In this document: positions 1 to 64,000 of the stretch, piece after piece
How the letters are laid out: every line of letters starts with the position of its first letter
How positions within the stretch are numbered: the first letter of the stretch is position 1
Source: a virus
Virus record (IMG/VR): IMGVR_UViG_3300027704_000015
Location: 15,963-79,962 of that record
Strand: one strand, 5' to 3'
Length of the DNA stretch: 64,000 nucleotides
Notes under the pieces: model-generated
The model's input: the letters and a program-made list of their open reading frames with translations, nothing else
What the model was told of the DNA's origin: nothing
Database searches by the model: none
Translations under genes and position numbers: made by a program

Positions 1-2932
1 AGTATGTGTTGATAGTACAATGAACCTAGTATTTAATTTATATGATTCTTTTGGAGATGGAATGTGTGGTTCATGTTTTGGAGAGGCTGATGGTGAAGTA
101 TTGATATTAGATGAATCATGTGGTGATACATTGTTCCACTTAACTTCACCTAATATGAATTTTGGTGTTGAACTTAGTGAATCATTTGGATTTCTTAATA
201 CATGTGGAATTAATGCTAGTGTATACGGTTGTACTGACCCCGCATACGTTGAGTACGACGAATCATTTTTGTACGATGATGGTTCATGTTTAACATTAAA
301 CATTTATGGATGTACAGACTCTACTGCATTAAACTATGACCCTAATGCAAATACACAAATAAATACACCATCATGTAATTATACATTAAGATTAACAGAT
401 GGTGCTGGCGATGGTTGGTTCGGTTCTTATATTGGGATAGTACAGGGAGATTCATTATATGGTCCTTACACTTTTAATAATGGTTTCTATAATGATTTTA
501 ATATAAATTTAACAACAACCGAAAAAGCTAAAATATATTTTTATACTCAAGGTAATTCATCAGGGACAGCAAGTCAATGTGGGTTTAAGTTAATTAATCC
601 AGATGACGTTGTTACGTTTGAGGCTGGAACAAACCCATGGACAGATGCTATCGTTCCATTTCCAAAAGTATATACAGCAGAACAAGATTGTGGTAATACT
701 TGTTTACCGTCAGTTTTAGGGTGTATCGATTCATTTGCATTTAATTATGATTCTTTAGCTAATACAACAGACAGCTCATGTTATTATAATCCAGGATGTA
801 CTGATGCTGCTTATTTAGAATATCATACTCAAGGATTTATCGCTGATTTTAATAATGGTTCATGTTTATCATACGCTATATTTGGTTGTATGGATATGAC
901 AATGTTTAATTATGACCAATACGCGACAGTTCAATGGACAACAGTATTAAATGATACAACTCCTTGTATTGCAAAAATACTTGGTTGTTTAGACCCAACT
1001 GCTTTTAATTACGACCCACTAGCAAATACAGAAAATTATTCATGTGTCCCATTTATATATGGATGTATGGATGCAACACAATTCAATTATGATCCATCAG
1101 CGAATACTGATAACGGATCTTGTTTACCTTATATACTTGGTTGTACAGACTCAACAGCATTAAATTATGATGCTTTAGCTAATACTGATAACGGAACATG
1201 CATCCCTTTCTTATATGGATGTACAGACTCTTTAGCTTTAAATTATAACTCATTAGCGAATACAGATGATGGTTCTTGCATATCAACTATACTAGGTTGT
1301 ACTGATGTTAGTGCTTTCAATTACGATTCACTAGCTAATACTGATGATGGAACATGCGTTCCATTTATCTATGGATGTACAGATGCTTCACAGTTTAACT
1401 ATAATGCTTTAGCTAATTCAGATGATGGATCATGTATACCATTTATTTATGGTTGTACAGACCCCTCACAATTCAATTATAATGCTACTGCAAATACTGA
1501 TAACGGATCCTGTATCCCATTTGTTTACGGATGTTTAGATTCATTAGCATTTAATTTTAACCCACTAGCTAATACTGATAACGGATCATGTACACCAATA
1601 ATACTTGGTTGCACAGATACCGCAGCAATCAATTATAATCCTTTAGCAAATACAGAGGATGGTTCTTGTTTAGGTATTATATATGGATGTACTTCTCCAA
1701 TAGCATTCAATTATGATTCAACTGCAAATTCAGATGATGGTTCATGTATTCCTTTCATCTACGGTTGTATGGACAATACACAATTTAATTTCAATCCTTT
1801 AGCTAATTCAGATGATGGATCATGTATTCCAATCATTAATGGATGTACTGACAACACTCAATTTAATTACAATCCATTAGCAAATACTGATAATGGATCA
1901 TGTATTCCTTTTATCTTTGGATGTATGGATCCATTAGCATTTAACTTTGATCCTCTAGCTAATACAGACAACAACGGATGTATAGCTGTAGTACTTGGAT
2001 GTACTGATTCAACCTCAGTTACTTATGATCCTCTTGCAAATACGGATGATGGAAGTTGTATATCTCCATTGTATGGATGTACAGACTCAACGGCACTTAA
2101 CTATAACAACTTAGCTAATGTAGATGACGGTTCATGTATTGATATAGTTAATGGATGTACAGACCCATTAGCATTTAATTATAATTCATTGGCAAATGTA
2201 GATGACGGAACCTGTATTCCATTTATATATGGATGTATTGATCCAACACAATTCAATTACGACATTACAGCTAATACTGATGATGGTTCATGTATTCCTT
2301 ATATTTATGGGTGTATGGATATATTATCATTCAACTACAATCCTTTAGCAAATACTGACAATGGATCATGTATAGCAATCATATTAGGATGCATGGATAC
2401 AACAGCATTAAATTATGATATACTTGCTAATACAGAATATGTACCTTCTAATTGTATACTTCCTATATCAGGATGTACTGATGTTGCAGCTTACAATTAC
2501 GATCCAATTGCTAACACTTCAGACTCTACAGCTTGTTTATATGATGCAGGATGTTATGGAGGACCAGGAATGCCATATTGGTTAAACGATGGATGTTTTG
2601 CATGGGTAATCGATGTAGATGATTATTGCTGTACTACTGACTGGGACGCTTCATGTCAGTCAATGTATGATTACTGTCAACAAGGTTGGCCAACAGCAAT
2701 ACAAGATATATCAGCATTAGGTATTGTAGTGTATCCAAACCCTACTAAAGATGTTATAACAATAGAAACAAGATTAGATATACAAGTTGAATTGTATGAT
2801 ATGACAGGTAAGAGAGTTATTAATGAATCTAACACTAAACGATTAGACTTATCTAAATTGCCAAGTGGTATTTATAATATGTCAATACTTTACAATGATT
2901 CTAGATACAGTAAAAGGGTGATAAAACAATGA
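1..2932 (+). CDS. Secreted Cys-rich repeat protein with T9SS type A C-terminal sorting domain (probably 5'-truncated by window edge)
   Basis: About 25 repeats of GC(T/M)DxxAxNYxxxAxxDDGSC. C-terminus VYPNPTKD...LYDMTGK...LPSGIY...KRVIKQ matches the Por/T9SS CTD pattern. Frame is open to the window start. Confidence 0.85.
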   Translation, partial: VCVDSTMNLVFNLYDSFGDGMCGSCFGEADGEVLILDESCGDTLFHLTSPNMNFGVELSESFGFLNTCGINASVYGCTDPAYVEYDESFLYDDGSCLTLNIYGCTDSTALNYDPNANTQINTPSCNYTLRLTDGAGDGWFGSYIGIVQGDSLYGPYTFNNGFYNDFNINLTTTEKAKIYFYTQGNSSGTASQCGFKLINPDDVVTFEAGTNPWTDAIVPFPKVYTAEQDCGNTCLPSVLGCIDSFAFNYDSLANTTDSSCYYNPGCTDAAYLEYHTQGFIADFNNGSCLSYAIFGCMDMTMFNYDQYATVQWTTVLNDTTPCIAKILGCLDPTAFNYDPLANTENYSCVPFIYGCMDATQFNYDPSANTDNGSCLPYILGCTDSTALNYDALANTDNGTCIPFLYGCTDSLALNYNSLANTDDGSCISTILGCTDVSAFNYDSLANTDDGTCVPFIYGCTDASQFNYNALANSDDGSCIPFIYGCTDPSQFNYNATANTDNGSCIPFVYGCLDSLAFNFNPLANTDNGSCTPIILGCTDTAAINYNPLANTEDGSCLGIIYGCTSPIAFNYDSTANSDDGSCIPFIYGCMDNTQFNFNPLANSDDGSCIPIINGCTDNTQFNYNPLANTDNGSCIPFIFGCMDPLAFNFDPLANTDNNGCIAVVLGCTDSTSVTYDPLANTDDGSCISPLYGCTDSTALNYNNLANVDDGSCIDIVNGCTDPLAFNYNSLANVDDGTCIPFIYGCIDPTQFNYDITANTDDGSCIPYIYGCMDILSFNYNPLANTDNGSCIAIILGCMDTTALNYDILANTEYVPSNCILPISGCTDVAAYNYDPIANTSDSTACLYDAGCYGGPGMPYWLNDGCFAWVIDVDDYCCTTDWDASCQSMYDYCQQGWPTAIQDISALGIVVYPNPTKDVITIETRLDIQVELYDMTGKRVINESNTKRLDLSKLPSGIYNMSILYNDSRYSKRVIKQ

Positions 2933-4050
2933 AAAAGTTATTAATAATACTATTTGCAGTGATTAGCTTACAAGTTAGTGCGCAAGAAAAACAGGACAAA
3001 CATATAAAAAAATTATTCCAGAATGAATATGTAAAAGATCTACTTAAATTTGGTACAATATATGGTGCTGTTAACGGAGGTACATCATTATCTGATAGAG
3101 ATGTTTACTCAGTAACTAATGGTTTACAGACATCTGTTATTGAAACACCTTATGATTATTCCGTATTATTTGGAATAAGAAAGATCAAGAAATTTGGATA
3201 CGAAGACAAAGAAAGATTTAAGAATGGTACTGAAAACTCATTTACAGATGCAGCTACTATTGGTAGATGGACAAATAAAATTGAATTCTTAGTTCAGGGT
3301 GAATATAAAAGACAGCAAGGCGAATCTTATTTAGATCAACATCATTTTATTAGATATGTTGGCGATGATGGTTGTAGTAATAAAAACTGCTGGAGACATT
3401 ACATAGTAAAAATTGAATACCTTGAAGATGGTTTTGCTGATATAAAATACTTTGAAGCTTCAGAAAGATTTACATATAAACACCCATCTTTTAAAAATTT
3501 AACATTTAACTTTGGAGCTGCTCAGAGATTAGCAGAACCTTATGGTTATGATCCGTTAGAAGAGTGGATATTATCTACTGGTAATTTACATTATACTCAA
3601 CTTGCAATAGAAGAAGGTTACAATATTATCTTTGATGGTAACAATGGAGTAGAATATCTAGATCCTTCAGGAGATCAAGTGGCTACAAGTACTGAGGTAT
3701 GGGAAGCAGTTGTTATACCAACAGTAATAGCAAACTATGCAGAACGTAAACGAAATGAGTTAGAAAATACTATGCAACACTCTTTAGTATTTGGAGCAGA
3801 TTATTACAAATATGAAAAAAAGAGTTGGCTACATGCATGGGGTAATATAATGCCTTACCATTATGATGCAGGTGGAGAATTTAGTTATCATAAATTTATT
3901 GGAGGACAATGGTTAGATTATTCGGCAGGTATAGTTTATGGTCATTGGTACAATAAAAACTTAGGTATATTTTTAGAAGGAACTTATAACAGATATTGGA
4001 ATAGAGAATGGCACGGGTTTAGTGCTGGAGTAAATTACAGAGTATTTTAG
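2929..4050 (+). CDS. Signal-peptide protein, probable outer-membrane beta-barrel
   Basis: Sec signal MKKLLIILFAVISLQVSAQ; alternating aromatic strands; ends GVNYRVF (terminal Phe, BAM-type signal). Confidence 0.65.
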   Translation: MKKLLIILFAVISLQVSAQEKQDKHIKKLFQNEYVKDLLKFGTIYGAVNGGTSLSDRDVYSVTNGLQTSVIETPYDYSVLFGIRKIKKFGYEDKERFKNGTENSFTDAATIGRWTNKIEFLVQGEYKRQQGESYLDQHHFIRYVGDDGCSNKNCWRHYIVKIEYLEDGFADIKYFEASERFTYKHPSFKNLTFNFGAAQRLAEPYGYDPLEEWILSTGNLHYTQLAIEEGYNIIFDGNNGVEYLDPSGDQVATSTEVWEAVVIPTVIANYAERKRNELENTMQHSLVFGADYYKYEKKSWLHAWGNIMPYHYDAGGEFSYHKFIGGQWLDYSAGIVYGHWYNKNLGIFLEGTYNRYWNREWHGFSAGVNYRVF

Positions 4051-4061
4051 AGGAAAGAACA

Positions 4062-4346
4062 ATGGCAAAAGAATTAAACGAAGACACAGGGGTAACAGTA
4101 AGCATAAAAACATTAGGTGGAATTGCAGCTTTAATAGCAACAGTTGTAGGTATGTGGTTTGCATTACAAGCCGACATCGAAGAAGCAAAACTACTTCCAG
4201 AACCTCAAGCTCCTGTAATTAGTCGTATGGAATTCGATATGAAAGATAAGTTGGTACGACAAACTATTATGACAACTCAAGAGGATGTTAAAGAAATTAA
4301 GGTACAACTTGATAAATTAAATGATAAGATTGATAGATTAAGATAG
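4062..4346 (+). CDS. Single-TM coiled-coil membrane protein
   Basis: One hydrophobic helix followed by a coiled coil. Confidence 0.6.
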   Translation: MAKELNEDTGVTVSIKTLGGIAALIATVVGMWFALQADIEEAKLLPEPQAPVISRMEFDMKDKLVRQTIMTTQEDVKEIKVQLDKLNDKIDRLR

Positions 4347-4347
4347 T

Positions 4348-4698
4348 ATGAAACTATTAAAAACTAATATTTGTTTAACATCTAGAGTATCACTATTAAC
4401 AATAGCTGCGTTATTAGTGAGTACATTAGTTATAGCAAGTGTATATAGAACTACATTAGTTATTGAAGACGTTAATGAAGAAGAGGTAGAGGTTTGGATA
4501 CCAACAATAGAAGATATAGCTTTCCAAGACTCAATGTATGCTATAATAGAGCGAACTCAATTAGATTTGGATACTATTAGATCAGGTATAGATAGAATAC
4601 TATATAAACTTGAAAGATTTGATTACCCAGATGGCACGTATGATAGTATACGATATGTTGCTGGTGGTAAGATTGACAAACGCAGAAATAAGAGGTAG
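4348..4698 (+). CDS. Membrane-anchored hypothetical protein
   Basis: N-terminal TM segment; operonic spacing. Confidence 0.55.
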   Translation: MKLLKTNICLTSRVSLLTIAALLVSTLVIASVYRTTLVIEDVNEEEVEVWIPTIEDIAFQDSMYAIIERTQLDLDTIRSGIDRILYKLERFDYPDGTYDSIRYVAGGKIDKRRNKR

Positions 4699-4706
4699 AG
4701 TAGACA

Positions 4707-5087
4707 ATGAATAAAGATTATACAATATGGAAATTAATGGCAGGGTATATATTAATACTATTATTAATGTTGATATCAGTTACAGCTAATGGACAATCCC
4801 CATGTGGAAGTGATGGATTATGTGTAGTACAATTTAATGCAGGTTTTAACGAAGGCAATAAAGTAACATGGGTAGGTAACTTAGAGGAATGTGAAACATC
4901 ATTTATAGACATAGGTACAGATGCAAAAGCTTCAGGTAAATATAAGATTGTAGTTATACCTACGATACTTATATTCAATGGAGACGAAGAGATAGGTAGA
5001 TATCAAGCAAATATAATGATGGTGATGGAAGCTAAACAATCAGATATACAAGGTAAAATCGATGAAATAATCATGGATGCCTTTTAA
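4707..5087 (+). CDS. Exported thioredoxin-like fold protein lacking CxxC
   Basis: Signal peptide; VVQFNAxFN at the usual active-site position; YKIVVIPTILIFNGDEEIGR cis-Pro motif. Confidence 0.6.
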   Translation: MNKDYTIWKLMAGYILILLLMLISVTANGQSPCGSDGLCVVQFNAGFNEGNKVTWVGNLEECETSFIDIGTDAKASGKYKIVVIPTILIFNGDEEIGRYQANIMMVMEAKQSDIQGKIDEIIMDAF

Positions 5088-5102
5088 CTTAGGAGATATA
5101 TA

Positions 5103-5327
5103 ATGAGTTGGAAAGAAATATTTAAAGATGGGAATGATTACAATGAAAAATCGATAGTAGGTTTTTTAGCTTTTTTTGTAATGGTGATAGTGATGTTGGC
5201 TGATGTTATTACTGGATGGACAGGAGCAGATTTAGTAATAAACGAAGCTATATACAATTCATTTGTAATGGTTGTATTAGGATGTTTTGGGATAGCTGGA
5301 CTTGAAAAATTTGCAAATAGAAAGTAA
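5103..5327 (+). CDS. Small 2-TM membrane protein (holin-like)
   Basis: Two TM helices, charged C-terminus, AGGAG RBS. Confidence 0.5.
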   Translation: MSWKEIFKDGNDYNEKSIVGFLAFFVMVIVMLADVITGWTGADLVINEAIYNSFVMVVLGCFGIAGLEKFANRK

Positions 5328-5412
5328 TTATATAATAGCACTGTCTTATTCATTAAACATCTATTTATTATAGATAAGCAACGTATGAATAGGTTTATTA
5401 AAGAGGAAGGAT

Positions 5413-5664
5413 ATGTCAAAATTAGCACAAATGTTAGCAAATAGTAAATCACCAACTACAATGGTTACCAACGCAGATGTCTTTGCTCAAGAAACTGGTT
5501 TAGGTTTAGGTGGTATGACATCCAAAATTACACCACTTGGTAAGGTAGGTCCATTAGCACAAGAAGGAACTGCAGGGCTATCAAGTATGAGTTCAACATA
5601 TCAAAGCAGTCCAGGAGGAACAATAACACCAGCAGGTGAAAGCAGTCCTGTAAAAACAACATAA
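5413..5664 (+). CDS. Hypothetical protein
   Basis: GAGGA RBS; preceded by a TATTTAT motif. Confidence 0.6.
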   Translation: MSKLAQMLANSKSPTTMVTNADVFAQETGLGLGGMTSKITPLGKVGPLAQEGTAGLSSMSSTYQSSPGGTITPAGESSPVKTT

Positions 5665-5674
5665 AGGGAAAACA

Positions 5675-6028
5675 ATGAGTAAAGAAAAATTTAGTATAAA
5701 TAATTGGAGAAAGAAACGCGTACTTAAAGAAGGTGTAGGTGGAGTAGTTTCTAGAAATCCATTCAAAAAAATGCAAGGAATGTGGTTTACAGAAGCTGTA
5801 GATCATATTGATGATAAGGAAGCTGATACTGATTATGATAATCTTGAGGATAAAGATGTTGATAATGATGGTGATCATGATGCTTCAGATAAATACCTTC
5901 ATAAACGTCAAGGTAAAGTTGCTAAAGTAACTGAAAATGAATTAGAAGAAGAAATGTCTGATGAAGAATTTAATATTCAAGAATGGCAAAAGAAGTTCCT
6001 TGATAAACGTAATTTGAAATGGGGATAA
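5675..6028 (+). CDS. Acidic hypothetical phage protein
   Basis: DKDVDNDGDHDASDKYLHKR EF-hand-like motif; possible head-associated protein. Confidence 0.6.
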   Translation: MSKEKFSINNWRKKRVLKEGVGGVVSRNPFKKMQGMWFTEAVDHIDDKEADTDYDNLEDKDVDNDGDHDASDKYLHKRQGKVAKVTENELEEEMSDEEFNIQEWQKKFLDKRNLKWG

Positions 6029-6029
6029 T

Positions 6030-6371
6030 ATGATAAATCTTAAAAAATTATTAAGCGAAAATGTTTTAGGTGATCTACCTTCTTCAAAGTTAATGAAGAT
6101 GAAATGGAATCCTGTAACTGAAGCTACACAAGATGCTCCGGAGCATTCAGAGTTAGAAGAAGCTGCATTCAGTTTGAATGAAGCCTTTGCTACATGGAAA
6201 ATGCAATTTGCACCAATGACATTATCAGGTGTAACATTAGATCCAAAGAAAACTTTCACAGTAAAAGCTAGATCAACAGTTGAAGCAATTAAAAAGGCAT
6301 CTAAAGCAGCTGGTATTACTGGTGATGGTTGGATGGCAACTCAAACACATAAATTAGTAAAAGTAGGATAA
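6030..6371 (+). CDS. Hypothetical phage protein
   Basis: MIxLKKLLxE N-terminus; operonic. Confidence 0.6.
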   Translation: MINLKKLLSENVLGDLPSSKLMKMKWNPVTEATQDAPEHSELEEAAFSLNEAFATWKMQFAPMTLSGVTLDPKKTFTVKARSTVEAIKKASKAAGITGDGWMATQTHKLVKVG

Positions 6372-6424
6372 AGTAACGACCGAAACACGGTTATAGTATT
6401 AACAATTAATAAAGGAGAAATACA

Positions 6425-6607
6425 ATGAGTACAGTAGATTTATACACTTCGTTAGATGGTTTATGGGAAACATTCCAAGAAAATCATAGAAAACATAACG
6501 ATAAGAATAATAAAGCAGCTGCACAGAGAGCTAGAAAATCTTTAGGTGATATCAAGAAATTGGTAACTGAATATAGAAAAGCATCTGTTGAAGAATGCAA
6601 AAAATAA
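6425..6607 (+). CDS. Histone H1-like (Hc1-family) small DNA-binding protein
   Basis: NKAAAQRARKSLGDIKKLVTEYRKAS resembles the Bacteroidota Hc1-like motif. Confidence 0.65.
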   Translation: MSTVDLYTSLDGLWETFQENHRKHNDKNNKAAAQRARKSLGDIKKLVTEYRKASVEECKK

Positions 6608-6684
6608 AGAAGACACTAAGGGCTTCCTAAAAGTTCGTTAAGAGATCATAAGAATTCTCCAAGAACATATCTAGGAGAATTTTT

Positions 6685-7017
6685 ATGGTTAAACGAGTTA
6701 CAACAGACGGACATAGTTTCTCACGAGACGAATATAAATGGGAGTATGCTAACTTCCATTGGGATAAAGCAACTGGTGATGGTTATGAATGGGATGATGT
6801 AGTACTTATCAAAGAAATTTGGACAGGTAATACATATCAAGCAGTTGAAGCATTACCAGAGGAAAAAAAGAAGAAGCTTGTACGACTTGTAATGCGTAGG
6901 AGAGGTATTAAGTTATATGATGAATATAAAGAAGTATCTAACATTACAGCAAGTATTGAAGATATTAAATTGATAATTAAAGAAGTTAAAGTTAAAGTAA
7001 AGGTTGAGCTAGTATAG
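6685..7017 (+). CDS. Hypothetical protein
   Basis: ORF with AGGAG RBS. Confidence 0.6.
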   Translation: MVKRVTTDGHSFSRDEYKWEYANFHWDKATGDGYEWDDVVLIKEIWTGNTYQAVEALPEEKKKKLVRLVMRRRGIKLYDEYKEVSNITASIEDIKLIIKEVKVKVKVELV

Positions 7018-7830
7018 ATGGCAATTTCGGATAAAGTACTCTCAGAAATACAGGTAAAATTAGCCAAGCTATATGGTTCTGAAATACTTATTCTTAATGG
7101 TTCAGATTTAACTTTTATTGCAGCTACAGGTTTTGTAACTGGATCTGACGGATTAAATGGTTCTGCTTGGACTGATTATAGAACTGCTTTAGAGATTGCA
7201 GATGGAACAGAATTTGATCCTAAAGAATATCTACAAATAATTACCAAGCTCGGTATTAGAGGTGAGAAAGCTCTAGAAGCAAGTTTACAGGAGCGAAAGG
7301 TAAGATCTTTAAAGGACGCAACTGGAGCAGCAGCAGAGGCTAAGAAAGATCAATATGTTAAGCTATTTAGAGGTAGAGCGTTATTTACAGCTCCTGCTGA
7401 TCTGAAAGGTGTTGATGTATCATTATCTGGGTCAGCATTATTCATAGATTATGACGACTTATCTGATGCGGTAGAAGCAGAACTTGATTCTAAAATGATT
7501 GAAGAAACCAACATCTCTAAAATAATGATGCCTTCTGGTTCAGTTGCAACTCTAGGTGATCTTACATATATACAGGTAAAGGAAGGTAGAGAGGTTGCTA
7601 GAAGATCAATGCAAGCTCAAGGATTTAAAATTAGTAGAAAGAATTTAAGAGCTAAACCAAACGCTAGAGGTACTAGAGGTAGATTTAATGTATTTAATAA
7701 TCATCAAGAGCAATTCTACGCTACAGGTTCATGGAAAACTGGTACAGGTGGACCTAGAATACAAGGACATGCAGGTGGGGCTGAAAGTTGCGCATTTGTA
7801 ATTATTCACAGATCGGGATCGAGAGGATAG
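7018..7830 (+). CDS. Hypothetical protein (possible virion component)
   Basis: 270-aa ORF abutting the upstream gene. Confidence 0.6.
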   Translation: MAISDKVLSEIQVKLAKLYGSEILILNGSDLTFIAATGFVTGSDGLNGSAWTDYRTALEIADGTEFDPKEYLQIITKLGIRGEKALEASLQERKVRSLKDATGAAAEAKKDQYVKLFRGRALFTAPADLKGVDVSLSGSALFIDYDDLSDAVEAELDSKMIEETNISKIMMPSGSVATLGDLTYIQVKEGREVARRSMQAQGFKISRKNLRAKPNARGTRGRFNVFNNHQEQFYATGSWKTGTGGPRIQGHAGGAESCAFVIIHRSGSRG

Positions 7831-7837
7831 AGGAAAT

Positions 7838-8419
7838 ATGTATAAATTATTTACAGATAAAAAAGAAGTATTTGAGTGTGACCTAAAATTATCAGGAGCA
7901 TCTCTAGACAAATCTAATGTACGGTTAGTAGTTGAATCAGCAGATATAAATTTGTTATTCAAAGGGAAAATCGATTCAACTGGTAAGTGTGTTGTACCTG
8001 TTAAACGTCTAAGTGGACTACTAGGTGAGAGTACTACGGGAACACTACGGCTTGAAGTAATAGCAGATGATACATTCTTCACACCGTGGGAGAGTGAGTT
8101 TGTAGTTGAAACTAGTAAGAAAGTAACAATAGAGGTTAAGTCTCAAAACAAAACTCGAATAGTTGAAACTCAAAAACCAGTGATCCAAGTTGCAAATATT
8201 AAAAATATAGCACCAGCTAAGATACTAAAAGAATCAACGCATATAGTTCGCATACTCAAGCAGTTGATAAAAGAGAAGGTAACTCTTAAAAACATGCCAA
8301 GCAAGAAAAAAATAGTGAATAGAGTGATAGCAAACTATTCAAAAAAATATACGATTACAGAATCAAAACAAAAAAGGATTATTGATGGAATAGTCAAGGT
8401 TTTATCTAAACGTAAATAA
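7838..8419 (+). CDS. Hypothetical phage protein
   Basis: 193-aa ORF with RBS; beta-rich N-terminal domain. Confidence 0.6.
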   Translation: MYKLFTDKKEVFECDLKLSGASLDKSNVRLVVESADINLLFKGKIDSTGKCVVPVKRLSGLLGESTTGTLRLEVIADDTFFTPWESEFVVETSKKVTIEVKSQNKTRIVETQKPVIQVANIKNIAPAKILKESTHIVRILKQLIKEKVTLKNMPSKKKIVNRVIANYSKKYTITESKQKRIIDGIVKVLSKRK

Positions 8420-8432
8420 AAGGTTATAAAAT

Positions 8433-9623
8433 ATGCCAAACACATTATTCGGCACAAACATTTCAGATACTTACCAGAAACTGGTACAAGTAGAGAATGG
8501 ACAAGTATCAGATGGAACTGGTAGTCTTCTCCCTATCTCATTTAACGGTAATGATGTCACTATCATAGGTACATTGCACGCTACTTCTATATCATCTTCT
8601 CGAGTAACATCTTCGATAATTTATACAAGTGGATCAAGTACATTTGGTGATGAAGCAACTGATACACACACATTCTTAGGATCAATAACAGCCTCAGGTA
8701 ATATAAGTTCAAGTGGTAATGTTTATGGAACTAATATTTATGGTGTATCTACCCTTAGATTACATGATGCTATTGGATTATCTAGAAATGTTATTTCTAA
8801 CGGATCTGATGATAAAAGAGTTGAAGTAGGTAACGTATTTATGACAAGTGGGGTGTCATTAATAGGTAACGTAACAGCATCAGGTAATATAAGTTCTAGT
8901 GGTTATATTCAGACAACAGAATTAAGAGGAGCTGGAGATGGCGTTACACAATTAAATGTGCAAGGTCAAATAACAGCCTCAGGTAATATAACTGCAAGTC
9001 AAGTGTATGAAAGCACACTTTATCAATGGGAAGCAACTGCAAGATCTGATACAAATGATGATACAAACTGGCAAGGACCTAATGGATATGGTATCCATAC
9101 AAGAGCTGATTGGAATCAAGATTATGGGACTGATTATGACGATCCAAGTTCAACAAATGCAGAATCTAGATTATACATGAATACAGGGTGGAGGATACCT
9201 AATCAAGCAAATTACTCGTGTAGTATAAAATCAATGGATGTATATGTTGGGCACAACACAAATGATAATCATATATCAGCAAGTCAGAATTTCTCGTGCA
9301 CTCTATGGTACTCAAAAAATTCAGATCTAACTGGTGAAATAAATGTATTAGGCTCTAGTCCAGGTAGTTTTACTCAAAGACACGCTACTACAATTAGCTC
9401 TAGTCAGTTTAAAGCACCTGACGAAGCGTTCTTTAAATATAACAATTACTATGTATCAGCTTCAAACATGGACTTAAATTTAGCACCAGGTTCTATTATA
9501 TTTCCTAGAATTAAATCAGTAGGTAATTTGAATCCAGATCGAACTAATGATCCAACACCTAACCAGACAGGCTCAGTGCTTAATATACACTGGATAGTTA
9601 ATTATGCAAAAACACCACTATAG
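8433..9623 (+). CDS. Tail fibre-like protein
   Basis: Repeated ITASGNISSSG motifs; DTHTFLGS; Ser/Gly/Thr-rich. Confidence 0.55.
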   Translation: MPNTLFGTNISDTYQKLVQVENGQVSDGTGSLLPISFNGNDVTIIGTLHATSISSSRVTSSIIYTSGSSTFGDEATDTHTFLGSITASGNISSSGNVYGTNIYGVSTLRLHDAIGLSRNVISNGSDDKRVEVGNVFMTSGVSLIGNVTASGNISSSGYIQTTELRGAGDGVTQLNVQGQITASGNITASQVYESTLYQWEATARSDTNDDTNWQGPNGYGIHTRADWNQDYGTDYDDPSSTNAESRLYMNTGWRIPNQANYSCSIKSMDVYVGHNTNDNHISASQNFSCTLWYSKNSDLTGEINVLGSSPGSFTQRHATTISSSQFKAPDEAFFKYNNYYVSASNMDLNLAPGSIIFPRIKSVGNLNPDRTNDPTPNQTGSVLNIHWIVNYAKTPL

Positions 9624-9634
9624 GAGATGAAGTA

Positions 9635-11272
9635 ATGGGAAAACCAAATGAATTTATAGAAAGTGATAATCAAGCTGGATTTGGCGGAATAGGAAGACCT
9701 AATGATCCTAAAGGTATATTTGTTATTCCTACAGGGAGTGCATCAATACTTGGTACATCTAGTTCTATTAAAGCAGGAGAAGTAGGTTCAACTAAAGATA
9801 CGTTAACTTTATTAAGTGCATTTAATACAGGAGATTCTTATGAAGAAGCATGGCATGAACCGGTGCATTTTTTATATAAAAAGGTAACTCAATTAGCACA
9901 TGGTATAAACCGAGTAGGGGATGCACAATCAAATATATCATCTTCAACTGCTAACAAGGATCGAGATGATAGAGATATAGTAGATGCAACTGTGCGAATT
10001 ACAGGTAATCAAGATATAGCTGGAATTAAAACATTTAGTAATAGTATAGTATTAAATGGTCAATTAACTGGTGACGGAGCAACTAACATCACTAATTTTA
10101 ATAATGCAAATTTACTAGGAACACTTAATGTTGCATCTACAACTTGGTTAGGAAATCCTTATCTAGATAATTCTTCTAAAACTCGATTTAGTGGTGCAAA
10201 GGTTATTGTCAATGGAAATATGTACTTATCAGGTAATGTATCATCTTCTGGAGCAATTAGTAGCTCTAAAGGATTACTCGCAGGTAGTTTAGTTATCAGA
10301 AACAACAAAGTACAAAAAGTATCTATATTAAATAGCCATATAACAGCCTCAGGTAATATAAGTTCAAGTGGTACCATCTATGCAAACACCTTTAATGGTA
10401 TGTTTAGTGGTTCTTCACAAACTGATCATGATGCAGCTACAAATTTTGTAGCAAACGAACATATAGATCACTCAGAAATAAGTGTAGCAGCAGGAACTGG
10501 TTTAACTGGGGGAGGTACTATAGCAGCTAATAGAACTTTAAATGTAATAGGGGGTGATGGTATAACAGCTAATGCAAATGATATAGCAGTAACTGCAGCT
10601 CAAACTACTATTACATCCATGTATGCAACCGATTTAAAAATTGGTGAGGATGCAGAAACAGCAATAGACTTTGAAACAGTTAATGAAATACATTTTGATG
10701 CAAACAATTCTGAAGTAATGAAGGTACGAGCAGGTGGTGTTGAAATAACAGGACAAGTGACTGCTTCATCAAATATAAGTGCACTTGGATTAAAAGTTGC
10801 ATCAACAATTACAGGATCAATATCATCTTATAAAGGTTCAGCAACTGATTATATCTTAACACCTAATGATTTTAATCAAGTAGTTCTTAATGAAGATGGA
10901 AATGGCGTTTTAATACCTGATGCATTAGGTAGATTTAGTTCACCTAGTGTAGTAGGAACAATAATTGCACAGATAACTATACCTCAAGGATTGATACCAA
11001 CACATGTAAGCCTGATACCTAGTACCACAGCTCAAACAAATAGGAACACCAAGTTTGCATTATATCATAACTTGTTTTCAGATAGTTCTACTGTAACTGC
11101 AATAGATGGAAGCATAAATAATGCTGGTGTTCCAATAACTAAAAAATGTACGATAAGAGCATCAAATTCTTTGTTATTTCTTAATGCAGCATCATACCTA
11201 ACTATTGCCCTCAGATTTGGAGCTACAAGTGATCAAATAGCTGGAGCAAGTATTACCATGAGGCATAGATAA
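9635..11272 (+). CDS. Tail fibre-like protein
   Basis: QDIAGIKTF, AGTGLTGGGT and ITASGNISSSG fibre motifs. Confidence 0.6.
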   Translation: MGKPNEFIESDNQAGFGGIGRPNDPKGIFVIPTGSASILGTSSSIKAGEVGSTKDTLTLLSAFNTGDSYEEAWHEPVHFLYKKVTQLAHGINRVGDAQSNISSSTANKDRDDRDIVDATVRITGNQDIAGIKTFSNSIVLNGQLTGDGATNITNFNNANLLGTLNVASTTWLGNPYLDNSSKTRFSGAKVIVNGNMYLSGNVSSSGAISSSKGLLAGSLVIRNNKVQKVSILNSHITASGNISSSGTIYANTFNGMFSGSSQTDHDAATNFVANEHIDHSEISVAAGTGLTGGGTIAANRTLNVIGGDGITANANDIAVTAAQTTITSMYATDLKIGEDAETAIDFETVNEIHFDANNSEVMKVRAGGVEITGQVTASSNISALGLKVASTITGSISSYKGSATDYILTPNDFNQVVLNEDGNGVLIPDALGRFSSPSVVGTIIAQITIPQGLIPTHVSLIPSTTAQTNRNTKFALYHNLFSDSSTVTAIDGSINNAGVPITKKCTIRASNSLLFLNAASYLTIALRFGATSDQIAGASITMRHR

Positions 11273-11273
11273 T

Positions 11274-11744
11274 ATGGCAACAGTATCAGGGTATTCATCA
11301 GTAGAGGAGTTATCAGTAATAGATGGTAGTATCTTAAGAGCTCAAGAGGTTGTTCTAGAAGATTATCAACTTACAGTACCTGCAAATGCAACTATTAAAG
11401 GTATAACAGTAGTGTGGACAGGTGCATACTCATCAAAAGTTCCTAATCCAGTACAATCAATGACAGTAACTTATGATGGTGCAGGCTTAGATAGCAATGC
11501 ATTGCAAGCGGATTTACATGCTATATACCAACCTATAGCTACAGTGAAGTTTGGAGGTTCAACTGAACTATGGGGGTTAACTTGGACTGCAGCCCAAGCA
11601 GCTGCAATTGTTACAAATTTTAATATTGATGAAGGTACAGCTTACCATGATGCATTTGAAGTTATAATTAACTACACAACACCTGATCAAATAACTATTA
11701 GTAAAGGAAGTATTCAGTTATCTACTGGAAATTTAACAATCTAG
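11274..11744 (+). CDS. Hypothetical virion-associated protein
   Basis: FGGSTELWGLTWT motif; follows fibre genes. Confidence 0.5.
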   Translation: MATVSGYSSVEELSVIDGSILRAQEVVLEDYQLTVPANATIKGITVVWTGAYSSKVPNPVQSMTVTYDGAGLDSNALQADLHAIYQPIATVKFGGSTELWGLTWTAAQAAAIVTNFNIDEGTAYHDAFEVIINYTTPDQITISKGSIQLSTGNLTI

Positions 11745-11775
11745 TTGTTTAATTAAGATATTTTCCGTATATTTA
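11743..11775 (+). promoter_or_regulatory. Bacteroidota-type promoter (TTG-N20-TATATTTA)
   Basis: Matches the repeated motif; ATG starts 6 nt after the -7 box. Confidence 0.7.
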
Positions 11776-11780
11776 TATAA

Positions 11781-12368
11781 ATGGATACAGAAACTAAACT
11801 CACAGCAGGTATATTTACATTTATTTTCATGTGTTTAGTTATGTATTATATTAACTATCAAGACGAATTATTAATTAATACAATTCAATCTCATGAGATT
11901 GAGCTGAACGAGGTAATAAATCAACATGAAACAATTAACATAAAATATGACAGCTTATTAAATATAATTGATAGCTTACCTTTAGGATCCCCATTAGATA
12001 CATTAGAAGTATCAAGTGAGTATGGATGGAGGAGAAATCCAATAAGGACAGGTTGGCAGATGCATGGAGGAACAGATTATCTAGCAGCATGGCAAGACAC
12101 AGTTTATGCAACAGGGAGTGGTATAGTTAGAAGAGCTAGATGGAATGCAGGATATGGTAGATGTATTATGATTGACCATACATGGGGGTATCAATCAACA
12201 TATGCTCATTTATACAGATACTTTGTAAGAAGAGGTGATACAGTTAGTAAAGGACAACCTATAGCAAGGGCAGGGAACTCAGGAGCTGTAACAGGTCCTC
12301 ATTTGCACTATGAAGTAAGAAGGTATGGAAAAAGAGCAAATCCCTCACTGTTTGTGTTGGATAATTGA
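11781..12368 (+). CDS. M23 family peptidoglycan endopeptidase with N-terminal TM anchor
   Basis: HxGxD (HGGTD), YAHL and GPHLHYEVR motifs. Confidence 0.9.
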   Translation: MDTETKLTAGIFTFIFMCLVMYYINYQDELLINTIQSHEIELNEVINQHETINIKYDSLLNIIDSLPLGSPLDTLEVSSEYGWRRNPIRTGWQMHGGTDYLAAWQDTVYATGSGIVRRARWNAGYGRCIMIDHTWGYQSTYAHLYRYFVRRGDTVSKGQPIARAGNSGAVTGPHLHYEVRRYGKRANPSLFVLDN

Positions 12369-12387
12369 TAAAAAGTTCGTATATTTA
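12357..12387 (+). promoter_or_regulatory. Bacteroidota-type promoter
   Basis: TTG-N20-TATATTTA. Confidence 0.65.
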
Positions 12388-12410
12388 ATATAAATAAAGA
12401 TGGATAATAG

Positions 12411-13208
12411 ATGAGTAAATTTAGCGTAGTTCAGAATTTTATATGTGATATACCTCAAAGACTTGAAGTTATTAGAAATAATACTCCAATAGTAGCGTCT
12501 GTATGGGGTGATTACGAATATTTTGTAAACTTTAATTCTAGTATAAATTTGAATGAAGTACATGCAATATATAAAAAGAGTTTACCTAAACTTAATTTTT
12601 ATAATAACCTAGAGAAGGATTGGGCAAGTATTACACTTGCTCTTGTTAATCAAGTAAATACATCATATGTTATTATGCTTAATGAAGATATGCAGTTTAG
12701 GATGGATAAAGAGCATTGGGATAATATTGTTCATGAATGCTTTATTGATAATGATGTTAGTTATATGTTGCTTAATAAAATCGGTAAATATAATCAAGAA
12801 CCGTATGTAAGTGGAGAGTTTCCTGATCCTAATAATCAAGCAGCACACGCTACAATAAGAGGGTGGGGTCAATACCCTGCTCCTAAGTACAAGCAAGGAA
12901 AGCATGTATATTTTTATGATAGTAAATTTGCTAGACATAAAAGGGTATCTATGGATGCAGTTTATAAAACAGAATGGTTAAAGGAGAGGTTAGAAGAATT
13001 TATTCTTAAAGGAGATGCATGTAAGCATGATATACCTCATAGGCATAAACATATACCTCACTTCTATGAAGGTTATTATGACTTTAATAATGGAATGTAT
13101 AGATTTGGAGACATGAAGTGTGCAATACCGAGAAACAATATAATTGACCATTATGAAGAAGTAAAGCAGAACGAATTTCATCACCTATATAATAAACAAT
13201 CAATATAA
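12411..13208 (+). CDS. Putative glycosyltransferase-like protein
   Basis: YVIMLNEDMQF resembles the GT-A DxD region; has its own promoter. Confidence 0.4.
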   Translation: MSKFSVVQNFICDIPQRLEVIRNNTPIVASVWGDYEYFVNFNSSINLNEVHAIYKKSLPKLNFYNNLEKDWASITLALVNQVNTSYVIMLNEDMQFRMDKEHWDNIVHECFIDNDVSYMLLNKIGKYNQEPYVSGEFPDPNNQAAHATIRGWGQYPAPKYKQGKHVYFYDSKFARHKRVSMDAVYKTEWLKERLEEFILKGDACKHDIPHRHKHIPHFYEGYYDFNNGMYRFGDMKCAIPRNNIIDHYEEVKQNEFHHLYNKQSI

Positions 13209-13230
13209 TTAATAAATAAAAAGAAAGAAT

Positions 13231-13749
13231 ATGAAAAAAGTATTATTAGCACTATTAGTTTCGCTTGGACTACAAACACAAGCACAACAAGCAACACCAT
13301 ATTTCTGTTGTGATTCAATCACATACTGGACAGATCAAAGTCAAGGATTTAGTATAGGTCTTGATACATCAGGAATAATACATAATCCAGACTCTATGTT
13401 GGTATTGTGGCAAGTATGTAATTCAAATACATGTTATTCAGCAGATGGAATGTATGCTTATTTCGGACAGGTATTGACAACAGATACATTGAAGGTTTGT
13501 TACGATGTTATGATTTGGGAAGCAGGTATAATGGAAGTATGTACTAGATGTGATTCATTAGTATTTGATCAAAATACATTCACATGGATGTTATATAATT
13601 CACAAGGTAATACAACTGGAATTGAAGAGTTAATGAAGAATGAAGGTGTGTATAATACAATGTATGATTTACAAGGTAGAAAGATTAACCTAGCTCCTAC
13701 AGGAACAATGTACATCAGAAATAACAAGACATATATTAGAGTAAAATAA
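13231..13749 (+). CDS. Secreted protein with short T9SS type A-like CTD
   Basis: Signal peptide; C-terminus TGIEE...MYDLQGRKI...GTMYIRNNKTYIRVK. Confidence 0.7.
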   Translation: MKKVLLALLVSLGLQTQAQQATPYFCCDSITYWTDQSQGFSIGLDTSGIIHNPDSMLVLWQVCNSNTCYSADGMYAYFGQVLTTDTLKVCYDVMIWEAGIMEVCTRCDSLVFDQNTFTWMLYNSQGNTTGIEELMKNEGVYNTMYDLQGRKINLAPTGTMYIRNNKTYIRVK

Positions 13750-14445
13750 TGAAAAAGATATTATTAACATTAGTATTAGGGTTAGGATTACTGACAGCTG
13801 ATGCACAAACAAACTTAACTACTGCAGTTGATTTTACAGTAACAGATGTACATGGTGAAATATATAATTTATTCTCTATACTAGATGGAGGTCAACATGT
13901 AATACTTGATTTTTTCTTTACTACTTGTGGACCTTGTATAGCTTCGGTCCCAACTCTAAACCAATCATTTACAGACTATGGGTGTAATTTAGGTGAAGTA
14001 TTTTATATTTCAATAGATGCTGGTGATACTGATGCACAAGTTCTCCAATATGAATATGATTACGGAGGACTTTTACCTGCAGTTAGTGGAATAGATGGTG
14101 GAGGTGATGCAGTAAATTCTACATATGGAATTGGTGCATATCCAACAGTGGTTTTAATTGCACCAGACTATACAATAATAGAACAAGACATATACCCTGT
14201 TACAAATATAACATCAACATTAATGAGTGCAGGATTAAATATGTCATCTTGTAATTTAGTATCAATAGAAGAATTATCAGTAGAAACTATAAGTAACAGT
14301 AAACAGTATGATCTATTAGGTAGAGAGTTGATAAAAGTTACTAAAGGAACTATATACATTCAGAATAAAGAATTAAAGATTAAATAATGAAAAAGATATT
14401 ATTAACATTAGTATTAGGGTTAGGGTTACTGACAGCTGATGCACA
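13744..14445 (+). repeat. 64-bp direct repeat (13744-13807 / 14382-14445) encoding the same signal peptide
   Basis: aaataatgaaaaagatattattaacattagtattagggttagg(a/g)ttactgacagctgatgcaca, 1 mismatch. Confidence 0.95.
13749..14387 (+). CDS. Secreted TlpA/AhpC-TSA thioredoxin-like protein with T9SS-like CTD
   Basis: DFTVTD...DFFFTTCGPC...YPTVVLI; C-terminus YDLLGRE...GTIYIQNK. Confidence 0.8.
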   Translation: MKKILLTLVLGLGLLTADAQTNLTTAVDFTVTDVHGEIYNLFSILDGGQHVILDFFFTTCGPCIASVPTLNQSFTDYGCNLGEVFYISIDAGDTDAQVLQYEYDYGGLLPAVSGIDGGGDAVNSTYGIGAYPTVVLIAPDYTIIEQDIYPVTNITSTLMSAGLNMSSCNLVSIEELSVETISNSKQYDLLGRELIKVTKGTIYIQNKELKIK

Positions 14446-14941
14446 GATAGACAGATTAGCAGGACCAAGAATTGGATTCACATTATTAACACATGGTAGT
14501 TCAGCAGACTTTATCAATGATAGGTCATCTGAATACAATGGATTTGATGAGGTTTATACAGAAGGTCAGAAGATGGCATTCATATCTCAATATGGATGGC
14601 AATGGGAAACAAGATTTGTAGACAATGGTGAAGTAGCAGGATTAGTAGAATGGGTAGTTGTTGTAGGTGGAATGGAGCAAGGAATGTTCTTACCAGCAGT
14701 ATCATCTTTAGTAGGAATAAGAACAGGTAATGGAATGGAAGCAGCAATAGGACCTAACTTATCTTTATCAGGTATTGGAATGGTATTTACAATAGGAAAG
14801 AACTTCAAATCAGGAGACTTAAACTTTCCAGTAAATATAGCATTTGTGCCAGGTAAAACTTCAGCATGGGGTGATGGAGGAGATCCAACAGGAGCTAGAA
14901 TATCATTGATACTTGGATTCAATATGAGCAATAGTAAGTAA
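14387..14941 (+). CDS. Exported, probable outer-membrane beta-barrel protein
   Basis: Signal peptide identical to that of the upstream gene; amphipathic beta strands. Confidence 0.55.
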   Translation: MKKILLTLVLGLGLLTADAQIDRLAGPRIGFTLLTHGSSADFINDRSSEYNGFDEVYTEGQKMAFISQYGWQWETRFVDNGEVAGLVEWVVVVGGMEQGMFLPAVSSLVGIRTGNGMEAAIGPNLSLSGIGMVFTIGKNFKSGDLNFPVNIAFVPGKTSAWGDGGDPTGARISLILGFNMSNSK

Positions 14942-15066
14942 TGAGAAGAGATGAGCAAGCAATGTATGCATTAATGATACCATGGTTATTTATAATTGGA
15001 GTATGTGGTATAATGATTATAGCAGTAGCATTAGATTTAGTTTTTAACTTAGGGCTAAGTAACTGA
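14941..15066 (+). CDS. Small membrane protein (41 aa, not in ORF track)
   Basis: ATG overlaps the upstream stop; one TM helix. Confidence 0.5.
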   Translation: MRRDEQAMYALMIPWLFIIGVCGIMIIAVALDLVFNLGLSN

Positions 15067-15067
15067 T

Positions 15068-15535
15068 ATGAAAAATATGAATTCAAGATTAGGGTATACA
15101 ATAGTTGTAACATTCTGGGTTATAATTTTAATAGCATTAACTAGTTGCAATGGCACATACTATTTAACAGATGCAGAGTATATAGATGCAAGAGAAGATC
15201 ACGCATCTATAACATATTACAATAGTCAAATATATTGGGGATGGAATAATGGATATTATTACTATTATGGAATACCTCATTACTATCCTTGGACATACTA
15301 TTATAATACATGTCCACCATCACATCATACAACATCTACACATATTGTAATTAGTAGACCTGTTAACAGGCCAACACATAGACCTAATATACCAACACAT
15401 AGACCAACTATAAAAACCAATTCTAGTAGGAATATCATAAAGACTAATAGGAATATCATAAAGACTAATGTCAAGACTAATGTCAAGACTAATAGAACAA
15501 ACAAAAAGGTTACTAATAGAAGGAGACCAAAATAA
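15068..15535 (+). CDS. Putative lipoprotein, Tyr-rich with basic repetitive tail
   Basis: Lipobox LTSC; tandem RNIIKTN and VKTN repeats. Confidence 0.6.
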   Translation: MKNMNSRLGYTIVVTFWVIILIALTSCNGTYYLTDAEYIDAREDHASITYYNSQIYWGWNNGYYYYYGIPHYYPWTYYYNTCPPSHHTTSTHIVISRPVNRPTHRPNIPTHRPTIKTNSSRNIIKTNRNIIKTNVKTNVKTNRTNKKVTNRRRPK

Positions 15536-15921
15536 TGGGATTTCATAAAAGACATATAAGTAATGATCAGGTAATTGATATATTTAGAAGTCAAGGTATA
15601 ACTGGTGTAGAAGATTGGTACACTAGAAAGGTAGATGCAGTTATAACTGAAGCAGGTCTAGCATCAGATATATATGATATAATGCATATTCCAGGAATGG
15701 ATCAAGCTAACACATGGAAAACAATATCTGATATGATTATGAATGAAAGGTATTATGATAGATTAACAGAAGCTGAGCAAATTGAAGAAATACTTCAAGA
15801 AGCAAATGGATATGGATTAAGACCAGAGGTAAAGCAATGGGCAAGACAATTTATAGATAAAGATCCTAAATTAACTAAAATAGCTGCATATCAAATGAGC
15901 TATGATGAATGGGTAAAATAA
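15535..15921 (+). CDS. Hypothetical phage protein
   Basis: Overlapping stop/start with upstream gene. Confidence 0.6.
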   Translation: MGFHKRHISNDQVIDIFRSQGITGVEDWYTRKVDAVITEAGLASDIYDIMHIPGMDQANTWKTISDMIMNERYYDRLTEAEQIEEILQEANGYGLRPEVKQWARQFIDKDPKLTKIAAYQMSYDEWVK

Positions 15922-16502
15922 TGAGCAAAGAAACACAAGCAAGAGATGTAGCACTTAGTGAATATAATAAATTCATGGACAAGTATAAAGCAGGGGTAGA
16001 ATCAGGTAACATGAAGCTAATGCAGCATATGTTACGATTAGAAGCTGATAAGATTAGAACACAATCTATTGTAGATGCAGTAGAGAAATCAGAAGCAGGT
16101 ATTGATGGTGGTGTATATGACTTTGAAGATACTAAGATGAAGCTACAAATGGATTCAAACGAGTACAGGCAAGATCAAGCTAGAGAACAAGCATTTGTTA
16201 AGATGGCTACTAAAGACACTACTAAGGAGGAGCTAAAGCAAGCACCTATCAGTATTGGGGACCCTGATAAGATGGATGCATTTAGAATAGATCCATATGA
16301 TTTTGGTCAAATAGCTAAATCAACCCCTGCTAAGGAAGAAGTTAAACAGGCTCCTTCTGTTACACCAGCAGTTACAATAGATCCAGTTACAGGTAAGAAG
16401 GTATACAATGGTCCAAAACTACGAAATAAAAGAATAGTTGATGGAAAGGAGTGGGATGAATCTCACCCTAACTTCATGGACAAAGGTGTGGGAGGGATGT
16501 AA
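15909..16502 (+). CDS. Hypothetical protein
   Basis: 197-aa ORF. Confidence 0.6.
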   Translation: MGKIMSKETQARDVALSEYNKFMDKYKAGVESGNMKLMQHMLRLEADKIRTQSIVDAVEKSEAGIDGGVYDFEDTKMKLQMDSNEYRQDQAREQAFVKMATKDTTKEELKQAPISIGDPDKMDAFRIDPYDFGQIAKSTPAKEEVKQAPSVTPAVTIDPVTGKKVYNGPKLRNKRIVDGKEWDESHPNFMDKGVGGM

Positions 16503-16565
16503 TCTTCGAAGAAGCGACGCCCGAAGAGAAATACTAGGTTACATACACTTATAAAGGAATAAAAA

Positions 16566-16892
16566 ATGAAAGAAATGATTAAAGATAGCACAATAATATT
16601 ATTATTGATAGCAGCAGTATATTTGAGTGTGATGGGAATTGCACAAGTAAACAATGCTCATGACAAACAGACAACGGATTGGACAGGAACAACTCAAGGT
16701 GTACAGGATACAATGACAGAAGCAGAGTTGATGTTGTCAAAAGAACCGGATTGCATCTACTATGACACAACACATTGGCAACAAGAAGAAGATAGTGTCA
16801 ATGCATACATGAGACATTGGTATGAGGTGTTGGATACAAATAGTGATGGTGAAATAGATAATGATAGTATAATAGAATGGTTGGAGGAGTAA
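16566..16892 (+). CDS. Exported hypothetical protein
   Basis: Signal/TM segment; EF-hand-like DTNSDGEID. Confidence 0.55.
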   Translation: MKEMIKDSTIILLLIAAVYLSVMGIAQVNNAHDKQTTDWTGTTQGVQDTMTEAELMLSKEPDCIYYDTTHWQQEEDSVNAYMRHWYEVLDTNSDGEIDNDSIIEWLEE

Positions 16893-16896
16893 ACAA

Positions 16897-17043
16897 ATGG
16901 AATGGATGAAAATAGTAGGTTGGATATGGGCAGGATTGATAGTATGGTGTGCATGGGAGTTCTTTACATCACCCACAATGCCAGCAGATTACAATGAGGA
17001 TGGAATTAATCCAGATTATGAGGAGATTCAGGATGATGAATAG
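16897..17043 (+). CDS. Small membrane protein (48 aa, not in ORF track)
   Basis: MEWMKIVGWIWAGLIVWCAWEFF, one TM. Confidence 0.5.
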   Translation: MEWMKIVGWIWAGLIVWCAWEFFTSPTMPADYNEDGINPDYEEIQDDE

Positions 17044-17431
17044 AGCAGATTGGTTGAAGTTGAGAAATAGATTTACAGGCGATTTATGGTCATTTATAGT
17101 GTGGGCATGTATAGGTTGGGGAGCCACCGAGATGATTGTGTGGTTGACTGCAATACCAAGACCTCAGGTGCAAACATTCTTCTCAGGAGCATTCACTATG
17201 TTTGTGGTGTTAACCTTGTTGGGTGCTTGGAGATATGCTCAAGCAGAGAAGTTGAGACATGCGGCCATGGATCAGTTCATTGCGGATCAGAAGATGGATC
17301 AAGACAAACAAGCCAAGATCGATAAAGAGGTGATTGAAAAGCTCCAAAACGAGCATAACCTATCAGGTACTGAGCAGGATCGAAGGCTTAAAAGCTTGGA
17401 AGCAGCCTTGAAACATTTGAGAAAGAAATAG
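17033..17431 (+). CDS. 2-TM membrane protein with coiled coil (start probably 17033, not 16949)
   Basis: The longer start would overlap the 48-aa ORF. Confidence 0.55.
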   Translation: MMNRADWLKLRNRFTGDLWSFIVWACIGWGATEMIVWLTAIPRPQVQTFFSGAFTMFVVLTLLGAWRYAQAEKLRHAAMDQFIADQKMDQDKQAKIDKEVIEKLQNEHNLSGTEQDRRLKSLEAALKHLRKK

Positions 17432-17433
17432 CG

Positions 17434-17634
17434 ATGGCAACATATATAATGGCAATAAAGACTAGAAATGCAGGTGATCAAACTTTGAACTCACAGATAT
17501 GGAGAACAGAAGCTGATGGATTGAGTGAAGCGAAAAAGTATTTTGTGGAACTCAAACAGTTGAAAGAGGAGGACTTTGATAGAATGTTTATAGTTACTGA
17601 AATAAGAAAAGATGGAAACAATGAGAACGGATAA
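17434..17634 (+). CDS. Hypothetical protein
   Basis: Operonic small ORF. Confidence 0.55.
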   Translation: MATYIMAIKTRNAGDQTLNSQIWRTEADGLSEAKKYFVELKQLKEEDFDRMFIVTEIRKDGNNENG

Positions 17635-17980
17635 ACAATATACAGACTCCATGAAGATGTTGTCTATAGGATGGTGTGGAATAGTGATGACAATACTCCT
17701 ACTGTTAGCAACACAATGTACACCCATACAAGCACAAACCATATACGAGGTGGAGTATAAGTCACAAGCAAACATCATACTATATAAGACACAATACCAA
17801 TCACAAGCTGATTATAGCTACTATATTACAGCATACCCATCACAGGCAAACACAAGTAGAAATCATTGGTATCAAGTACCTTATAAGTCACAAGCTGAAC
17901 TGCTGGTATGGTGGACAAGGCATCCCAATCAAGCTCATCACAAGGTGTGGCAAGCAAAGTATCCTTCGGAAACCCGATAA
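17612..17980 (+). CDS. Exported protein with YxSQA repeats (DUF6150-like)
   Basis: Signal peptide; repeated V/T-x-Y-x-S-Q-A. Confidence 0.55.
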   Translation: METMRTDKQYTDSMKMLSIGWCGIVMTILLLLATQCTPIQAQTIYEVEYKSQANIILYKTQYQSQADYSYYITAYPSQANTSRNHWYQVPYKSQAELLVWWTRHPNQAHHKVWQAKYPSETR

Positions 17981-18250
17981 ACACCAAGAGTTCCATCCAA
18001 GCTCCTTCTTCATTACAAGTCTAACCCTTGAGCAGATCATAGCTATACAAGGTAGAAAGGGGGCTAAGTTCAATAAAAGTATTACTATCATTCCAAATAA
18101 TCATGTCGAGAGAATAAGGGCTTTCTAGTTTTCCTCATACTTATTTACATAGTATAATATAGGTCATACAATTAACTTGTATAGAAGACAGATAAAACAA
18201 TCATGTACGTGTCTGTCGTGAACCGAATTTTTATATAGGAGTAAATTATT

Positions 18251-18772
18251 ATGGGAAGAATGTTTGGAACAGGGAGAGAGCCCTTAAACCTACTCAAATC
18301 AAATATCATTTATGGTATGGCTAATAGTAAAAGCAATATGGAGGCTGCTAGGTTCTTGAGGATATCCTACCCCACCTACAAGAAATATGCCAAGATGTAC
18401 AAGGATGATGCTACAGGTACCAGCTTGTTTGAAATGCATAAGAACCAGCAAGGCATAGGGGTAGCTAAACCTTACAATGTCAAGAAAGGAAAATACAGCA
18501 TGGAGGATATCCTGGAGGGTGCTTATCCAGAGTATCCTGTAAGTAATCTTAAGAAAAGAATCATAACCAACTCCATCCTCGAGGAATGCTGTGACAATTG
18601 CAGCTTTCAGGAGAGGAGAGTAGTGGACTATACTGTACCCTTGCTCCTGGACCATATGGATGGCGATAGAACCAACCATAGACGCTGGAACCTTAGGATG
18701 TTGTGTTATAATTGCTACTACCTGATGGTGGGTAACATCGGTGGACGTCCAGTCAACACAGATAATCATTAA
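18251..18772 (+). CDS. HTH + HNH endonuclease
   Basis: AARFLRISYPTYKKY HTH; CxxC...LDHMDGDRTNHRRWNLRMLCYNC. Confidence 0.85.
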   Translation: MGRMFGTGREPLNLLKSNIIYGMANSKSNMEAARFLRISYPTYKKYAKMYKDDATGTSLFEMHKNQQGIGVAKPYNVKKGKYSMEDILEGAYPEYPVSNLKKRIITNSILEECCDNCSFQERRVVDYTVPLLLDHMDGDRTNHRRWNLRMLCYNCYYLMVGNIGGRPVNTDNH

Positions 18773-18775
18773 ATT

Positions 18776-18808
18776 AGTTGCTTATCCGAGATATATTTCG
18801 TATCTTTA
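18776..18808 (+). promoter_or_regulatory. Bacteroidota-type promoter
   Basis: AGTTG-N20-TATCTTTA. Confidence 0.75.
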
Positions 18809-18885
18809 TAATATAAATCAATTGGATACCCTAATAGATCGGGGGAGCGCACCTACTATTTAATTTTTCACCCCACCCTTAACTA

Positions 18886-18918
18886 TAAAGATACGAAATT
18901 AAATGCAGGGAGGCAACT
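18886..18918 (-). promoter_or_regulatory. Bacteroidota-type promoter on the minus strand, convergent with 18776
   Basis: Reverse complement reads AGTTG-N20-TATCTTTA. Confidence 0.7.
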
Positions 18919-19118
18919 AAATCCATGTTTATCTTTGTCTCAATAGGAGTCATGCGGTGGAGGGGGCGGGGAACCCAAGGCTTAATAACTTTCTGATAAC
19001 TTTCCGGGAGAGAGTTGCCACCGATGTAACGCCTTGAGTATGAACTAGTTAGCGGCGCTCAGTTTAAACACAAAGGTTTAATAACTTTTGCAAATTAACT
19101 CAAGATAACTGTGGGATT

Positions 19119-19152
19119 AGTTGTAGATATGCAGATTATTTCTTATCTTTAG
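19119..19152 (+). promoter_or_regulatory. Early promoter
   Basis: AGTTG-N21-TATCTTTA. Confidence 0.75.
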
Positions 19153-19191
19153 GTATAAATAAAGCGGAGATACTAATTAAATTACAATAAA

Positions 19192-19473
19192 ATGACAGAA
19201 ACACACTTACCAAAGACTACAGACATGTTACACACGTTAACACTGGAGCAATTAAACGAATTACAAGGACAGATCACACAGATGATCCAGTTAAAACAGC
19301 CATCCTTAAGGGTTGGAATGAAATGCGAGGTAAGATCTCCTAAATTGGAAGGGTTAGAAGGTATGATCATCAAGGTGAATAGGACTAAATGTAAGATACA
19401 GTTCGATAACAGTGGACAATTCAAGAGAGACACTACATGGAACGTGCCAAAAGACATGATAATCTTAAAATAA
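19192..19473 (+). CDS. Early hypothetical protein (KOW/SH3-like)
   Basis: LRVGMKCEV...GMIIKVNRTK; directly after a promoter. Confidence 0.55.
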   Translation: MTETHLPKTTDMLHTLTLEQLNELQGQITQMIQLKQPSLRVGMKCEVRSPKLEGLEGMIIKVNRTKCKIQFDNSGQFKRDTTWNVPKDMIILK

Positions 19474-19483
19474 ACAGTGAAAC

Positions 19484-19516
19484 AGTTGGAGATACGAGAT
19501 ATTTTTCGTATCTTTA
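19484..19516 (+). promoter_or_regulatory. Early promoter (AAA gene)
   Basis: AGTTG-N20-TATCTTTA. Confidence 0.8.
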
Positions 19517-19565
19517 TGTATATAAAGAGGGAGGAAGCTCCTAGTAATAATTAAAAACTAAATCA

Positions 19566-20747
19566 ATGAGTGCAATCAACGAACTATTAATCGGCTACTA
19601 CAGACCGGAAATGTTTACAACTACAACTATCAAGGTGTATAACACCGATGGCAAGGAATGTCATACCAACAACTATCCTCACAAGCTATGGAGCAATCTT
19701 AAGAAGTCGGCTATGGCGGAAGGCAAGGCTCTACACTATACAGGTGAAGGCTGGAGGAAAGTGGATATGACTCATTACCTACAAGCTCAGATGGAGGTGA
19801 AAATACCTGAACCAGCTCCAGAGGTACCAACTGAGCATGCTGAACTTCTCAACCTTATACATACATCATATGACCTTAAACCTAAGGGCTTGAAAATGAA
19901 CGAGTTAAAGTGGAAGTATCTGATGAGATCAGGTATGAGAGGTAAAAATATAATGATGACAGGTCCAGCTGGATGTGGTAAAACGATGGCTGCTAAAGCT
20001 CTAGTTAACGCATTGGATAGACCTGACTTCTATTTCAACCTGGGAGCTACTCAAGATCCAAGAGCTACCCTAATAGGTAATACTCATTTCAATAAAGAGC
20101 AAGGCACCTACTTCTCAGAGGCTTTATTTGTTAAAGCTATTCAGACCCCTAACGCAGTAATACTATTGGATGAGCTATCAAGAGCTCACCCTGATGCATG
20201 GAACATCTTAATGACGGTACTTGACTCAGGTCAAAGGTATTTACGTTTAGATGAAGCTTCCACACAAGCTACTATCAATGTAGCGGATGGAGTAACCTTT
20301 ATCGCAACCGCGAACATAGGTAACGAGTATACGTCGACCAGGGTGATGGATAAGGCTTTGATGGATAGATTCACAATTATCGAGATGGACCTATTGAGCG
20401 CATACGATGAAGCAGAACTGCTGAAATATATGTTTCCGTTAGTAGCTAGCAAGGATATTGAAAGCATTGCGGGCATCACAGATCTAACTAGAAAGGAATG
20501 TAACAATGAAGAGTCTAGATTATCCAGTCCAATAAGCACACGTACAGCCGTAGAGATGACTTCCCTTATATACGATGGCTTCACGTTACAAGAGGCGTCA
20601 GGTATTACTATCTACCCTCAGTATAGTACGGATGGAGGGGTAGACTCAGAACGCACATTTATCAAGCAGATAGTTCAGAAGTTCTGTGATGATGGTACTG
20701 AGAAGGACCTATTCAACGTGGATGAAGAGGCAGGTCAAGAGATATAA
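19566..20747 (+). CDS. MoxR/CbbQ/NirQ/CobS-type AAA+ ATPase
   Basis: Walker A GPAGCGKT, Walker B ILLDE, ATAN sensor, ALMDRF arginine finger. Confidence 0.9.
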   Translation: MSAINELLIGYYRPEMFTTTTIKVYNTDGKECHTNNYPHKLWSNLKKSAMAEGKALHYTGEGWRKVDMTHYLQAQMEVKIPEPAPEVPTEHAELLNLIHTSYDLKPKGLKMNELKWKYLMRSGMRGKNIMMTGPAGCGKTMAAKALVNALDRPDFYFNLGATQDPRATLIGNTHFNKEQGTYFSEALFVKAIQTPNAVILLDELSRAHPDAWNILMTVLDSGQRYLRLDEASTQATINVADGVTFIATANIGNEYTSTRVMDKALMDRFTIIEMDLLSAYDEAELLKYMFPLVASKDIESIAGITDLTRKECNNEESRLSSPISTRTAVEMTSLIYDGFTLQEASGITIYPQYSTDGGVDSERTFIKQIVQKFCDDGTEKDLFNVDEEAGQEI

Positions 20748-20756
20748 TATAATGAT

Positions 20757-21120
20757 AATCAATGAGTTAGCAAGGCTGGTAGGTATAGAGAGGACAAGGT
20801 TCCAAAGTAACTGCAAGGTGAAAATAGACAAGGACTTCAAAAACCCAACGGCCAAGCTTACTCATGGATTTTCAAGAGATCTAAAAAACAGGGATTGCAC
20901 TCCCAAGAGACGGGTAACCCAAAGTGGCGGTAATTAACTCCACTAAGGGGGACTTGGTCCCTAAACACGGCACACTGTGGGTTGTGTGTCGAGCATGGTT
21001 TTTTGGTATAGGTAGTTCATACGTTACAATGTGTTGAACACATGAGTATAGAAAGTAGATATATAAAGAACAGGTGCACTGTTTGTTGAGAGACAAAACG
21101 GGTACTGAGATATAAAGAGT
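20757..21120 (+). ncRNA. Large structured non-coding RNA, family unknown
   Basis: Long stem 20757-20870; multibranch domain closed by 20881-20889/20998-21007 with five hairpins; complementary loops TGCAC/GTGCA; G-U pairs favour the + strand. Confidence 0.65.
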
Positions 21121-21128
21121 AAAAAAAA

Positions 21129-21386
21129 TTGAAAACAAAAAAATTACATATGGAAACTAAAGAACACATACACTTACAGAAGCTTATAGCATTAGAGGAA
21201 CGAATAGAGCTCTATTATATATGTAATAGTGAGGAGGACAAGGAAGGGAATCAAGGATTCATTACAGACTTGCGACGTAAGTGCATGAAAGATACCACTC
21301 ATAGAATAGGAAAACACTACATGCAGACTATGAACCATCTGTGGCATCAATATAAGATAAATGGTAACATGAAAGAAACAATATGA
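21129..21386 (+). CDS. Hypothetical protein (similar to C-terminus of 37985..38437)
   Basis: Shared LxKLxxL...C...F(I/V)TD...TMNxL(W/Y) pattern; start may be the ATG at 21150. Confidence 0.55.
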   Translation: MKTKKLHMETKEHIHLQKLIALEERIELYYICNSEEDKEGNQGFITDLRRKCMKDTTHRIGKHYMQTMNHLWHQYKINGNMKETI

Positions 21387-21532
21387 CAGTAAAAGAGGTA
21401 TACGCTATACTCAAGGAGCTTGAGGATCATGTTGAAGATACATGCTGTACAGTGACCATGGATTCAGAAGATGTAAAGGATTTAATAACAAAACTGAGAA
21501 AGGCGATACACGCTTACTCTCAAGAAAAGTAA
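21383..21532 (+). CDS. Small hypothetical protein (49 aa, not in track)
   Basis: ATGA overlap with the upstream stop. Confidence 0.5.
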   Translation: MTVKEVYAILKELEDHVEDTCCTVTMDSEDVKDLITKLRKAIHAYSQEK

Positions 21533-21552
21533 TAATAACGAAAGAATAAAAT

Positions 21553-21708
21553 ATGACAACAATCACAATGATAACCGTAGGTGCCCTAGGCTTTGCTTTG
21601 GGCCTGTATGTAAGCTCTCAAATCATGGCACACATCAACACCAGTACCAGTAACGAGAAGCTTATGGACAACATCAACAAATGGGACAAGAGAAAGAACA
21701 ATGACTAG
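21553..21708 (+). CDS. Small membrane protein (51 aa, not in track)
   Basis: One TM; A-rich leader. Confidence 0.5.
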   Translation: MTTITMITVGALGFALGLYVSSQIMAHINTSTSNEKLMDNINKWDKRKNND

Positions 21709-22012
21709 ACATGAACAAGAGATGTATCGAAATATCGAGCGTATAGCTGTAGCTCTAGAGACTATAGTAGTACAAGGCAAGGACCAGAAGCTTGCACAAT
21801 TCAAGAAGGCCACCAATCTGATATACGGCAATGAACCTACTGGTCAATCAGAGCGTACGTCAATGGGTAGCTTTCAACCGGATATTCAATCCCAACTGGA
21901 TGAACGTATATACCAGGAGTCACAGGCTATAACTGGTGGTGAGTTTCAAACCTGGTACCATGCTTTGACTCCTGACGAACGAGAGTCGTATGGTCGTGTG
22001 TATAGTCACTAA
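21701..22012 (+). CDS. Hypothetical protein
   Basis: Operonic ORF. Confidence 0.55.
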   Translation: MTRHEQEMYRNIERIAVALETIVVQGKDQKLAQFKKATNLIYGNEPTGQSERTSMGSFQPDIQSQLDERIYQESQAITGGEFQTWYHALTPDERESYGRVYSH

Positions 22013-22039
22013 CATCAGTATACAATTCGCACTGCATTT

Positions 22040-22072
22040 AGTTGCTAGTCTCAACTTTTTTTCTTATATTAA
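22040..22072 (+). promoter_or_regulatory. Early promoter
   Basis: AGTTGCTAGTCT...TATATTAA. Confidence 0.7.
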
Positions 22073-22100
22073 TATAAATTAAACAATCAATAGAACGCTT

Positions 22101-22376
22101 ATGAAATCAGCTCAACAACAAGACATCAGTCTACTCAACATCAACCTATCAAATGCTCGTTCAGAGAACGAGTCTTACGAGGACTACCGCAATAGATTGA
22201 AGACCAGCAAACAAATACTTAAAACTTACTTCACACACGGTAGAGAAGGTTTTCGTACCATGTTCCCTAACGGTGTAGCAGATGCTATGCAACAGGCACA
22301 AGCACAAGATCAACAGGAGATGGCTACCGAACAAGTTCAAGTGCCGGGGTCACTTCACTTTGGAGACAATGAGTAG
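22101..22376 (+). CDS. Hypothetical early protein
   Basis: Follows a promoter; RSENESYEDYRNR motif. Confidence 0.6.
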   Translation: MKSAQQQDISLLNINLSNARSENESYEDYRNRLKTSKQILKTYFTHGREGFRTMFPNGVADAMQQAQAQDQQEMATEQVQVPGSLHFGDNE

Positions 22377-22719
22377 TGACCCGCATCTAGACAACCGACG
22401 TGCCGGGCGCAAACAGCGCCTTCACAACCCTTACAACTGTGCGGGCTCACTGGAGGTGCAACACGACAATGGTACTTGGTATCGAACTACAACTTCATAT
22501 TTTCGTTCCTTCTCCGGACCACGACGTATCACTGCTCCCGAACGCATCATACAAGGCATGGAATCGTTGAGCATACCCGTAGTGACCAACGAGTATCATG
22601 GACCGGTCTATGCCATGGACACCAACTTCGAGTATATTGGGCCGGTGATCAATGATTACGTCAACAAAGAGATGTTGAACAAGTCCAAGATGGATCGAAA
22701 CGCGTCTATGTTAGACTAA
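22369..22719 (+). CDS. Hypothetical protein (start probably 22369)
   Basis: WYRTTTSYFRSFSGPRRI; the shorter start avoids a long overlap. Confidence 0.55.
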   Translation: MSSDPHLDNRRAGRKQRLHNPYNCAGSLEVQHDNGTWYRTTTSYFRSFSGPRRITAPERIIQGMESLSIPVVTNEYHGPVYAMDTNFEYIGPVINDYVNKEMLNKSKMDRNASMLD

Positions 22720-22824
22720 TAGTGTATAGAAATCAATGAGAAAATTCGAGGGGCATTTTGCGCGCGGCGTCGCTTCGCTCTAATCCTTCCCTCGCCCCCT
22801 CTCGCCCAACATAACTGTGTGAAT

Positions 22825-22857
22825 AGTTGGTAGTCTGAGATATTTTTCTTATCTTTA
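22825..22857 (+). promoter_or_regulatory. Early promoter (consensus copy)
   Basis: AGTTGGTAGTCTGAGATATTTTTCTTATCTTTA. Confidence 0.8.
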
Positions 22858-22881
22858 TATATAAATAAAAAGGAACAAATT

Positions 22882-23061
22882 ATGAATGAAAGAGACAGGT
22901 TACGAGTAGCTAACGATTATATAGTAGGTTACGCAAATGGTTTTATTACAGATCAAGAGTGCAGTGAAATGTGTGATCTAATATTAAATGAGTCATCAAT
23001 TGTTACAGAAGATGATTGGTGTCATTACTCAGGTATGCCATCACCAGAAGCTTATAAATAA
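22882..23061 (+). CDS. Small early protein (59 aa, not in track)
   Basis: Lies between two promoters; ends WCHYSGMPSPEAYK. Confidence 0.65.
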   Translation: MNERDRLRVANDYIVGYANGFITDQECSEMCDLILNESSIVTEDDWCHYSGMPSPEAYK

Positions 23062-23074
23062 TAACCGTGAAAAC

Positions 23075-23107
23075 AGTTGCTAGTCTGAGATATTTTTCTT
23101 ATCTTTA
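23075..23107 (+). promoter_or_regulatory. Early promoter
   Basis: AGTTGCTAGTCTGAGATATTTTTCTTATCTTTA. Confidence 0.8.
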
Positions 23108-23163
23108 GGTATAAATAAAGAGGGAGATACTAGATCGAGCTCAGTAACAATAAAAATCAAAAA

Positions 23164-23619
23164 ATGTCAAAATCTAAAAAAGCACCAGTTTACCAATACG
23201 GAATCGAAATTACTAAACCTCATTCAAAAGCAATGTACGAGCATAATGATCAAGTTGCAGAAGAGATGAAGCGTAATATCGCAAGTATTTGGGCTGATGA
23301 AATGATTAAGTTCAATAAGACTGATGAGTGGCCTTCGCAAGGTGATTCTAAAATGCATACAATACAGAGTAGTATATGTGCTACCGGTTTTGGTGACGGG
23401 TTTACTATTGATGAAGTTCATACAGACTTTATGTCTAACTTGAGTAATATGGCCAACTGGCAATTGCATGAAGAGTACAGTTACATGTCCTTTAGTAATG
23501 GTTTAGTTCCAAGAACTAGATTTATGATGGTAGGTTTTGAATGGCAAAAACATGATTACAGTTTCTGTACAGATAAAGATTTATCACCAGTAGCAGTAGA
23601 AAATAAAATGCACGTATAA
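23164..23619 (+). CDS. Early hypothetical protein
   Basis: Follows a promoter with the conserved leader. Confidence 0.65.
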   Translation: MSKSKKAPVYQYGIEITKPHSKAMYEHNDQVAEEMKRNIASIWADEMIKFNKTDEWPSQGDSKMHTIQSSICATGFGDGFTIDEVHTDFMSNLSNMANWQLHEEYSYMSFSNGLVPRTRFMMVGFEWQKHDYSFCTDKDLSPVAVENKMHV

Positions 23620-23620
23620 T

Positions 23621-24118
23621 ATGAAAGATAAATTAAGAATTTTTATAGACATGGATGGTGTGTTAGCTGACTTCCAGAAAGCAGCTGACTTAATACCTGA
23701 CTGGGCACCTGAACATGATAAAAAGCATCCAGATGAGGTGTTAGACTTTTCAACGTTTGAAGTGATTCCAGGTGCTAAAGAAGCAATAGCTAAATTAATT
23801 GATATGGGTCACGATCTATTCATTGCTTCTACCCCACCTTGGAACAATAAAGCTGCATGGGGTCAGAAAGGTGAGTGGATAGAAGAACACTTCCCAGCAC
23901 TTAAAAGAAAGGTTTTTCTAACTCACAGAAAAGATCTACTGATTGGTGACATCTTGATTGATGATACTGGTTATAGAGGTCAAGCTGACTTTCAAGGTGA
24001 GTGGATCCATTTCGGTAAGAGTAAGAGAAAGGTTCTAACTGATCAGGGATGGAGAACACGAAATTGGGGAGACTGGAAGAGTGTTATGTTATACTTAAAC
24101 AAGAAATATGGTATTTAA
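23621..24118 (+). CDS. 5'(3')-deoxyribonucleotidase (NT5C, HAD family)
   Basis: IFIDMDGVLADF, K..W, LIGDILIDD. Confidence 0.9.
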   Translation: MKDKLRIFIDMDGVLADFQKAADLIPDWAPEHDKKHPDEVLDFSTFEVIPGAKEAIAKLIDMGHDLFIASTPPWNNKAAWGQKGEWIEEHFPALKRKVFLTHRKDLLIGDILIDDTGYRGQADFQGEWIHFGKSKRKVLTDQGWRTRNWGDWKSVMLYLNKKYGI

Positions 24119-24203
24119 AAAAACTAGTAAATAATTTGTTGTTATGAAAAATAATTCGTATATTATAATATGATTGAATTCCTTATATATAAAATAAAAA
24201 ATT

Positions 24204-24590
24204 ATGGCAAAGAAAAGTAAGTATACTAGACGTAGAGCGATCGATTGTAAATTAATTGAGAGAAGCAAGAGCAATCCAGGTTACTGCAAGTATATGATTA
24301 CTATAGCAGAGCTAGATGGTACCATTCATAAGCAGCCAGCTTACGGTAGAGATATGCAAAGTGCTTTAGCTAGGTTAATGAATAGAGAGTTGACTGTAAA
24401 AGTTGAAAGGAAGTTAGAGACTAATACTGGTTTAATATTCATAGCCTGGTTACTATTAATGGGGACACCAGCTATAATTTTTGGAGCACAAGATACACCT
24501 TGGTACCTGGCACTCACGTTTGGTACTATTATAATGTTAATGGCAGTAGCTAGTATATGGTATAACTATATAAAGAAAGGTGAAGTATGA
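24204..24590 (+). CDS. Membrane protein with two C-terminal TMs
   Basis: PAYGRDMQSAL motif; TM helices. Confidence 0.6.
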   Translation: MAKKSKYTRRRAIDCKLIERSKSNPGYCKYMITIAELDGTIHKQPAYGRDMQSALARLMNRELTVKVERKLETNTGLIFIAWLLLMGTPAIIFGAQDTPWYLALTFGTIIMLMAVASIWYNYIKKGEV

Positions 24591-24697
24591 GTAGATTGAT
24601 ATATGACATGTATTATGCTGATGAGATAACTCTAGAGGTGTGCGAGCGATTGTTAGCTCAACTAAGTAAATCAAAAGAACGTAGACGGTATTATTAA
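24587..24697 (+). CDS. Small hypothetical protein (36 aa, not in track)
   Basis: ATGA overlap; fills the gap exactly. Confidence 0.45.
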   Translation: MSRLIYDMYYADEITLEVCERLLAQLSKSKERRRYY

Positions 24698-24698
24698 T

Positions 24699-25043
24699 AT
24701 GAATTATATAGAAGATCGACCTTGGGGTAAATTTGAGATATTAATTGATAGTGATATCTGTAAGGTTAAAAAGATAACAGTTAAACCTGGCGGTAGGTTA
24801 AGTTACCAATACCATCACAAGAGGGGTGAGGCCTGGACAGTTGTATCAGGTGTAGCTACTATGACTTTAAATGACAACATAAGCATACACGTGTACGGTG
24901 AAACTATATTAATACCGCAAGGTACTAAACATAGGGTCGAGAATAGGGGTACAAATGATCTAATATTTATAGAAGTTCAGCATGGGTCATATTTTGGTGA
25001 AGATGATATAATAAGAATAGAAGACGATTATAATAGAGAATAA
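24699..25043 (+). CDS. Mannose-6-phosphate isomerase type II C-terminal cupin
   Basis: RPWG...VKKITVKPGGRLSYQYHHKR.E.W...HR..N...EVQ.GSYFGEDDIIR.EDDY. Confidence 0.9.
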   Translation: MNYIEDRPWGKFEILIDSDICKVKKITVKPGGRLSYQYHHKRGEAWTVVSGVATMTLNDNISIHVYGETILIPQGTKHRVENRGTNDLIFIEVQHGSYFGEDDIIRIEDDYNRE

Positions 25044-25044
25044 T

Positions 25045-25287
25045 ATGTATAGAATAATAAGAGAAGTAAACCATTTAACAGATAAAGTACAGTACTTTAT
25101 TGAGCGTAAGAAAACATTTTTATGGGCATCATCATGGACTAGAGAGCTAGGATTAGATGTCAGTCAGAGAGGTACTATAGGAGCTCCGACTTATGATGGA
25201 GCAAAATGGAAGTTAGACCGTATCAAGTTAAGAGACGGTGTTATGATGGAGAAGGAGGTAGTAGTAGACTTAACTGACGTTATATAG
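25045..25287 (+). CDS. Hypothetical protein
   Basis: Operonic. Confidence 0.55.
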   Translation: MYRIIREVNHLTDKVQYFIERKKTFLWASSWTRELGLDVSQRGTIGAPTYDGAKWKLDRIKLRDGVMMEKEVVVDLTDVI

Positions 25288-25288
25288 A

Positions 25289-25744
25289 ATGGATATAAAT
25301 TACTATACTAAATACGATAAAGGGTTTCAACTACTATGTGAACTACAGCCATCAGATAGATATACTCAAGGTATTGAGTTAAAGGATGTAAGGTTACTCA
25401 AAGACAATAGAGAACTCTATAGTCAGCCAGGTGTATATATACTTGCTAATAAGCTTGGAGAGGTACTTAAAATAGGTCAGACGAGTAATATGTTCAATAG
25501 AATATATACTCAATACAAATGTGTTTCAAATGCTACTAATCACAGGATACGAGATCATATTAAGATAGTTGAGCCTCTATTAGTATATGTCTATATGCTA
25601 CCTAAAAAGAAGACTAGAATACCTTTAGGGCTAAATAAGTACACAGTGTATACATCTTTTGCAGGAGGGTTTGAGCATGCACTTCTAAAAGAATTTAAAG
25701 ATAAAACTAAAGCATTACCTAAACTAAATACGATGATACGATGA
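25289..25744 (+). CDS. GIY-YIG nuclease family protein
   Basis: PGVYIL...KIGQTSN...R...E pattern. Confidence 0.65.
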   Translation: MDINYYTKYDKGFQLLCELQPSDRYTQGIELKDVRLLKDNRELYSQPGVYILANKLGEVLKIGQTSNMFNRIYTQYKCVSNATNHRIRDHIKIVEPLLVYVYMLPKKKTRIPLGLNKYTVYTSFAGGFEHALLKEFKDKTKALPKLNTMIR

Positions 25745-26295
25745 AACAATTTTCTCAACTCTTTACTATAATAGTTATAACTGTGTTAATGGGTGTATAT
25801 CTCTCAAGTATATTAGAGGTAGAGCATCAGCAGGAAGAACTAACTAACAATCTACATTTAATCGATAGCTTAACCCGCGTCAATGATAGTCTGATACGTA
25901 CAATCGATACATTACATCGTCAATCAGAAATATGGGACTTTGGTATACAAAAGAAAACTAAATTTCTATTAAATGCAATTATTACCATTGAATCTAGTAA
26001 TAACGACTCTGCATATCATGCTGGAGAAGATGCAGTTGGTTGCTTACAGATACGACCATGCATGGTTTTAGATGTTAATCGAATATTAAAAAAACAAAAT
26101 AAAACAATTCAGTACACTTTAACTGATAGATGGAGTAGAGATAAATCTATTGAGATGTTTCATGTGTATTGTAACTATTATAAACTTACTACACTTGAAG
26201 CTATGGCACGTTCTTGGAACGGAGGACCTCGTGGAGCAGCTAAATCTACTACAGTAGGTTACTGGAAAAAAATACAAAATCAGTTGGAAAGCTGA
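25741..26295 (+). CDS. TM-anchored lysozyme-like/transglycosylase (i-type/destabilase-like)
   Basis: IES...GCLQI...ARSWNGGPRG. Confidence 0.75.
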   Translation: MKQFSQLFTIIVITVLMGVYLSSILEVEHQQEELTNNLHLIDSLTRVNDSLIRTIDTLHRQSEIWDFGIQKKTKFLLNAIITIESSNNDSAYHAGEDAVGCLQIRPCMVLDVNRILKKQNKTIQYTLTDRWSRDKSIEMFHVYCNYYKLTTLEAMARSWNGGPRGAAKSTTVGYWKKIQNQLES

Positions 26296-26314
26296 ATAAT
26301 ATTTCTTATATTTA
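26282..26314 (+). promoter_or_regulatory. Promoter for uvsE (near-leaderless)
   Basis: AGTTG-N20-TATATTTA; ATG at 26319. Confidence 0.7.
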
Positions 26315-26318
26315 ATAT

Positions 26319-27362
26319 ATGATAAACGGAACTAGACTAGGGTATGCATGCGTCAACGCAGGACTTACCAACCGACCTAAGAAGCTTGGAGGTCGTGTAA
26401 CGACTTCAAGGACGTTACGTAAATCAACTTGGCAATTAGATGAGGGTTGGGATTATGAAGCTGTAGGTGTAAAGGCATTAGATAATGCAATCGACTTACT
26501 TCATTACCTTAAGTGGAATAAAGAACATAATATTACCTTATTCCGTATTGGAAGTGAACTTATACCATGGCATGATCATTACGAATTAAAAATGTTACCT
26601 CAATTAGATGAGATAAAAGCTGCTTTATTTGAAGCTGGTGAATACGCTCGTAAACATAATATGAGAGTGACTACTCACCCTGGTCCATTTACTGTATTAG
26701 GTTCTCCTACCCCTGCGGTAGTTGATAAATCTATTATAGGTCTAGAGCGTCATTCTGAGATGTTTGATATGATGGGATTTGAGCCTTCGTTTGATAATAA
26801 GATAAATATACATATAGGTGGTGCTTATGGAGATCATGCTGCTACTGCAGTGCGATGGATAGCAGCTTGGCATAGACTATCAGATGGCTGTAAAAAGCGT
26901 TTGGTTGTTGAGAATGATGATAAAGCTAATATGTGGTCAGTGCAGATGTTATATGATTACTTCCATAAAGAGATTGGCATTCCTATTACATTTGATTACT
27001 TCCATCACAAGTTTCATACTAGCGATTTAACAGAAGAGCAAGCTCTTAAACTAGCAGCTACTACTTGGCCTGATAATGTTCGTCAATGTACCCATTATTC
27101 AGAATCTAAACGAGAAGAGGAGCTTAGAGCGTTTAATCGTATGTGTAAAGCTAATTCGATTAACCCAGATAAGATAGAGGACTGGCCTACTCTACTTGAA
27201 ATGAAGAAGAAGGTAGATAAGATTAGAGCTACTGCTCACGCAGATTATGTTATAGAAGAAATAGATACTTACGGTTTAGATATCGATATAGTATTAGAAG
27301 TAAAAGCTAAAGAGTTAGCTCTCTTTGGTTGTAGACAAGTAAACAAACAATTAATTAAATAA
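26319..27362 (+). CDS. uvsE: UV-damage endonuclease
   Basis: RLGYAC, LFRIGS, HPGPF, IHIGG, LVVENDD, FDYFHH, HYSES, AHADY, EVKAKE. Confidence 0.93.
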   Translation: MINGTRLGYACVNAGLTNRPKKLGGRVTTSRTLRKSTWQLDEGWDYEAVGVKALDNAIDLLHYLKWNKEHNITLFRIGSELIPWHDHYELKMLPQLDEIKAALFEAGEYARKHNMRVTTHPGPFTVLGSPTPAVVDKSIIGLERHSEMFDMMGFEPSFDNKINIHIGGAYGDHAATAVRWIAAWHRLSDGCKKRLVVENDDKANMWSVQMLYDYFHKEIGIPITFDYFHHKFHTSDLTEEQALKLAATTWPDNVRQCTHYSESKREEELRAFNRMCKANSINPDKIEDWPTLLEMKKKVDKIRATAHADYVIEEIDTYGLDIDIVLEVKAKELALFGCRQVNKQLIK

Positions 27363-27371
27363 GAGAAGATT

Positions 27372-27575
27372 ATGTATTATGTAACAAAAGTATCGGTACT
27401 TCATACCGACCCAAATTCAGGTAAAGAGAAAAAAATGACTGAGCAGTATCTAATAGATGCGGTAAGTGTAACTGATGCAGAGGTGATTATAACTAAAGAG
27501 TTGAGCTCACAAAGTTTAGACTTTGAAGTAAAATCAGTAACGGCAAGTAAAATATTATCAGTATTATCCGCATAA
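27372..27575 (+). CDS. DUF4494-like protein
   Basis: GKEKKMTEQYLIDAVSVTDAE resembles the Bacteroidota DUF4494 N-terminal motif. Confidence 0.65.
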   Translation: MYYVTKVSVLHTDPNSGKEKKMTEQYLIDAVSVTDAEVIITKELSSQSLDFEVKSVTASKILSVLSA

Positions 27576-27576
27576 T

Positions 27577-27609
27577 AGTTGGTAGTCTGAGTTATTTTTC
27601 TTATCTTTA
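27577..27609 (+). promoter_or_regulatory. Early promoter
   Basis: AGTTGGTAGTCTGAGTTATTTTTCTTATCTTTA. Confidence 0.8.
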
Positions 27610-27634
27610 TATATAATAATAAAAACGATAAACT

Positions 27635-27865
27635 ATGATTTGTGTGAAATGCAATGAAGAAATTCAAGAGGGTAGACTAAAGGCTTTACCTAGTACAAAG
27701 ACTTGTACTGAATGCTCAACTACTACTGCTTGGTATGTACGTAATGTAATAGCTGGTAAAACTGAGTATATGGAGACAGAGATAATTAAAGATCCTAAAG
27801 CTATAGCTGTTATTAAAGATATGGATAAGAGGGTAGGTTGGGGAAGTAACTTAGTAAAAGTATAA
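27635..27865 (+). CDS. TraR/DksA-type C4 zinc-finger protein
   Basis: CVKCNEEIQEGRLKALPSTKTCTEC. Confidence 0.8.
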   Translation: MICVKCNEEIQEGRLKALPSTKTCTECSTTTAWYVRNVIAGKTEYMETEIIKDPKAIAVIKDMDKRVGWGSNLVKV

Positions 27866-27874
27866 AGAGTAAAT

Positions 27875-29542
27875 ATGAAGATATTAGGATTTCAATCTGG
27901 TCACGACGTTTCATACTGTCTTTTAGAAGACGGTATACCGGTTATACACGAGGAGTTAGAGCGATTCACGCGTGAAAAGGAACCCCTTGGTGATGGTTTA
28001 GAGTTCGCTATTAAGAGACTACCAGAAGATGTATTTAACGATGTAGCGTGCTATGTACATGGTAACCCTGGAGGTAGATATGGTAAGTATAAAGAGGTAT
28101 GTAATAAGTCTGAAGCTGAAGATAAAATGTTATCGCGAGTGGCTTCAGGAAAAAGTGATAACTTATGCATAGGTCACCACCAATCACATGCTGCTAATGC
28201 ATTCTTTTCTAGTAATTTTGATAAAGCTATAATTTTTACTCTAGATGGTAGTGGTATGGAGAAGAGTATCACAAGAGATTATGTATACGAAAATAAAAAG
28301 CCTACCACGTTTAATGGGTTCCAAAACTTCTCATGTGCATTTACTGTATGGCTCGGTGAAGGTAATAAGATAACACCTATACGTCGAATAGATTCAGGGT
28401 TATTTACAGTAGGATCTTCATGGAAGTACTATACTAAAGAACTGTTTGGGTTATCTAGTGGTCATCCGCACGGATTTGCCGGTGGTACAGTTATGGCTAT
28501 GGCAAGTGCTGGTGATGGTAGTAAGTACTATCTTGATTTTGCAAAAGCATTTATCATGGGTGGTGGAGGTCATAGTGCAGCTGTCAAAGCTAATGTTAAA
28601 AAATATTTACCTATAGTTGCAAGGAGTGAACAGGATAGATTTGATGTAGCAGCTGCTCTTCAAATGGCTTCAGAGCAGGTTGTATATGAGACTATGGCAC
28701 CATATGTACAACACTATAAAGAAGCAAACAATATCTGTCTAGCAGGAGGAGTAGCTTTAAATACAACAATGGTAGGTAAGATGTTCGATTGGTTTCCTAA
28801 ATCAAATATATTTGTATGCCCAGTGCCTTACGATGGAGGGTTAAGTATTGGATCAGCTCAGTTTGTGTGGCATCACATATTAGGCAATCCTAGAGTAAAG
28901 TGGGATACTCACCCATCACCATTTTTAGGTATGGAGTATAGTAAACAAGATATATTAAATCATCTAGAAAAATCATCAGCCGAAGTAGTATTTAAAACAG
29001 TTACTGATGATGATGTAATTGAATTACTGGATCAACAAAATATTATATCTTTATTTCAAGGTGGAGCGGAAAGTGGTCGTAGAGCACTAGGTAATAGAAG
29101 TATAGTAGCTGATCCAAGGAGCTCGGATATGAAAGGTAAAATTAACGAAAAAGTTAAACACCGGCAGTGGTACAGACCATTTGCTCCTGCAATATTAAGA
29201 GAAGATGTTAAAGATTGGTTTGAAAAAGATATCGATAGCCCGTATATGAGTTTTATAGTTAAGTTTAAAGAGAGTGTAGTAGATAAGGTACCAGCAGTAG
29301 TGCACCTTAACGGCACAGGTAGGCTTCAGACATTAACTGAGAAAGGAAATGGTTGGTTTTATAACTTTGTAAAAAAGTGGAAAGCTAAGTCAGGTGTACC
29401 TATCTTATTAAATACCAGTTTTAATGATAGAGAGCCTATAGTTGAAACGCCAAGTCATGCAATCAATTGCTTTATAGGTACAGATATAGATTACCTTTAT
29501 TTTAGTGACTGCAAAATACTAGTAGAGAAAAAACATAAATAA
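27875..29542 (+). CDS. Carbamoyltransferase (NodU/CmcH/TobZ family)
   Basis: HD, ERFTREK, HHQSHAANAFF, DGSG, LAGGVALN, RALGNRS, RPFAP, LLNTSFN. Confidence 0.93.
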   Translation: MKILGFQSGHDVSYCLLEDGIPVIHEELERFTREKEPLGDGLEFAIKRLPEDVFNDVACYVHGNPGGRYGKYKEVCNKSEAEDKMLSRVASGKSDNLCIGHHQSHAANAFFSSNFDKAIIFTLDGSGMEKSITRDYVYENKKPTTFNGFQNFSCAFTVWLGEGNKITPIRRIDSGLFTVGSSWKYYTKELFGLSSGHPHGFAGGTVMAMASAGDGSKYYLDFAKAFIMGGGGHSAAVKANVKKYLPIVARSEQDRFDVAAALQMASEQVVYETMAPYVQHYKEANNICLAGGVALNTTMVGKMFDWFPKSNIFVCPVPYDGGLSIGSAQFVWHHILGNPRVKWDTHPSPFLGMEYSKQDILNHLEKSSAEVVFKTVTDDDVIELLDQQNIISLFQGGAESGRRALGNRSIVADPRSSDMKGKINEKVKHRQWYRPFAPAILREDVKDWFEKDIDSPYMSFIVKFKESVVDKVPAVVHLNGTGRLQTLTEKGNGWFYNFVKKWKAKSGVPILLNTSFNDREPIVETPSHAINCFIGTDIDYLYFSDCKILVEKKHK

Positions 29543-29543
29543 T

Positions 29544-29876
29544 ATGAATGAAATAGAAGAAATAGAACAAGATATACAAATGCTTAGATCCGCAATGGAG
29601 AATACGTTCCTGATATTAACAGGGAGAGCTACCTGGGATAGTTTAATGGATAAAGCATCCATGCAGCCCGGCAGTATTGATCAGCATAATAATGTAGCGT
29701 TATTATTTGACCCTATGGCAGATGATTATAATCCAAAATTCCCACACCTACATAATGATGTTGATAGTAATGAGTTATTTGACTCAATGATTGAGTATTA
29801 TGTTGAGAGTGAAGAGTATGAAAAATGCGCAGAAATATTAAAAATTAAAGAGAAGAAATATGGCACAACGAGGTAG
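29544..29876 (+). CDS. Protein with C-terminal UVR (UvrB/C)-like motif
   Basis: IEYYVESEEYEKCAEILKIK. Confidence 0.65.
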   Translation: MNEIEEIEQDIQMLRSAMENTFLILTGRATWDSLMDKASMQPGSIDQHNNVALLFDPMADDYNPKFPHLHNDVDSNELFDSMIEYYVESEEYEKCAEILKIKEKKYGTTR

Positions 29877-30066
29877 ACCGAGATCAAAACCGGTAAAAAA
29901 ATGGAATCCTAGGTATTCAAAAACAGCAGTTAGAGTAGCGATACAGAATGCATTTATGGATAATCCAGAGGTAGGAATGATGATGAACCAAAATAAGTTT
30001 ACAAGTACTATACTACAGTCATGTGATACTTGGGCAGTAAATGATGGACAGACACCACCGGAGTAG
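29860..30066 (+). CDS. Small basic protein with AT-hook-like RGRPR
   Basis: MAQRGRPRSKP. Confidence 0.5.
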   Translation: MAQRGRPRSKPVKKWNPRYSKTAVRVAIQNAFMDNPEVGMMMNQNKFTSTILQSCDTWAVNDGQTPPE

Positions 30067-30069
30067 TCT

Positions 30070-30642
30070 ATGAAGATAGCTTTTTGTATACCGGGTCCAA
30101 GTTTTTCAGGATGGTTTTTAGAAAACTGGACTGCATTAATTAAGTCTCTCCCACCTGAGATAGATTGGAGATTGTTTCGTAATTATAATCCAAACGTTCA
30201 TGTAGTACGTAATCAAGTATTAGATAGGGCTAAGATGTTCAGACCAGATTACTATATGTGGATAGATAGTGATATAAATTTTACACCTGACGATTTTTAT
30301 AAGCTTTTAGATCATAAGAATGTATCAATAGTATCTGGAGTGTATGTTATGAAAACAGTGCACCCTTATAATGATTTTGCATGTGGCTCGTTAGACGGTG
30401 GTACATTAACTCGAGATGATATCAAAGATAAGAAAGAATTGATAGAAGTTAAAGCTAACGGGTTAGGTTGGATGTTAGTAAAGGCAGAGGTGTTTGAACA
30501 AATGGATCAACCATTTACGCAGGATGAACACGGTACTGGTGAAGATGCTTTATTTCAACTACGAGCTAAAGAGCTAGGATATATATCTTATATCGATCCG
30601 ACACTAGTGGTTGGTCATGAAAAAGTGATGATACTTACTTAA
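30070..30642 (+). CDS. Glycosyltransferase (GT-A fold)
   Basis: RN, WIDSDI, SGVY, GLGWMLVK, GEDALF, VGHEK. Confidence 0.85.
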   Translation: MKIAFCIPGPSFSGWFLENWTALIKSLPPEIDWRLFRNYNPNVHVVRNQVLDRAKMFRPDYYMWIDSDINFTPDDFYKLLDHKNVSIVSGVYVMKTVHPYNDFACGSLDGGTLTRDDIKDKKELIEVKANGLGWMLVKAEVFEQMDQPFTQDEHGTGEDALFQLRAKELGYISYIDPTLVVGHEKVMILT

Positions 30643-30778
30643 ACTGCTAGCGCAAATACTATCACCATTATTAAAATATAAATTAATGGTGCTATATCGA
30701 TTTGTTTTGTTTCCATATTATTAATAAGTAAATATTTATATAAGCAAACATATTAAGAGAATATTAAGAAATTATTAA

Positions 30779-31081
30779 ATGTCGAATAACAGTTTTAAAA
30801 ATTTACAAAACAAACTACTCCAGTTAAAGAAGGAGATAGAGCCTGATGAGCCTAAGCGTAGAGTTGAAGCATTACGCTATATAGATGTTCTATGCAGTTT
30901 AGTTAATGATAGTTATGATCCACTAAGTACAGGTGATTATATGTTTATAAAGACGTTAACAGATTCTATACATGAAGTAAAATACTTTGGTGGATTTACA
31001 AAAGATTCTAAGGAAAGGTTACGTGTTATAGAAAAACGATATAATTATATACATGAAGAAGACAGAACTAACATCGAGTGA
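30779..31081 (+). CDS. Hypothetical protein
   Basis: 100-aa ORF after a TATTTATA motif. Confidence 0.55.
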   Translation: MSNNSFKNLQNKLLQLKKEIEPDEPKRRVEALRYIDVLCSLVNDSYDPLSTGDYMFIKTLTDSIHEVKYFGGFTKDSKERLRVIEKRYNYIHEEDRTNIE

Positions 31082-31214
31082 AAAACTAGCTATATGTAGT
31101 TCATGTGAGCATTATTGGAAAGCAACAACGCAGTGTGGTATTTGTAAATGTTTTATGATAATAAAAGTGTTAACATCACTGCCATGTCCTGCTAAACCAC
31201 CTAGATGGGAGTAA
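31053..31214 (+). CDS. Small Cys-rich protein (53 aa, DUF6171-like, not in track)
   Basis: ICSSCEH...QCGICKCFM..K....CP....W. Confidence 0.65.
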   Translation: MKKTELTSSEKLAICSSCEHYWKATTQCGICKCFMIIKVLTSLPCPAKPPRWE

Positions 31215-31217
31215 GTA

Positions 31218-31391
31218 ATGAGTAAGTGGCAAGAGGATACATTGTATGAGATTACAATGTCAGTCCAAGCATTAGGGTTAGCAGTTAAGTTTAATAAACA
31301 AATAAAAAAGATGCAGACTCAGCCTCATCATAAACATAAGACTGTATGTGAGAGATACGAATATGCATACAGTAAGATAAAGAACAAGTAG
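31218..31391 (+). CDS. Small hypothetical protein (57 aa, not in track)
   Basis: Operonic spacing. Confidence 0.5.
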   Translation: MSKWQEDTLYEITMSVQALGLAVKFNKQIKKMQTQPHHKHKTVCERYEYAYSKIKNK

Positions 31392-31433
31392 AGAAATGGT
31401 TATGTGTACTAAGAAACAATTAGGGGAAACCAA

Positions 31434-31622
31434 ATGGGACATAAAGTATTTATTAGACATACATACATATATCAATGCAGTGATAAAAATTGCAAAGGTG
31501 AATGGAAGATAAATGAAGCCGATAATATAGAAAAATTAAAATGCCCACACTGTGGTAAACACGACATTGTTGAGTATGTAATACTTGATCAAAGAGAAAA
31601 GTACAATCGAAAGTGGGAGTAG
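31434..31622 (+). CDS. Zinc-ribbon protein
   Basis: CxxxxC...CPHCG. Confidence 0.6.
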   Translation: MGHKVFIRHTYIYQCSDKNCKGEWKINEADNIEKLKCPHCGKHDIVEYVILDQREKYNRKWE

Positions 31623-31639
31623 GTTGTTATTAAAAAGTT

Positions 31640-32146
31640 ATGAGTTGTCCGTATACTAGTTTAAAAAATAAAATGAAAGGTTATATTAACTTTATACTTC
31701 GACCTAAACGAGAAGAGTATGGTGGTATGCCTGTATGCCCGTTTGCAGGATCAGAGCTTGATCAAGGTAAGTTATTAATTGATATATTCGATCCTACTAT
31801 AGAAAGTTTCATAGATAAGATGCAGGAGTTCAAGGATAGCAAATATAACTCTGCATTATTTGCTCAAGTTAATACTGACACTATACCAGAAGTAGATACA
31901 CGAAAATATCAGTCATATTTAAACAAGCTAATTAAAACTAGCGGGTTTACTAACTACAAGATTATATGCTTTAATCCAGAAGATACTATTACTAATATAG
32001 ACGGGTTTAACCCTAGACAGTTTGCTCCTGCTTTTTTAATTAATGTAGCAGATAAAAAAGAGCTAGGTAAAGCGCATAGGACAATTATGAAGTCAAACTA
32101 TTTTGATAAAATGTCAGATGCTTATAAAAAATATCTTAAAGTTTAG
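31640..32146 (+). CDS. Hypothetical protein (DUF1415-like CPFA motif)
   Basis: GGMPVCPFA. Confidence 0.5.
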   Translation: MSCPYTSLKNKMKGYINFILRPKREEYGGMPVCPFAGSELDQGKLLIDIFDPTIESFIDKMQEFKDSKYNSALFAQVNTDTIPEVDTRKYQSYLNKLIKTSGFTNYKIICFNPEDTITNIDGFNPRQFAPAFLINVADKKELGKAHRTIMKSNYFDKMSDAYKKYLKV

Positions 32147-32177
32147 TTGGTAGTGTGAAGATTATTTCGTATATTTA
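32145..32177 (+). promoter_or_regulatory. Promoter upstream of the structured RNA
   Basis: AGTTG-N20-TATATTTA. Confidence 0.75.
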
Positions 32178-32187
32178 ATATAATTAA

Positions 32188-32400
32188 ATGGGATAGGTAA
32201 CTATCTCATCAGTTATAAAACATGGAAGATACATGTTAAGAGTGGACGCGACTATGATTAAGACCGGCATCAATCGAAAGCAATGTAGCACACCTCTGAC
32301 TCTTCCATAGCTCTACGAACAAAGGCCACCTTCACGTGGTGTAGGGTGTTAAGGTTAAAGTTGCTCACTATTATATCCAACTGTTTAACCCACTGAGAGC
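32188..32400 (+). ncRNA. Structured RNA or leader downstream of an early promoter
   Basis: GNRA-capped hairpin 32188-32209 plus several further stems; no ORF. Confidence 0.45.
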
Positions 32401-32423
32401 CTTTATTTTTAAACAAATTAAAA

Positions 32424-32678
32424 TTGATATATAATATGAAACGATTAACCGCACATCTAGCTCACGTTAAACCTATTAAAGAAAAGGTAGGTAACGAGGG
32501 TAAATTAAAAACGATATTGAACAATACATTATCAGTTCGCAACCTTAGATCACAAGCTGATGTTCACGAAGCTCTATCTAAGATTCGTTCCAACCACACT
32601 ATTGCAACATGTACCAAGCATAATCATGCTACCTGGAATGTAGGTGATGAAATGTGGTACACTTCTAACGAAAAATAA
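32424..32678 (+). CDS. Hypothetical protein (ATG start probably 32436)
   Basis: ORF after the structured leader. Confidence 0.55.
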   Translation: MIYNMKRLTAHLAHVKPIKEKVGNEGKLKTILNNTLSVRNLRSQADVHEALSKIRSNHTIATCTKHNHATWNVGDEMWYTSNEK

Positions 32679-32688
32679 TCCATAAAAC

Positions 32689-32816
32689 AGTTGGTAGTCT
32701 GAGATTTATTTCTTATCTTTAGTATATAAAGAAAGAGAGATGAAGAACCGGACAAACTACTTATTAAAAATAACTACAGATTTAGTTGGTAGTCTGAGTT
32801 TTTTTTCTTATCTTTA
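32689..32816 (+). promoter_or_regulatory. Tandem early promoters for the vWA gene
   Basis: Two consensus copies (32689-32721, 32784-32816). Confidence 0.8.
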
Positions 32817-32850
32817 TATTATAAATAAAGAGAGATAAATACCTAAAATT

Positions 32851-34890
32851 ATGATTATAAAAAATAGAACAAATTCAAGCTGGTGGTTAGGAAACGACTT
32901 CTTTTCTGAGGATAGAGATATCCTGACAGGGGATATAGTTTCAGATAGAACTTCTGAGCTAATTAAGCTATCTGGATACCGTAGAGCAATTTCTAACTTC
33001 GTTAATATTGTAACCGGTAAATCAGATATACCAGTTCGATTTGAAGGTAAAGATAGTTATACTGATGGTAAGTCAGTTACTATTTCAGCTAGTATTAAAG
33101 ATACAGATTTCGATAGTACTGTTGGTTTAGCTTTGCATGAAGGTTCCCACGTTCTATTAACTGATTTTAAGATCCTACCTAATCTAGAGGATGAGATAGC
33201 TAGCTGGGTAGAAGCTACTGATATATACTCTAATATAAATGAGAAGTATGAAATGAAGAGTCATATGGCAGCTAAAAGTTATGTGAAAGATAAAATTAGA
33301 AACTTGTTAAATATAGTTGAAGATAGACGAATTGATAATTTCGTATTCAAATCAGCTCCAGGCTATAAAGGTTACTATCATGCATTATACAATCGTTACT
33401 TTAGCTCACCTATCATTGATAAAGCTTTAAATTCATCTAGTCATAGAGAGTTAGATTGGAATTCTTACATGTTTCATATCATTAATATTACTAATGCTAA
33501 CCGTGATCTTAACGCTTTACCTGGATTATTAGATATATATAAAGCTATAGATCTAGCTAATATTGATAGATTAAAATCTACTACAGAATCATTACAAGTT
33601 GCATTAGAGATATTTGATATAGTAGAAGCAAATATTCCTGCAGTTACTGAGCAAGATGGTGATAGTCAAGAGGATGGTAACGAAGGTAATAATGCTAATA
33701 GCGGTGAAGAAGCTACTACTACAGAAGGTGAATCTAAAGATGATGGATCAAAAGCTGATGGAGATGATGCTATCACAGGTACTGCTCAAGGAAATGGTGC
33801 TGGTGGGTCAGGAGGATCAGATCTACCTGATTTATCACCTCGTCAAGAGAAGCAGTTAATTAAAGCTATTCAGAAGCAAAAAGATTTTATCAATAATAAT
33901 ATTAAAAAGACTAAGCTTAATAAGACTGAGCAGAAGAAGATGGTGGCGTTAGATGAGTCAGGTTCAGAGATTAAAAAGGTAGGTAAGTCTACTAACAAGT
34001 ATAATGGTAGAGTTTACGAAACTGAGTGTATATTAGTAAAAAAGCTCACTCAGAACGTTATTGATAATGCAGGGTACAATTTCTTAGATGCTCAAATGTG
34101 GAGATCTAAAGGAGAAAAAATGAGTAATGCTATTAGTAAAGGTGTTACTCTTGGTAGACAGCTAGGTAAGAAGCTTAAGTTAAGAAGCGAAGAGCGAAAT
34201 ACTAAATTTTCTAGACTTGATTCTGGTAAGATAGATAAGAGGTTGATTAGTACTTTAGGGTTTGGTGCAGAGAGAATATTTCAGCAGGTTATGAATGATA
34301 AGTATACCCCTGCTAATGTACACATCACAATAGACGCTTCAGGATCAATGGCTGGATCTAGATTCGAAAACTGTCAAACTGCTGTAGTTGCAATAGCTAA
34401 AGCAGCTTCTATGATTGATAACTTAGATGTTCAGATATCTTACAGAACTACAACAGGTGATAAACCGATTATCTTAATTGCTTATGACTCTAGAGTTGAT
34501 AGCTTTAGAAAAATTACTAACTTATTTAAGCATATATGTGCTTCTAATTTAACTCCAGAAGGTTTAACTTTTGAAGCTATAAAAAATGAACTAGTTACTG
34601 CATCAGGTGATAAAGAGAGTTATTTCATTAACTTCAGTGATGGAATGCCATACTGCGAGCCTAAAGGCTACCAGTACTGGGGAGAATCTGCTATACAGCA
34701 TACTAGAAAGCAGGTTGATGGTATGAAGAAGAGAGGTATCAAAGTGTTAAGTTACTTTATTGGAGGTGGTCAATATGGATCTACTAAAGATGACTTTACT
34801 AGAATGTATGGTAAATCGGCTCAAACGATAGATGTTACTAGCCTTGTCCCATTAGCTAAGACGTTGAATAAAATGTTTTTAACCAAGTAG
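32851..34890 (+). CDS. vWA-domain protein with N-terminal HExxH metallopeptidase-like domain (CobT/MoxR partner)
   Basis: LHEGSH, NIVEDRRID, acidic linker, MIDAS DASGS...T...SDG. Confidence 0.88.
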   Translation: MIIKNRTNSSWWLGNDFFSEDRDILTGDIVSDRTSELIKLSGYRRAISNFVNIVTGKSDIPVRFEGKDSYTDGKSVTISASIKDTDFDSTVGLALHEGSHVLLTDFKILPNLEDEIASWVEATDIYSNINEKYEMKSHMAAKSYVKDKIRNLLNIVEDRRIDNFVFKSAPGYKGYYHALYNRYFSSPIIDKALNSSSHRELDWNSYMFHIINITNANRDLNALPGLLDIYKAIDLANIDRLKSTTESLQVALEIFDIVEANIPAVTEQDGDSQEDGNEGNNANSGEEATTTEGESKDDGSKADGDDAITGTAQGNGAGGSGGSDLPDLSPRQEKQLIKAIQKQKDFINNNIKKTKLNKTEQKKMVALDESGSEIKKVGKSTNKYNGRVYETECILVKKLTQNVIDNAGYNFLDAQMWRSKGEKMSNAISKGVTLGRQLGKKLKLRSEERNTKFSRLDSGKIDKRLISTLGFGAERIFQQVMNDKYTPANVHITIDASGSMAGSRFENCQTAVVAIAKAASMIDNLDVQISYRTTTGDKPIILIAYDSRVDSFRKITNLFKHICASNLTPEGLTFEAIKNELVTASGDKESYFINFSDGMPYCEPKGYQYWGESAIQHTRKQVDGMKKRGIKVLSYFIGGGQYGSTKDDFTRMYGKSAQTIDVTSLVPLAKTLNKMFLTK

Positions 34891-34946
34891 TATGATACTT
34901 AACTACACACTACAAACTAACGAGAGCGTTAGGTAAATCCATTGAT

Positions 34947-35183
34947 ATGAATATAAACGGACGAGATATAACAGAGGCAGATTTAGTAAATCAAATTGAT
35001 ATGCTACACTCGGGATGGTGCAATATAATGTATAAGTATATATCTACTGATAAGAACTTCCTAAAAGATATGCATGGTACTAATTATAAAAAGCGACAAT
35101 TATTAGATGAGTTAGTAGAGCACTTTATTAAGACTGAAGAGTATGAGAGGTGCGCAGAACTAGTAAAGTTAAAGGAATGGTAA
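34947..35183 (+). CDS. Protein with UVR-like motif
   Basis: LVEHFIKTEEYERCAELVKLKE. Confidence 0.65.
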   Translation: MNINGRDITEADLVNQIDMLHSGWCNIMYKYISTDKNFLKDMHGTNYKKRQLLDELVEHFIKTEEYERCAELVKLKEW

Positions 35184-35440
35184 AGGTAAGTTACAAAGAT
35201 GTACTTAGAGAACCAACCATGGCAGCTAATAGAAGGATTGATGATCTTATCAATCAAAGGAATAAAATTGATCGTGAGCTACGTGAGATGCGTTCAAAAT
35301 GTAATCACATGGAGCAGACGATTAAACAAGTGACGCTAGGCGAGGGGTGTCAGACGAGCACTAGATGGGTGTGTTGTGAGTGCGCAGCTGTGATAGGCTA
35401 TCCATCAGAATATGAACTAAATAAATTTTTTAAAAAGTAA
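35150..35440 (+). CDS. Coiled-coil/zinc-finger hypothetical protein (start probably 35177)
   Basis: CxH...CxxC. Confidence 0.55.
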   Translation: MRRTSKVKGMVKVSYKDVLREPTMAANRRIDDLINQRNKIDRELREMRSKCNHMEQTIKQVTLGEGCQTSTRWVCCECAAVIGYPSEYELNKFFKK

Positions 35441-35444
35441 AGTT

Positions 35445-35888
35445 ATGTCAACAGTAAGTCAGGAAGCAGAATGTCAAAGATGTGATTACGAACACGGTTA
35501 TCACGAGTTTCAAACAAGAACAATGGAGGATTATTTTATGTGTCCAAGGTGCGGGCATCAGGTACGTTATGTAGTTGATAACTGGGATGATTCAAAATAC
35601 AAATCAGGTAAAAAGAAGGGTCAAAAGAGAAAGACTTGGAAGCCTAAATATCGAACTGAGACTATAGTACCAGTTGCATCATACACTTTAAAAGAGAAAG
35701 GTGCATTAGGTAAGCAGTTAGGTCCAGTTCCTACAGATGAAGATCTAGTTAATTTTAAACTAAACGTAGTAGAGCGTTCAACTGAATTGTCTGTAGCTAA
35801 ATTAACATATCTATGTGCTGAAGGGCAATACTTAGGTAAATGGGTAGAAGAAGACTTACTAGAAAATAGAGTTAAATTATTAAAATAA
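35445..35888 (+). CDS. Zinc-ribbon protein
   Basis: CQRC...CPRCG. Confidence 0.6.
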   Translation: MSTVSQEAECQRCDYEHGYHEFQTRTMEDYFMCPRCGHQVRYVVDNWDDSKYKSGKKKGQKRKTWKPKYRTETIVPVASYTLKEKGALGKQLGPVPTDEDLVNFKLNVVERSTELSVAKLTYLCAEGQYLGKWVEEDLLENRVKLLK

Positions 35889-35893
35889 AATAA

Positions 35894-36229
35894 ATGAATA
35901 AAAGGTTATATGATCTTCCTGTCGAGAGAAGGAGGAAAGAGTTTCAAAAAATTAAAAAGAAGGTTCTGAAGAGGTATCCGAACGCATCTACAAAAGCAAA
36001 TAGTGAAGGTAAATATTATATCATAGATGGGTATGGTGGAGTCATAGGTGAAGATTATATGCTACCGCCTGCTAAATCAGTCTGGGATGCGTGGGAGTAT
36101 GCGCTACAGTACGGAATTAAATTACATCAAAATTTACTACGAACACATCCAAGTAAAGGATTAAGCGATAAAGCTGAGGCTAAGGTTATGCGTATTAATA
36201 GGCGTAGAGGTAATCGGTATAAAGAATAG
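35894..36229 (+). CDS. Basic hypothetical protein
   Basis: Operonic ORF. Confidence 0.6.
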   Translation: MNKRLYDLPVERRRKEFQKIKKKVLKRYPNASTKANSEGKYYIIDGYGGVIGEDYMLPPAKSVWDAWEYALQYGIKLHQNLLRTHPSKGLSDKAEAKVMRINRRRGNRYKE

Positions 36230-36260
36230 TTGTTTATATGAAATTAAATTACTATATTAA
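36228..36260 (+). promoter_or_regulatory. Promoter
   Basis: AGTTG-N20-TATATTAA. Confidence 0.6.
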
Positions 36261-36313
36261 CAATAATAAAATTATTTATTAACTAAAAGGTTGTGGCTCA
36301 CCACTAAAATAGA

Positions 36314-36634
36314 ATGTCATACGACAACAAAAACAACAGCAAAGAATGGAAAATGCCTAAAAAAACTGACAACAGAATTGGTGTAATGCAAGGAGGGTTA
36401 CATACTCATCCAAGAGAGCAGCGTTATGGTAACTTGTGGGGTCATATCGACTTCTCGCCTAGAGAGGGAGTTAGAGGTGACGGTAAAGATGGGTATAATA
36501 ACAAAACTATTGGAGAGCTTTCAATTGGTAATTATAAAGTTGCACTAACATGGACTGAATGTACTAAGATTATTGAAGCAATAGCTAATGGAAAGGAAGC
36601 GTTCAAGACTGGTAAAGCTCTTGACATAGTATAA
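36314..36634 (+). CDS. Hypothetical phage protein
   Basis: Follows a promoter and a small hairpin. Confidence 0.6.
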   Translation: MSYDNKNNSKEWKMPKKTDNRIGVMQGGLHTHPREQRYGNLWGHIDFSPREGVRGDGKDGYNNKTIGELSIGNYKVALTWTECTKIIEAIANGKEAFKTGKALDIV

Positions 36635-36645
36635 AAAGAGAAGAC

Positions 36646-36846
36646 ATGGGTATATTATTATTTATAGTAGGAGCGTTATTGGGTGCTATAAGCACTTATT
36701 GGTACGCAAGTAAGACAATTAACGGGTTAACAGAGAAGAATCTAGATAAAGCTTTAGTAATAAGTTTACTAAAAACTAGAGCAGATAAGTCTACAAAGAA
36801 GATCGTTAATAAGAAAGAAAGTAAAAAATCAAAAGCAACTAATTAA
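36646..36846 (+). CDS. Single-TM protein with basic tail
   Basis: N-terminal TM. Confidence 0.55.
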   Translation: MGILLFIVGALLGAISTYWYASKTINGLTEKNLDKALVISLLKTRADKSTKKIVNKKESKKSKATN

Positions 36847-36969
36847 GGGTTGTGTATAGAATAAATCCGGGGCATATATAAATATCTTAAGTGTTTATTT
36901 ATATGTGCAACAGATTTACTTAATGCTAATACAAGGGTTAACTTAAATTAAAACAAAAAGAGGAAATAT

Positions 36970-37404
36970 ATGAAAAATTTATTTTTAACATTAGCACTGG
37001 GCTTTGCAACTATGTTCGCATCAGCACAGAATTTTATAGTAGTTACAACTTACACTGCAGCTGAAGAAGGCGCAGAGTGGGAAATGTCTAGCTTAACTGA
37101 CAACATGGGTATTGGATACGCAGTAAACGATACTTGGACAGTTGGTTTAATCACAGCTGGAGAAGATTCTTTAGGTGATGCTTCTTACGACCTTTTTGGT
37201 CGTTATAATTGGAACGAAAACGTTTACGTTTCAATCCAAGCACCAACCGAAGAAATGATGGATAACTTAACTTTAGGGTTAGGATATTCATTCAACGTAT
37301 GGAAAGGGTTAGCAGTAGAACCTAACTATACAATGGGTCTTAAAGAAGACGCAAACGGAGAAAGAGAAGGTACATTCAACCTAGGGTTGGCGTACCGTTT
37401 CTAA
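36970..37404 (+). CDS. Small outer-membrane beta-barrel protein
   Basis: Signal peptide; about 8 amphipathic strands; ends LGLAYRF. Confidence 0.8.
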   Translation: MKNLFLTLALGFATMFASAQNFIVVTTYTAAEEGAEWEMSSLTDNMGIGYAVNDTWTVGLITAGEDSLGDASYDLFGRYNWNENVYVSIQAPTEEMMDNLTLGLGYSFNVWKGLAVEPNYTMGLKEDANGEREGTFNLGLAYRF

Positions 37405-37504
37405 GTAATTAATATCCCATAATGGGATCAACCCTTGTAGAGCATCGGCAATTGTGCCACAAAATTTGTATTTAACAATACAATAGATATAGGAGATTTA
37501 TAAC

Positions 37505-37729
37505 ATGGAAAATGTAATCAAATATGTAACAGGATTCTTTGGCGGTTTATTAACTGTCTTAATGGCAGTATTGCCAGTAACAATCCTTTGGACTGTCTTA
37601 ACAGGTGGTTCAGTATTCGGAATGGACGTAATAGCTAACTTAACAGCTATCGTTACTTCATTAGGAAATGGTGGGTTCGTAGGACTTATCGTTTTATTAA
37701 TAGTAGCTTCATTCTTCGTAAAGAAGTAA
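37505..37729 (+). CDS. Small hydrophobic inner-membrane protein
   Basis: Two to three TM helices; AGGAG RBS. Confidence 0.7.
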   Translation: MENVIKYVTGFFGGLLTVLMAVLPVTILWTVLTGGSVFGMDVIANLTAIVTSLGNGGFVGLIVLLIVASFFVKK

Positions 37730-37738
37730 TTAGTTAAC

Positions 37739-37778
37739 ATGTATAGGTCCTGGGCGATTGGTCCAGGGCCTAATACAT
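37739..37778 (+). terminator. Strong hairpin (terminator or mRNA 3' stabiliser)
   Basis: TAGGTCCTGGGC-GATTG-GTCCAGGGCCTA; no clear U-tract. Confidence 0.55.
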
Positions 37779-37800
37779 TAAATAAAGGTAAGAGAAAAAA

Positions 37801-38043
37801 ATGTTATATTTAGGAATAGTAATAGGATTACTAATTGGTGCAGGAGCAATGTACCTTAAGAGTGTAAAAGAAGTAGATGTAGTAAATGCTACTCTAGAAG
37901 CAACACAAGACAAATTAAAATCAGTTAAAAGTCAGTTATATAAGAGACGTACATCTTATAAAAAGAAACCAAACGTTCAAGCAAATGGCAAAAAAACAAC
38001 GCGGAAAAAAACAACCTCCAACTCTAAAAACTCAAATATCTAG
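37801..38043 (+). CDS. Single-TM protein with basic tail
   Basis: N-terminal TM; architecture like 36646..36846. Confidence 0.55.
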   Translation: MLYLGIVIGLLIGAGAMYLKSVKEVDVVNATLEATQDKLKSVKSQLYKRRTSYKKKPNVQANGKKTTRKKTTSNSKNSNI

Positions 38044-38437
38044 TAATCTCTCTAAAAAAGCTAATAAGCTTTTGGACCATTATGAAAATATTGAAGCATT
38101 ACGGAAGGTAGGTGAATCTAATTCAGAGACATCTCAGCTATTGAGTAAGTTAGGTGATATATTTAATACCACGGAGGAGGTACCTAAAGATACTTTCAGC
38201 TCTAAAGTTGAAGATGTTTTAGGTAAATTAAAAACGCTTAAGCAATTAATTGTACTTAATATAATGTGTACTGAAGATAAGAAGAATTTTGATACCGATG
38301 AGTATCGTGAGGATAGAATGTTTGTAACAGATACTGTATTTAAAATACATGCTACTTCAGAGGTGGATAGAGCAGATCTAGTTACAATGAATACTTTATA
38401 TAAAAAACATAAACGGATTAAGCAATTATTTGATTAA
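37985..38437 (+). CDS. Hypothetical protein
   Basis: 150-aa ORF. Confidence 0.6.
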   Translation: MAKKQRGKKQPPTLKTQISSNLSKKANKLLDHYENIEALRKVGESNSETSQLLSKLGDIFNTTEEVPKDTFSSKVEDVLGKLKTLKQLIVLNIMCTEDKKNFDTDEYREDRMFVTDTVFKIHATSEVDRADLVTMNTLYKKHKRIKQLFD

Positions 38438-38466
38438 TAATTACTAATTATTATAAAGGGAATAAT

Positions 38467-38535
38467 ATGATACAACTTATTACGATACAAAGATTTATGT
38501 TACCTAGAACTGCACACTGTAAAGGTGGATGTTAG
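38467..38535 (+). CDS. Candidate 22-aa peptide MIQLITIQRFMLPRTAHCKGGC
   Basis: AAGGGA RBS-like sequence; fills the gap before the next ATG (38538). Confidence 0.35.
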   Translation: MIQLITIQRFMLPRTAHCKGGC

Positions 38536-38537
38536 CT

Positions 38538-38783
38538 ATGGATAGCTATACTGATAATTACGATACATTTAGTGATGATGATGAATTACTAAACGCAGCT
38601 ATTAGTAATACATATGAATATTTAGTTAGTGAGCTAGAGATATCTGAACTTCCAGCTGGTACATGGATGCTTAAGCAACCAAGGCGAGTTGCAACTATAG
38701 ATCAGCTTATAGAGTACTTTACAGGAACAGAAGAGTATGAGAAGTGTGCTGAACTAGTAAAGATAAAACAAACAATAAATTGA
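38538..38783 (+). CDS. Protein with UVR-like motif
   Basis: LIEYFTGTEEYEKCAELVKIKQ. Confidence 0.65.
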   Translation: MDSYTDNYDTFSDDDELLNAAISNTYEYLVSELEISELPAGTWMLKQPRRVATIDQLIEYFTGTEEYEKCAELVKIKQTIN

Positions 38784-39063
38784 CCGCTAGTACTTTTATT
38801 AGCTGCTCAAATGGACGAGGGTTCGACTCCCTCCATCTCCACAACAATTATATGTGAAAACATATAATACAATAAATTACATATAAAGTATATGTAATTA
38901 CATATAATATGGGGATGACTTGGATATTGACATTGAGATAAGGATTTAAGGAAGGTCACGCATAACAGGCGAACATGTTGAAATGGCAATGGCGGCTTAA
39001 TAAAGTCCCCAGAACCGAACGGCGTTAACAGGGCAAGTCGTATAAGCCCGGTGGTGGTGGACC
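38781..39063 (+). ncRNA. ssrA: Circularly permuted (two-piece) tmRNA; tag (A)GEHVEMAMAA
   Basis: T-arm GAGGG-TTCGACT-CCCTC (38817-38833) and 3' acceptor strand CATCTCC-A (38834-38841) lie upstream of the 5' strand GGGGATG (38911-38917), giving G3:U70. D-loop-like ...TTGAC. ATAACA then resume codon GGC (38968) to TAATAA (39003). Confidence 0.9.
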
Positions 39064-39078
39064 TATAAGGTATAAATT

Positions 39079-39771
39079 ATGACAATGATGAGTAGACCAA
39101 TAATAAAGAAAAAGATTAAGCGTAACAATGTTGTGTATAATCTTGAGTTATGGAATACGATAGATGATGATTTTATACCAAATGTATCAGAGCCACCCCA
39201 ATTCCGAAAAGATTTCTTTAATGATGTAGCTATGGATGGTAAATGGCCTGACTCAACAGAGTATCAAGAGAGGTTCGATGATTGGTTTGATAATCTATCT
39301 AAAGACAAGCAAATTCAATATGCTAGAGCTATTGATGAGTCTAATAGGGTTATAATATTAATGGTGTGGGAGCAAGTTAATAAATTAGATAAGCATGAGT
39401 TGTTCAATAATAACATCAGGCAGTTTAGTATCTGGTTCTCAGGTTTGGATCCAGCTGATATTGACTTCTACATGACACGTATAATGTCTAAACGTCGTTT
39501 GATGCCTGCTGAGTTTAGAAGTGATAGCCCTGAGTTATTATCTGCTGAAGAGATAACTAACGCGTTACAAGGTGTATATGATAGTATAAATGATGATTTA
39601 ATTCGAGCAACAACTATTAACGGTCTACTGTGTATTAGCTGTACTGATGAATCAAGATTAGCTAAAGTAAAAAAGCATATGATAATGCATGGTAGTATAT
39701 TACGTGATTATCGCAAGAAAGAAAACATCAGCGGTAATATGATTTATACATATATATTTTCTAAACCGTAA
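39079..39771 (+). CDS. Hypothetical protein
   Basis: 230-aa ORF directly after the tmRNA; no SmpB motifs recognised. Confidence 0.65.
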   Translation: MTMMSRPIIKKKIKRNNVVYNLELWNTIDDDFIPNVSEPPQFRKDFFNDVAMDGKWPDSTEYQERFDDWFDNLSKDKQIQYARAIDESNRVIILMVWEQVNKLDKHELFNNNIRQFSIWFSGLDPADIDFYMTRIMSKRRLMPAEFRSDSPELLSAEEITNALQGVYDSINDDLIRATTINGLLCISCTDESRLAKVKKHMIMHGSILRDYRKKENISGNMIYTYIFSKP

Positions 39772-39837
39772 TATACACGTTATTAGTGCACCTTTACATA
39801 CTTATATATACACATAACTAAACAGAGGAGAAATGCT

Positions 39838-40377
39838 ATGAAGCAACTATTAATTTTACTATGTATGGCTACATCGTTATACGCAATATCGCAGACAACT
39901 ATAAATCCAGACACTGTATGTTCTGGTGCAACAGCGGAGCAGTACTTTGTAACTAACACACCTACATCAACCTATCAATGGACTGTTAACGGAGGTGGTA
40001 GTTCTATACAGACAGGTCAGGGTACTAATCTAATAACAGTTGACTGGGGTACAGTTGCAGGGTTATACTCTAATGCGGTCGAAGTTGTAGAGTCAAACGC
40101 TGCAGGATGCCCTGGTTTGCCTATATTATTAGATGTATTTATATTAAGTCTATCAAGTAATCTCATAGGACCTTTCTGTCCAGGTGATCCGTCTGCATCG
40201 TTAGTTGGTAATCCGATCGGTGGAACTTGGTCAGGCACAGGAGTAACAGGAAATAATTTTGATCCTGCATCTGGTATAGGAAATTATATACTAACTTACT
40301 CATTAGCGGGTTGTACAACTACAATAAATGTTATTGTTAATAGTGGTCCAATTACTGGACCTATTCAACACTTTTAA
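39838..40377 (+). CDS. Secreted Ig/PKD-like domain protein
   Basis: Signal peptide; STYQWTV.GG...GQGTN.ITVDW; GGTWSGTGV. Confidence 0.75.
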   Translation: MKQLLILLCMATSLYAISQTTINPDTVCSGATAEQYFVTNTPTSTYQWTVNGGGSSIQTGQGTNLITVDWGTVAGLYSNAVEVVESNAAGCPGLPILLDVFILSLSSNLIGPFCPGDPSASLVGNPIGGTWSGTGVTGNNFDPASGIGNYILTYSLAGCTTTINVIVNSGPITGPIQHF

Positions 40378-40378
40378 T

Positions 40379-40909
40379 ATGAGATGGTTAGTAATATTAT
40401 TACTACCTTTTCAGTTATTAGCTCAAGAAACTTATAATGATTGCGCAACTATTGAACCTCAATCATATCAAGTAAGCTATGAAGTTGATAAGATATACTA
40501 CTGGTCAATCTCTAACGGAGAGGTAGTATCTACGTTTGACAATACAATAACAGTACAATGGCCTGATACTGCAGGAGAGTACCTCATTTCAGTATATACT
40601 ACTAGATTTGGATGTGAAGGAGATACCTCTAGCTATCAAGTGGTTATAAATGAATGTCCATACGCTACATTATTCTTTCCGAGCTCATTTACACCAAACA
40701 AGGATGGAATTAATGAAACATACTTTATAGGAGGTAAATCAGCTGATAATATTGAGTATATTACGATATATAACAGGTGGGGTAATAGGGTATTTGAAGC
40801 TGATGGAAATATGCCATGGACGGGTGATGAATGTGCGGCTGGCGTTTATGTTGTTAGTGTATTTGTTAATAATAATAGGTTTACAAGAAAGGTTACTTTA
40901 ATACGATGA
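40379..40909 (+). CDS. Secreted protein with T9SS type B (gliding-motility-associated, CHU_C) CTD
   Basis: FPSSFTPNKDGINE...IYNRWGNRVFE...W.G...GVY...VTLIR; signal peptide from the ATG at 40379. Confidence 0.85.
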   Translation: MRWLVILLLPFQLLAQETYNDCATIEPQSYQVSYEVDKIYYWSISNGEVVSTFDNTITVQWPDTAGEYLISVYTTRFGCEGDTSSYQVVINECPYATLFFPSSFTPNKDGINETYFIGGKSADNIEYITIYNRWGNRVFEADGNMPWTGDECAAGVYVVSVFVNNNRFTRKVTLIR

Positions 40910-41472
40910 AAAAGTTACTATATATAATATGTTTATTGATTAGTTTTAACGCAGGCGCTCAATGTATAACTGGTCAGACTTCTACTACTGTTCCTGCAGG
41001 ACCTTATCAACCAGGGGATGTTGTTACTGTAACATATACTTTAAATAATTTTACAGGAATATTCATTAATTGGATTCATGCATTTCAGATAAATTTATCC
41101 CCAGCTTGGATTAATTTAACACCTATAACCACTCCACTTAATCCAGCAGGATCTGCAGGGAATTGGGTATGGGATTTGCAGCATACATTTATAGGAGGAT
41201 TGAACTTTGGACCAGGGTGGAGGTTTGATAATACAGGTAATGTAGATTGGGGAACTACCTCCACAGGTCCGTTCACAGTGAGTTTTACCGTTGAGGTGGG
41301 TCCAACATGTACCCCAGATGTTTTAACTATTGATATGCTAGTAATAGATGATTGCACAACTGGTGGTTGGACGGGAGGTGGAGGAGCTTGCTGTACTGAT
41401 CCAGCATTTCAGGTATATAATGGAATTATACAAGTACCACCTATTAATACATCACTAATAAACCATAACTAA
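40906..41472 (+). CDS. Secreted beta-sandwich protein
   Basis: Signal peptide; GPYQPGDVVTVTYT. Confidence 0.7.
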   Translation: MKKLLYIICLLISFNAGAQCITGQTSTTVPAGPYQPGDVVTVTYTLNNFTGIFINWIHAFQINLSPAWINLTPITTPLNPAGSAGNWVWDLQHTFIGGLNFGPGWRFDNTGNVDWGTTSTGPFTVSFTVEVGPTCTPDVLTIDMLVIDDCTTGGWTGGGGACCTDPAFQVYNGIIQVPPINTSLINHN

Positions 41473-41504
41473 GTTGGTAGTTTAAAATACTTTTCGTATA
41501 TTTA
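41472..41504 (+). promoter_or_regulatory. Promoter for hsp20
   Basis: AGTTGGTAGT...TATATTTA, 20-nt spacer. Confidence 0.75.
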
Positions 41505-41591
41505 TATTAAATAACTTATTGATACTGCGGGTCAGCAAGTTATATTAAAACAATAATGTTTAATAATTAAAATTATCTAAGGAGATTTATT

Positions 41592-42005
41592 ATGGGAAAT
41601 TTAACACCATTCGGCACATCGCCATTCGACGTCCTTTTCAAGGACTTTTTCAAGACAGATGTAGACTACCAGTTTGCAGATGCAACTAAACTAAACCATC
41701 CAGTAGACATATACGAGGCCAATGACGGTCTTAATATAGATATTGCTTGTGTTGGGTTAACTAAAAAGGATATTGAGCTCACTATTGAGGGAGATATTCT
41801 TCGAGTAGAATATAAAAAAGAAGCTGGCCATAACGGGGCAGAATACATTCAGAGAAACATTGCTAAACGAGCGTTCAACTTTGGATGGAGAATAAGCGGA
41901 AGATTTGATCTATCAAATTTACAAGCTAAACTAGAAAATGGTTTACTAACTCTATTTGCACCAATTGCAGATGAGGCTAAACCTAAATCTATAACTATTA
42001 AGTAG
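41592..42005 (+). CDS. Small heat-shock protein (Hsp20/IbpA family)
   Basis: PVDIYE...IACVGLTKKDI...IAKRAF...AKLENGLLTL. Confidence 0.92.
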   Translation: MGNLTPFGTSPFDVLFKDFFKTDVDYQFADATKLNHPVDIYEANDGLNIDIACVGLTKKDIELTIEGDILRVEYKKEAGHNGAEYIQRNIAKRAFNFGWRISGRFDLSNLQAKLENGLLTLFAPIADEAKPKSITIK

Positions 42006-42013
42006 AGTCTATT

Positions 42014-42250
42014 ATGATGTTTGCAAGTAAGAGAAGGAGTTTATTAAAAACTATTAGTTGGAGGATCGTAGGGACCATAGATACAATGGCCTTAGGGTGG
42101 TTTATTACTGGTAGCCCTTTAGTAGGATTAAAAATAGGGGCATTAGAACTATTTACTAAGTTCATCTTATACTATTTTCATGAAAGAACTTGGATCAATT
42201 GCAAATACGGTATAGATTCTAAAGTTAAAAAGGTTATAGAAAAACAATAA
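42014..42250 (+). CDS. DUF2061 family membrane protein
   Basis: RSLLKTISWRIVGTIDT...LYYFHERTW. Confidence 0.85.
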   Translation: MMFASKRRSLLKTISWRIVGTIDTMALGWFITGSPLVGLKIGALELFTKFILYYFHERTWINCKYGIDSKVKKVIEKQ

Positions 42251-42285
42251 AAAGCTGGCCCGCACGTCAATTTAAAAAATACATC

Positions 42286-42516
42286 ATGAATAGAAAAGTA
42301 TGGAAGTATGAGGATGAATACTGGGTAATACATAGAAGTATACCTGAACATCAAATGTCACCAAAATCGTTAGGTTATAATTCTGATGATAAAAACAAAA
42401 TGGTACGAGTTTGGGTAGAGTATCTACGTGATAATTGCAATAATATCGAGAAGGTTTTTAGTAAAGACGGTGTATTCTTATTCTGTGAGCAAATTAAATC
42501 TGCAGAATTAGTATAA
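42286..42516 (+). CDS. Hypothetical protein
   Basis: 76-aa ORF. Confidence 0.55.
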   Translation: MNRKVWKYEDEYWVIHRSIPEHQMSPKSLGYNSDDKNKMVRVWVEYLRDNCNNIEKVFSKDGVFLFCEQIKSAELV

Positions 42517-42558
42517 AACAGTTGCTTTTACGATTTATTTTAATTATATTCTATAATT

Positions 42559-42670
<112 letters not shown>

Positions 42671-42683
42671 TAAGAGGAATAAT

Positions 42684-42857
42684 ATGAAATATAAAGAACA
42701 AGTACAGTCAAGAGCGGAAGCAATCGTTAATTTATTAGAAACGTTAGAGCGTGGACTTCAAGCTAACGCTATAAGTAAATCAGAAGCAGTTAAGTTGGTT
42801 GCTAAATTAAGACGTCTAATTACTGAGATAGATAACTTCGCTGACCTCGAGGGGTAA
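42684..42857 (+). CDS. Small helical protein (57 aa, not in track)
   Basis: GAGGA RBS; MKYKEQVQSRAEAIVNLLE... Confidence 0.6.
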   Translation: MKYKEQVQSRAEAIVNLLETLERGLQANAISKSEAVKLVAKLRRLITEIDNFADLEG

Positions 42858-42858
42858 A

Positions 42859-44190
42859 ATGCAGAAACACTTATTTCCAATTATAATTACGCTAAGTGCA
42901 CTTGCCGTTTCAGGTAGTGCTGCATTCTATTCTGTTTATGGATTAAGTAAGTTGTTTGCGGGAGCAAGCTTACAAGTTATGATTATGGCTGGTTCATTAG
43001 AGTTTGCAAAATTGGTTGTTGCATCTTTACTATACCAGTATTGGGACACAATAAATAAAGGTTTACGAGCATATCTATCTATAGCATGTCTTGTGTTAAT
43101 ACTAATAACATCAGGTGGTATATATGGATTCTTATCAGGCGCATATCAATCCACTGCTACTCAATCAGAGCTACTTGACAAATCCCTTATGATTCTAAAT
43201 CAAAAACAGATTAGATTTGAGGAGCAGAAAGAGGATCTTAAGATAGAAAAGCAGGGATTATCTAAATCAATATCAGATCTAAGAGTCGCTCTATCTAATC
43301 CAGCGCAAGTGCAGTACATAGATAAGGAATCAGGTACGTTAATTACAACATCATCATCTTCAGCAAGAAGAGCTCTTCAAGGTGAACTATCTACAGCTAC
43401 TAATAACAGAGATGTTATAAATTTAAAGATGGAAGCTGTAATGGATTCTATTAATAAAACAGATATGGCATTGCTAGATAAAGAGATATCTAATGAAGCT
43501 GAGAGTGAGCTAGGTCCTTTAAAATATTTAGCTGAAATAACTGGTAAGGATATGGGAGTTGTTGTTAATTGGTTCTTATTATTAATTATATTTGTATTTG
43601 ATCCTTTAGCTATAGCGTTAGTAGTAGCAGCTAATATGGCATTTGCACAAATAACTCCTAAAGTTACTATGTCTGTACCAGTCGGTAAAAAGTTTAACAC
43701 ACCCTACCCAGTACCTTTGAACATTGAGAACCCATCAAGTGAATTAAAAACTCGTGTTGCTAATAATCAAGCAAGATTAAAAGATCAAGAGTATAGTCAA
43801 GATAACTGGGATATTAAAGTGCATAGTTCAAGTTTAAATCCGAACAGTTTATCTAGTAGTATTAAGGTTGAGAGAAAGGATCTAGTAATGGATGATCTTG
43901 AGACGAATATATCTAAACCGGAAAAGGTTGAAATTGGATTAGATGCGTTGATCGATATACTGGAGGATGAAGAATTGCAACTACCAGAAAATTCTGTTAC
44001 TGAGACTGATATACCCTTACCAGTTGAAAAAAATATTCCAGCTGCTGAGCAATCAAGCGAGCACACACTATACCATGGTGATTCAAAGCAAAAATCATTA
44101 AGTACTAACGATAAACGTAGAAAGCGTGTTATCAAACGACCTAAACACAATCCAAACAAACCACATAACCCGAACCCTTATAAAGGATAA
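42859..44190 (+). CDS. Multi-TM coiled-coil membrane protein
   Basis: AFYSVYGL, LEFAKLV, GIYGFLS, ELGPLKYLA, IFVFDPLAIAL; a pattern recalled from large T4-like phages. Confidence 0.75.
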   Translation: MQKHLFPIIITLSALAVSGSAAFYSVYGLSKLFAGASLQVMIMAGSLEFAKLVVASLLYQYWDTINKGLRAYLSIACLVLILITSGGIYGFLSGAYQSTATQSELLDKSLMILNQKQIRFEEQKEDLKIEKQGLSKSISDLRVALSNPAQVQYIDKESGTLITTSSSSARRALQGELSTATNNRDVINLKMEAVMDSINKTDMALLDKEISNEAESELGPLKYLAEITGKDMGVVVNWFLLLIIFVFDPLAIALVVAANMAFAQITPKVTMSVPVGKKFNTPYPVPLNIENPSSELKTRVANNQARLKDQEYSQDNWDIKVHSSSLNPNSLSSSIKVERKDLVMDDLETNISKPEKVEIGLDALIDILEDEELQLPENSVTETDIPLPVEKNIPAAEQSSEHTLYHGDSKQKSLSTNDKRRKRVIKRPKHNPNKPHNPNPYKG

Positions 44191-44222
44191 GTTGGTTAAC
44201 TTATTTTTTTTTCGTATATTTA
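44190..44222 (+). promoter_or_regulatory. Promoter
   Basis: AGTTG-N20-TATATTTA. Confidence 0.7.
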
Positions 44223-44227
44223 ATTAT

Positions 44228-44734
44228 ATGGCAAAGAAAATAAAAACTGTTTACAATAGTTACACTGACGGTGGTGAACGATACATGATATGTCGTAATA
44301 GCATTGAGGGTGGTAGATGGTGGAAAGGTAACTTATGCGGAGAGTGGGTAAAGGTTAATGTAGATACAACTGCTACCCTTTGTCATAGATGTGTAAATAA
44401 AGTTACTGAGCCTCCTAAATTTACTCCCAGGTATGCCCCTACAGGTCGACCAAAAGGCTGGCAATGGATGACAGAGTTTGTAGATAAGGACGGTAAGGTT
44501 TATCATAAAGGTAAAGAGCAACCTGCTCTTGAAGGCACATTACCAGTAACTATAGTTGAGAAGGTTAGTAATAAAAAACGATTAACTAAGCGTGAACGAG
44601 AAACTCAACGAAGAAATGATGCATCAAAGATATATACTCTTAAGAAGAAATTAGCTAAAGCTAAATTTAAGAAAGATAGAAAGCCCTTGGAGGTGCAAAT
44701 CCGGAAACTTACTAGAAAAATAAAAGTTAAATAA
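44228..44734 (+). CDS. Basic hypothetical protein (start 44228)
   Basis: ATG just after the promoter -7 box; GRPKGWQWMTEFVDKDGKVYHKG. Confidence 0.65.
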   Translation: MAKKIKTVYNSYTDGGERYMICRNSIEGGRWWKGNLCGEWVKVNVDTTATLCHRCVNKVTEPPKFTPRYAPTGRPKGWQWMTEFVDKDGKVYHKGKEQPALEGTLPVTIVEKVSNKKRLTKRERETQRRNDASKIYTLKKKLAKAKFKKDRKPLEVQIRKLTRKIKVK

Positions 44735-44736
44735 GT

Positions 44737-44766
44737 TTGTTTATTTAATTTTTTTTCGTATATTAT
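44737..44766 (+). promoter_or_regulatory. Promoter for the clpP operon
   Basis: TTG-N19-TATATTAT. Confidence 0.55.
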
Positions 44767-44771
44767 ACTAT

Positions 44772-44981
44772 ATGGATAAACTAATATACACTCGTGGTAC
44801 TCATTCTAATGAAATACAGAAGGTTGAACTAGATGTTAATGAAAATATAGACATACATGATTTTAAAAGAGTATGTAAGCAGCTAGCATGTGCATTAGGT
44901 TATGACGCATTGAGTGTTCAACAGGCTTTTGAAGGTAAAACATCACAAGTAGATAAATTAAAGCAAATTTTAAAAGGTTAA
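44772..44981 (+). CDS. Hypothetical protein
   Basis: Follows a promoter. Confidence 0.6.
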   Translation: MDKLIYTRGTHSNEIQKVELDVNENIDIHDFKRVCKQLACALGYDALSVQQAFEGKTSQVDKLKQILKG

Positions 44982-44983
44982 AT

Positions 44984-45646
44984 ATGTCAAAGAATATATA
45001 CGGTAATTACGAGGAGCAAGAAGAAGATTTGAATAAAAACTCAAACGCATCTGACGAGGAAGTTTATTATGAAGATGAGCTTGAGAAAAAGCATCTCTAT
45101 AAAGAGATAGAATTTGCAGTAGATGTAGAAGATAGTATTATCTATATTATAGGTGAAATTGAAGATTTCGGTTTATATGATTTTATGGTTAGGTGTAGAG
45201 CTATATTGCGTAATCGTCAAGAGGGTGATGATTCACCAATTAATGTAGTTATTGACTCTGTAGGTGGTGATGTGTATGAGATGTTCGGTATAATCGATTA
45301 TATTGAAAGTCTGGAGAAAAACAGTAACATTAAAGTTAATACAATATGTAGAGGTAAAGCAATGAGTGCAGGTGCAATGATACTAGCCAGTGGTACAGGT
45401 AAGAGATATGCTAGCAAGAGGTCAACAATAATGATACATGAAGGTTCATCGATGCAAGCAGGTAAGTCATCAGATTTAAAAGCTGCACATAAATATAATT
45501 CACATCTAGAAGAAATGGCTAATGCATTATTAGGTGAGAAGACATCAAAAGATAAAAAATTCTGGTCTGAACAAACAAAAACTGACCTTTATTTATCCGC
45601 AAAAGATGCTCAAAAGTTGGGCGTTATAGACGGTATAATTAATTAA
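44984..45646 (+). CDS. clpP: ClpP-family protease with acidic N-terminal extension
   Basis: IDSVGGDV, GKAMSAG (Ser), IMIHE (His), TDLYLSA (Asp), LGVIDGI. Confidence 0.9.
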   Translation: MSKNIYGNYEEQEEDLNKNSNASDEEVYYEDELEKKHLYKEIEFAVDVEDSIIYIIGEIEDFGLYDFMVRCRAILRNRQEGDDSPINVVIDSVGGDVYEMFGIIDYIESLEKNSNIKVNTICRGKAMSAGAMILASGTGKRYASKRSTIMIHEGSSMQAGKSSDLKAAHKYNSHLEEMANALLGEKTSKDKKFWSEQTKTDLYLSAKDAQKLGVIDGIIN

Positions 45647-45649
45647 TAT

Positions 45650-46471
45650 ATGAAATTAAACGAAAAACAAATTACAGGAAACTGGGCAGATTTAATTGGT
45701 CGTATTACACACCAATTTAGTGGTGAACGACAAGACAAGTTATTAGAAATGTATAACTACTTTGCAGATAGAATGATGTTCGCCCCTGCAAGCTCTAGGG
45801 AGCATTACCATAATTGTTTTCCAGGTGGTTACGTGGATCATGTTTTACGTGTTATGGATTGTTCATTTGATCTATACAATTCCTGGATGATGCAAGGTGC
45901 TTACACTGACAACTACTCGGTTGAAGAGTTAATGTTTGCTGCATTAAATCATGATTTAGGTAAGATAGGTGATCTAGAGAATGATACCTACATACCCAAC
46001 ACGTCTGAATGGCATAGAAAGAACCAGGGAGCTCTGTATACAGTAAATCCTAAAACTGAATTTAGTCTTGTTCCAGATAGAAGTTTATTTTTATTACAGC
46101 ATTTTGGTATTAAATACTCTTGGAATGAGTTCTTAGGTATACGGACGCATGATGGTATGTATGAAGAAGCTAATAAGCCATATCTAGTTAGTTTTAATCC
46201 TGACTCTAGATTACGTTCAAATTTACCTCTTATACTCCATCAAGCTGATATGATGGCTTCTAGAGTAGAGTGGGAGCGATGGAAGTATGGTGAAAACGGG
46301 CTACAAGGTAATCGAACATTAACAGATGTATCTAAAGACAAGATGATGGATCATGTAGTTAAGAAACCAGCAGCTGCACCGAAATCTGTCCCTAAAAAGA
46401 AACCAAATCCTGCTTCACAACTTAATACTGGAGCAGATACTAGTAAACTATTTGATGAGTTATTCAAATGA
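45650..46471 (+). CDS. HD-domain phosphohydrolase
   Basis: HYH..FPGG..DH, NHDLGKIG, HDG, HQAD. Confidence 0.88.
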   Translation: MKLNEKQITGNWADLIGRITHQFSGERQDKLLEMYNYFADRMMFAPASSREHYHNCFPGGYVDHVLRVMDCSFDLYNSWMMQGAYTDNYSVEELMFAALNHDLGKIGDLENDTYIPNTSEWHRKNQGALYTVNPKTEFSLVPDRSLFLLQHFGIKYSWNEFLGIRTHDGMYEEANKPYLVSFNPDSRLRSNLPLILHQADMMASRVEWERWKYGENGLQGNRTLTDVSKDKMMDHVVKKPAAAPKSVPKKKPNPASQLNTGADTSKLFDELFK

Positions 46472-46761
46472 TAATAGCAATAATAATTTTAAGCATAGCA
46501 TTAATATGCTCACTGTATGCCAATTACAATATACTTAAGAAGTATGAGCGAGGTGAGGAATATATAACGAATTTAGAAACATGGTTTGTTCAATTCTCTA
46601 AAACTATCACTAACATGAACAAGGAAATGGAGAAGATAGATAAGAGAGGAGCATTTTCATCTGATGATGAAGTTGGATATTTCTTTAAAGAACTCAAATC
46701 TATTATTGGTAAAATAAACAACTTAGGAGATAATGATGAATCTAACTCAAACGAGCTCTAG
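46468..46761 (+). CDS. Single-TM protein
   Basis: N-terminal TM; F..DDEVGYFF. Confidence 0.6.
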   Translation: MIIAIIILSIALICSLYANYNILKKYERGEEYITNLETWFVQFSKTITNMNKEMEKIDKRGAFSSDDEVGYFFKELKSIIGKINNLGDNDESNSNEL

Positions 46762-47536
46762 CCTTTCACCTGTACAAGAATTTTATGAATGGTATGCAAT
46801 TTTTGAAGCTGAACGTAAAGCTACAAAACAAAAAAAGCGCCGCGGGTACTTTTTTGAAGAAAACGAAAAAGCTATTATAGCGTATAATAATGAACCAGAT
46901 TATCATCTACGTAATAAAGTTTACTCCCAGCATATTCATAAACCCTTTATGAAGTTAGCTGAAAATATAATTCATACCTTTAAATTCTATTGTTTCGATG
47001 ATTGCTATGCTGATGTACAAGCAGAAGTGGTAGCTTATCTTATAGAAAAGATTGATAAATTTGATCCAACAAAAGGATCTAAAGCATACTCATACTTCAG
47101 TATAGTAGCTAAAAACTATTTAATTTATAATAATAATGAAAATTATAAAAAGATGAAACAGAAGACTGATCTAACTGTAGTAGATTTATCACGTAATATT
47201 ACTAATGAAATAGTACGAGCTGAGTATGTAGAATCTAAAAAAGATTTTACCGATCTCATGGTAGAATTCTGGGATGATAATCTTAATGTTATATTTACGC
47301 GCAAGAAGGATATTAGGGTAGCTGCAGCAATAGCGGAACTTTTTCGTCGACGAGACAATTTAGAGATTTATAATAAGAAAGCTCTATATATATTGATACG
47401 TGAGATGGCAGACGTAAAGACGCAATACATTACTAAAGTGGTGAATCAGATGAGAAAAATATATAATTATATGTGGGAGGAATATAATATTAAAGGAAAG
47501 CTTCCTGCATATGATCAAAACTCTAAATATTTCTAA
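46733..47536 (+). CDS. Phage sigma factor (T4 gp55-like, sigma70 region 2)
   Basis: LAENI...KIDKFDPTKGSKAYSYFSIVAKNYL resembles sigma region 2.2-2.3. Confidence 0.7.
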   Translation: MMNLTQTSSSLSPVQEFYEWYAIFEAERKATKQKKRRGYFFEENEKAIIAYNNEPDYHLRNKVYSQHIHKPFMKLAENIIHTFKFYCFDDCYADVQAEVVAYLIEKIDKFDPTKGSKAYSYFSIVAKNYLIYNNNENYKKMKQKTDLTVVDLSRNITNEIVRAEYVESKKDFTDLMVEFWDDNLNVIFTRKKDIRVAAAIAELFRRRDNLEIYNKKALYILIREMADVKTQYITKVVNQMRKIYNYMWEEYNIKGKLPAYDQNSKYF

Positions 47537-47545
47537 TTATTATAT

Positions 47546-47938
47546 ATGGATAAAGATAGTGAAATATTTAAAGGAAAGAGTTTTTCCGATATAGCTAAGG
47601 ATTTATACGGTGCATCTAAGAAAAAAGAGTCACAAATAAACCTACTTATATCAGAATTAAAGCCGTTTGTGACTAACATCGGTGATGCAACATTAATAGT
47701 ACCTTTAATAAAAGACTACCTTGAGGTAAGCGTAAAAAATGATGATCAATTGGCTAAATTACTAGCAGTAGTTCAGCGATTAATTGGTAATAACGTGCAA
47801 GGTGAAGGCGATTTTGGTATCTCTGAAGAAGAGAAGCAGCAGCTTCTTGATGAACTGGAAGCTATCAACCATACTAATAAAAAGATCGACGACACAGTTA
47901 AGGGTATAAGCAATGGGCTACAAAAAAATAAGGAATAA
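47546..47938 (+). CDS. Hypothetical phage protein
   Basis: IVPLIKDYLEVSVKNDDQLAKL helical protein. Confidence 0.65.
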   Translation: MDKDSEIFKGKSFSDIAKDLYGASKKKESQINLLISELKPFVTNIGDATLIVPLIKDYLEVSVKNDDQLAKLLAVVQRLIGNNVQGEGDFGISEEEKQQLLDELEAINHTNKKIDDTVKGISNGLQKNKE

Positions 47939-49370
47939 TAAAGCTAAGTTTTATAATCCGGTTGGTCCTCAGACACCGGTAACACCTCAAGATCTAGAGC
48001 ATTCAGCTAATCTTCGCATTACTGAAATCAATACTGAGCCTGCAGAGGTAGTCGATATTATACTTAATGTTGATCACCCTCATTACGATAGCTCAATACC
48101 TGATCCAGAGGAACAATTTGGTATGATACAGATTAGACGTATCCATACTGATCAAAATTTAATTGATATTGAAAACCTACCGTGGGCAGTACCTCTTACT
48201 AGAAATGTAAAGCAATACCCAGTTATACATGAAATTGTACTTATTACATCTCATGTATCAAAGCTAAGTGTAAACAATGTTGATATTGAACAATTGTATT
48301 ATCATGACATACTAAATCTATGGGGATCCGTTCACCATAATTCAATACCCTTCCTTAGTATACCTGATCCATCAGCTGATGATGAAATGGCATCTAAAAT
48401 TGAAGAGTATAAAGAAGCTGGTTTCGGTAATCCTAATATAGCTGGAGATGAGGGTGGTGATATTGAATTAGGTGAAACATTTAAAGAGCAGCCAAAAATA
48501 CGACCTATACAACCTTATGAAGGTGATCTGACGCTTGAGGGAAGGTTTGGTCAATCAATACGATTTGGTTCCGCAGTTAAAGCAACAAGCGGTCCTGAAA
48601 ATATATGGTCTGACCCATCAACTGATGATCCAGCTGAACCAATATTAATCATACGTAACGGTCAAGATCAGGATCTCGAGGATGGTGGAGAGCATGTTGT
48701 TGAAGCACCTGATCTTGAAGCATCTTCTATTTGGTTGACTCGAGGTCAAACATTACCATTAACATTTGGTTCTACTAAGTATGATGCATTATCATTCGAA
48801 GCAGGGGAGAATACAGTAGGTGAAGATCTTACTGCACCAACTACAGATGATCTAATAGATGGAGAGGGAGAGCGACAAGGTCAGATATTATTAACATCTA
48901 ATCGTTTAGTATTTAATAGCCGTGAGGCTGGTACATATATTTTTGGAGGAGGTGGTATCGGGCTAACAACTGAAACAGATATGACGCTGGATGCAGGTAG
49001 TGAACTCTTAGTTGATACACCATCAATATACTTAAACGCAACAGAAAAGCTTGAGATAGAAGCACCACTTATTTATCTTGGTAAATCTCAACAATCAGAG
49101 GACGATGGTGGTGTCGGAGCTACTCAAGCTACTAAAGGTCACCCTCTAGTCTTAGGTGATGAGGATGATTTATGGAAAAGTACTTTATGTGATATTATTG
49201 ACGCAATGTTAACAACACTTCAAGGAGAGATACATCCAACACCGGTAGGTCCATCGGGACCACCTATACAAGCTCCACAATATGCATCACAACAAGCAGA
49301 TATAGCAACTTTAAAAGCATCACTAGCAACTAGCTATAGTGATACTGTATGGGTGCAAAGAAACGGATAA
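47913..49370 (+). CDS. Baseplate hub/central spike (gp5/VgrG-like)
   Basis: OB-like N-terminus; EGRFGQSIRFGS; beta-helix-like repeats; C-terminal HPTPVGPSGPP; upstream of gp25. Confidence 0.6.
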   Translation: MGYKKIRNNKAKFYNPVGPQTPVTPQDLEHSANLRITEINTEPAEVVDIILNVDHPHYDSSIPDPEEQFGMIQIRRIHTDQNLIDIENLPWAVPLTRNVKQYPVIHEIVLITSHVSKLSVNNVDIEQLYYHDILNLWGSVHHNSIPFLSIPDPSADDEMASKIEEYKEAGFGNPNIAGDEGGDIELGETFKEQPKIRPIQPYEGDLTLEGRFGQSIRFGSAVKATSGPENIWSDPSTDDPAEPILIIRNGQDQDLEDGGEHVVEAPDLEASSIWLTRGQTLPLTFGSTKYDALSFEAGENTVGEDLTAPTTDDLIDGEGERQGQILLTSNRLVFNSREAGTYIFGGGGIGLTTETDMTLDAGSELLVDTPSIYLNATEKLEIEAPLIYLGKSQQSEDDGGVGATQATKGHPLVLGDEDDLWKSTLCDIIDAMLTTLQGEIHPTPVGPSGPPIQAPQYASQQADIATLKASLATSYSDTVWVQRNG

Positions 49371-49382
49371 CAGAGGATAATT

Positions 49383-49982
49383 ATGCCAGCATTATGGCCA
49401 GGATTTACAGCAGCAATGAACCCATGGTTTTGTGGAGACGCAGAAGGTGGTGAGGAGTGGGAAGAAGCAGGAGCTCCTACAGCTAAGAAGATTACTGATG
49501 AGTATGAGTTAGCTATTACTGGACTAGCAGCTATTACTGTATCACAAGGTACTTTATTGAGTGGTTGGCAAAAATCGATTATGGAGGATGGTTGGAAAGC
49601 CTCATTTAAACTAGCATTTGACTCAGCAGGTATACCACCCGAGGGTATAGATCCTCAGGTGCCTAATTGGATACCAGCAGCTACAGGTACAGTAAACGCC
49701 TGGATGGGAGCACAATTTAACCCGATGCCACCACATATTCCTGCAGCAGCACCAGTACCTGGGCTGAATCCTACAGTTAATAATCCAGGTACTGCAGGTT
49801 TAATGGCACTTGCATCAACCATTAATGATGCATTCCATAGCAATCAATGCGGAGCAATAGCTGGCATACTTGTAGGAGGGTTTATACAGCATTTAACTCT
49901 AGTTGGTGGAATATATAACGGGTTAGTGCCAGCAGTACCAAGTCCTATTCCAACACCTATACCTTTCCTGGGAGTTGCTTAG
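49383..49982 (+). CDS. Pro/Ala/Gly-rich baseplate-associated protein
   Basis: Position after the spike gene. Confidence 0.45.
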   Translation: MPALWPGFTAAMNPWFCGDAEGGEEWEEAGAPTAKKITDEYELAITGLAAITVSQGTLLSGWQKSIMEDGWKASFKLAFDSAGIPPEGIDPQVPNWIPAATGTVNAWMGAQFNPMPPHIPAAAPVPGLNPTVNNPGTAGLMALASTINDAFHSNQCGAIAGILVGGFIQHLTLVGGIYNGLVPAVPSPIPTPIPFLGVA

Positions 49983-50048
49983 GCTTTTTAACCTATAAAT
50001 TAGAATAGGTTATATTTATATATGATAAAGTATATTTAGAGGAGAATT

Positions 50049-50579
50049 ATGTCAACAAACAAATTAGCACAAGTTATAAGAAAAATTGTTCGAGAAGAAG
50101 TTCGTAAAGAGGTACGAAGTCTTTTAAATGAACAGCAAACTAAAAAAGTTATAAGAAAAGCACCTACCACTGGATTAAAAGAGGTATTGGGTCTTGAGCG
50201 ATCGGGCAATCGTAGCACAGTTAAGCGCAAACAAGCAAAGCAGTATACTAAAAATGCTACTTTAAATGCAATACTGAACGAGACAGCAGGAGATATAGCG
50301 AATGGTAATGCATCTAGATTATCACAGCAAGCTGATGACTATCAAACAATGGGTAACGGAGCATTTACTTCTAATAATGCTCATACATTTAATAAAAACT
50401 CTCTAGCTTCTAAAATGGGGTATGGTGGTAACACTCAAACTAGTACTCCAACGTTAGATGAAATGGTACCTAAAACTGATGTGCGAGGTGCATCTACTCG
50501 TAACACTCAAGTAGACGCAGGGGTAGCTAAAGCATTAACAAGGGATTATAGTGAATTAGTAAAAAAGTTTAAAAGGTAA
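50049..50579 (+). CDS. Hypothetical phage protein
   Basis: IRKIVREEV N-terminus; ALTRDYSELVKK C-terminus. Confidence 0.65.
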   Translation: MSTNKLAQVIRKIVREEVRKEVRSLLNEQQTKKVIRKAPTTGLKEVLGLERSGNRSTVKRKQAKQYTKNATLNAILNETAGDIANGNASRLSQQADDYQTMGNGAFTSNNAHTFNKNSLASKMGYGGNTQTSTPTLDEMVPKTDVRGASTRNTQVDAGVAKALTRDYSELVKKFKR

Positions 50580-50582
50580 GGT

Positions 50583-51014
50583 ATGGCACAATTATTTGGT
50601 AGAGATGATATAGCATTAGGTATTAAGCTCCCGTTTGGGGGTGGTCAATCTAATTTTGCTCTCAATTATACTACATTAGATCAAGCAAAAACTGATTTAG
50701 TAAATTTACTCTTAACTCATAAGGGTGAGAGGTATATGCAACCAAATTTTGGCACTAATTTACGTCGATTTTTATTTCAACCTAATACATCAAGAATTGA
50801 AGGAGAAATTAGAAGCGAAATATTAGATACAATTAAATTTTGGCTTCCGTTTATAAATTTAAACAGAATAGATATAATACGAGATATACAGGAAATTAAT
50901 CAATATAGAATAAAGATAGCATTAGAAATGTCAGTGGCAGATGATGTAGCGGAGTTTACTAATGTTACATTTATATTTGATCCATCAGGCGCAGTAATAG
51001 TAGAGAATTTATAG
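50583..51014 (+). CDS. Baseplate wedge protein gp25/GPW-like
   Basis: NLLLTHKGERYMQPNFGTNLRRFLF. Confidence 0.9.
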   Translation: MAQLFGRDDIALGIKLPFGGGQSNFALNYTTLDQAKTDLVNLLLTHKGERYMQPNFGTNLRRFLFQPNTSRIEGEIRSEILDTIKFWLPFINLNRIDIIRDIQEINQYRIKIALEMSVADDVAEFTNVTFIFDPSGAVIVENL

Positions 51015-51021
51015 GATAATT

Positions 51022-52908
51022 ATGTCAAACGTAAACGAAAAAATATCAAAAGATATAAAATATATTGGTAAAGATTTTCCATCATTAAGAAAAAATCTTG
51101 TAGATTTTGCTAGAACCTACTACCCAACTACCTTTAACGATTTTAATGAATCATCCCCTGGTATGATGTTTCTTGAGACAACAGCTTACGTTGGTGATGT
51201 ATTAAGTTTCTACCTTGATAAGCAATTTAAGGAATCACTACTACCATACGCATCAGAGAAAAAAAATATTATATTGCTAGCTCAAGCTCTAGGCTATAAA
51301 CCTAAACAATCAGTAGCTGCAATAGTTGATGTAGATATATACCAAACAGTTCCATCCATCGGTTCAGGGAATAATAATCGACCAGATTTTAGGTACTGTT
51401 TAGCAGTAGAGGGTGGTATGCGAGTAAAGTCAACTTCCGGTACTTCATTTAGAAGAGACGCTCCAGTCGATTTTAGTATTTCTGGATCGAATAACGAAAC
51501 TGATATATCTATATTTACGGTAGACGAAACAACAGGTGAACCTACCTTTTACTTATTGAAAAAGCGAGCATCGTTTCAATCAGGTAATAGGGTGACTCAA
51601 ACAATAAGTGTTGGACCCGCTCAAGCATATCTGCAAATACCTCTAAGTAGAACAAATATTATATCTATAGATAAAGTTACAGATAGTGATGGTAATACCT
51701 GGTCAGAGGTACCCTTTCTCGCTCAAGATACAGTACATAAGCGAATAACAAATAACCAATATAATGACCCGGAGTTGACAGAGTATAATTATGAGACACC
51801 TTACCTCCTTAAGATTAATAAAACCTCTAAGCGATTTACTACTAAGATTCGCGAAGATGGGAAGATGATCTTAGAATTCGGTTCAGGAACATCTACTAAA
51901 CCGGATGAGGAAATTGTACCTAATCCACTAAACGCAGGATCACTATTACCTACTTCTAATAAGATGTCTAGAGAGTTTATTGACCCCAGTAACTTTATGT
52001 TTACAAAGGCATATGGTCAAGCACCTGGTAATACAACTCTAACTATAGAGTATAGTATTGGTAATGGAATGCAAGATAATGTAGTATCAGGTGAGATAAA
52101 TGACATAGATTTTATATCATACTTAAGTGATGGAGCAGGATTAGATGGTACACTGTATACTAATACAGTTAATTCAGTAGCAGCTACTAATCCCAGTCCG
52201 GCTCAAGGTGGTAGAGGTTCTGAAACAGTAGATGAAATACGTAATAATGCATTAGCGCATTTCAATGCTCAAGGACGGGTAGTAAGTAAAGATGATTATA
52301 TGATACGTACTTTAACTATGCCAGCAATATATGGGTCAGTAGCTAAAGTATATACTACACAGGATGAAAAATTAAACAATACTCCAGAATCATCACGATT
52401 AAAAAATCCATTTGCAGTCTGTCTGTATGTATTATCTTATGATCATAATAAGAAACTTACAAAAAGTAACCCTGCTACTAAAGAAAATATAAAAAATTAT
52501 TTGAGTCCCTATAGACTTTTAACTGACTCAATTACGATAAAGAATGCACATATTATAAATATAGGTCTCGATTTTGAGATTATAACGTTACCTGGATTTA
52601 ATAGTAATGATATTCTAATAAAATGTATTGAGAAAATGAAAGCAGTATTTCATATTGATATGTGGCAGATTAATCAACCTATTATTTTAGCTGATTTATA
52701 TACAGACCTTGCATCAATAATGGGTGTACAGAGTATTACCAATATTGAGGTATTTAATTTACATAATGCTCAAGCAGGATACTCTGGTAATATATACGAT
52801 ATACATCAGGCTACAAGAAATCAAGTCGTATATCCATCCCTCGATCCTAGTATATTTGAAATAAAATATCCTAATAGTAATATAAAAGGTCGTGTAACAA
52901 ACATATAA
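51022..52908 (+). CDS. Baseplate wedge subunit (gp6/J-like)
   Basis: KDF..LR..L, DFNESSPGMM, AYVGDVLSFY, GG...ET..EIR, R.V..DDY. Confidence 0.88.
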   Translation: MSNVNEKISKDIKYIGKDFPSLRKNLVDFARTYYPTTFNDFNESSPGMMFLETTAYVGDVLSFYLDKQFKESLLPYASEKKNIILLAQALGYKPKQSVAAIVDVDIYQTVPSIGSGNNNRPDFRYCLAVEGGMRVKSTSGTSFRRDAPVDFSISGSNNETDISIFTVDETTGEPTFYLLKKRASFQSGNRVTQTISVGPAQAYLQIPLSRTNIISIDKVTDSDGNTWSEVPFLAQDTVHKRITNNQYNDPELTEYNYETPYLLKINKTSKRFTTKIREDGKMILEFGSGTSTKPDEEIVPNPLNAGSLLPTSNKMSREFIDPSNFMFTKAYGQAPGNTTLTIEYSIGNGMQDNVVSGEINDIDFISYLSDGAGLDGTLYTNTVNSVAATNPSPAQGGRGSETVDEIRNNALAHFNAQGRVVSKDDYMIRTLTMPAIYGSVAKVYTTQDEKLNNTPESSRLKNPFAVCLYVLSYDHNKKLTKSNPATKENIKNYLSPYRLLTDSITIKNAHIINIGLDFEIITLPGFNSNDILIKCIEKMKAVFHIDMWQINQPIILADLYTDLASIMGVQSITNIEVFNLHNAQAGYSGNIYDIHQATRNQVVYPSLDPSIFEIKYPNSNIKGRVTNI

Positions 52909-52918
52909 GGGCACTAAA

Positions 52919-54031
52919 ATGATAAAGACAATATACGCAGACATAGATGCTACAATGTACGAAAAAACTGGGAGCATGAATACCGGTATAGATAGTATAG
53001 TAGAGCTTAGTAAAGTTTCTTCATCTGCTGGAATATTTACGAGTCGAATGTTAATTAAATTTCCTCTAGATAATATTAGTGCATCTATAGCATCTGGTAA
53101 GATATCTGATCCAACCTTTTTTCTTAACTTATTTCAAACTGATGCATCTGAATTAGCTAGAGAATACACTCTAGCTGCTTACCCAGTCTCTCAGTCATGG
53201 GAAAACGGTACTGGTAGGGCATTAGAGCCAACTAGGCTAAACGGGTATGATAAATTAGGTGTAAGTTGGAAGTATAGAAATAAAAAACATCCTACTATAG
53301 AATACCTAGCCTCAAAGGATATTCAATGGACATCTAGATCATTAGCATCTAATTCTAATATGCTTTACTCTAATGTTACAGGTGGTGGTACATGGTACTC
53401 TAATTATTACGGAACTCAATCATTCAATGGTGAATCGTCAGATATACGTATGAATGTAACCCCGATAATAAACTATATAATGTCAGCAAGTGTACCAAAT
53501 GATGGTATCATAATTATGCGATCAGGGTCTCAAGAGACTGATACTAACCAGTATGGTTCAATTAAATTCTTTTCAAGAGAAACTAATACAGTATATCAAC
53601 CAAAGCTGGAGGTAGTGTATGATGATTCCTCTTTTGATTCAACTGGGTTAACTGAACTACAAAGTGATGAGGGTGTAGTTTATGTTAAAAATTTAAAACA
53701 TGAATATTCTACTAAAGAGTTGCCAAAAATACGCGTGCTAGGTAGAGATAGATACCCGGTAAAAACCTTCTCTACTCAATCTAATTATAAATCTATAAAC
53801 TTTCTACCAACAAGTTCATATTACGGAATTAAAGATGCGCTGACAGATGAATTTGTAGTACCTTATAACAGTAAAGGTACTAAACTAAGTTGTGATTCAA
53901 ATGGAAATTATTTTAACCTTGATATGAGCTCATTCATGCGTGAACGGTATTATAAATTGTGCTTTCAAGTTACACAATCAGATGCATCAGTTGTAGTATA
54001 TGACGAGAACTTTTACTTCAAGGTTAAATAA
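52919..54031 (+). CDS. Virion protein (DNRLRE-like)
   Basis: DATMYE, W..GTG, F.SRET.T.YQPKL. Confidence 0.55.
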   Translation: MIKTIYADIDATMYEKTGSMNTGIDSIVELSKVSSSAGIFTSRMLIKFPLDNISASIASGKISDPTFFLNLFQTDASELAREYTLAAYPVSQSWENGTGRALEPTRLNGYDKLGVSWKYRNKKHPTIEYLASKDIQWTSRSLASNSNMLYSNVTGGGTWYSNYYGTQSFNGESSDIRMNVTPIINYIMSASVPNDGIIIMRSGSQETDTNQYGSIKFFSRETNTVYQPKLEVVYDDSSFDSTGLTELQSDEGVVYVKNLKHEYSTKELPKIRVLGRDRYPVKTFSTQSNYKSINFLPTSSYYGIKDALTDEFVVPYNSKGTKLSCDSNGNYFNLDMSSFMRERYYKLCFQVTQSDASVVVYDENFYFKVK

Positions 54032-55356
54032 TGGCAGCTAACAGATCAAATATAAGCGGTATACAAAGAGCTAGGCAGATTGCTAACCAAGGGCAAACAC
54101 CTTTACAGCAAGCAGCAGTTAATGCTGGAATGACTGTATCTAATCCACCACCTCAACCTGCTACTGATGCATACCTTGCAGGTGTAGCTTTGACTAATAG
54201 TGATTCACCTACTCGTGGGATACTACCTAATAATCAAGGTCCAGCAGGAATGGCAAATGCAGCTATACGTAACGGTGGAGATACAACACCTCCAGTTATA
54301 TTTACAAATGTGTTAGTAGAAAATCCTATTACTAAAACACCTGTTCTAACTGCAATACCTAGACCTAATCCTGAATATCTTAAAGAAATTCCACCACCAC
54401 CTCCAATACCGGATCCTGAAAGACCGCTACCAGACTCTCCAGTTAAGACAGAGGTAGATAAAATTATCGAAGAATCAAATGAGGTTATAAAAGAAGTAGA
54501 GGTTAAGCAAGATCCGCAAAGACCACCAGTTTTAAATGAACAGGATATAGCAACTCCACCAGCACCTATTACACCAACCGAGTTAGTTTTAGAGCTGCAA
54601 TCGAATTGTGAAAAGAATATAACAACACCAACTATTAATATAGTAAACGAGAACAATATAAATATAGATTTACAATCTACTGCAACCTCGAGTATATCAG
54701 CTCCTGTAATTACAATACCTGAATTTAAAAGAGGTTGTACAGATCCAGATGCACTTAATTACGATCCGCTTGCTTTATTAGATGATGGAACCTGTAAATT
54801 TGAACCAGTAGATGAAGGTGAACCCGTTACATTAACCGAACCAGAACCAGAACCTATAGATATACCTGATACAGTTACATTTGTTGATTCACACGGAACT
54901 CCACTGTTTACTGTATTAAAGGAAGAGGTTACTAAAACTGAAAATTCAGGTATTGATGGCTTCGTATTACAAGGTGATGGTGGTAAAGCTACATACGGTG
55001 GAACAGCTCTAGTAGCTGATATAAAATTAGTTGATGATGTAACACGTCCAGCATTAGAGAATAGTGATATTATATTAAGCCTTGAAGATAGTGATATAGC
55101 TGATAGAAAGAATATAAGAGATTCATTAGGAGAGCTAGCTAGTGATTCTAAACTTGCAAGCGATCAAGAAATTGTAATAATTGGCGACAGAGAAAAAATA
55201 AATATACCTATCACTAGAAATGCTGAAGGTATAATATTTTTAGATGAATCAAATACATCTAAATTAAAGGTTAGTTTAAGAAGTAGAGCTTTTAATTTTA
55301 ATCAATATAAGCGTACTATAGATACTTCATTTAGCGAGCTAGTAGGGAAACAGTAA
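54031..55356 (+). CDS. Pro-rich structural-region protein with one GCTD repeat
   Basis: GCTDPDALNYDPLALLDDGTC at 54733-54795. Confidence 0.6.
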   Translation: MAANRSNISGIQRARQIANQGQTPLQQAAVNAGMTVSNPPPQPATDAYLAGVALTNSDSPTRGILPNNQGPAGMANAAIRNGGDTTPPVIFTNVLVENPITKTPVLTAIPRPNPEYLKEIPPPPPIPDPERPLPDSPVKTEVDKIIEESNEVIKEVEVKQDPQRPPVLNEQDIATPPAPITPTELVLELQSNCEKNITTPTINIVNENNINIDLQSTATSSISAPVITIPEFKRGCTDPDALNYDPLALLDDGTCKFEPVDEGEPVTLTEPEPEPIDIPDTVTFVDSHGTPLFTVLKEEVTKTENSGIDGFVLQGDGGKATYGGTALVADIKLVDDVTRPALENSDIILSLEDSDIADRKNIRDSLGELASDSKLASDQEIVIIGDREKINIPITRNAEGIIFLDESNTSKLKVSLRSRAFNFNQYKRTIDTSFSELVGKQ

Positions 55357-58300
55357 TGCCATTAGATAACTACATAAATAACAGTGACATATTAATATCT
55401 GCAGGTGAGTTAAGAGCTCAATACTATGAGGATAATGATCTATCTTTATTAAATCCTATCAATGGTTATATGCAAGACCCGCCATTTGGGACGAGTGATT
55501 TTGATAGAATTGAGATGCATATATATGATCTAAACTCACAGTTATTAAAATCTAACCATAAGGTAGAAGGGTGGTCTCTTTCAACTGATACAGACGGTGC
55601 ACCTCAAATAGACTTAAATATAAATAAAGATCTTAGAGATTTAGGATTAGAGCGTGGTGTATTTTCTGCAGTATATAACTTTCATAGAGATGCAGCTGGA
55701 GCCCCAATGGGTCCTAAGTTTAAAATTAGTAAAATAAGTAAATCAAGAAAGGAGGTAAGATTAGTTGCAACTGATTTATTTGATGAAGATGTAAACGACG
55801 AATTACTCGAAACATTCTACAGCCGATTTCAAAAACTTAAAGTAACTAGTAACGTACAAGCACCTTACAATGTTGCTGCAATACCTAATAACCCCTTATG
55901 GACTAACATTACAGCTAATTTTGGGTTTAACAGAAACTATCAAGTAGTATCTTGGGTAATAGATGATATATTTCCTCTACAAGGTGATCAACCAGAAACT
56001 ATATTACTAAAACTCCTAAACCCACTACCGCTTAATATTACTACAGATCAAATAGGTTGGCTATCTGCAGAAGCTGCTAGACCATCGATAAACCGAATTC
56101 AGTTAGATAGCGGTATAGAAATTTTAGGTACCAATATAGCAGGTCCTAATTTTGATTTATGTCTAGATGAAACTGCTAGACTGCAGACAGGTTATAAGAA
56201 TTATAACGAATTATTAGGAAGTGATTCAGACGTTAAATCTGATCTTATAAATAACTATAGCGGAAGTTTAGATGGAGTTAGGTTAAATATTGATTATAGT
56301 GTTATTGAAAATTTTGTACACTTCTCGTCAGCCGAAGCTAGGGTTAATAATTTTATATATAAATTAAGAAAGATTCGAGGATTTGATACTCAAGCTAGAA
56401 AGTATGATTACAGTGAATACCCTGCAAGTGATATCTACATATATGAGTATACCGGGTCACATGGATCAAAATATGTAAAAAAATATCAAAAGAAGTGGGT
56501 AGATAAAAAAGTAAAATTAATAAACGAGTTTGATGATTTTGAAAAATGGCTGTATTTCGAGAGTGGTTCTAAGTCGAAGTATATTATATCGAGTGGCTCA
56601 AGAGGTGGTGGAACATTAGACTGGTCGAGGTCTGCATTACAACCGTTCCCTAAACTATCAGGTTCATATAAGAACGATTTATGGACAGAAGATTATTTAG
56701 AATGGAACTTAGATCAGATATTTGACTGGGCAGTGCATAGTGTATTTATTCCAGGACCTAATTATGAACTATTAAATCTAACAAGCTCTAAGGTATCAAA
56801 CTGGCAAACAGAGACACTATCATCTGCTAGTCAGTTTGATAAATGGAACCCTAATTTATTACAGAAAACTGTACCTCAATATTTAAGCGATACAGGTAAA
56901 TCCTCCAATGAAACTTACCTAAGGTTTCTTGACTTAGTAGGTCAATCACATGATGTATCCTGGACATATACAAAATATTTTACTCAACTTAATAGTAGAC
57001 TACAGAATAGTAATTTCGAAAATAGAGTAGGACTTTCTGATGATATAGTTTATCATATAGGAAAATCGTATGGTATAAACCTATTGGATGGTGATCCTAA
57101 CCAAGATCTTTGGTATTACAGGTTAGGTCAAGGCGATAATGGACATGTGATTCAAAATAATCCAACTTCATCTATTAAGACGTTAACTTCTAAGCAGAGG
57201 ACTGCAGAGGTGTGGAAGAGGTTAGTCAACAATCTACCATTTTTATTAAAAGCAAAAGGTACTGAAGCTGGAATACGTGGAATACTTAATTGCTACGGTA
57301 TACCTGAGCATATATTACCTATAAATGAGTATGGGTCAAGTAAAAAATCCGAACAAGTTACTAGGTATAAGGAGCATCAATTTAGGTATTGCCTTAACTT
57401 TAATAGTCAATCTATTGCTACTAACTGGGGACCACATGCACAAATGGTTGATGCAGCTAAATCAGTAAGATTTAATGTTGGTGGTTCAGATATAGTAGAA
57501 GCTGTAACCCCAGACGCAGTAGAGTTTAGAGCTTGGCCTAACACCCTACCACAATCTATAAATAATAGAGATGCATCATTTAGTCAATCACTTTGGCAAG
57601 TTAATAATGATATGGGTATAGTGCTGCATAGAAGTCACTCATCTACAAGACGAAGAGATGGGTCAGGTAGAATACAAGGTCTTACTGATTTTGGTCATTT
57701 CGAATTAGTAATGTCTCAATCAAGAGCCTCTAGCACCGCAGCTACAGTCGGTGACGGATACGTTAAGGTTCAAACCGGAAAAGCAAAAATATTTGAATCA
57801 ACTAATAAAAAAGAAGATAATACAGGTTGGTGGACGATTCTTCTTAATAGAAAAGCAAGTACAAATTATCATAGTAGTAGTTTATTTGAATATGAATTAA
57901 CTGCTATGAGAGCTGGTTATGGTGATATAGATCAAACTGTTTCAGCTAGTTTATTTGTAACCGCTAGCTCAAAAGATTCAGATGCAGGATTCTACTCAAG
58001 TTCTATAAATAATGCATGGTCAGGTAGTTTAAATAACTCTACTAGAGCATATTTAGGAGGATTTGTTACATCAAGTAATCCTGATAGTTATAGAGAATCA
58101 ATGAATACTGCATTTGGAGACCCGTTTAACGGATCTTTACAGGAATTGCGTTATTATGCTAACCCTATTAATCAAAAAACTCTTAAAAATCACACACTAG
58201 CTCCTGAGATGTACTCAACCAATACAGGTACAGAGACATTTACTGAATTGCTGTTACAATTAAAGCTAGATACTAAAATTAATCACTGGTCAGGTAGTGC

Positions 58301-59849
58301 TGGGTTAAACTCAACTTCAGCATCTAATATTATAGAGAGTCAACATCCAAATCAGATTACTCGAACTCATTGGGACACATTAAAAACATTTAATGTTTCT
58401 GGGACTGCTTTTAATTTTCCTAATAAACCTACATATGGATTTACAGAAGGTTATAGCTATATTGATACTCCTGAGCTCGGACCAAACAATTATACTAGTA
58501 ATAAAGTACGAGTTGAAGAAAATAAGCTTATACGTCATCTAAGCAGTGAAGCTCGAGCAGAAGCACCTAGCTCAGATAAGTATGCGTTAGATAGTAATAA
58601 GCTAGGAATTTATTTCTCACCTACTGATCAAGTAAACAGTGATTTATTTAATCATATTGGTGGTCAACAATTAGATAATTTTATTGGTAATCCAAGAGAA
58701 GCGTATACAGATAGGTATGAAGAGTTAGCAATAATAAATAATAAGTACTGGAACAAGTATACTAGAGATACTAGTAAATCAGTTTACTTAAATGAATTAA
58801 AGCAGTATGATATGTCAATGTTTACTCTTATAAAGCGTTATCTACCAGCAAGAGCTAATGCTGACTTAGGAGTTATAATTGAACCACACTTTATAGAACG
58901 ATCTAAAATACGTAGTAGAGGAAAGCTATCAATATCAGGAGATACTAAGGCACAAAATATAGCTTTAGATGCTAAATCGTTTACACGAGCACAAGCTCCT
59001 ACAGATATAAGCTGTGGTAAACCTGAAGTTGCTCAAGCAGGTTTTGCACTTGAACCACAGACTACAACAGGAGCAGTAGCTCCTAAAACCGCCGGAGGTA
59101 ATTCAGTATTAAAATTATCGAGTGCACCTCAACAGTTTGTTCAAACATCTCCAACGCATACCCCTAACACTACTGCATATCAAACAGTTTTAGTTAACGA
59201 TAGTAATAGACCATTTATTTTACTAAGCTCCCAGACTGCACAGTCACAAGGGGTAGGAAATCAAATTAATCAAAGTAACGCTAGTAGTGTTGTATCTCAT
59301 CAAGTTAATTCCCCGCTAGCTGATATAGGTGGAACTATTACAGTTGGTAATCAAGTATTAGGTACACCGTATTCATTTAAAAGCTTATTCAAATCCGGAA
59401 GTGGAGCAGCTACCAAGTACATTGTAGTAGCTACACCTGATTATAAAGTTTCAGCTAGTATAAAGCATGTATGTGATTATACTAAATCTGAACTCAGAAT
59501 GGTAAATACATATCACTACTACTCTGCTAGTGTAGAATATAAAGCAGGAGATGTAAACCATGGTTCAGCTAAACGTGCACATGCAGCAAGAAGTGCTTCG
59601 TTTGGTAAACCGTACGAAGATGGTGGCTCAGTTAATAGATTTGCATACAGTAAATCGTTAAAGGAAGCTCAGGTAAGTGATTTTAATATAGATAACAGAA
59701 ATTATAAAGGTACTCAAATTAGTGCTATTGATTTTAATATAGCAGCGGCTGACGGATCAGGTGAACCAGTAGTATCTTTCACAATAGGTGATCCAAATCA
59801 GATTATAAGTAGTGATCCATCTTTTGGTGGTAATATAAAAATAGAATAA
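55356..59849 (+). CDS. Large baseplate/tail structural protein
   Basis: 1497 aa; LPFLLKAKGT..GI..ILNCYGIP resembles the phage tail protein I/gp7-like wedge motif; LamG-like segment. Confidence 0.65.
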   Translation: MPLDNYINNSDILISAGELRAQYYEDNDLSLLNPINGYMQDPPFGTSDFDRIEMHIYDLNSQLLKSNHKVEGWSLSTDTDGAPQIDLNINKDLRDLGLERGVFSAVYNFHRDAAGAPMGPKFKISKISKSRKEVRLVATDLFDEDVNDELLETFYSRFQKLKVTSNVQAPYNVAAIPNNPLWTNITANFGFNRNYQVVSWVIDDIFPLQGDQPETILLKLLNPLPLNITTDQIGWLSAEAARPSINRIQLDSGIEILGTNIAGPNFDLCLDETARLQTGYKNYNELLGSDSDVKSDLINNYSGSLDGVRLNIDYSVIENFVHFSSAEARVNNFIYKLRKIRGFDTQARKYDYSEYPASDIYIYEYTGSHGSKYVKKYQKKWVDKKVKLINEFDDFEKWLYFESGSKSKYIISSGSRGGGTLDWSRSALQPFPKLSGSYKNDLWTEDYLEWNLDQIFDWAVHSVFIPGPNYELLNLTSSKVSNWQTETLSSASQFDKWNPNLLQKTVPQYLSDTGKSSNETYLRFLDLVGQSHDVSWTYTKYFTQLNSRLQNSNFENRVGLSDDIVYHIGKSYGINLLDGDPNQDLWYYRLGQGDNGHVIQNNPTSSIKTLTSKQRTAEVWKRLVNNLPFLLKAKGTEAGIRGILNCYGIPEHILPINEYGSSKKSEQVTRYKEHQFRYCLNFNSQSIATNWGPHAQMVDAAKSVRFNVGGSDIVEAVTPDAVEFRAWPNTLPQSINNRDASFSQSLWQVNNDMGIVLHRSHSSTRRRDGSGRIQGLTDFGHFELVMSQSRASSTAATVGDGYVKVQTGKAKIFESTNKKEDNTGWWTILLNRKASTNYHSSSLFEYELTAMRAGYGDIDQTVSASLFVTASSKDSDAGFYSSSINNAWSGSLNNSTRAYLGGFVTSSNPDSYRESMNTAFGDPFNGSLQELRYYANPINQKTLKNHTLAPEMYSTNTGTETFTELLLQLKLDTKINHWSGSAGLNSTSASNIIESQHPNQITRTHWDTLKTFNVSGTAFNFPNKPTYGFTEGYSYIDTPELGPNNYTSNKVRVEENKLIRHLSSEARAEAPSSDKYALDSNKLGIYFSPTDQVNSDLFNHIGGQQLDNFIGNPREAYTDRYEELAIINNKYWNKYTRDTSKSVYLNELKQYDMSMFTLIKRYLPARANADLGVIIEPHFIERSKIRSRGKLSISGDTKAQNIALDAKSFTRAQAPTDISCGKPEVAQAGFALEPQTTTGAVAPKTAGGNSVLKLSSAPQQFVQTSPTHTPNTTAYQTVLVNDSNRPFILLSSQTAQSQGVGNQINQSNASSVVSHQVNSPLADIGGTITVGNQVLGTPYSFKSLFKSGSGAATKYIVVATPDYKVSASIKHVCDYTKSELRMVNTYHYYSASVEYKAGDVNHGSAKRAHAARSASFGKPYEDGGSVNRFAYSKSLKEAQVSDFNIDNRNYKGTQISAIDFNIAAADGSGEPVVSFTIGDPNQIISSDPSFGGNIKIE

Positions 59850-59911
59850 TAACTGATTTATTTACATTCACCATATTTATATGTAGATAAATTATATAGA
59901 GGGATAAAAAC

Positions 59912-60580
59912 ATGGGATATTTAGATAACACATCTATAACAATCGACGCTATCTTAACTAAGAAAGGTAGAGAAATTTTAGCTAAAGGAGCTGAGGATTT
60001 CAAAATAACACAATTCGCATTAGCTGATGATGAAGTAGACTATGGATTATGGAATCCAGCTCATTCTCTAGGAACTAATTTTTATGGAATAGCTATTGAT
60101 AATATGCCTCTAATAGAAGCAATTCCTGACGAAACACAGACGATGAAGTATAAATTAGTATCATTAAGAAAAAGTACTACACGTATACCAGTTATAACAG
60201 TACCACAATCATCAGTTACATTAGTAGCGGGAGGTGATGCAGTAGAAATTAAACCAAATACATCTAACTTTGAAGGTGGTAACTCGACACTAGGGTATAC
60301 AGCAATCTTAAGTAATTCAGATGTAGCTTTTCTAGAAGTTAGTTCTCCAGTTAAGAGTTTATTAATGCAAGGTGCTACTATACCTACTTTTGTTGGAGAT
60401 GATGAATCTGCTCAATCAGTAACTGCAGTTGGATTTAGTTTCCGAGTAGTTGCTAAAAATCAACCAATAGAAAATAAAACCGCTACATTAACTATTATAG
60501 GTAATGAGACAGGTGGACGTGCAACTGTTACTGTTTCAGTTAACAAACAACAGGTAGCTACATCAGGTGGTAATTTATAA
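59912..60580 (+). CDS. Structural protein (baseplate/fibre attachment-like)
   Basis: MGYLDN..ITIDAILTKKGRE.LA...FALADDEVDY. Confidence 0.6.
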   Translation: MGYLDNTSITIDAILTKKGREILAKGAEDFKITQFALADDEVDYGLWNPAHSLGTNFYGIAIDNMPLIEAIPDETQTMKYKLVSLRKSTTRIPVITVPQSSVTLVAGGDAVEIKPNTSNFEGGNSTLGYTAILSNSDVAFLEVSSPVKSLLMQGATIPTFVGDDESAQSVTAVGFSFRVVAKNQPIENKTATLTIIGNETGGRATVTVSVNKQQVATSGGNL

Positions 60581-60594
60581 AATAGGGAAACAAT

Positions 60595-61878
60595 ATGGCT
60601 AACGGCAGAAAATCAAAAGCACAGATAGAAAAAGAACTTTCAGAAATTGAAGCGATTAAAAATCAGCTCAATGAAGAGAAGAGGCAGGCCGATGGATTAC
60701 CATCAACTGCAGATTCAGCAAGAGGAGCAATAGTACGTGAAGCTCAAAAAATAGCTAATCAAATAGTTAGAGAGAGAGACGCATTATCTCAAAAAACTAC
60801 AACTGGTAAAATTTACTCAAGGTTAGACCCAGGAAATGATGTTATAGCAAATAGAAAAGAAAAGGTTACTGCAGGACTATGGAGTAACGGAACAGGTGAG
60901 CTAGCTACATTTCATAAAGATGCAACTCAAACAGGTTCTAATAGTGGTAAATATTATTGGAATGTTTATAATAGTTCATCAACTGCAGTAGGCTCAGCAG
61001 TTCAGTTCGCAGTTGCGTATGGCCACAAGCAAGGTAGTGGTAGTTTATTATCTAATGAAGATTTTCCTACTAAAGCAATATATACTCAATACGCTAATTT
61101 GGTTTTACCTCCTGGTGATACTACATTTACCTTTGACGGCTCAGTTAATGAGAATCATATATATGCACTAAACATTCAGAGAGCTAGACTTAAAGAAAAA
61201 TTAGATCCAGGTAACTGGGAACTATGTTTAAGTGGAAGTCATGCTACTGGAGAGGACGGGCTAGCTAACTTTCAGACAAATACAATTACTAAACTTATTG
61301 ATAATAGTGGTGGAGCAAACGCGACTATACGAGATGGTTTAAGGGTTTATAGTGTAGTTAGTGGAACAATAGCTCAAGGTGAATTAACTACTGATACGTC
61401 TGCTACTGTACAGAACGGATACGGTAAAGGTGGGTATGGATTGGTTTATCCTGATTTAGGGATAGTTGTTCTTAACGCTGGTAGGTTAAAGCAGAGAGGG
61501 GTTAGACCTGCAGGAACAATGACTGCATCTAATACAAATAATAATTTTAACTCAGCCATATTTACTGCAATATCAGGAGCTGCAGTATATAATTCTTCAT
61601 ATGGATTCCAAGCAAGAAGTGAAGAAGAAGTTACTTCAACTTTTTATTATATACGTGTTAAAAACGCTGACTATAATTTTAGTAATAATCCAACCTTTAC
61701 AACTGGATCTTTAGGAGCATTACAGCACGCTTCAATGATAAAAGATCCTAAAGTATATATCACTACAGTTGGTATGTATAACGATAAACAAGAGCTTTTA
61801 GCAACTGCTAAATTAAGTAAACCATTATTAAAATCTTTTGACCGAGAAGCCTTAATTAAAGTAAAACTTGATTTTTAA
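60595..61878 (+). CDS. Structural protein of the tail module
   Basis: C-terminal YITTVGMYND..ELLATAKLSKP..K......KVKLDF. Confidence 0.65.
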   Translation: MANGRKSKAQIEKELSEIEAIKNQLNEEKRQADGLPSTADSARGAIVREAQKIANQIVRERDALSQKTTTGKIYSRLDPGNDVIANRKEKVTAGLWSNGTGELATFHKDATQTGSNSGKYYWNVYNSSSTAVGSAVQFAVAYGHKQGSGSLLSNEDFPTKAIYTQYANLVLPPGDTTFTFDGSVNENHIYALNIQRARLKEKLDPGNWELCLSGSHATGEDGLANFQTNTITKLIDNSGGANATIRDGLRVYSVVSGTIAQGELTTDTSATVQNGYGKGGYGLVYPDLGIVVLNAGRLKQRGVRPAGTMTASNTNNNFNSAIFTAISGAAVYNSSYGFQARSEEEVTSTFYYIRVKNADYNFSNNPTFTTGSLGALQHASMIKDPKVYITTVGMYNDKQELLATAKLSKPLLKSFDREALIKVKLDF

Positions 61879-61908
61879 GACAACTAGTTGAAAATATACC
61901 GATTATAT

Positions 61909-61940
61909 AAACCCTTTATATTTATTATAGAGGGTTTTAT
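61909..61940 (+). terminator. Hairpin/terminator with a TATTTAT candidate late promoter in the loop
   Basis: AAACCCTTTATA-TTTAT-TATAGAGGGTTT. Confidence 0.6.
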
Positions 61941-61959
61941 ATATAAAAGCTAATAATAT

Positions 61960-64000
61960 ATGTCAGTATTTAAAAAAATAGACGCTAACGATATCTCTAT
62001 TACACCATTTAATGTGCATAAAGAGTATAATGTTACAATGCACAACTATTCCGGTAGTAATTGTGGGTTAGGCGTACAAATTCTATCCGCTAATTTTCGC
62101 TCAGCAAGTTTTGGTGATCCTATTAGAGGTAGGGATATAAACAGTGAACCTAGAAATCCGAATAATACGTATAAGTCAATAATATATGATAGTATAAATC
62201 ATTTATATTATCAGAGAGTTGATAAACCTAGTGAAAATTTTGGAGGTAATAACCCAGAGTTAGAAACGAGGTTTTTAAGCGAAAAAGCGCACGTGATTTC
62301 TGTGCCATCTACTGTATTTGATCTTAAAATTAAATCTGGCTCAATTAACTTTACTGATAAGTATATAGACTCACTGGAGATATCTTATGAAAGGGGTATA
62401 GATAGTGAGTCAAATAATACTATTTATAAATACCCGGTACTGTTAGCTAATAGATTTGCATTTGAATCAAGTCAAAGTATGTACGCTGACAGTGAAGTTG
62501 CAAATTTCTCAGGAGTACCTGATACCTCGTTAGAAGATGCAAGAGCTGTAGATGCGCCTCAAGTAATGGTGGTAACTGGCTCTGGTGCTGGTTATGTAGG
62601 TACCGGTAGCATGCTATTTAAAGTATCATCAGTAGATAGTATCACACTAGGGAGTGGAGAGGTAGTCCATCATAATGTTGGTAATGGTTTGTTATTAAAA
62701 GCAGCTTCTCAATTTAAAGGAATTACAAAACAAAATTGGTGGACAAACATTGCAGCAAGTAAGGAAAAGCATGGTATGCCTGTGTATAATGTAACTATGT
62801 GGGTAAAACCACCCGATCCTAGTTTAATGCCAAACGGGGTTACTGGAGCGCCAGGTCAATCACATTTACTGACTCGAGATAAAAATGCATATTTTGAGTT
62901 AAACATACTAACCAGCTCTCTTAAAAGTAATACATATAACCCGAAAGGTTTATTACCCTTGCAGATGTTTTTTGGAGCTACAAAAGATAATTGTACAACT
63001 TCAGAAAGTAGAGATGTATTAAATAGCGGGTTTGGTTTAGCAACCGGTTCTTGGAACCTAGTAAACATACAGCAAGAGTTTTGGCCCGGGGATCACGCAT
63101 TCAAAGGAACTTCAGGATCATTTACTGATGAATTACCGCCATGGGGACACTCTCCAGCTAAAACTACCCTCAGAATTTATAGACCAGATCCAGTGAGTAA
63201 TAATGGATTTACGTATATTAAAAAAGTGGGGTATGCAACTGCTAGTTTAGCACAGCCTAGGTGGGATAATCAATTATATCGATCAGTAACTAGCTCTATT
63301 CAATATTCTAGAAACTTATATATAGGAGCTTCAGGCTCACGACCACAGGGAGCAGCTGATAATAATTCAACTAGTACAACTTTACGAGGAGCATTTACTG
63401 GATCTATCGATGATATAAGATTTTATGAATCAATCCTAACAGATACACATTTAGAAAACCTTGCTTTTAATCCTAAAATGGATTTAAGACGTACACCCCC
63501 TATAACTGCATCATTTAACCTCAAGGATGATGGCTTCGGCAACCTAATTGATACAGCCATACCTACAAAGAGCATTATTAGTTCAGATAATTTAGTTGGG
63601 TATTATGGGTTCAATGAGCTATTTACAGTAAAAAATCAAACTAGTGCATCGCATGATGTACACATGCACGATGGTTTAGGTAAGACTACTATACTAGACT
63701 TTAGTAAAAATAAAAATCATGGTGTATCAGATAAAGTTAAATATATACCTGGTATAGTTGTACAAAATCAAAGCGGTTCAGTAAGGAGTGCAGATTCTAT
63801 TAATTATTATCAAACCAACGTAGCTTCAGGTATAAGAGCTAACTTTAATAATAGTGGTAGTATAAAGATACCTCATATACACGATCTAAATTTAGATAAC
63901 GATGATGGGTTCTCTATCTCATTCTGGATTAAAATACCAGAAAATCAGGTACCAGGTGTTAACACAATAATCGGATCTATGCCATACACAACAACCGGTA
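61960..64000 (+). CDS. LamG/concanavalin A-like domain structural protein (3'-truncated, not in track)
   Basis: ATG at 61960; in-frame FTGSIDDIRFYESILT, LVGYYGFNE and FSISFWIK motifs; no stop seen before the window end. Confidence 0.75.
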   Translation, partial: MSVFKKIDANDISITPFNVHKEYNVTMHNYSGSNCGLGVQILSANFRSASFGDPIRGRDINSEPRNPNNTYKSIIYDSINHLYYQRVDKPSENFGGNNPELETRFLSEKAHVISVPSTVFDLKIKSGSINFTDKYIDSLEISYERGIDSESNNTIYKYPVLLANRFAFESSQSMYADSEVANFSGVPDTSLEDARAVDAPQVMVVTGSGAGYVGTGSMLFKVSSVDSITLGSGEVVHHNVGNGLLLKAASQFKGITKQNWWTNIAASKEKHGMPVYNVTMWVKPPDPSLMPNGVTGAPGQSHLLTRDKNAYFELNILTSSLKSNTYNPKGLLPLQMFFGATKDNCTTSESRDVLNSGFGLATGSWNLVNIQQEFWPGDHAFKGTSGSFTDELPPWGHSPAKTTLRIYRPDPVSNNGFTYIKKVGYATASLAQPRWDNQLYRSVTSSIQYSRNLYIGASGSRPQGAADNNSTSTTLRGAFTGSIDDIRFYESILTDTHLENLAFNPKMDLRRTPPITASFNLKDDGFGNLIDTAIPTKSIISSDNLVGYYGFNELFTVKNQTSASHDVHMHDGLGKTTILDFSKNKNHGVSDKVKYIPGIVVQNQSGSVRSADSINYYQTNVASGIRANFNNSGSIKIPHIHDLNLDNDDGFSISFWIKIPENQVPGVNTIIGSMPYTTTG

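Follow-up and report, generated by a model that had tools for sequence, protein, structure and literature searches.

The AAA gene and the gap that follows it

The DNA analysed here (the window, 64,000 nucleotides) is part of a 79,962-bp IMG/VR contig with an estimated completeness of 46%, and all of its large open reading frames lie on the + strand. A gene for a CobS/MoxR-like AAA+ ATPase is followed by a 402-nt gap (20748-21149), beyond which a 78-aa ORF begins at the ATG at 21150 (Table 1). The small ORF could be assigned to no family, and a search for relatives of that ORF returned none. The closest match to a cultured phage is to Microcystis phage Mel-JY01 at 52% amino-acid identity, which is not close. 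Two genes upstream there is an HNH endonuclease-like ORF (18251-18772; PHROG 10822, 6.7e-13), which adjoins a second ORF-less gap, of 419 nt (18773-19191).

A promoter-like consensus of ~45 nt (AGTTG...TATCTTTA..TATAAA(T)AAAG; AGTTG..N..TATCTTTA..TATAAATAAAG) is present in nine copies in the window, and we take it to resemble the Bacteroidota -33 TTG / -7 TAnnTTTG promoter type. The consensus (AGTTGGNAGTCTGAGATATTTTTCTTATCTTTAnnTATAAATAAAG) is found at 18776, 19119, 19484, 22825, 23075, 27577, 32689 and 32784 on the + strand and at 18918 on the minus strand. A scan of the window shows no copy between 19531 and 22824. Because the copy at 19484-19530, just upstream of the AAA gene, has its next neighbour at 22825, the AAA gene seems to share one transcription unit with the gap and several small ORFs. 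The positions of these promoter copies suggest both that the AAA gene and the gap are co-transcribed and how far the transcript probably extends. The initial annotation had likewise placed the element inside the AAA operon, with which the lack of a consensus copy between 19.5 and 22.8 kb agrees.

Table 1. Coordinates (window numbering) of the features in and around the gap downstream of the AAA gene.
Feature	Position	Strand	Remarks
Promoter consensus copy upstream of the AAA gene	19484-19530	+	Presumed transcript start for the element
AAA translation initiation region, -6 to +12, AAAUCA AUG AGU GCA AUC	19560-19577	+	Proposed target of the complements
CobS/MoxR-like AAA+ ATPase gene, 393 aa	19566-20747	+	Pfam AAA_5 1.4e-17; weak CbbQ_C match; PHROG 249 'porphyrin biosynthesis'
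Module A, optional irregular hairpin of ~114 nt	20757-20870	+	Window, L090, L092 and L093 only
P1 hairpin, GGGA-UUGCAC-UCCC	20891-20904	+	Covarying stem, invariant loop
P2, long nested hairpin	20906-20962	+	P2a 20909-15 with 20952-59; P2b 20918-20 with 20947-49; P2c 20923-27 with 20940-44
Region C, AAACACGGCACACUGUGGGU	20963-20982	+	Apparently single-stranded; near-invariant in 14 homologues, recognisable in ~10 distant ones
Helix X	20983-21012	+	20983-20991 with 21004-21012; U-run in loop (20992-21003); RNAalifold consensus
P4, AUAC/GUAU flanks around AUGUGU-UGA-ACACAU	21019-21049	+	Flanks invariant
P5 hairpin, AACAG-GUGCA-CUGUU, optional	21069-21083	+	10 of the 12 rows that reach it
Conserved 3' tail AGAGACAAAAC..GGGUACU, AUAUAAAGA box and A-rich leader to ATG 21150	21084-21149	+	Near-family conservation

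A modular non-coding region

Relatives of the gap are scarce in the collections searched. No homologue was found by blastn against a phage collection, and blastn and nhmmer against 80 IMG/VR loci identified with the AAA protein, together with 49 of their whole contigs, gave only A-rich noise; among these 80 relatives the sequence 3' of the AAA gene is hypervariable and differs in length between 0 and 780 nt. Scanning metagenomes with the AAA protein yielded closer relatives (79-100% amino-acid identity), 14 of which have a homologue of the gap. The comparisons below use these 14 close relatives and about 10 distant metagenomic ones, in an unfitted MAFFT alignment of the 14 homologues (A1) and a wider alignment of 18 sequences (A5).

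The alignment divides the gap into two modules, module A (20757-20870) and module B (~20875-21149). Module B is present in all 14 homologues, and in six loci it starts at the AAA stop codon. Full-length matches to a model of P1, P2 and region C (R1) are confined to the near family, and distant loci match it from region C onward only. A second model, of region C to P4 (R2), finds one copy in the window's own genome and one copy per contig in 5 of the 49 related IMG/VR contigs, always directly 3' of the AAA gene; because it is single-copy on each contig, the C-P4 block can be ruled out as a general class of promoter. P1 and P2 thus belong to the closest clade only, and the C-P4 block to a wider one. 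Exact and gapped pattern scans of IMG/VR gave either nothing or chance matches, with P1-P2 on no other IMG/VR contig, and all three matches from a pattern scan of genome contigs are chance ones as judged by R1. The gap is modular, in that an optional hairpin is followed by a series of independent hairpins and then by an A-rich leader, and these parts differ in phylogenetic range.

The gene downstream of the conserved block also varies: near-clade loci have a member of the 78-aa family there, locus L105 has a zf-dskA_traR gene, and other clades have yet other genes. Since the block accompanies the AAA gene even when the downstream gene is a different one, we read it as the 3'UTR of the AAA gene. 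The gene that follows the block in the clade of L104 and L105 encodes a DksA/TraR C4 zinc finger (L105 coordinates 2554-2805; Pfam PF01258, 8.8e-08), to which the 78-aa ORF at the corresponding place in the window is unrelated.

The initial annotation regarded the gap as non-coding, and the homologues agree, with no reading frame conserved in position or phase. All three frames of the + strand contain 4-11 stop codons in every homologue. There is no conserved ORF on the minus strand, which is U-rich and has open stretches of 41-94 codons that shift in phase, through 1-nt indels, between close relatives. As read from the aligned sequences, the pattern of conservation is that of an RNA and not that of a protein.

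Folding of the + strand (20748-21150) gives -102.1 kcal/mol against -83.9 +/- 5.2 for shuffled sequences (z = -3.53), and none of 100 shuffles is as good; the minus strand of the gap has a z of -2.04, and P1-P2 in relative L097 one of -4.6. For P2, the + strand is the more stable of the two in 12 of the 14 sequences, with 29 G-U pairs out of 265. The genome is A+T-rich, and the hairpins of the gap are stable and rich in G+C. Scored on the unfitted alignment, our structure has a covariation score of 0.203, compared with 0.094 for shuffles (0/500 reach 0.203) and at most 0.135 for slid controls. RNAalifold recovers only fragments of P2 from the MAFFT alignments, because the variable P2 arms are not structurally aligned, and realignment with R1 is no better; P2 was therefore evaluated by per-sequence folds and an arm-swap test. 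Covariation in P1, P2 and P4 supports the earlier proposal that a conserved RNA structure is encoded on the + strand of the gap.

All the stems listed at the outset can be found in the sequence, at about the positions given for them. The P1 hairpin, GGGA-TTGCAC-TCCC, was correctly identified, and its closing pair is found as GC, CG, AU and UA. Next to it, GGG-TAA-CCC, AGTGG..CCACT and GGGAC-TTG-GTCCC had been listed as three hairpins; their bases are indeed paired, but not as separate elements, and together they make up the single nested hairpin P2. Taken separately, GGG-TAA-CCC and GGGAC-TTG-GTCCC are only 55% and 67% paired, and their bases pair across with each other instead. P2 forms 16-21 bp in all 14 homologues when each is folded individually, despite widely differing arms, and 8 of its 10 outer pairs are changed on both sides in the unfitted MAFFT alignment of 14 sequences. 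When arms are swapped among eight independent lineages, a sequence's own arms give -20.6 kcal/mol and those of others -14.3 +/- 1.3 kcal/mol (p ~1e-4). The apical loop of P2, CGGUAAUUAACU (20928-20939), is conserved. Two further candidates in this part of the gap were set aside on inspection by eye: pairing of the P2 loop with the AAA 5'UTR or with GGGGUUUAAUAC consists of weak A/U matches with no covariation, and a frameshift or readthrough signal (A AAA AAC) beside P1 is present in only some homologues of the alignment, at too short a spacing.

Downstream of P2, alignment tests support no pairing in region C. Helix X has moderate support: 85% of it is paired in the wide alignment, and two of its pairs have changed on both sides. 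The hairpin ATGTGT-TGA-ACACAT, which forms the core of P4, is strongly supported in the wide family, where 4 of 5 pairs are changed on both sides and 97.7% are paired over 18 sequences; it is invariant in the near family and takes the forms UACGU/ACGUA, UCCGU/ACGGA, ACACAU/AUGUGU and GACCAU/AUGGGUC in the wider one. The P5 hairpin, AACAG-GTGCA-CTGTT, is present in 10 of the 12 rows that extend that far, but is deleted in L095/L096 and has an altered loop in L100. A different hairpin, CUGUUUGU-UGAGAG-ACAAAACGG, is possible at 21079-21105 and excludes P5, because CUGUU is common to both; by eye, a U-to-C change in L094/L102 breaks P5 and improves the alternative (U-G to C-G), and the two could act as a switch.

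The arrangement of these elements bears on a different kind of explanation, transcription punctuation, in which the AAA gene would be terminated or attenuated by the 5' part, with its hairpins followed by the U-run, and the next gene would receive its promoter and leader from the 3' part. A run of six to seven U residues is conserved across the wide family and in some homologues is abutted by a GUGGUU/GACCAC hairpin; there is also a sigma-70-like TTGACA-N16-TATAAT in L102, TATAAAG-like boxes lie near the next ATG, and the AUAUAAAGA box is similar to the 3' portion of the promoter consensus. However, the GUGGUU/GACCAC hairpin is not conserved (72% paired, with neither covariation nor support above shuffles), and helix X, which has better support, has the U-run in its loop. 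A scan for intrinsic terminators finds nothing but a 5-bp stem at 20966-20979, away from the U-run. The -10-like hexamer carries G at its second position in 5 of the 12 sequences, the phage promoter consensus itself is absent, and the block goes with the AAA gene and not with the variable gene downstream. We therefore regard punctuation as an improbable account of the gap.

The structure originally proposed was a single ornate RNA of ~370 nt, possibly of a new class comparable to GOLLD and ROOL, in which CUAAAAAAC/GUUUUUUGG would close a multibranch domain and P1 and P5 would form a kissing loop. The gap is non-coding and folds better than shuffles, as such an RNA would, and several of the hairpins listed for it are real, although two were mis-assigned. 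The closing A/U helix fares poorly: CTAAAAAAC/GTTTTTTGG is paired in 72% of cells with no changes on both sides, the A-side varying and the U-run being fixed, and its ends are unpaired in most homologues. A further hairpin, CGGCACAC/GUGUGUCG (also CGGCACAC/GTGTGTCG), is perfect in the window, and in 13-14 of the 18 relatives two of its inner pairs are lost. The long stem at 20757-20778 and 20849-20870 is real, with compensatory changes in L090, L092 and L093, but it is absent from most homologues, so that module A, like P5, is dispensable in relatives. The TGCAC and GTGCA loops are complementary in 9 of the 10 sequences that have both, yet both sides are invariant save in L100, where the change breaks the pairing; with P5 deleted in L095/L096 and its loop altered in L100, the kissing loop has no comparative support. 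What we see is a row of modular hairpins with different phylogenetic ranges, and a single ornate RNA is very unlikely.

Nor is there any sign of kinship with GOLLD or ROOL. A covariance-model check against Rfam 15, whose families include riboswitches, ribozymes and Y RNA as well as GOLLD and ROOL, gave no match in the gap, either at gathering threshold or at E <= 10; over 20600-21300 at E <= 10 there are four noise matches, with 13-19 bits against thresholds of 34-70, and the one match in the window that reaches its gathering threshold is to a permuted tmRNA (38792-39000). GOLLD and ROOL, which have been seen by cryo-EM as RNA-only complexes (10.1101/2024.12.08.627333), share with the gap that they are non-coding, structured and phage-associated. 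They are far larger, whereas the gap holds some five serial hairpins totalling ~270 nt, includes optional modules and matches no model.

Complementarity between the gap and the AAA start region

A 10-mer in P1, GAUUGCACUC (20893-20902), is the perfect complement of positions +3 to +12 of the AAA gene, G-AGU-GCA-AUC (19568-19577). Across the 80-kb genome the P1 loop has a single complement, which falls at the second AAA codon. Perfect 10-mers are common when the whole 80-kb genome is the target (16 for the 400-nt query). When 109 genes were each set against the 400 nt that follow them, 2 had a complement of at least 10 nt, and the one other than that of the AAA gene is made of A and T only. The target, ATGAGTGCAATC, is identical in 16/16 near-family loci. 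AAA codons 2-4 are each represented by a single codon in 13/13 genes, including three synonymous sites, compared with 23 of 272 (8.5%) of the other columns in which the amino acid is conserved. Because both partners of the long-range helix are invariant, there is no base-by-base covariation within the near family.

Two other clades lack P1 and have a different AAA N-terminus, and each has a complementary pair of its own, AUCGGAUA / UAUCCGAU in the L104 clade and ACACACACUAUG / CAUAGUAGUGUGU in the L002/L112 clade. The complements in these clades sit 5-50 nt after the AAA stop codon. Dinucleotide shuffles focused on the start region (-12 to +14) and on the 75 nt that directly follow the stop codon yield p values of <=0.001, 0.006 and 0.005, the last two being those of the two other clades, and a Fisher combined value of ~5e-6, figures that are to be read in the light of the post hoc searches through which the cross-clade complements were found. 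An unfocused shuffle test gives p = 0.03 for the window and 0.15-0.24 for the L104 clade. The L006/L109 clade has no convincing complement to the start region.

Partition functions for whole mRNAs, which at about 1.3 kb are unreliable and ignore ribosomes, folding kinetics and co-transcriptional folding, predict the 5'-3' helix as part of the minimum free energy structure (MFE) in the window (1,482 nt folded, P = 0.99), L097 (1,352 nt, P = 0.93-0.97), L104 (1,326 nt, P about 0.9) and L112 (1,305 nt, P about 1.0). In L106 (1,344 nt), the start-region pairing of which includes a G-U pair, the helix has a P of about 0.55 and is absent from the MFE. Within the near family, the covariation of the P1 stem shows, at the level of the sequences compared, that the local hairpin is selected as well, and this hairpin would compete with the full 10-bp duplex.

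Module A contains both a copy of the AAA start region and a complement of it. Its 5' arm (20757-20767) is an 11-nt copy (AATCAATGAGT), and its 3' arm (20860-20871) is complementary to AAA positions -6 to +6, perfectly over 12 nt in L093 and 11 nt in L092 and with one mismatch in the window. A general start-context motif does not explain this pair of sequences, because AATCAATG is found at just 1 of 109 gene starts and is not a common start context. In L100, L102, L110 and L095/L096, inserts of 90-160 nt occupy the site of module A, between the AAA stop codon and the P1 homologue; they are unrelated and ORF-like and, by eye, would encode short hydrophobic peptides. As far as these loci allow us to judge, the interval from the AAA stop codon to P1 is a hot spot for insertions.

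The short repeats, direct and inverted, on either side of the AAA gene could also be features of the DNA and not RNA signals, as traces or substrates of events in which cassettes are inserted, deleted or inverted. The 11-bp direct repeat of AATCAATGAGT at 19561 and 20757 would fit with this, as would an insertion hot spot that accepts either module A or short ORF-like inserts. Against such a role, the direct copy in L092 and L093 has decayed to 7-9 nt and the complementary arm is still perfect over 11-12 nt. One of the repeats is inside an ORF at its start codon, the pairing in L106 uses a G-U pair, and the hairpins, with 29 G-U pairs, favour the + strand. An origin of these sequences as DNA repeats is accordingly a most improbable one.

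A 3'UTR proposed to mask its own start region

We propose that the gap is a modular 3'UTR of the CobS-like AAA mRNA in an uncultured large marine phage, and that it masks the start region of its own message in the manner of icaR, a reading to which we give about an even chance. P1 would base-pair with the initiation region of the same mRNA, ~1.3 kb upstream, and mask the region of the start codon; in some lineages the 3' arm of module A may pair with the initiation region as well. The structures with their covariation and the conserved complementarity are seen in the sequences themselves. We infer that this pairing takes place in vivo, and masking of this kind could hold AAA translation down or set its timing, or link it to decay or stability of the mRNA. 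P2, region C, helix X and P4 may serve as a scaffold or for stability, may bind proteins, or may signal 3' end formation or processing.

A more elaborate version of the proposal is a tentative one, and we think it somewhat unlikely to hold as a whole. The gap would then be a self-contained feedback device with P1 as its clamp and module A as a switchable hairpin, in which the decoy copy of the start sequesters the second complement; P2 and the C-P4 block would be modules recognised by a protein or an RNase. Such an RNA would be a new class of cis-regulator in phages, controlling the timing of an early gene, in a host that is probably one of the Bacteroidota and does not rely on Shine-Dalgarno sequences.

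It is also conceivable that one or more stable non-coding RNAs are processed from the operon transcript and act in trans on a protein or other RNAs, perhaps through the apical loop of P2 (GGUAAUUAACUCC) or region C, the complementarity to the AAA start being incidental or secondary. Conservation is strong in the P2 loop and in region C, the hairpins are stable and rich in G+C, as noted above, and the block is single-copy and locus-specific, all of which would suit an RNA of this sort. Against it, there is no promoter copy of its own and no conserved terminator hairpin beside the U-run, and complementary targets of the P2 loop are not enriched within the 80-kb contig. A trans-acting RNA also leaves unexplained both the invariant synonymous sites at the AAA start and the matching pairs in other clades, and we consider it unlikely. 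A Y RNA / Ro60 module was rejected, as there is no TROVE or VWA_2 gene in the 80 kb (46% of the genome) and no Y RNA match in the Rfam search.

Masking of the AAA start by its own 3'UTR would have few parallels. To our knowledge, regulation of a bacterial or phage gene by its own 3'UTR is documented in a handful of cases (icaR, hbs). In the sib retroregulation of int in phage lambda, an RNA structure 3' of a gene controls that upstream gene, an RNase III site leading to 3'-to-5' decay. Like sib, the AAA element is an RNA structure 3' of a phage gene, but it would pair with the start region, which sib does not. In the icaR mRNA of Staphylococcus aureus, the 3'UTR pairs with the ribosome-loading region, which blocks initiation and promotes cleavage by RNase III (PMC3868564). 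The phage 3'UTR also complements the initiation region of its own mRNA, a likeness of proposed mechanism and not of membership. It differs from icaR in that the proposed target is the start codon and codons 2-4 and not the Shine-Dalgarno sequence, and in that the complement lies in a hairpin loop beside further conserved hairpins, joined in some lineages by a second complement and a copy of the start. The hbs mRNA of Bacillus subtilis has pairing between its 5'- and 3'-UTRs, which protects against RNases and couples translation with stability (PMC5737220). The phage message has a comparable predicted long-range pairing of the two ends of one mRNA, although this pairing is predicted to cover the coding start, and that of hbs involves the 5'UTR.

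The gap also resembles the entries of a catalogue of 8,495 candidate structured RNAs from IMG/VR, which requires at least three IMG/VR regions for each (PMC10690425), in being a conserved intergenic RNA structure in contigs of uncultured phages. A long and apparently empty gap in a phage genome can be a composite of modules with different evolutionary ranges and need not be one large RNA. The comparative data by themselves point to end-to-end pairing that may be kept, with different sequences, in several clades of abundant uncultured marine phages. If the masking proposal is right, the AAA mRNA would provide a clean natural example of masking of a start region from the 3' end, with a possible decoy and anti-decoy switch in module A, and the P2 loop, region C and P4 would constitute a new set of conserved RNA hairpins.

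Several other features of these genomes are of some interest. Upstream of the C-P4 block, distant loci (L104, L105, L106, L001, L002, L006, L109 and L112) have 2-4 direct repeats of (A)GTTATGAA(C/A)A together with runs of G. In the window, ATAACTTT, a word related to the GTTATGAA repeat on the opposite strand, is repeated at 18985, 18996 and 19081. Another ORF-less gap, of 289 nt, is located at 32147-32435, and a circularly permuted (two-piece) tmRNA gene at 38749-39091 (Rfam tmRNA_permuted, 55.7 bits) has the tag GEHVEMAMAA as predicted by ARAGORN.

Follow-up and report, generated by a model that had tools for sequence, protein, structure and literature searches.

Does the permuted tmRNA gene proposed for an uncultured marine phage encode a working two-piece RNA, and from which of the known tmRNAs could it derive? 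The question is raised by a window of 64,000 nucleotides (the whole stretch of DNA analysed here, positions 15,963 to 79,962 of the IMG/VR virus record IMGVR_UViG_3300027704_000015), in which an initial annotation had proposed a phage-encoded, circularly permuted tmRNA with a divergent Bacteroidota-style tag. The gene is real and conserved. Phage genes of this kind are already known, and the present variant has received little description. We assign a probability of roughly 0.8 to the reading that it is a functional permuted two-piece tmRNA gene of a lineage of large, uncultured marine phages whose hosts are most likely Bacteroidota.

Gene call and architecture

In its tmRNA mode, ARAGORN called a permuted tmRNA (its tmRNA* class) at 38749-39091, with the tag GEHVEMAMAA followed by two stops. 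Scored against the merged Rfam model RF04321 (tmRNA_permuted), the window gave 55.7 bits at 38792-39000, above the gathering score of 47 and spanning the full model (1-213). Both results place the acceptor piece upstream of the coding piece, which is the permuted order, and the covariation of both halves agrees with them. The gene is located on an 80-kb viral contig within a run of co-oriented genes, and the TGA stop codon of the upstream open reading frame (38529-38783) overlaps the strand of the distal helix. ARAGORN found no tRNA genes in the window, and neither a terminator nor a sigma-70-like promoter exceeding chance was detected in a scan around the gene. The elements of the gene, with the evidence for each, are as follows.

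38781..38841, + strand: acceptor piece, with the 3' half of the tRNA-like domain and the 3' strands of the connecting helices (ARAGORN, RF04321, covariation)
38781..38785, + strand: distal inter-piece helix, 5' strand TGACC, partner GGTCA at 38954-38958 (covariation)
38786..38803, + strand: possible local hairpin GCUAGUA-CUUU-UAUUAGC within the acceptor piece (RNAalifold)
38806..38813, + strand: proximal inter-piece helix P2a, 3' strand CUCAAAUG, partner CAUUGAG at 38931-38937, one bulged A (covariation)
38817..38833, + strand: T-arm GAGGG-UUCGACU-CCCUC (ARAGORN, RF04321, covariation)
38834..38841, + strand: acceptor stem 3' strand CAUCUCC and discriminator A (covariation)
38842..38910, + strand: intervening segment of 69 nt with two AT-rich hairpins, each ending ATATAAT; presumably discarded (hairpin pairing)
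38911..39063, + strand: coding piece, with the 5' acceptor strand, D-loop analogue, helix strands, tag frame and 3' domain (ARAGORN, RF04321, RNAalifold, covariation)
38911..38917, + strand: acceptor stem 5' strand GGGGAUG, with the expected RNase P site 5' of G38911 (covariation)
38963..38980, + strand: small hairpin UAACA/UGUUG, with the resume codon GGC in its loop (RNAalifold, covariation)
38968..39003, + strand: tag frame GGC...GCU (GEHVEMAMAA), then the stops TAA TAA (ARAGORN, frame conservation)
38984..39017, + strand: helix-5-like hairpin, formed between the tag-frame end and a C-rich segment, with the stop codons in its loop (RNAalifold)
39019..39049, + strand: H-type pseudoknot, stem 1 39019-39023/39037-39041 and stem 2 39031-39034/39046-39049 (comparative)

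The 5' end of the acceptor piece was provisionally placed by the first conserved helix and its 3' end by the discriminator A38841, while the 3' end of the coding piece was placed between 39060 and 39075; the mature pieces total approximately 215 nt. When the sequence was re-read, all of the element coordinates in the initial annotation proved correct. These include the T-arm and the two acceptor strands, which form a 7-bp stem with a G3:U70 pair, the two hairpins of the intervening segment, and ATAACA followed by GGC 38968, the tag frame and TAA TAA. The two inter-piece pairings that it had described, CTCAAATG/CATTGAG and TGACC (38781)/GGTCA (38954), are likewise in place and covary.

The tRNA-like domain characteristic of a tmRNA is thus represented by the 7-bp acceptor stem and a T-arm with a GUUCGA-type loop. 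It carries the alanine identity elements G38913:U38838 (G3:U70) and A38841 (A73). As proposed initially, CCA is absent from the gene, the discriminator being followed by CAA, and among the relatives CCA is encoded in 2 of 64 unique sequences.

The claim that the tmRNA is minimised also stands: it has no pseudoknot 1 (PK1), a single downstream pseudoknot and no encoded CCA. tmRNAs normally have PK1, located after the P2 helix and before the resume codon. Here, just 9 nt separate GGTCA (38954-38958) from GGC 38968, leaving no room for it, and the PK1 stem of RF04321 is unmatched in the alignment of the window. With PK1 absent and the resume codon enclosed in a small hairpin, the rules known from E. 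coli do not suffice to assume activity.

Conservation, covariation and tag constraint

Tags identical or nearly identical to that of the window were found in 133 instances, on 25 viral and 106 metagenome contigs, and the phages carrying these relatives share 25-97% amino-acid identity with the genes of the window. The tag-coding pattern occurred in 0 of approximately 185,000 species-representative genomes. When the region and two related tmRNAs were compared by blastn with 50,697 GenBank phage records, only matches of T-arm length were returned, indicating that none of those phages carries a close copy. Two relatives, L120 and L121, were missed by ARAGORN.

Covariation was computed on 14 and on 60 distinct sequences. 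Across the 60 distinct homologues, 99.8% of alignment cells pair, compared to 40-55% when the partners are slid. Compensatory changes on both sides were seen in 11 of the 29 pairs, and the observed covariation was reached by 0 of 500 shuffles. Without guidance, RNAalifold recovered the acceptor stem, the T-arm and both inter-piece helices. The acceptor stem is 100% paired, with its fifth pair occurring as CG, UA and GC, while its U:G pair is invariant (60/60); the second pair of the T-arm is seen as AU, UA, CG and GC. In P2a, 99.8% of cells are paired and five of the seven pairs show two-sided changes. The middle pair of the distal helix is CG in 28 sequences, UA in 26 and AU in 6 (99% of cells paired). 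The local hairpin at 38786-38803 is paired in 98.6% of cells, and since it shows a single two-sided change it is listed as a tentative element.

The tag frame is constrained at the level of the peptide. Its 30 nt contain four variable positions among the 60 distinct sequences, all of them third codon positions and three of them synonymous. The sole amino-acid change of the alignment (His to Gln) is coupled to a switch of one pair of the resume hairpin from AU to UA, which occurs in 3 of the 60 sequences and likewise in L120 and L121. The frame is short and lacks a start codon, the tag has the hydrophobic residues, Ala-Ala end and stop typical of tmRNA tags, and its Gly-Glu start, as in GENNYALAA, bears out its description as Bacteroidota-style.

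In the 3' domain, a single-sequence fold was no better than shuffles (z = -0.48), so the pseudoknot was judged by comparison between sequences. Every one of the 62 relatives can form it, compared to 3-8 of 62 after shuffling. Both of its stems covary, stem 1 occurring as ACGGC/GUCGU, ACGGU/ACCGU and AGGCC/GGUCU and stem 2 as GGGC/GCCC, GAAGC/GCUUC and GGGU/ACCC. Changes in the helix-5-like hairpin are one-sided only. In the single-sequence fold, the same C-rich segment (39007-39016) pairs with the G-rich tail at 39050-39060; the segment is contested between helix 5 and this outer 3'-domain stem, and covariation favours neither.

The spacer is both variable and dispensable. It measures 17-22 nt in most relatives and 57-91 nt or 155-165 nt in others, its sequence is unconserved, and in eight relatives it contains a complete tRNA-Ala(UGC) or tRNA-Glu gene. 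This length variation, together with the nested tRNA genes, argues for a single precursor cut by tRNA-processing enzymes, and the nested genes provide comparative evidence on how the two pieces are released.

The locus could in principle be an artefact or a relic, namely a mis-assembled one-piece gene, an attP-type fragment of a host ssrA, or a spurious ARAGORN call such as tRNA clusters can produce. Phages often carry 3' fragments of ssrA at attP sites, and false permuted calls by ARAGORN exist, as in Cellulophaga phage phi4:1. However, mis-assembly is excluded by the same piece order on more than 130 independently assembled viral or metagenome contigs from many samples, many of them from TARA Oceans. 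Both halves of the gene are present and covary with one another, the RF04321 score exceeds a curated cut-off, the window is free of tRNA genes, and the tag frame is conserved. The artefact reading is effectively refuted by these observations, and we consider it extremely improbable.

Host, proposed action and origin

The initial assignment to a Bacteroidota phage is retained, and the host is probably a member of the Bacteroidota, judging from a T9SS sorting domain in the phage and from crAss-like phages with the same tmRNA design. The domain scores 44 bits against Pfam CHU_C (cut-off 27) and 24.2 against TIGR04183 (cut-off 23), and in 78 of the 301 Bacteroidota genomes sampled, numerous large proteins have C-termini that match it. 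One of the closest cultured relatives is Flavobacterium phage immuto. Two traits that the group shares with the Bacteroidota one-piece genes examined, the lack of an encoded CCA and the ACUGG-UUUGAC D-loop, also fit such a host. Against a Bacteroidota host, the closest cultured relative by baseplate protein (45% identity) is annotated as a Microcystis phage. Neither of these closest cultured relatives, Microcystis phage Mel-JY01 and Flavobacterium phage immuto, gave a match to a permuted tmRNA. SmpB was not found in the 80-kb record or in five related records, which include a 48-kb genome that is 100% complete; the 80-kb record is approximately 46% complete, so a phage SmpB could be encoded elsewhere in that genome.

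If the gene functions as its architecture suggests, the acceptor piece, spacer and coding piece would be transcribed from the co-oriented gene run as a single precursor, from which host tRNA-processing enzymes would excise the spacer (RNase P 5' of G38911 and a 3' endonuclease after A38841). The host CCA-adding enzyme would then extend the end at A38841, and the two pieces would be held together by the acceptor stem and the helices 38806-38813/38931-38937 and 38781-38785/38954-38958. Host AlaRS is expected to charge the RNA with alanine via G3:U70 and A73, and host SmpB and EF-Tu would deliver it to stalled ribosomes. Translation would resume at GGC 38968 and append (A)GEHVEMAMAA, a putative degron with an Ala-Ala end that may direct the tagged proteins to proteolysis. 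The likely benefit to the phage is the recycling of ribosomes during host mRNA degradation or during the action of RNA-cleaving defences.

It is also conceivable, but unlikely, that the RNA acts as a decoy or competitor, being made and perhaps charged and chiefly blocking host trans-translation or diverting tagged proteins from the host adaptor and protease route. A tmRNA-like RNA of mycobacteriophage DS6A that lacks a CDS reportedly acts in E. coli as an inhibitor of the endogenous tmRNA (as cited in PMC11915505). The missing PK1 would fit such a role, as would a tag that ends in MAA rather than the LAA of Bacteroidota and has an acidic or bulky middle (EHVEM). However, the restriction of the variable tag sites to third codon positions, with three of four synonymous, points to selection on the peptide, and the stops and Ala-Ala C-terminus retained in 133 instances would be needless for a pure decoy.

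The origin of the permutation was addressed by comparison with two sets, Bacteroidota one-piece genes and AND-tag phage permuted genes. The gene belongs to a virus-only group of Gly-start permuted tmRNAs without PK1 or CCA, which has further members on other viral contigs from the sea and in crAss-like phages of the human gut. According to the initial annotation, this could be an independent permutation. In such a scenario, a Bacteroidota phage captured a one-piece Bacteroidota ssrA and rearranged it, dispensing with PK1, PK3 and PK4, so that the gene would share no ancestry with the alpha, beta, cyanobacterial or AND-tag phage permuted genes. Several traits of the Gly-start group resemble Bacteroidota one-piece genes and differ from AND-tag genes, including the Gly (GGC) resume codon, the AUAAC-type upstream context, the ACUGG-UUUGAC D-loop and the absence of encoded CCA (0 of 23 Gly-start genes compared to 82 of 85 AND-type genes). 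Around the resume codon (-25 to +15), the sequences of the GKTI and GNNY subgroups are significantly Bacteroidota-like (score 32-34 versus 18-20 +/- 2-3 for shuffled sequences) and not AND-like, with GKTI corresponding to GENNY offset by one base. The same design also recurs in Bacteroidota-phage lineages as distant as Crassvirales.

Other evidence weighs against independence. The acceptor piece of the GKTIEMKMAA and GNNFEMKAAA subgroups has a variable region that significantly resembles those of the AND-type phage sequences L045 and L004 (29-36 versus 18-19 +/- 2-3 shuffled) but scores only 16-17 against Bacteroidota. In general layout, the group follows the AND-type genes without their PK1, having a predicted helix 5, one pseudoknot and a break immediately 5' of the 3' strand of P2. 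The Bacteroidota-like traits could have come from adaptation to host SmpB, proteases or CCA enzyme, or from recombination with host ssrA. The window's own variable regions gave no significant match to either set, and nhmmer profiles of the Bacteroidota one-piece and AND-type permuted genes were uninformative, aligning only to the universal tRNA-like core of the group, slightly better in the AND case. The proposal of an independent permutation is thus not upheld, since in the sister subgroups the acceptor piece is AND-like and the tag module Bacteroidota-like, while the variable parts of the window gene match neither significantly. The gene looks like a mosaic of a permuted phage scaffold and a Bacteroidota-like tag module. 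We regard a fourth origin of the permutation as doubtful. Equally tentative is the broader idea that these Gly-start two-piece tmRNAs without PK1 or CCA form a fourth, viruses-only permuted lineage derived from Bacteroidota ssrA, independent of the alpha, beta and cyanobacterial events, working without PK1 and using the excised spacer as a slot for tRNA genes.

Relation to known tmRNAs

The novelty of the gene is smaller than first assumed, because two-piece tmRNAs of phages have been published and crAss-like phages in RefSeq share its design. The published examples are those of OM43 phage Melnitz, pelagimyophages and Caulobacter phages (Buchholz et al. 2022, PMC9004378). What the window adds to the two-piece tmRNAs is a distinct minimal design, with a mature RNA of approximately 215 nt, no PK1, one pseudoknot and CCA presumably added after transcription, which a diverged and widespread lineage of marine phages has conserved and which has a counterpart in crAss-like phages of the gut. 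This design is a natural experiment on the minimum of tmRNA structure that trans-translation requires. It also suggests that Bacteroidota phages routinely carry their own host-tuned ribosome-rescue RNA, with a Bacteroidota-like resume module and a presumed reliance on host SmpB. Annotation of such genes errs both ways, through plain "tmRNA" labels and relatives overlooked by ARAGORN (L120 and L121) as well as one published false permuted call. The latter, for Cellulophaga phage phi4:1 (PMC9004378 supplement), is an ARAGORN false positive over a tRNA array, where the best RF04321 match reached 15.6 bits.

Compared to the permuted tmRNAs of marine myophages and other AND-tag phages, which are abundant in IMG/VR contigs, the window gene is likewise carried by a phage, and its acceptor piece precedes the spacer and the coding piece. 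It also shares a tRNA-like domain with G3:U70, a mostly aquatic distribution and, after the tag frame, one pseudoknot and a predicted helix 5. The AND-tag genes differ in encoding CCA (82/85) and in having a PK1 region of approximately 50 nt, a UUUCGAC D-loop, a GCA resume codon and AND...ALAA tags, whereas the window gene lacks CCA and PK1, resumes at GGC and specifies the tag GEHVEMAMAA. The combination of encoded CCA, PK1 and an Ala (GCA) resume codon with an AN-type tag, as in the 85 AND-tag phage genes and the RF04321 consensus, is therefore not that of the window.

Permuted tmRNAs are known from Alphaproteobacteria, a betaproteobacterial group and marine cyanobacteria, whose models RF01849, RF01850 and RF01851 were merged as RF04321 (PMC11915505). 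The window gene shares with these lineages the circular permutation and a tRNA-like domain above the RF04321 cut-off, and it would likewise mature into two base-paired pieces. Unlike them, its group is virus-only, leaves the PK1 stem of the model unmatched, and has a Bacteroidota-type tag and resume context.

The tmRNAs of cellular Bacteroidota are one-piece, as the initial annotation held: 102 one-piece genes with GENNYALAA tags were collected, and the 151 sampled genomes contained no permuted match above the cut-off. Sub-threshold RF04321 matches were present in 21 of those 151 genomes, and the four that were inspected are one-piece genes with ANYNYAMAA-type tags. The window gene shares with the 102 genes a Gly-Glu tag start on GGC GAA, an AUAAC/UAAUU-type context before the resume codon, the ACUGG-UUUGAC D-loop and a CCA that is mostly not encoded. 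The cellular genes have PK1 to PK4, a length of 360-400 nt and tags ending in YALAA, whereas the window gene is permuted, with one pseudoknot, a mature length of approximately 215 nt and a tag ending in EMAMAA.

The crAss-like phages cr10_1, cr50_1 and cr60_1 (Crassvirales, Suoliviridae) also have permuted genes according to ARAGORN, with cr10_1 scoring 49.6 bits against RF04321; their RefSeq records label these tmRNAs merely "transfer-messenger RNA, SsrA". They differ from the window gene in belonging to an unrelated phage order and a gut habitat and in having longer tags and spacers of 99-214 nt, and similarity to the window is marginal outside the universal core. Nevertheless, all three have Gly-start tags (GNNFVTDYTQLAVA, GNNFVTDYTAIGA and GNTSYVMDYTRLAA, respectively), no CCA and no room for PK1, and cr60_1 carries AUAACU before GGC and a distal helix UUGAC/GUCAA, much as in the marine phage.

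Detection and conserved structure of the permuted tmRNA

Judged from sequence comparisons, the gene at 38781-39063, in which an acceptor piece precedes a spacer (38842-38910) and a coding piece, almost certainly encodes a functional tmRNA in two pieces, in a lineage of marine phages, and all of the tmRNA elements described in the initial annotation are present there at the positions it gave. The sole gene that ARAGORN reports in the 64-kb window is a permuted tmRNA (38749-39091) whose tag, GEHVEMAMAA, precedes two stops. The Rfam permuted model (RF04321, tmRNA_permuted; curated cut-off 47 bits) matches 38792-39000 over the full model with 55.7 bits and is the only Rfam family above threshold within the window, while the standard one-piece model gives a truncated match to the 3' half only (33.7 bits).

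Covariation among the collected homologues, proposed earlier as a check, agrees with this assignment: across 60 distinct sequences, 99.8% of cells pair (40-55% with partners slid), both partners change in 11 of the 29 pairs, and none of 500 shuffles scored as high on covariation as the real alignment. G3:U70 does not vary (60/60), acceptor pair 5 occurs as C-G, U-A or G-C, and T-arm pair 2 takes four types. Five pairs covary in the proximal inter-piece helix (CUCAAAUG/CAUUGAG), and in the distal helix (UGACC/GGUCA) the central pair occurs as C-G in 28 sequences, U-A in 26 and A-U in 6. Unguided RNAalifold folding of 14 sequences yielded both inter-piece helices together with the acceptor stem and T-arm. 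An additional H-type pseudoknot, of which many compensated variants occur, is formable in 62 of 62 sequences, compared to 3-8 of 62 in shuffles:

39019-39023/39037-39041 and 39031-39034/39046-39049, H-type pseudoknot 3' of the tag frame

Within the 30-nt tag frame, variation is confined to four sites, each of them a third codon position; three variants are synonymous, and the fourth (His to Gln) changes jointly with the base at -1, preserving a small hairpin (UAACA/UGUUG) with the resume codon in its loop. Two syntenic loci on other contigs (L120:2036-2285 and L121:2754-3003, tag GAQVEMAMAA) have every tmRNA element yet no ARAGORN call, and share their compensatory change at -1/+9 with a further locus, L134.

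The distal helix ends just nine bases before the resume codon (GGC, 38968) and the PK1 stem of RF04321 is unmatched; pseudoknot 1 (PK1) is absent from the predicted structure of the window tmRNA. CCA is unencoded in this gene and in 62 of 64 unique relatives, and the mature RNA, with its one pseudoknot, would total approximately 215 nt. Neither the window's record (46% complete) nor five related records, which include one complete 48-kb genome (L029), yielded an SmpB gene; SmpB is presumably supplied by the host.

Relatives and host

When IMG/VR was searched by pattern for the permuted arrangement, at least 118 contigs matched, with AND...ALAA tags in the majority among the matches listed and Gly-start tags forming a separate group. 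The Gly-start tag-coding pattern occurs in 25 viral contigs, in 106 contigs from metagenomes, to which TARA Oceans contributed many, and in none of the approximately 185,000 species-representative prokaryote genomes scanned. The 133 tag instances are GEHVEMAMAA (109), GKTIEMKMAA (14), GEQVEMAMAA (7), GNNFEMKAAA (2) and GNNYEMRAAA (1). Mis-assembly, which the initial annotation had named as a possible refutation, is excluded because the permuted order recurs on so many independent assemblies. All GEHVEMAMAA-type genes belong to phages that have genes in common with the window (25-97% amino-acid identity), indicating that this phage lineage has kept the tmRNA through deep divergence, and the gene's genomic position differs among some relatives. 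L029 (IMGVR_UViG_3300025600_000008), a complete genome of 48,484 bp with direct terminal repeats, carries a GKTIEMKMAA-type gene; no genes common to it and the window were detected, and thus the Gly-start design occurs in unrelated phage lineages.

The IMG/VR record measures 79,962 bp (estimated 46% complete; window, bases 15963-79962), and nearly all window ORFs lie on the + strand. Their products include T4-type baseplate wedge proteins, a NodU-like carbamoyltransferase, Hsp20, a PKD-like protein and a T9SS sorting-domain protein. The sorting domain scores 44 bits with Pfam CHU_C (cut-off 27) and 24.2 with TIGR04183 (cut-off 23), and in 78 of the 301 Bacteroidota genomes sampled many large proteins have C-termini that match it. 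By baseplate protein, the nearest cultured phage is Microcystis phage Mel-JY01 (45% identity), and other close relatives are an uncultured 484-kb phage and Flavobacterium phage immuto (39%). Given this gene context (sorting domain and baseplate relatives), the host is likely a member of the Bacteroidota, which the phage lineage as a whole probably infects. The window's "ClpP" (44984-45646) scores best with phage head-maturation protease families (phrog_94, 1.6e-32) and may be the phage's prohead protease instead of a ClpP for proteostasis.

Spacer and processing

Spacer length is freely variable: most relatives have 17-22 nt, others 57-91 nt or up to approximately 165 nt; the window's spacer (69 nt) holds two AT-rich hairpins. 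Eight relatives have a complete tRNA gene nested between the acceptor and coding pieces (tRNA-Ala(UGC) in seven, tRNA-Glu in one), and the spacer therefore acts as a slot; maturation of the nested tRNA would itself free the two tmRNA ends.

tRNA genes in the spacers of homologous loci
L265:1441-1515, tRNA-Ala UGC
L291:904-978, tRNA-Ala UGC
L297:333-407, tRNA-Ala UGC
L316:6400-6474, tRNA-Ala UGC
L348:2477-2551, tRNA-Ala UGC
L350:746-820, tRNA-Ala UGC
L335:301-375, tRNA-Ala UGC
L296:8306-8378, tRNA-Glu UUC

The RNA gene is squeezed between two coding genes, leaving no space for its own promoter or terminator: the stop (TGA, 38781-38783) of an upstream 84-aa ORF (38529-38783) lies inside the first tmRNA helix strand (TGACC), and a downstream ORF starts at 39079, a few bases past the 3' domain. 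Because the spacer is variable, tRNAs are nested in it, and no promoter or terminator signal was found around the gene, both pieces would derive from one precursor cut by tRNA-processing enzymes rather than from separate transcripts. A palindromic motif, TATAT-N8-ATATAAT, occurs twice in the spacer (38849-38868, 38889-38908) and twice in the intergenic region 42516-42859 (42545-42564, 42639-42658). Allowing up to one mismatch, it has 16 matches versus 5.2 expected; it is absent from short-spacer relatives and may be a phage regulatory element.

Origin and comparison with known tmRNAs

The initial annotation had suggested an independent permutation in a Bacteroidota phage. Bacteroidota cells do have one-piece tmRNA, as it had held: none of 151 sampled genomes matched RF04321 above cut-off, and the four best sub-threshold matches proved on inspection to be ordinary one-piece tmRNAs. 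When 23 Gly-start genes were compared with 85 AND-tag phage permuted genes and 102 Bacteroidota one-piece genes (collected by the GENNYALAA coding pattern), they resembled the latter, unlike the AND type, in the absence of an encoded CCA (encoded in 0/23 versus 82/85 AND-type genes), the ACUGG-UUUGAC D-loop, and resumption at GGC in a context of AUAAC type. The GKTI and GNNY subgroups are likewise significantly Bacteroidota-like between positions -25 and +15 relative to the resume codon (32-34 versus 18-20 +/- 2-3 for shuffles). Approximately 25 nt of L007:4261-4298 (GKTIEMKMAA) align with L144, the GENNYALAA tmRNA of an uncultured Bacteroidetes MAG (common stretch ACAGCC(A)ATAAC-GGC-AAAACAATT), and since a 1-nt gap falls directly past the resume codon, GKTI looks like GENNY frame-shifted by one base.

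These traits, from CCA absence to the tag region, are what an independent permutation has in its favor. However, in GKTIEMKMAA and GNNFEMKAAA genes the acceptor piece has a variable part that is unlike Bacteroidota and significantly like the AND-type loci L045 and L004 (29-36 versus 18-19 +/- 2-3 for shuffles), the overall Gly-start plan is the AND type minus PK1, and the window gene shows no significant match to either set in its variable regions, its link to these sister subgroups being mainly the tag module and common architecture. An independent permutation thus appears rather unlikely, and on present evidence the gene more likely descends from, or has recombined with, other permuted tmRNAs of phages. 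With a Bacteroidota-like tag module joined to an AND-like acceptor piece and plan in the sister subgroups, the Gly-start group is best read as a mosaic or host-adapted form, which would combine a permuted scaffold of phage type with a tag module of Bacteroidota type.

Buchholz et al. reported 53 unique two-piece tmRNAs in 18,146 phage genomes, 50 of the 53 marine or aquatic (PMC9004378), and the 2025 tmRNA database paper includes alpha, beta and cyano permuted forms and 79 phage sequences (PMC11915505). The supplementary table of PMC9004378 enters Cellulophaga phage phi4:1 (NC_021788.1) as permuted; that call (L129:2428-3089) spans tRNA-Tyr, tRNA-Ser and tRNA-Asn in a tRNA array, nothing in the genome scores above 15.6 bits with RF04321, and the call is most likely an ARAGORN false positive. 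A literature search found no paper describing the Gly-start, CCA-less, PK1-less permuted design. Three RefSeq crAss-like phages, reached via a weak blast match, have tmRNAs of this design, annotated solely as "transfer-messenger RNA, SsrA":

Permuted tmRNAs of crAss-like phages
L370:646-1031, cr10_1
L371:296-791, cr50_1
L372:559-1005, cr60_1

The spacers of cr10_1 and cr50_1 contain a T-arm-like remnant (GAGGTTCGACTCCTC). In cr60_1, AUAACU precedes GGC and the distal helix is UUGAC/GUCAA. Phage two-piece tmRNAs are already known, and the window gene is a variant of them, not a new kind.
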